Made by a program: the position numbers and the translations under genes
The notes under the pieces: generated by a model
The model's database searches: none
What the model saw: only the letters and a program-made list of their open reading frames with translations
Told to the model about the DNA's origin: nothing
Source: Armatimonadota bacterium
Lineage (GTDB): Bacteria > Armatimonadota > Armatimonadia > Armatimonadales > Armatimonadaceae
Direction: 5' to 3'
NCBI GenBank assembly: GCA_043754515.1
Contig: JAYUUO010000302.1
Coordinates: 1-20,788 of the forward strand
Length of the DNA stretch: 20,788 bases
In this document: positions 1 through 20,788 of the stretch, in pieces
How the letters are laid out: each line of letters begins with the position of its first letter
How positions within the stretch are numbered: the stretch's first letter is position 1

Positions 1-113
1 AAGAAGGAGAAACCACGATGCCGAAATGGGCGCGTTGCGCCCGTCACGAGTGGGGAAAATTAGACCGTTGTTTTGGGGATTTTACTACCGATGTTGACAC
101 TAAAGGCTTGCTT
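1..113 (+). promoter_or_regulatory. Putative CRISPR leader (may extend beyond the window start)
   Basis: Relatively AT-rich, apparently non-coding stretch directly before the first intact repeat. The truncated repeat is at the opposite end of the array and repeats end in GAAAC on +, consistent with the leader being on this side. Confidence 0.6.
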
Positions 114-593
114 CCTCTAATCGAACCAGTGTGGTATGGAAACAACCCTTAGCGACGATATTGCTTGTGATGCCGTTCATCCCTCTAATCGAACCAGTGT
201 GGTATGGAAACTTGAGAAATCCACGCAGAAACAAACGGATACAGTAGACCCTCTAATCGAACCAGTGTGGTATGGAAACGTTGATTGCGTTATATGCCAG
301 TCGGCGGGATATGTGCCTCTAATCGAACCAGTGTGGTATGGAAACAGTCATCACCCGCCCCTCCACTTTTGCCGCCCATATGCCTCTAATCGAACCAGTG
401 TGGTATGGAAACCGCGGCAGGAATTGGGGCGTGTTCGCAGGATCTACCACCCTCTAATCGAACCAGTGTGGTATGGAAACCACAATTCGGTAATAACCTG
501 GTGTCCACCCCGACCCCGCCCTCTAATCGAACCAGTGTGGTATGGAAACTACCGCGATTATCCGTGAAGGGATTACGTGACCTGCGCCTCTAA
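114..593 (+). CRISPR. CRISPR array, repeat CCTCTAATCGAACCAGTGTGGTATGGAAAC (30 bp), 7 full repeats + truncated 8th, 7 spacers
   Basis: Identical repeats at 114-143, 182-211, 250-279, 316-345, 383-412, 451-480 and 520-549; 7-nt stump CCTCTAA at 587-593. Unique spacers of 38, 38, 36, 37, 38, 39 and 37 nt. Repeat length, 3' GAAAC end and weak ACCA-gtg-TGGT palindrome resemble class 1 (I-B/III-like, Cas6-processed) repeats; subtype is an inference. Confidence 0.98.
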
Positions 594-859
594 GTGACTA
601 ACTGCCTGGCCACCACACATTGCGGCCCTCCTTGCGGCACGACGGTGGTAGGCCTATTCGCCTTGGGGGGCGCGGCATCCCCACCGCCGAGCAAGGGTGG
701 CTTCCGCTCCTCTCACGCCGCTTATCGTCAGTTGCCTCGCCTATGTGCCCGCCGTGAATCTGTTCCGGGGCACCGGATACGAGGTCGTTGGCGCGGATGA
801 AGTGGGGTTGGTGATCCTGTCACAGGCAGGGTTACCAGTAGTCGAAGGAACAAAAGATC

Positions 860-1666
860 ATGGCAGATTATTTCCCCGGCAGGGTGTGTAGGATCGGACT
901 CGCTACATTGGTTCTCGTCGCGGCCGTGATTGCCGACGTCGGGATCGCCGTCGCGCAAGGCGACGCTGGGCACTACTGGCCGCAAGGCGGCGGGGACGGC
1001 GCGCTCGACTGGGCGCGAGGCGGTGGGACCGTGGTGCCCCCTAATGTCCTGAGTAGTGGTCTGCTGAACGACGGCGAGACGGTAATCACTCTCGAGAGAC
1101 GCGCGGTCGAGCTGACGAAGGAGATGCGGCGGGAGTTTGCAAAACAGGCCAAGGTCAAAGAGTCGGAGCTAAATTACTCACAAGCCGAACTGAGACTCGT
1201 CGCGACGATAGGCGGCAAAAGTACCACTCTTCGGAGCGACATATTTGTCCACAAGACAGGTGACGAATCACTCAACGTCCCGATCCAGGGTTTTCATTTT
1301 CTTGGCGCGGCCATGATAACGGACCCGCACCCCGGCGATCCTTTGTTGCTGGTGCTAACGAGTGACGGGGGTGTGAAAGCAACGGTGTACAAGCTTGATC
1401 GGCAAGGTAGCGTCGTCCAGGAGTCGGAAGCCTGTTTGGAGATCAATCAGTGGTCGAGCACCGGTGACATCGCGTCGGGGGCGACTATCGAGGAAACAGC
1501 AGGGGGGATCCTGGTCCGTCTAAAGCATAGAGTCATCATTGACAATGTCGGGGGGAGGAATTTCCCCGATAAGTTCCGGTACACGCAGTACGTCGCGAAG
1601 GTACAGGTGTACGGTGCAATCTCCTGGAAAGCGGACCCGAAGAACTACAAGAAGATTAACTGGTAG
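860..1666 (+). CDS. Hypothetical secreted protein (268 aa)
   Basis: ATG preceded by AAGGA; N-terminal basic plus hydrophobic segment (RVCRIGLATLVLVAAVIADVGIAVAQ) with an AxA site; no family recognised; visibly less GC-rich than neighbouring genes. Confidence 0.7.
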   Translation: MADYFPGRVCRIGLATLVLVAAVIADVGIAVAQGDAGHYWPQGGGDGALDWARGGGTVVPPNVLSSGLLNDGETVITLERRAVELTKEMRREFAKQAKVKESELNYSQAELRLVATIGGKSTTLRSDIFVHKTGDESLNVPIQGFHFLGAAMITDPHPGDPLLLVLTSDGGVKATVYKLDRQGSVVQESEACLEINQWSSTGDIASGATIEETAGGILVRLKHRVIIDNVGGRNFPDKFRYTQYVAKVQVYGAISWKADPKNYKKINW

Positions 1667-2020
1667 CCGATACATAGCATGCACTCTAAATTTTTTTCTT
1701 TGACTGGCGTTGCGCGGCGGTCATTCGCGAGGCTTCTTACTTGCGCCATAGCACCGCCCCGCGCGAAACGGAACCAGTTCGCCTCCCGTATGGGTAGTGG
1801 GGTACCGCAAAATCTCGTTCGCGCACGGCCCGGTGTTCATCCGAGGCGACCATCGTCCGGGGCGGTGCGCGGGCTATTACAGAAGATAGAAGCGGGAGAC
1901 GCGGCGGCTCGGCTGACCCGAACGGCGAACATATCCATCGGCACGCGCACCGGGATGCGGAGCGGCTCGCGGGCGACCATTGGTCGGTTCCGGCGCGATG
2001 CGAATCCCCTGGAGGAAACC

Positions 2021-2962
2021 ATGAAACGTCATATCATTGCTCTTACCACGCTTTGCGCGCTCGCTACCGGCGGTGCCGTCATCCACGCCCAACAGACGAC
2101 CGGGAAGGACGCCGCGAATAAGACCCATCTCGTCAACACGGCCGCGGAACTGATGACCGGAAAACAACTGCCGAGCGGCAACAGCTTCCTGACTCTTATG
2201 CGCTCGGTAATCATTACTTCGGAAGACTCGACGCTAACCACCGAAAAGGCGACCTACAACCAGGATACGCAGATCGCGAACGCCCCGACGCGGCTCCGGC
2301 TTGAGGATAAACAGAACACGCTGACCGCCGACAAAGGGATCGCTTACTACGGCACGCGGGACGCGGACTTCACCGGCAATGTCGTGATCAACGCCCGACC
2401 GAAGCCGGGTGACGGTGCCGGTGCCCCCAAAGGCTCGCTCCGCCGTAACTTCAAGGACCCCGTCACTATCAACTGCGGGCACGTGCGCTACAACTGGCGG
2501 GCGAAGAAGGCGGTGTTGACCGAGAACCTGGTGGTCAATCAGGCGAACCGGACATTGACGGGGGACCGTGGTCTCTACGACGGTGTCGCGGAGACAGTGA
2601 CGCTAGTCGGTCACATCAAAGAGACCCGCTCGACGGGTGAGAGCCTCACCGTTCCCGGTGCTAAAGCGCGCCTCGTGGCCTCCTTCAAAGCGGGCGCGGA
2701 AGCGATCCAGATAACCAGCGACCCCGACCTGAAGAAGATTCACGGCGTCATCCCCGTGCGCGAGAAGGGCGACGGCGAGGTCGAGATGATAGACACTCCA
2801 GACGCGCCCGCTACGACGCCCCCCGCGACCGTGCCGACACCCCCGGTTGGTAACGGTGCGCCGAAAGTACCGGGTGGCGCACCGAAAGTACCCGGCGGCG
2901 CGCCCTTGCCCGTCGCACCGCCCGTGTTAGTGCCCGTGCCGCCGACCGAAAGCCCGCGATGA
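2021..2962 (+). CDS. LptA/OstA-like beta-jellyroll exported protein with Pro-rich tail (313 aa)
   Basis: GGAGG at 2011-2015 before ATG 2021, so the ORF-track extension to 1679 is rejected. Signal peptide MKRHIIALTTLCALATGGAVIHA; repeated OstA-type strands (LTTEKATYN, LTADKGIAY, ADFTGNVVI, LTGDRGLYDG..TVTLVGHI). Confidence 0.8.
   Translation: MKRHIIALTTLCALATGGAVIHAQQTTGKDAANKTHLVNTAAELMTGKQLPSGNSFLTLMRSVIITSEDSTLTTEKATYNQDTQIANAPTRLRLEDKQNTLTADKGIAYYGTRDADFTGNVVINARPKPGDGAGAPKGSLRRNFKDPVTINCGHVRYNWRAKKAVLTENLVVNQANRTLTGDRGLYDGVAETVTLVGHIKETRSTGESLTVPGAKARLVASFKAGAEAIQITSDPDLKKIHGVIPVREKGDGEVEMIDTPDAPATTPPATVPTPPVGNGAPKVPGGAPKVPGGAPLPVAPPVLVPVPPTESPR
2855..2905 (+). repeat. 21-bp coding tandem repeat (GAPKVPG x2 + GAP)
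   Basis: ggtgcgccgaaagtaccgggt / ggcgcaccgaaagtacccggc / ggcgcgccc inside the Pro-rich tail of the LptA-like protein. Confidence 0.85.
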
Positions 2963-4143
2963 CCAACGTCCCGACGATTCCCGAGCGCGCCCGTCGGCAG
3001 GGCGATCCGTCGCCGACCGTTGTCCTGCGGGGCAACACCGGGAGCGGGTCGCGCACCGTATTCGCCCGCGCCGCGAAACTGACGCAGGACGCGAAAACCG
3101 GGCGTTCCACCCTCTCCGCCGACCTGCTCGCCGTCGCGGCACGGCACGCCAAGCGCGAGGAGCCGGTCGAGATCGTGCTGGTCACCGCCGACGCGCATCA
3201 CTCGCTGTTGATGCCGCTCCCCGAAGGGCTGGTGCTCGCCGGGGTCGTCTCGGAGTGGGAGACTGACCCGCGATTTTCGCTACCGGACGGTCTGACCGTT
3301 GTCGCGGGGGTGAGCGGGGCGCGAGACGCGGTTCCCGAAGGCGAGTGGCTTATCGTTGACCCGGAGCGGCTACGTGTCACCGTGGCACCGGACGCCGGCG
3401 CGGTCGGTAGGCTCCAGCACCGGCACCGTCCGCGCTACCGGCTCGGCGGCGCACAGGAGATGGCGCGGACTCTGAATGGCACGGAAGTAGCGGTCTGGTC
3501 GCGGATATTCACGCGGGCGGACCTGTGGGACGCGGCGGAGGGCGGCGCGGACGGCTATGTGATAGACGGGCCGGGTGACTTTCTTCCCTGGGACGTACCC
3601 GAGTACGAGGAGGACGGAGCGGCGTTCCTACGTCTGTTGCCGGTCGCCGAAGTGAGCGGCGGCGGGGACATCGCCCTGCTCGCGCCGCTAGACGCGGTAG
3701 ATCTCGCCTCGCTGGCGCGGCTGGCCGCGCTGTGTCGCCTGCGCCTCCTAATCGCGCCCGAATCGGTCACCCTTTCGCTCGGGGAGCTGCGGGCGGAACT
3801 GTCCGAGGTCGCGGACGCGCAGATGGACGCGGGGCGTCTCGCCGCCGTGCCCCGCTTCGCCGCCCTGCTGTCGGACGCGCCCCGCGCCGAAGCCGCGACC
3901 GACCCGGACGAGTGGCGCGGGTTCGACGAGACGATGTTGCTACCGTTCGACGCCACGGATCTGACAAGCCTGACGCTGCCCGATGTGCTGTCCGCGCCGC
4001 CGATGTGGGCGTTCGTGAACACGGCGGACGCGGACGAGTTCGCGGACGCTGTATCCACCGCCGTGTTCGCCGGACTACGCGGGATCGTCGTGCCACCCGA
4101 GCGCGTCGCCCTCGCTAAAGAACTGATCGCCTGGGAAGTTTAA
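2959..4143 (+). CDS. Degenerate PTS enzyme I (PtsI)-like protein, apparently lacking the phospho-His motif
   Basis: Collinear resemblance to PtsI: VLRGNTGSG (N-terminal strand), IVLVT...LAGVVSE...VVAGVSGARDAVPEGEWLIVDP (swivel domain), ARTLNGTEVAVWSRI...AAEGGADG (barrel start), DATDLTSLTL (cf. GTNDLTQYTL), VVPPERVALAKELI (C-terminus). ATGA overlap with the upstream stop. Confidence 0.7.
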   Translation: MTNVPTIPERARRQGDPSPTVVLRGNTGSGSRTVFARAAKLTQDAKTGRSTLSADLLAVAARHAKREEPVEIVLVTADAHHSLLMPLPEGLVLAGVVSEWETDPRFSLPDGLTVVAGVSGARDAVPEGEWLIVDPERLRVTVAPDAGAVGRLQHRHRPRYRLGGAQEMARTLNGTEVAVWSRIFTRADLWDAAEGGADGYVIDGPGDFLPWDVPEYEEDGAAFLRLLPVAEVSGGGDIALLAPLDAVDLASLARLAALCRLRLLIAPESVTLSLGELRAELSEVADAQMDAGRLAAVPRFAALLSDAPRAEAATDPDEWRGFDETMLLPFDATDLTSLTLPDVLSAPPMWAFVNTADADEFADAVSTAVFAGLRGIVVPPERVALAKELIAWEV

Positions 4144-4199
4144 GGGAGAGGGTGACGTAGGACGAAAGAAAACGCCCCCCTCGTGCCGAATATAAGAGG

Positions 4200-5498
4200 G
4201 TGTCAAACTCCTCTAACGTGTCCTCGCCCCCCGTTTGCGCCCACCTCCGGTGGCAGATCGTGGGGCTGGCCGCTTTTCTGCTCGGCACCGCGTTCGCGTT
4301 CGCGTTCGCGAACCCCCGGATGAGCAACGCATACGATTACCAGTTCCGGATCGCCCGCGCTTTATTACACGGCGAGTTGGGGCTACACCAGGGGTTTCCC
4401 TGGCTGAACGAAATGGTGCCGTTCGAGGGCCGACTCTATTCCGTGTTCCCCTTCGGTAGCATATTATGCCACGTCCCGGTCGCGCTGATGCAGCACGCGC
4501 GCGGCAACCCGGAATACCCAGCGCACGCGGTCGTCGCGCTAACGGGGATGTTTATCGCGCTGTTCGCGCTGGCCCTTTCGGACCGGTATAAGGACGGCGC
4601 GGCGCGGCGGGCACTCCTGGTCATTTGGCTCCTCTGGGGCACCTGGCTGATGCCGAATATGGTGTTCGGGAGCGCGTGGCAGGTCGCGCTGGGGCTAGCG
4701 GTTCTCGGCGAGTTTGGCGCGTTGACCTTCGTCCTGACCTGGCGTAATCCGTTTCTGGCCGGGTTCTGCTTCGCCATCGCGTTCGGCAACCGCACCGAAC
4801 TGCTACTGACGGCCCCGCTGTATATCTACCTTCTCACGCGCCGCGACCCGTGGCGCGACGGGGAAACGGCACCTAGTGGCGGGAACAATGGGGAGACGGA
4901 CTGGCGGCGACGCCTGTTACGCGACTGGCGTTCCGTGGCGTGGTTCTGCGTGTGTCCGTTCCTTCTCGGCGTCGCGACGCTTTGGTACAACGCCGCCCGT
5001 TTTCACAACCCGCTCGATTTCGGCTACGCGCGCATTCCCGGAGTGCTGGACGAATATTGGTATCAGCCGGGCATTTTTTCGTGGCAAGCGATCGCTATGA
5101 ATGTGCGGGTCATGCTTTGCGACTCGGCGTGGAACGCGAGTACCTCCTGGCCCTACATCCTGCCGACGCTCAGAGGCGGCTCGATCCTGTCCATCTGCCC
5201 GTTCCTGCTCTACCTCGTCCGCCCCGGCCAGCGCGACATGGTGCTACGCCGTGTCTGCTGGCTCGCCATCGCGCTACTGCTGGCACCGGTACTGCCACAC
5301 GGCAACTCGGGTGGAATGCAGTTCGCGTACCGGTACGCACTGCCGCTCCTGCCGTGGATCTGGCTACTGCTACTCGACCGGCGCGGGGGTAGGATAACGG
5401 CGTGGGAGGGCGTGCTCTTCGCTGTCTGTCTGTTCGCGAACGGCTGGGCGGTTTACGTCTGGTTCTGGACGCCCCCAGGTTCGCCCGGCGCGATCTGA
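4200..5498 (+). CDS. Polytopic membrane protein, GT-C (lipid-linked sugar) glycosyltransferase-like
   Basis: Many hydrophobic segments; first TM followed by an acidic loop (NAYDYQF), YSVFPFG, WYNAARFHNPLDFGY and GGMQFAYRYALPLLP motifs resembling GT-C-like membrane proteins. Start codon (GTG) uncertain. Confidence 0.6.
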   Translation: MSNSSNVSSPPVCAHLRWQIVGLAAFLLGTAFAFAFANPRMSNAYDYQFRIARALLHGELGLHQGFPWLNEMVPFEGRLYSVFPFGSILCHVPVALMQHARGNPEYPAHAVVALTGMFIALFALALSDRYKDGAARRALLVIWLLWGTWLMPNMVFGSAWQVALGLAVLGEFGALTFVLTWRNPFLAGFCFAIAFGNRTELLLTAPLYIYLLTRRDPWRDGETAPSGGNNGETDWRRRLLRDWRSVAWFCVCPFLLGVATLWYNAARFHNPLDFGYARIPGVLDEYWYQPGIFSWQAIAMNVRVMLCDSAWNASTSWPYILPTLRGGSILSICPFLLYLVRPGQRDMVLRRVCWLAIALLLAPVLPHGNSGGMQFAYRYALPLLPWIWLLLLDRRGGRITAWEGVLFAVCLFANGWAVYVWFWTPPGSPGAI

Positions 5499-5518
5499 TA
5501 GAAACATACCGGGGGGGT

Positions 5519-5545
5519 GTTTAACGGCCGATATGGGCTGGGTAA
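5519..5545 (+). promoter_or_regulatory. SigB/SigF-like general stress promoter (GTTTAA-N15-GGGTAA)
   Basis: GTTTAA at 5519-5524 and GGGTAA at 5540-5545, 48 nt before the DUF2945 ATG; fits the GTTT-N15-17-GGGTA pattern of SigB/SigF-type promoters. Confidence 0.5.
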
Positions 5546-5593
5546 CGTCTACGGGAGAAGGGTGGCGACACGCCACCGGGGAGAGCGACACGA

Positions 5594-5812
5594 ATGGCAA
5601 CCACGAGACAGGATGATTTCAAAGAGGGCGACGCTGTCGCATGGGATGCATCCCAGGGTGAGGTGCGGGGCACGGTGGTCAAGAGACTGACCGAGCCGAT
5701 CGCAATCAAGGGGCATCAGGTCAAGGCGTCCGAAGAAAACCCGGAGTACCTTGTCCGATCGGATAAGACGGGCGCGGAGGCGGCCCACAAGCCGGAGGAG
5801 TTGCGCAAGTAA
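5594..5812 (+). CDS. DUF2945 / HVA1 Tudor-like small protein (72 aa)
   Basis: FKEGDAVAW..SQGEVRGTVVKRLT....IKGHQVKASEENPEYLVRSDKTGAEAAHKPEEL is the characteristic family pattern; GGGGAG RBS upstream. Confidence 0.9.
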   Translation: MATTRQDDFKEGDAVAWDASQGEVRGTVVKRLTEPIAIKGHQVKASEENPEYLVRSDKTGAEAAHKPEELRK

Positions 5813-6045
5813 CGACCGCGCCGCGCGGGCAATACATGTCGCTTTGGAATGTCAAAGTCTGGTAGGGTTGATACGGAACCACCGAATAAAAGCCGCTCCT
5901 TCGCGACCAGTGGCGGGTGACCGGTGGGACGCGCATATCCCGAAATGCCCCCGACCGGGGTCAAGTTCGTCATGCAGGCAAGTCAGGCGCGGATTCTCGC
6001 ATATGGCTGACCTTACCCTTATGACCAACTTGCCCCGTTGATGCC

Positions 6046-7299
6046 CTACCGGATCGTCGCCAAGGGCGTGGCGGCGACCTTGGCTTGGGGTTGCCCCCCG
6101 GCTTCCTTTTCCTTCATTAAAGCTAGCACCTCGGGCGGCGTTTTCGTCAGGCCACGCCACTGCGCCGCCGCCTCGTTTACCGGCTCGTAGGAGGGTAGTT
6201 CCGCGGCTATGAACGACTCCTGGAAGCCCTGGGTCGCGACCTTCTTGAGTTCCGTATTCAGAGATACGCCGGGAATCGGGCTAGCCGTTCGGAACGCCGT
6301 TTGTACTCCCGCCTCCATCGCGGATCGCTCGCCAAGGAACTGCATAAAGAGTTTCGCTCCTTTTTTCTGCTCCGGCGAGAGCCAGGGGGCACCGGTGAAA
6401 GCAACGATGCTCATGTCGGTGGTCATCGTGGGGTTGGGATAGATAACCACGAAGTCCGGGTTTTTAATGGCTTCTTTCAGCGCGTTCGACTCGTATGTGT
6501 AGATGAAGTCATATCTCGACGGGTCGGCGACGAACGATTTAACGAGGTCGCTCGATCCTTTAAACGAAGCCTCGTCATAGACATACGACGTGTTCAGATC
6601 CTTAATGTAGTCTTTGAACGGCTTCGACACGACCACTTTGTCCGTGCTACCGAGATCCGGGTGCTTCCCCGAGAAGTCGGTGATGATCATCGAAAGCATC
6701 GTAAATCCCGATCCGGCATTGATCGGGTCGGCGTACGAGTACTTGAGCTTCCCCCACGGGCAGACCGTTTTTCCCGTGGACAGGGCACGCAGGTTGTCGA
6801 GTGTCTTGCCAGGAACCGCGAGTTGCTGTCGCAGGAAGGTTGCTTTCTCCCTCGTGGTCAGGAACACCATCGGAGTTTTGAGGTAGATCTTGTATTCTTC
6901 GGGTCTGCCGACATCGAACAGGTCGGCATGCTTCTGGATCTTCCAGTAATTACCGAGCGCGCCGATCCACTGGGTGGAGGAAGGACCCCACAGCGCGACT
7001 TTCTTTTTGCCATTGATGATGTCCTGGTACGAGTCGCGGGTCTCTCCATACTCGATAACTACTCTCACCCCTTGGTTAGCGTACTCTTTGTTGAATATTT
7101 CCGACTGTTGATCGAGCCAGTCCTTTTTCGTCTGGGAAGTGGCGAACAAAACCTCGCCGCTAATATCCTTCGTCGGATCAACCTGACTGATAATCTTGTC
7201 CTCACCGAGCTTGTGGGATATCGCCCACGCGATAGCGACGACGACCGCGACCAGTCCTATGATGGTGACGATGCCGAGTGGTTTGACTCTGAGTTCCAT
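6046..7299 (-). CDS. Membrane-anchored extracellular solute-binding protein (type II PBP fold, SBP_bac_11-like)
   Basis: N-terminal TM anchor; ATSQTKKDWL, LWGPSSTQW, TPMVF, YADPINAGSG, YTYESNAL, VIYPNPT and QKKGAKLFMQFL motifs resemble SBP domains often associated with vWA proteins. No permease or ATPase genes adjacent. Confidence 0.8.
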   Translation of the reverse strand: MELRVKPLGIVTIIGLVAVVVAIAWAISHKLGEDKIISQVDPTKDISGEVLFATSQTKKDWLDQQSEIFNKEYANQGVRVVIEYGETRDSYQDIINGKKKVALWGPSSTQWIGALGNYWKIQKHADLFDVGRPEEYKIYLKTPMVFLTTREKATFLRQQLAVPGKTLDNLRALSTGKTVCPWGKLKYSYADPINAGSGFTMLSMIITDFSGKHPDLGSTDKVVVSKPFKDYIKDLNTSYVYDEASFKGSSDLVKSFVADPSRYDFIYTYESNALKEAIKNPDFVVIYPNPTMTTDMSIVAFTGAPWLSPEQKKGAKLFMQFLGERSAMEAGVQTAFRTASPIPGVSLNTELKKVATQGFQESFIAAELPSYEPVNEAAAQWRGLTKTPPEVLALMKEKEAGGQPQAKVAATPLATIR

Positions 7300-7375
7300 A
7301 ATGAATTGCCTGTTTCCGTGAGTGATGAGCGAACATCACTATCATTCGGTGCTTGAGTCGCATTCCGACATAGTC

Positions 7376-7419
7376 AGCATACCGGACTAAGTTTAACTGT
7401 TCATTAAGCGAAGGTTAAG
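7376..7419 (-). promoter_or_regulatory. Three 11-bp-phased TTAA direct repeats (pho-box/OmpR-family-like) plus -10 TATGCT for the SBP gene
   Basis: Minus strand reads CTTAACCTtcg CTTAATGAaca GTTAAACTtag; TTAA cores at 7415-7418, 7404-7407 and 7393-7396; TATGCT at 7381-7376; no evident -35. Confidence 0.55.
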
Positions 7420-7430
7420 AGAGTCTTGCC

Positions 7431-7446
7431 TGGCACGAAAATTGCG
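7431..7446 (+). promoter_or_regulatory. sigma54 (-24/-12) site pointing antisense into the ParB-like gene
   Basis: TGGCACG-AAAA-TTGCG; GG at 7432 and GC at 7444, the exact consensus spacing. Confidence 0.6.
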
Positions 7447-7482
7447 AAAAAAAACACGGCACCTTTTCCGGTAGTGCCGTGT
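7447..7482 (-). terminator. Intrinsic terminator of the ParB-like gene
   Basis: 9-bp stem ACACGGCAC (7454-7462) / GTGCCGTGT (7474-7482) followed on minus by a T run (A8 at 7447-7454 on +); the stem starts 24 nt after the stop codon. Confidence 0.85.
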
Positions 7483-7506
7483 ACTTGTCACAATCTCGTC
7501 ATTCTT

Positions 7507-8703
7507 CTACTTCTCCGCCATTTTCAACTTCATGCTTTGCGGCGTGAATTTAGGCTTGTAAAAGGAGCATTTATAGGAGGGCGAATATTCTTTGGGATTT
7601 TCCGCCTCCGCCAGAAACACCTGTTTGTCGAGTTTAGTACAACGCTCGAACGGCTTGTCATAGTGCCCGCAGTCGTAGCACCGCCGTAACACCGTCCAGC
7701 AGACCGAGCAACGTAGCGACCCGATCAGCTCGATGCGACCGCACAGCGGGCAGTGTATGTACACCTCGCTGAAGCCGTAGTCCTTGTTCTCGAGTGCCTC
7801 GCGCACCTTGTGCGTAAACACTTCCATGTGGCGTGTCGCTTGAGCGACGGTGGCGAGCAACTGGTTCATCTCCTCGTTCGCCAGGAACTCCACGATACGG
7901 TCGTCCATCAGATCCCCGATGGCGGTCATTTGCTTGTCAATCGCCTTCAGATGCTCGCGGGCGGTCTGCGCCCTATACGGGCGTTTGCGCTCCTCTTTGG
8001 CGGTCAGCGAGCGGATCATCTGGTCAGCGACCGACGCCGAGACGTGCAGGAACACCTCTTTTTTGGTTGGGTACTTCTGTATCGCGCTGATGAGTTGCTC
8101 GAGCCCCGTCACCGACAACTTGTCTTTTTTGACTTTGAGCACGAGGCGCATCTGTGTGGACGGATCGTCGTTCAGCGCGATCAGGGCGCGGGCGTGCCCC
8201 TCGTTGAAATTAGTGACCGGCGCGCCGGGGCGCGAGATCAACTCGCTCTGGACATGCGGCGGTAATTCCAGAAGCTCCAACATGCGGCGCACGGTGGTCT
8301 CGGACACGCCGAGGGTCTTCGCTGCCTTCTCATATGTCATGAACTGCAAGAGTCGTTGTACCGCGCGCGCCTTCTCGATGGCGTTCATGTCCTCGCGCTG
8401 GAAGTTTTCCAGCAGTGCGTCGGCGGCGGCTTCCTCGTCGTTGAGGTCGCGGATGACGACCGGCATCTCGGAAAGTCCCGCCATCTTAGAGGCGCGGAAC
8501 CGCCGCTCGCCCATGACGATCTCGTAGCAACCGGCCTTGTCACCCGACAGGGGACGTACCACGATCGGCTGAAGGACACCGCGCTCTTTAATAGAGGCGG
8601 CGAGTTCTTCCAGGCTCTCCTGGTAGAACGTCTTACGCGGCTGATCCTCGGCGGGACGGATCTTTTCAATATCCAGCATGGTCTGCGTTTGCATTTGTGA
8701 CAT
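7507..8703 (-). CDS. ParB/Spo0J-family CTPase-HTH protein with 8-Cys C-terminal extension (398 aa)
   Basis: QPRKTF, LAASIKERGVLQPIVVRP, GERRFRA arginine patch, ENFQREDMNAIEKA, HTH (YEKAAKTLGVSETTVRR), EGHARAL; tail CPLC-CSVC-CYDC-C-C. GAGGAG upstream of ATG 8703. Confidence 0.93.
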   Translation of the reverse strand: MSQMQTQTMLDIEKIRPAEDQPRKTFYQESLEELAASIKERGVLQPIVVRPLSGDKAGCYEIVMGERRFRASKMAGLSEMPVVIRDLNDEEAAADALLENFQREDMNAIEKARAVQRLLQFMTYEKAAKTLGVSETTVRRMLELLELPPHVQSELISRPGAPVTNFNEGHARALIALNDDPSTQMRLVLKVKKDKLSVTGLEQLISAIQKYPTKKEVFLHVSASVADQMIRSLTAKEERKRPYRAQTAREHLKAIDKQMTAIGDLMDDRIVEFLANEEMNQLLATVAQATRHMEVFTHKVREALENKDYGFSEVYIHCPLCGRIELIGSLRCSVCWTVLRRCYDCGHYDKPFERCTKLDKQVFLAEAENPKEYSPSYKCSFYKPKFTPQSMKLKMAEK

Positions 8704-8911
8704 TATAAGAATAGGCTCCTCGCACAGGGGCAGGCGAGGCGCGTGATCCGCTACTCGCCCGTGTCGCCGTCCCGCTCCCGCCATTTGGGGGAGCGGGCGG
8801 GCGACAGGTTTGCCCGTCCGGTGTCACGGTCCCTGAATCGTTCGGGTACCGCCGCGCCGTGTTAATTGCCGAAACGTAATAGTTGCGGCGTTCGTCTGTA
8901 GGCATATGGCT

Positions 8912-8927
8912 TGCAAAAACCATGCCA
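8912..8927 (-). promoter_or_regulatory. sigma54 (-24/-12) promoter for the ParB-like gene
   Basis: Minus strand TGGCATG-GTTT-TTGCA with consensus spacing, about 210 nt upstream of the ATG. Confidence 0.7.
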
Positions 8928-9102
8928 AACGCGGAAAATCTATCGGGCCGACGCGGAACACTCATCCCGCGCCCTGTCGCTCCTCGCGCGGAAGTGCCCG
9001 CCCCAATAGTCGTACCCGTCCCACGTGATTCGCACGTATGCCATCGGAGGGAATACGGCATAACGGCTCGGTGCCGGTGCGCAGGCCATCTTTTTTTTGG
9101 CG

Positions 9103-9118
9103 CGGCACGAATATTGCA
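9103..9118 (+). promoter_or_regulatory. sigma54 (-24/-12) promoter facing parA
   Basis: CGGCACG-AATA-TTGCA; GG at 9104 and GC at 9116; about 310 nt upstream of the ParA ATG. Confidence 0.7.
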
Positions 9119-9425
9119 AATAGTATATATGAGTGATGGCGGACGGTTGATCACGAGAGGTGGCCGCGACGAAAATATACACCTAATATGATGGTAACCC
9201 CGCGACGCGCCCGACGGGTATCCGGTACAATGCCGTTGCGAAGCGCGGCGTGGCGTCGGGTTTCGGTGCGCTATTGTAACAGAGCAAGGCGCGGTACTGC
9301 AATTATTTCCGCCGGGTGCCGATACTCTTAACAGGATGCGCGAGGCGTGAACAACGCCACATGCCCATCGGGGCGACCTCGCGCCAGTTTATATCACAAG
9401 TTTACGACTGATTTTGGGGGAACGT

Positions 9426-10187
9426 ATGCGAATTATTACCATCGCGCAGCAGAAAGGCGGCGTCGGCAAGACGACTTCCACCGTGAATATCGCTGCCGGT
9501 CTTGCACAAAAAGGACTGCGGGTACTCGCGGTGGACGCCGACCCACAGGGTTCGATGACGCTCGCGCTCGGGACCGACCCGAACGAGGTCGAAGTCACCA
9601 TCGGGGACGCGATGCTGTCTGGCTTGCCGGTGCCGACGCAGCCGACCCAGGTGCCGAATCTCGACCTGTGCCCGGCGTCCCGGCTTCTCGCGGACACCGA
9701 GTTCTTGCTCGTCCCGAAGACAGGGCGCGAGCGGTTCATGGCGCGCGCACTCGAGGACGTGCGCGGCGAGTACGACTGGGTGATCATTGACGCGCCCCCG
9801 TCCCTCGGCCTGATTACGATCAACTCGATGGTCGCGTCACAATATCTGTTCGTGCCTGTGACCCCCGCGCTCCTTTCCGCCGCGGGTCTGCGCGATCTGC
9901 TACAGACGGTGGAGGAAGTGCGGCAGGGCGGGCTGAACCCGAAACTGCTACTCGGCGGGATTTTCGTAACATTCGCCGATTCGCGGACCGTTGCCGCGCG
10001 GCGCACCGAATCGGAACTGCGCGAAGACCTCGGCGACCTGATCATGGAGACCACGATCGGGCGACGCATCGCGCATGAGTACGCCGCGCAGGCGGGATTG
10101 CCCGCCCTAGTCGCCGATCCGACCAGCATGGCGGCGACAGAATATCGTAACCTAACGGAGGAGGTACTGCAACGTGCCAATAAGTAA
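9426..10187 (+). CDS. parA: ParA/Soj-family ATPase (253 aa)
   Basis: Deviant Walker A KGGVGKTT, VDADPQGS, YDWVIIDAPPSLG; GGGGGA RBS before ATG 9426. Confidence 0.95.
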   Translation: MRIITIAQQKGGVGKTTSTVNIAAGLAQKGLRVLAVDADPQGSMTLALGTDPNEVEVTIGDAMLSGLPVPTQPTQVPNLDLCPASRLLADTEFLLVPKTGRERFMARALEDVRGEYDWVIIDAPPSLGLITINSMVASQYLFVPVTPALLSAAGLRDLLQTVEEVRQGGLNPKLLLGGIFVTFADSRTVAARRTESELREDLGDLIMETTIGRRIAHEYAAQAGLPALVADPTSMAATEYRNLTEEVLQRANK

Positions 10188-10524
10188 CGGGAAGATGCCG
10201 CACCGCAGGGTGCTTCTGACGCAACCTTCGAACGAGGTCGAGATGGCGGACGCGCCCGCCGCGCCCGCGCCGTCCGTCGCCGCCAACCTGGAGAACGACG
10301 CGTCCGCCGTGCGCGTGATCGCCTACTTGACCCAGGAAGAGGGTGCCCGCATGGAGCAGACCTGGCTCCAGATGCGTGGCTTCGGGATCCGCTCTAGCAA
10401 AGCTGATATCGTACGCGCCGCGCTCCTGATGGCTCTCGACAACGAGGAAGCCCTGCGCGAACAGCTACAGGGCGCGAGTACCGGCAATAGGGCGGTAGTC
10501 GCGTCTATCGCGGGGCGCAAATAG
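10174..10524 (+). CDS. Small ParA partner, probable ribbon-helix-helix (ParG-like) DNA-binding protein (116 aa)
   Basis: GTG start with GGAGGAGG 9 nt upstream, overlapping the parA 3' end; flexible Pro/Ala N-terminus then strand-helix-helix pattern (VRVIAYLT-QEEGARMEQTWLQM...SKADIVRAALLMAL), the layout of type Ib partition cassettes. Confidence 0.7.
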   Translation: MPISNGKMPHRRVLLTQPSNEVEMADAPAAPAPSVAANLENDASAVRVIAYLTQEEGARMEQTWLQMRGFGIRSSKADIVRAALLMALDNEEALREQLQGASTGNRAVVASIAGRK

Positions 10525-10540
10525 GTAAGGCAGAGGTACT

Positions 10541-10561
10541 GGCGCGGGGTCGCCCCGCGCC
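10541..10561. terminator. GC-rich hairpin between convergent genes
   Basis: GGCGCGGGG-tcg-CCCCGCGCC in the 47-nt gap between convergent stops; no clear U-tract. Confidence 0.45.
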
Positions 10562-10571
10562 GGTTGTCGCG

Positions 10572-11328
10572 CTACTCCCCGTCGTCAGTGGCGGACGCGG
10601 CGTCCGTAAGCACCCCCGTAGTATCGGGGGCATAAGGCTGTGAGTGGCTGAAATGCTCCCCCCAATTGGCGACGTACTTTCCGGCGAGCGCGGGGTCGTG
10701 GACGATGACCACGTTCTCCGCGTTTTTAGTTTCGCCCCCCTTGGTAAAGTTCATGCTTCCGGTGACCACCACCTCGGAATCAACGATGATCACCTTGTTG
10801 TGGGCGAGCTTATGTTGTCTGTCCACTCCCGTTTCTACTCCGGTATTCGCGACGTAAGTTGCTTTGTTGCCGGACTCGTTGAGCCGTGATGGACATAGAA
10901 GCACGCGCACCATCACGCTGCGCCGGTGCGCCGCGACGAGTGCTTCCGCGATGGGCCTACTGGTAAAACTGTAAGCCTGAACCAGCATGCTCTTCATTTG
11001 CGCCCGCGATCTGCGCGACCAGGGCGTCCACGCAACCGCCGTTCGGTGAGAAACATACCTGCACCGAGCGCGGTACGGAAGCCTTTTCCCGCGCCTCGAA
11101 GCCGAAGCGATAGGCGAGGAACGTGGCAATCGGTAGCGCGACGAGCGCGGTCACCAGGCCGATGCGCCCTGCGCGGGTGCGTGCGCCGAGCAAACCGAGC
11201 AGAACAATAACCACGCCGAACAAGCCGGAGAGAATGTACAGGGTCGGAACAAAGAAGGTCGCCGTGACTGCGGCAAGCCCGGTTATGCCAAGGAAGAGCG
11301 AGGAGCGACCCCACAAGACAGGATTCAT
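10572..11328 (-). pseudogene. Membrane-anchored PLD-family (Nuc-like HKD) endonuclease, frameshifted by one extra base near 10996
   Basis: One frame gives about 3 TM segments then VQVCFSPNGGCVDALVAQIAGA; another frame continues KSMLVQAYSFTS...HNKVIIVD...TGSMNFT...NAEN. Removing base 10996 yields ..IAGAKKSMLVQAYSF. AAGGAG precedes ATG 11328. Could also be a sequencing error. Confidence 0.8.
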
Positions 11329-11472
11329 ACGCCAAAACTCCTTTGTCCGCGAGGTCCACCCCCCACGGGTCGAGCCGAACAAGTCGGCCACCCCTCACGC
11401 CGGGGCGATTGCGTCGTAGTCAGGTGCTTACCCGGCGAGCCGTTCGGCGGGCGCGTCGGTGCAGGACGCGAA

Positions 11473-11521
11473 CGTTCCCGGTGGGTCGCGGTTCACCGTC
11501 CGACGCGACCCACCGGGAACG
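11473..11521. repeat. 18-bp perfect inverted repeat (13-nt loop)
   Basis: CGTTCCCGGTGGGTCGCG (11473-11490) / CGCGACCCACCGGGAACG (11504-11521), between the reductase stop and the nuclease start. Confidence 0.85.
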
Positions 11522-11634
11522 CTCACGTTTCCTACCCGCGAACATTAGTAGTTTTAGCGGCCCGCCGCCCGACGCAATCGCCATACGTCAACACAACGGA
11601 CTCGCGGCCCCAGATCGCCACCGTGTAAGAAATA

Positions 11635-12630
11635 TCACAGGTAAAAGTCGTGTGCGTATAGGTCGGCGACGCGGGCGACTTCCTCTAGGCTGAGGGGCGT
11701 GGTGCCCGCCGCGCCCGCGAGCTCGGCGAGTTGCGGCGCGTCATAAATGTTCGGTAGTACGGAAACGATGCTCGGCTCGGACAGGATGAACTGGATCGCG
11801 GCCTGACTGATCGTGCGACCGGTGCCCTCGGTCAGGAACCCCAGCTTCTCCACCTTGAGCAGACCTTTGTCGAGCCACGCCCGCTTCGCCTCGTTCGTGG
11901 TCATACGCCAGTTGCGGTGATCGCCGGGCGCGAACGTCGTGTCGGCGTGCAGATTTCCTTCGAGCAACCCGGACGCGTGCGGGACGCGAGTTAATACCGC
12001 CTTGCCGTGCCGCCGCGCGGACTCGAAGATCGGCGCACCAACCTGCTGCTCGAGCAGATTGTAGATGATTTGCACACCCGCCATGTCCGTGTTCTCGATC
12101 ACGTGTACCGACTCGTCCGCCTGACGCGGGTCAATCGCTGGCCCGAGCGCGGCACCGTAGGCACGTATCTTGCCCTCGGTCTTCAATGCTTCCAGCGTCG
12201 CCAGCAGATCATCGCTCGTCAGAGCGTCCATGCGCGGGTTGTGCAACTGGTAGAAGTCAATCCGGTCGGTGCCCAGCCGTCCCAGTGACTTCTCTACCGC
12301 GAAGCGCAGATACTCCGGTGTCCAGTCGTGCGGGCGTTCGCGCTGGTTCGCGCTCGGGGCGTTGTGGTAAATGTCGTAGCCGAACTTGGTCGCGATGGTG
12401 ATCTCGTCGCGGCGGCCTGGGAACGCCTCGGCGAGGATCGTCTCCGCTCCGCCGTCGTCGTACGTGTCCGCCGTGTCGTAGAACGTCACGCCGAGGTCGA
12501 GCGCACCGCGTAACAGATCAATGCCGACCGCGCGGTCCGTGATTCCCCACCACGTCGTCGCCACCGTCCATACGCCGAAGCCGACAACGGACGCCGAAAT
12601 GTCGGTGCCAGGAAAAGTTCGATACTGCAT
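11635..12630 (-). CDS. Aldo/keto reductase (331 aa)
   Basis: [71 protein letters not shown] motifs with the Asp-Tyr-Lys-His tetrad. Confidence 0.96.
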
Positions 12631-12636
12631 GAGGTT

Positions 12637-12665
12637 ATCGTACGCCGGGACGGGAGGGGCGTCAA
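12637..12665 (-). promoter_or_regulatory. sigma70-type promoter predicting a leaderless reductase mRNA
   Basis: Minus strand TTGACG (12665-12660), 17 nt, TACGAT (12642-12637), 6 nt, ATG (12630); no Shine-Dalgarno. Confidence 0.7.
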
Positions 12666-12693
12666 GTGAAAGTTGGCACTACGGTTATAAGGA

Positions 12694-13107
12694 TCACGCG
12701 GCGGCGAACGCCTGCGCACGCCACAGGTTGCCGTAAAAGCGCAGTGCCTTGCGGAGCGATTGCCGGTTGCGGTCGTTCGCGCCCCCCGTAACCTTGCCGA
12801 CGATTACTTTGGCGATGCCGATCGCCTCGCTGTACCGGTCGCCGAAAAGACGCAGGGCGTTGCGCACGGTCCAGCGCGGCATTTCCTTCGCCTTCGCCAT
12901 CGCGGATTTTTCCCGCTCGCGGGCGGAGCGGGCGAGTATCAGCACCGCTGGGCCGCCGATGGTCGCCTGAACCGCGGTTACGGCCCGGTGAAAGCGCGGT
13001 TTTACCGTACACCGCTCCCGGAGCGCGTCCACCAGGTCGTACTCGTGTCGGTTCATGGCACCGTATATTTGCAGCGCGGTTCGTATGGTGGTAATGGCGT
13101 TGATCAT
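12694..13107 (-). CDS. Hypothetical basic, probably helical protein (about 137 aa)
   Basis: Open frame with protein-like composition filling the gap between two clear genes; no family recognised; start uncertain. Confidence 0.45.
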   Translation of the reverse strand: MINAITTIRTALQIYGAMNRHEYDLVDALRERCTVKPRFHRAVTAVQATIGGPAVLILARSAREREKSAMAKAKEMPRWTVRNALRLFGDRYSEAIGIAKVIVGKVTGGANDRNRQSLRKALRFYGNLWRAQAFAAA

Positions 13108-13323
13108 GGGTGCGTCGCAAAAGCCTGTGCGCGGTGTCGCGCCCGTTGGATTCAAGCGGCTCCGGGTTCCGCGCCGATTGTGGATGACGTATCGGAAACG
13201 AAAACGGGGCGTCCGCTATTACTATGAGTATCGGGAATATCGAGTGATTCTATTTGTTCGGTCAGTACATCTATGACTGGACATAGCCGCCCGGAACGTT
13301 CCCTGATTACGAAAGCACGAACC

Positions 13324-14241
13324 ATGCCAGAACCCAACGACGCCGCGCCTATTTTGTATGTCTCCGACTTGTCGGCGGATCGCTTCGACCCGGCGGATCT
13401 GTTCGATCTCGCATTCCTTCTGCGTTCTCCGGAAAGACTCGCGCTCCGGGGCGTCGTACTGCCGGATGGCGGCGGAGCGCGTACGCTAGACCCGCTCGCG
13501 GCGCGGGCAACCGGCGCGGGGAACATCGCCTACCGCACCGGCGCGGACGGATTCGAGGCGGCACTGCGGGCGGCGGACGAGCCGGTGAGCGTGGTCGCGG
13601 TGGCCAGTTTCGCGCTGATCGCGGCGGTGTTGCGGCGTGAGCGAGCGTTGTTCCGGAAAAAAGTCGCGCGGCTCTTTCTGGTAGGCGGGCACGCGAACGA
13701 CTATACACTGCCCCGCGCCGATGGGGAGCGGTTGCCGCTCGACCCGCGCCTGAAAGAGCGACACCCAGAGCGGTTCGCGCCCGGTGGGGACCCGCGCCTC
13801 TCCGTCCCCGACGAATCGCGGGCGTTCGTGGATCTTCTGACGTCCGGCGAAGGGGTCATCTGGTTACCCCGCGACATCTGCCTCTGGCGGTACGCCGCGC
13901 CGCAGGTGCTGAGCGACGGCGGCGCGGTCTGTGAGTGGCTTCTACGGGAGTTGTTCTTCGCAAACCTGCAATCCGGCATGGACCGGTTCGCGGCGGGGGA
14001 CGCCCCGGTGCTGTTGTCCGCGCTCCCCGCGTTCCTGCTCGCGACCCAGCCCGACCCGCTGGGATGGTTGCGCCTGTTCCGCGCCGTCACCGCACGCATC
14101 GAGGTTGACGCGGAGACCGGGCGGGTGGCGGCGATCGCGGTAAAGCACGAACGCCCGAACCTGTACGCCGTGGTGGGCATTGATGGTCGCGCGTTGGGCG
14201 AATCGCTGACGAAGGTGTTGCGCGTTCGCCCGCTCACGTGA
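13324..14241 (+). CDS. Nucleoside-hydrolase-fold (IU-NH-like) protein with degenerate Asp cluster
   Basis: PILYVSDLSADRFDPADLFDLAFLLRSPE resembles the N-terminal Asp-rich motif; VSVVAVASFALIAAVL...LFRKKVARLFLVGG resembles the core strand/helix region. Start at 13324 or 13273. Confidence 0.6.
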   Translation: MPEPNDAAPILYVSDLSADRFDPADLFDLAFLLRSPERLALRGVVLPDGGGARTLDPLAARATGAGNIAYRTGADGFEAALRAADEPVSVVAVASFALIAAVLRRERALFRKKVARLFLVGGHANDYTLPRADGERLPLDPRLKERHPERFAPGGDPRLSVPDESRAFVDLLTSGEGVIWLPRDICLWRYAAPQVLSDGGAVCEWLLRELFFANLQSGMDRFAAGDAPVLLSALPAFLLATQPDPLGWLRLFRAVTARIEVDAETGRVAAIAVKHERPNLYAVVGIDGRALGESLTKVLRVRPLT

Positions 14242-14430
14242 GCGAGGCATGCGGCAAGATCAAGCGGCACGGTCCCGCGCCACGGAACACTGGCCCGCCG
14301 CGGGATGGGCGGACAGCCGCGCAGTCGCCACGCTTTGACGTGTTCGTATGCCAAGACCGGGGAGCAGGGTGGAGTGATTGCCCGACGCCCGCTACTTCTT
14401 CCTGCACATCGGCGGACGTTTAGCGCGACT

Positions 14431-14817
14431 TTACTGTTGTGCGCGGATCTCGCTCGCTTCGTCGCCAGTGAGAGGGGCGCGGCTGGCGTGGCGGATGTGA
14501 ACGATTGAGACGCGCGGGCCGTCCAGCCCATCCCTGACCGCGAAGTAGATCAGGTGGTAGGCGACCGCGCTGTCCCTGGACAGCCTCGCCAGCACCCGCC
14601 GCACCGGGCAGCCCAGCACCGCCGACTTGTGCTCCGCAACCGCGTAACGCTCCGGGTTTTGGTTGAGCGAAGCCGCATCTTCCCGCACTCTCCGGTAGAG
14701 CAAAGCGGCACGGGACTCGTCCCCCGTTCTATGCGCGTAATCTACCACGGCTATATTCAGGTCTCGCTCTGCGCGTGGCGACAAGCGAATGCTATATCGT
14801 AGCGGGACCTCACTCAT
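14431..14817 (-). CDS. Type II toxin, RelE/ParE family (128 aa)
   Basis: YSIRLSPRAERDL...LNQNPERY...VRRVL...YHLIY...VSIVHIRHASR; ATG 14817 overlaps the antitoxin stop (ATGA). Confidence 0.9.
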   Translation of the reverse strand: MSEVPLRYSIRLSPRAERDLNIAVVDYAHRTGDESRAALLYRRVREDAASLNQNPERYAVAEHKSAVLGCPVRRVLARLSRDSAVAYHLIYFAVRDGLDGPRVSIVHIRHASRAPLTGDEASEIRAQQ

Positions 14818-15101
14818 AGCTTGTTGCCGCGCGTTCGCTTCCACTCCGCGAGGGACGCCGCGATGTGCTCGTCTACCTCCTCCAGAGTGTAGCTCTCCCC
14901 TGCTTGTAACTGTGCAATGCCTTCCTGCACGGTGGCGAACGTGTCCGCGTCCATCCGCTCGTCACCAGGCACCGACTCGAATACCCACTCGCCGTTCTCC
15001 GGATAATCGAAGTGACTGAAGAGTCGCTCGCGCCGCGCTTCGGGCAGTTGCTGGACGAGCGCGATGATCTGCTCGTCGGTCAGGTCAATCGTTAAAGTCA
15101 T
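14814..15101 (-). CDS. Cognate antitoxin (acidic, 95 aa)
   Basis: Small acidic ORF translationally coupled upstream of the toxin; C-terminal VQEGIAQLQAGESYTLEEV is typical of ParD-like antitoxins. Confidence 0.8.
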   Translation of the reverse strand: MTLTIDLTDEQIIALVQQLPEARRERLFSHFDYPENGEWVFESVPGDERMDADTFATVQEGIAQLQAGESYTLEEVDEHIAASLAEWKRTRGNKL

Positions 15102-15122
15102 AGCGTTGATGCTCTCACCAGA

Positions 15123-15131
15123 ATTATAGCA
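15123..15131 (-). promoter_or_regulatory. Extended -10 promoter (TGcTATAAT) of the toxin-antitoxin operon
   Basis: Perfect TGnTATAAT on minus, 21 nt before the antitoxin ATG and just downstream of the secA terminator. Confidence 0.7.
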
Positions 15132-15151
15132 CGGGCGGGAATATCCGTAAC

Positions 15152-15193
15152 AAGAAAGGGTTCACGGCGAGTGATCGCCGTGAACCCTTTCTT
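15152..15193 (-). terminator. secA intrinsic terminator (possibly bidirectional)
   Basis: 19-bp perfect inverted repeat AAGAAAGGGTTCACGGCGA-gtga-TCGCCGTGAACCCTTTCTT starting 15 nt after the secA stop, ending in TTTCTT on both strands. Confidence 0.9.
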
Positions 15194-15208
15194 CCTTCAA
15201 TCGCTCCC

Positions 15209-18661
<3,453 letters not shown>

Positions 18662-18774
18662 ATGATGATACCAAATTGATTGCTGTCGCGGAACGGCGTT
18701 CCGGACAACCGCCGGAGCGGGCTGAGAATGTCGGGGCGTCTCGACGCCCCCGAAGACGATAAGGATTTACTACG

Positions 18775-19251
18775 CTACGCGAATAGGTTCCGCCCGCGCG
18801 TCATTGTAATCGGGTCGGGCGGAGCGCGGGCGGGGAGTCGCCGCGAGGCATGGCGGCAGATCGCGGGCCGCGTCCGTTCGGGCACGACCGCGACGGGCGG
18901 AACGGTGGCGAGAGGCGGTAGCACCGCAACGGCGGTGGCTGCGGCGAACACGGAGCACGCGCTCACCGGGTCCGGCGTCGGCTCGTCGCTCGGCGACAGG
19001 GTGCCGACTTGCGCGGAGGCGGTCTCGCCGCTACCGCCCGACAGAGGGCGCGTCGTCTCTATCGGCGACGCGTCGAGCACCCTCTCTATATGGGCGGGTA
19101 GCGCGACGCCGTTGCGGGCGAGGACATGGGCGAACGCGCGGGCGGTATCCGGCGACAGTAGGAGCAACACGGACAGGAGCGCGGCGAGAACGCTCGCGCT
19201 CACTGGTTGCCCACGGTGGGTATTTTGTTGTCGCGCCCAGGAAACGTACAT
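18775..19251 (-). CDS. secA upstream ORF: signal peptide + C-terminal RAPP motif, candidate translation-arrest (secretion monitor) peptide (about 158 aa)
   Basis: Co-oriented, ending 113 nt upstream of secA; hydrophobic core VSASVLAALLSVLLLLSP then ARA; low-complexity linker; RAPP encoded at 18828-18817 (CGC GCT CCG CCC), 13 codons before the stop. Start at 19251 (ATG) or 19296 (GTG). Confidence 0.72.
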   Translation of the reverse strand: MYVSWARQQNTHRGQPVSASVLAALLSVLLLLSPDTARAFAHVLARNGVALPAHIERVLDASPIETTRPLSGGSGETASAQVGTLSPSDEPTPDPVSACSVFAAATAVAVLPPLATVPPVAVVPERTRPAICRHASRRLPARAPPDPITMTRGRNLFA

Positions 19252-19524
19252 AATGCAGAGCGAATTACGCGTGGCTTGCGTTCGCGGTTCCCTCACTGTA
19301 TCACGCGGCGTTCCGCGTGTCCCCGTTTGTGTTCGCCTCCGCTTCTTCGACGTTTATCCGCTAAACAAAAATGTTAAATATATTTTCTTTTAATCGATTG
19401 AATTATTTGCGGGGATTTCGCGGCGTGATATATTGGGTGTGGACGAAAGTCCGGTCAAGTCGGGGGGACCCTTCGTGATCAATTCATTTATCCTATATCC
19501 ATCATCCGAAAGGTGAGCAACTCA

Positions 19525-20481
19525 ATGAGCTCCATTTTCAACAAGGGACGACGTTCGGGCTTTACGCTTATCGAACTCCTCGTCGTTATCGCTATCATCG
19601 CCATCCTCGCCGCGATTCTGTTCCCGGTGTTCGCTAAGGCCCGCGCCAAGGCCCGCCAGGCGTCCGACGCTTCCAACCAGAAGCAGATTGCTCTCGGTTT
19701 CATTCAGTACATCCAGGACTACGACGAGAAGTTCCCGCCGACCTTCAGCCTGATTACCGCTAACGGTACCCCGAATGTCATAGTCAACTGGGGCGTGGAT
19801 TACTCGGTCGGCACTGCTGGTGGCACCACTGTCATCGTTCCTAGCTTGCTCTCGACCTACCTGAAGTCAAACCAACTGATGCAAGATCCGTCCGGCCCTC
19901 GCCCCGGTGGTACGCTCACTGGGACCGGTGGTAACACGATCAACGACTACCTTTACAACGACTACCTTGCGGGTAAGTCCCAGGCAGCGGCTGCAGCGGT
20001 TTCCTCCACTGTTCTTACCGTGAACTCCGATGGTGTTGACCCCCGCGCTGTGAACACCGCGACTGGCGCGGCCTACACCCCGCCGGCTGCTGGTACCAAG
20101 CTCGGGATGGGCGTAGGACATGCGGTAGGCTCGGTGGGCGCGGTTGCCGCGACTGACCCGACGGTAGTTGGTGGTAATGCGGCAACCCGCGACGTCTTGT
20201 CGCCGACTGCCTTGTCCCGCCACAGCGACGGCGCGAACTTCTCGTACGTCGACGGTCACGTGAAGTGGTCGAAGGTTGTTGTCAGCACCGTTGATGGTTC
20301 GACCAACAAGGGCGTCTACTTCCCGGCCCGCGCCAACACAGCGACCTCGGCAGCGACTGGCACCGCCCCTGCTGGTGGCACGAATGGTACCGGCGCGACT
20401 GCACCGTGTGCGACCACGAACTACGAGCCGGTTCCCGGCGGCGATATGTGCCAGTTCGGTGGTACGTTCCACCTGAACTAG
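19525..20481 (+). CDS. Prepilin-type N-terminal cleavage/methylation protein with DUF1559-like region and H-X9-DG motif (318 aa)
   Basis: RRSG/FTLIELLVVIAIIAILAAILFPVFAKARAKARQ, SNQKQIALGFIQYIQDYDEKFP, RHSDGANFSYVDGHVKW; AAGGTGAG RBS before ATG 19525. Confidence 0.96.
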   Translation: MSSIFNKGRRSGFTLIELLVVIAIIAILAAILFPVFAKARAKARQASDASNQKQIALGFIQYIQDYDEKFPPTFSLITANGTPNVIVNWGVDYSVGTAGGTTVIVPSLLSTYLKSNQLMQDPSGPRPGGTLTGTGGNTINDYLYNDYLAGKSQAAAAAVSSTVLTVNSDGVDPRAVNTATGAAYTPPAAGTKLGMGVGHAVGSVGAVAATDPTVVGGNAATRDVLSPTALSRHSDGANFSYVDGHVKWSKVVVSTVDGSTNKGVYFPARANTATSAATGTAPAGGTNGTGATAPCATTNYEPVPGGDMCQFGGTFHLN

Positions 20482-20514
20482 GTTCTTCGGAACCGCGTTC
20501 ACTAAGGAAACGCG

Positions 20515-20554
20515 AAGTCCCCGTTCTCGAAAGAGAGCGGGGACTTTTCCTTTT
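20515..20554 (+). terminator. Intrinsic terminator of the prepilin gene
   Basis: AAGTCCCCGTTCTC-gaaa-GAGAGCGGGGACTT stem (includes G-U pairing) followed by TTCCTTTT. Confidence 0.9.
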
Positions 20555-20597
20555 GTCGGTTGACCTGGCTCATCTTGTCACGCCTCGCTAGTTCGTC

Positions 20598-20788
20598 CTC
20601 CCGCGCCCGTGGTGCCTGACACCGGTGGAGGGGCACCTTGCTCCTCCGGCCTCCCCCCCTCGAACGCCTGAGACCGGGAGAGTCTTGCCCGCCTCCCGCG
20701 CCCCCTAGCCCGGAACCGGTAACAGCTGGCTTCGCTCTTCGGACTCCCACCGCGCTAGCCCGAACACCGGTAGAGTTTCCTCTCGCTC
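20598..20788. repeat. Degenerate tandem repeat tract, at least 4 units of 42-53 bp, running to the window end
   Basis: CTCCC at 20598, 20651, 20693 and 20744, each followed 22-23 nt later by ACCGG (20621, 20673, 20715, 20766) and preceded there by GCCYG. Confidence 0.6.

Follow-up and report, generated by a model that had tools for sequence, protein, structure and literature searches.

KorB and VirB are orphan ParB-CTPase clamps, plasmid type Ib cassettes combine a ParA with a small RHH partner, and the Streptomyces SCO1772-type pair is presumably a further lead. Canonical ParABS brings together ParB_N and HTH domains and a Soj-like ATPase, both of which recur at the locus described here. Noc and the other orphan clamps (orphan ParBs: 10.1101/2025.10.10.680097) are, like the ParB of this locus, duplicates with a ParB-type N-terminal fold and HTH that lie outside parAB and lack LG(R/K)GL. 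In ParF/ParG (TP228), delta/omega, and archaeal SegAB, as here, a short Walker-type ATPase precedes a small partner that combines a basic N-terminal arm with an RHH-like core; the orphan ParA/MinD positioning pairs McdAB, PpfA, and ParC/ParP are also close (PMC9178275, 10.1101/2022.06.09.495121). On the regulatory side, FlgS/FlgR (Helicobacter) and CtcB/CtcC (Chlamydia) feature a receiver plus AAA+ activator without a DNA-binding domain, apparently the sole activator, with its kinase adjoining (PMC7175178, PMC3162934, PMC7482065), an arrangement paralleled in the present genome.

The present study suggests that, in a member of the Armatimonadota, relatives of these systems have been placed under σ54. 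On balance, we favor a reading in which two accessory chromosomal modules are likely co-induced from back-to-back σ54 promoters and probably reorganize or position the nucleoid when the cell is in the σ54-on state, rather than forming one ParABS machine. What is new is the σ54 wiring of a ParB duplicate and a ParA-partner family; a search of open-access full text found no Par-family genes under σ54.

The ParB duplicate and the ParA-partner pair

Within the window, the whole 20,788-nt stretch analyzed, a ParB-family gene (copy B; 7507-8703, minus strand, 398 aa) and parA (here ParA2; 9426-10187, plus strand, 253 aa) diverge across 722 nt (8704-9425), as the initial annotation had it, and are not co-transcribed. 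The likely ParB start was put at ATG 8703 because the equivalent codon opens the genes of relatives. An RHH-like partner (10174-10524, plus strand, 116 aa) begins with GTG and overlaps the parA stop. Compared with canonical ParABS, the genes are divergent, the ParB copy lacks LGRGL, and there is no parS: the best match in the window has five mismatches, and the 18 window ORFs scanned include no replication or integrase family, in agreement with the earlier observation that parS palindrome and rep gene are missing. Searches of the window found no GC anomaly and, near the genes, no iteron-like repeats or short-repeat array, a search that short degenerate sites could escape; an Rfam search gave no match. 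The contig also carries secA and other core-type genes. A canonical parAB lies separately on contig C222, and four other contigs together carry 10 parS-like sites, so the locus is not the genome's only parAB, and the proposal that it does not serve housekeeping segregation is supported.

In trees, copy B is a family-level duplicate within an Armatimonadota-wide orphan ParB family. Pfam and a structural model (pLDDT 84) give a ParB_N fold, an HTH, a helical bundle, and a double zinc ribbon with a further Cys pair/singlets. In an alignment of 69 homologs, GERRxRA, ENxxR, and eight Cys are invariant, and Box I-III are intact (ELAASIxERGVL, GERRxRA, and ENxxR conserved). The ParA-binding motif LGRGL, or LG(R/K)GL, is absent from copy B and from the conserved copy A and present in the C222 ParB; both orphan copies share the recognition helix SETTVRR, versus SRVSVAN in canonical ParB. 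Structure searches place copy B closest to Noc, Spo0J, and KorB, and the Noc profile TIGR04285 scores copy B at 185.9 against a cut-off of 315 bits. Unlike Noc, copy B starts ~8 residues before the fold, leaving no N-terminal membrane helix or amphipathic extension, and has a different recognition helix. It differs from Noc and the orphan clamps also in that the C-terminal dimerization domain is replaced by the helical bundle and eight-cysteine domain, and in that one ParB-zinc copy sits behind a σ54 box. Structure searches run with the whole model list no fold match for the cysteine tail, and its Atlas leads all fall below 0.9. No palindrome is shared across genera upstream of 70 genes of the family, and repeat and motif scans found no binding site for the ParB copy or for the RHH-like partner; palindromes enriched genome-wide, considered as a ParB site, proved to be either CRISPR repeats or dispersed repeats that do not occur in the window. 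The nucleotide specificity of orphan ParBs is described as not predictable from sequence (10.1101/2025.10.10.680097).

ParA2 belongs to the ParA/Soj family of ATPases and, within it, to a separate Armatimonadota clade: 83 hits lie at ≥56%, after which identity falls to 42%. It keeps the deviant Walker A and both DNA-binding arginine positions, and AAA_31 begins at residue 1, making it a short ParA without an N-terminal HTH. The partner consists of an N-terminal PHRRxxLTxP arm (10198-10227), a variable linker, and an RHH-like core with a β-helix-helix pattern. RHH_1 matches weakly, in 5/43 homologs and with E 0.0024 at best, and the model is of low confidence (pLDDT 51) with no PDB match; the Atlas neighbors offer PF18064 as a lead. 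The arm is found in 13/13 ParA2 partners, occurs as two to three repeats in family f3, is joined to a non-RHH domain in f7, and fits the partner rule for A/D-ATPases (10.1101/2022.06.09.495121). Relative to type Ib pairs, ParA2 is chromosomal and Soj-like (~40% to Soj), no centromere array was found, and the arm is a new ParA-partner motif, which other families combine with different C-terminal, potentially cargo, domains.

σ54 boxes and the only activator found

The two intergenic boxes are TGGCATGGTTTTTGCA, directed toward the ParB copy (8927-8912, minus strand; predicted start ~8901), and CGGCACGAATATTGCA, directed toward parA (9103-9118, plus strand; predicted start ~9129). A perfect third box, TGGCACGAAAATTGCG (7431-7446, plus strand), is antisense to the ParB copy and faces its likely terminator and 3′ end. 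All conform to GG-N10-GC and, when scored by a weight matrix derived from another 35 sites in the same genome, yield the top scores of the window (21.7, 22.8, and 25.5 bits; next 13.8), with 37 sites reaching at least 20 bits genome-wide. Thus, the two consensus sites between the genes and the lack of equally good ones elsewhere in the window were correctly described. The argument that three boxes beat chance survives in part: under a uniform model, two such sites within 1.7 kb have P ~7e-5 and three have P ~3e-7, values that overstate significance, the stretch having been chosen after the fact, and the third box is unique to the source genome. Because it is antisense and absent from 3/3 same-genus relatives (best scores 2.7, -1.7, and -7.2), it should not be counted in support of a module.

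The divergent layout is kept in 6/6 genomes of two genera (g1/g3), kin that are not independent, and in metagenome loci L384 and L380, the latter with both boxes. The ParB-side box scores 13-22 bits in all six and is doubled in three g1 genomes. On the parA side the box is strong in four of the six, at 18-23 bits in 4/4 g1 genomes, and weak in g3 (10.1 and 5.8 bits); g2 and five distant genomes lack it. In the intergenic alignment the boxes form conserved islands amid divergent DNA. In the orphan ParB tree, 8/16 clade-B copies carry a box versus 0/17 in the sister clade; copies without one include those of g6 (0/5), g10 (0/2), and one g2 genome, and copy A has a predicted σ70-type promoter. 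The RNA runs examined (n=3) comprise contigs only, at low depth, and two are probably DNA; they gave no signal as to TSS, strand, or level.

A search for rpoN found the gene (266 bits, slightly below the 277 cut-off, with all three Pfam domains). Strict boxes number 40 genome-wide versus 10 for a reversed-pattern control; 33/40 are intergenic, 29/33 of these point at a same-strand gene, and tandem gaps hold 12 sense and 1 antisense. Two relatives in which neither rpoN nor the activator is present have no such excess (11 vs 38 and 7 vs 10 reversed), and the control is noisy, as several rpoN-positive genomes have little or no excess either (G004, 13 vs 21; G005, 10 vs 10; G014, 7 vs 21; G001, 27 vs 21).

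The initial annotation had noted that σ54 promoters need an enhancer-binding ATPase. An activator, the only one detected, does exist; it consists of a receiver and AAA+ domain without a C-terminal HTH or other DNA-binding domain (FlgR/CtcC type, group 5), and therefore no enhancer is expected. It is present at E≤1e-30 in 38/41 relatives, nearly always in single copy, and ends 38-56 residues past WxGNxREL in 24/28 loci read; of the other four, three are of similar total length and one runs off the locus. Its loop reads SAFTGA rather than GAFTGA, and S or N occupies the first position in every activator read. In PMC3162934, a SAFTGA loop is rated "putative" as to function, and N is natural at this position in other sole activators. 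Compared with FlgR/CtcC, the lineage is set apart by the SAFTGA/NAFTGA loop, by the lack of any flagellar export gene found, and by predicted targets that include Par-family, sigma-factor, and envelope genes.

In the source genome or its relatives, boxes precede sigma-factor, GGDEF/EAL, STAS, LuxR, LCP, PEP-CTERM, and EPS genes, outlining a σ54 regulon for a phylum whose gene regulation has hardly been documented. Since targets overlap little between genomes, the σ54-on state is loosely defined; the sigma factors, c-di-GMP enzymes, and envelope genes predicted to be switched together suggest surface attachment or stress, and not motility, as that state. A flagellar or chemotaxis cargo was rejected, with no FlhA or CheW found in the 92.7% complete genome and FlhA in 0/7 g1-g3 relatives.

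Two probably co-regulated modules or one machine

With no ParA-binding motif in the ParB copy, and with either half found alone in some genomes, the halves look like separate machines that are co-regulated. If this is true, then the GAF histidine kinase on contig C66 would phosphorylate the activator, which, having no DNA-binding domain, could fire any σ54-bound promoter without an enhancer, with starts predicted near 8901 (minus) and 9129 (plus). The ParB copy might clamp DNA in a nucleotide-gated manner at a non-parS site and, given the shared recognition helix, supply a regulated extra dose of copy A; without the ParA-binding motif it would drive neither ParA. ParA2 would coat the nucleoid and be stimulated by the partner's arm, the RHH-like domain tethering a DNA site as cargo or operator, and the same switch may activate alternative sigma factors, c-di-GMP enzymes, and envelope genes. 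Copy A being σ70-type and only the duplicate predicted to be inducible, the inducing condition offers a handle on, and would point to the function of, a phylum-wide orphan ParB.

The three genes had been proposed to form one conditionally induced positioning or regulatory module. Conditional induction outside housekeeping segregation fits the conserved boxes and layout; one functional module is unsupported. The fullest version of that proposal, in which the ParB copy, ParA2, and the partner make up a single conditional partition or nucleoid-anchoring system and the partner supplies the ParA-stimulating arm that ParB lacks, is unlikely. The divergent co-boxed layout in the six g1/g3 genomes and in L384 and L380 speaks for it, as do a locus in one g1 genome (L048), where the cassette adjoins canonical parAB and two parS sites, the ~7.5 kb between the halves on one contig in G004, and the finding that within family f1 ParA2 occurs only where a clade-B copy exists. 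The origin proximity of L048 is seen in that one genome only, contig numbers carrying no order. Against a single system, the ParB-zinc family is strong in 77/301 phylum genomes versus ParA2 in 10/301, three ParA2 genomes belong to families in which no ParB-zinc tail was found (f3, 0/3; f5, 0/27), the genes lie on different contigs in f7, and no partner match was found for eight clade-B rows in g6, g8, and g10.

Also unlikely, and ranking next, is that ParA2 and its partner are a domesticated type Ib cassette from a mobile element, mostly autoregulating or plasmid-interfering, whose position and box are incidental, an enhancer-free activator making new boxes cheap to gain. The type Ib-like layout and PF18064 lead, the patchy ParA2 distribution, and the fast turnover of boxes between genomes, including the perfect unconserved box at 7431, speak for this reading. 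However, ParA2 has no close plasmid relative (best 41%; 5000 counted records all <60%) and no viral match, is 83-98% identical over three genera, and lies in a window without rep, integrase, GC anomaly, or iteron-like repeats. A bolder reading, which we hold to be doubtful, is a second σ54-induced chromosome-positioning machine in non-flagellated Armatimonadota, with the ParA-activating arm (RHH adaptor) and the clamp (zinc-tailed ParB) split, in an undescribed developmental or resting programme run by a single enhancer-free activator. Very improbable is that the boxes bind σ54 holoenzyme as repressive roadblocks, or are silent under a weak SAFTGA activator, with both genes σ70-read: the loop is non-canonical and G000, G005, and G016 have housekeeping-type -10 elements in their parA leaders, but S or N occurs in every activator read, N is natural in other sole activators, boxes genome-wide are strongly oriented toward genes, and in most clade-B leaders the stretch from box to start yielded no housekeeping-type -10.

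Promoters, leaders, and hairpins

Returning to the two proposed modules, the σ54 wiring of parA is a prediction from the strong g1 boxes, weakened by the poor or absent boxes elsewhere and by a housekeeping-type -10 element, GGTACAAT (9224-9231, plus strand), a possible second promoter. This 8-mer is the most strand-biased upstream 8-mer of the genome, occurring across 1501 gaps 35 times in sense and twice in antisense orientation, and is not kept in the other three g1 genomes. The intergenic alignment and a motif scan reveal a conserved g1 parA-leader block at 9273-9330 (plus strand; ATTGTAAC...CTGCAATT...GCCGAYA), a candidate either for a weak promoter or for the operator of the RHH-like partner. 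A σ28-like reading of the GCCATAAT/GCCGATAAT boxes before copy A and parA was dropped, as they have no genome-wide strand bias. A GC-rich hairpin (8762-8806; 18-nt arms, 89% complementary) falls within the 5′ leader predicted for the ParB copy; its conservation is not evident in the intergenic alignment. On the 3′ side of the gene, a hairpin and T-run (7447-7482, minus strand) are a likely terminator, with 9-bp perfect arms (7454-7462/7474-7482); the σ70/terminator scan missed the hairpin at 7454-7482, and the T-run is kept in 4/4 g1 genomes.

A divergent locus in a genome with a sigma54 system

The source genome (5.13 Mb, 92.7% complete), in which the window is contig C302, has a real sigma54 system. 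The initial annotation had placed a ParB gene (7507–8703, minus strand) and parA (9426–10187, plus strand; ParA2) back to back across a 722-nt gap, with sigma54 boxes at 8927–8912 (minus, toward ParB), 9103–9118 (plus, toward parA) and 7431–7446 (plus). All of these positions were reproduced, and the three boxes rank first to third in the window by a weight matrix trained on 35 other oriented intergenic sites of the genome, in agreement with the claim that no equally good site lies elsewhere in the window. The idea of a three-box cluster stands only in part: all three boxes are present, but the 7431 box, which faces the probable ParB terminator in antisense orientation, is kept in none of three same-genus genomes and was therefore treated as a private gain.

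The sigma54 gene itself, rpoN, was found on contig C22 with all three Pfam domains. The strict sigma54 pattern occurs 40 times in the genome versus 10 for the reversed pattern, a control that is noisy because several rpoN-positive genomes also show no box excess. With genes beyond the window called by a purpose-built hexamer-based caller (4667 genes; counts resting on these calls are approximate, as it missed at least the canonical parA), 33 of the 40 boxes are intergenic, against an intergenic share of ~18%; a same-strand gene lies ahead of 29 of the 33, and 1501 tandem gaps hold 12 sense boxes versus one antisense.

A single sigma54 activator was detected, on contig C66, adjoining a GAF-HisKA-HATPase kinase. 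It combines a receiver with an AAA+ domain and lacks an HTH, the architecture of FlgR and CtcC (available text of PMC7175178, PMC3162934 and PMC7482065). Among the 28 activator loci read of the 30 given, 24 end 38–56 residues past WxGNxREL; three others lack the exact motif but are of similar length, and one ran off its locus. The first GAFTGA position is S or N in all 28 except one, which has G. The kinase and SAFTGA activator genes (G000:C66:8716-11484; also loci L231 and L008) occur once per genome in most of the 41 relatives; two relatives, G011 and G013, lack them together with rpoN and the box excess. Neither FlhA nor CheW was found in the incomplete window genome, nor FlhA in seven relatives from genera g1–g3.

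Duplication of an orphan ParB

That the locus does not serve housekeeping segregation, as first proposed, is borne out by a separate canonical parA–parB pair on contig C222, whose ParB carries LGRGL as well as a ParB dimerisation domain; ten parS-like sites are spread over C222, C281, C303 and C304. At one locus, L048, the cassette adjoins canonical parAB and two parS sites.

The window ParB has intact Box I–III motifs, an HTH and a helical bundle, and its eight cysteines are invariant among 69 homologs; close relatives of the protein come from bacteria assigned to Armatimonadota, Armatimonadaceae or Capsulimonadaceae. Of 301 phylum genomes, 100 have a match to its C-terminal part: 77 matches lie below an E of 1e-30, and the other 23, which are weak, include small stand-alone cysteine proteins. 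Such proteins, matching only the cysteine tail (G178:C35:8312-8536; several on G162:C1), occur several per genome in family f25, which mostly lacks rpoN.

A second copy (copy A, contig C178) is 64% identical to the window ParB (copy B). In one quick tree and one FastTree (the latter with long-branch warnings), the window gene falls within a well-supported clade B of its family, f1. Boxes, called at ≥12 bits and ≤450 nt upstream (about the top 1–2% of all genes), precede 8 of 16 clade-B rows versus 0 of 17 in sister clade A, 0/5 other f1 rows and 2/28 rows of family f2; by genus, the clade-B counts are 4/4 in g1, 2/2 in g3, 1/2 in g2, 1/1 in g8, 0/5 in g6 and 0/2 in g10. Three g6 rows retain CTGGCAYG without a -12 element, possibly as decayed boxes. 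Transcription of the ParB copy is probably sigma54-dependent.

Both copies have the helix SETT(V/I)RR, which differs in canonical ParB, and lack LGRGL; we infer that they recognise the same target, one other than parS, and differ through their promoters. The ParB copy would also be predicted to act as a clamp. Many ParBs are orphans, and which nucleotide these use is not predictable (available text of 10.1101/2025.10.10.680097); the main text of that source contains neither "armatimonad" nor "zinc", and its supplements may list such proteins. About 95–120 nt upstream of copy-A genes (L002, L259, L258, L260, L176) lies CTTAA(A/C)-N15/16-GCCATAAT, likely a sigma70-type promoter. Genus g3 has a third ParB-zinc paralog (L257:4261-6576, L466), which in genome G005 is 772 aa with a long N-terminal extension. 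After the ParB copy in g1 and genome G015 comes a solute-binding-like protein with an N-terminal membrane segment (6046–7299, minus); in other genera this slot holds a different conserved unknown gene.

ParA2, its partner and their linkage to ParB

ParA2 forms a separate clade present in 10 of 301 phylum genomes, with at most eight candidates scored per genome. It retains KGGVGKT, and arginines at the two positions that bind DNA in Soj; a search for a close plasmid or viral relative found none. In 13 of 13 partners examined (10174–10524, plus, in the window), the start overlaps the parA stop and an arm, [RK]P[HR][RK]RxxL[TS]xP, is present. A basic N-terminal arm is the described partner route to ParA/MinD ATPases (available text of 10.1101/2022.06.09.495121 and PMC9178275). 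A profile search gave 47 representatives; a beta-helix-helix core is conserved across 42 aligned partners, and 5 of 43 match RHH_1 weakly. The arm is repeated in family f3 and sits on a non-RHH domain in f7, fused there to a coiled coil and glycine-rich beta-repeat domain (L245:6050-7021, L246:4840-5385) without a Pfam match, which suggests a non-DNA cargo. ParA2 and its partner would be expected to act in positioning. In genome G041 (L248:6530-13945), parA2 and partner are followed by genes judged from sequence to be pilT-type ATPase-like and pilM/N/O-like.

The parA-side box is strong only in g1 and metagenome loci L380 and L384, and the parA leader contains a housekeeping-type -10 (9224–9231); sigma54-dependent transcription of parA is reasonably likely. 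The divergent layout is present in G000–G003, G005 and G016 and is conserved in two genera. In G004 the halves share a contig, separated by ~7.5 kb; in G015 and f7 they are on separate contigs. ParA2 at an identity of at least 63% was found at 14 metagenome loci, three of which have a divergent ParB: L384 and two near the g3 type, which are not independent. L380, with both boxes, is too short to show ParB, L385 has none in 2.9 kb upstream of ParA2, and the remaining loci are mostly short. Direct cooperation of the ParB half with the ParA2/partner half, to which the conserved layout would point, is possible but, given the separated halves, rather unlikely.

Predicted sigma54 targets and other features

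Genes behind boxes in the window genome (33 operons scanned) include GGDEF/EAL, STAS, LuxR, LCP, PEP-CTERM, mannosyltransferase and many unknown proteins; relatives add EPS genes (30 of 62 target ORFs scanned), and overlap from genome to genome is small. The sigma54-on condition may be a surface or stress state. A 15.4-bit box precedes a group-2-like sigma gene and a weak 10.1-bit box a SigB/F/G-like gene, each with a strict box in one relative. Boxes ahead of alternative sigma genes (G000:C202:5556-6548 and C10:10780-12219; L341), and ahead of rpoN itself in genome G010, suggest a sigma54-to-sigma cascade.

Scattered through the window genome are 33 copies of a repeat, 44 nt or longer and built around the palindrome TCAAAAC-NN-GTTTTGA, nearly all intergenic (e.g., C26:16072, C33:23341, C84:16583), alongside related families GGCAAAAC-NN-GTTTTGCC, TCGAAAC-NN-GTTTCGA and TTCGCA-N4-TGCGAA; none has a copy in the window. 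The window opens (1–600) with a CRISPR array of about seven copies of CCTCTAATCGAACCAGTGTGGTATGGAAAC, with no cas gene in the window. A ParE-like toxin gene and the small partner upstream of it (14431–15101, minus) lie directly downstream of secA. Convergent with the partner gene is a PLD-family nuclease-like ORF (10572–11391, minus), overlapped by an upstream ORF in another frame, possibly through a frameshift or misplaced start.
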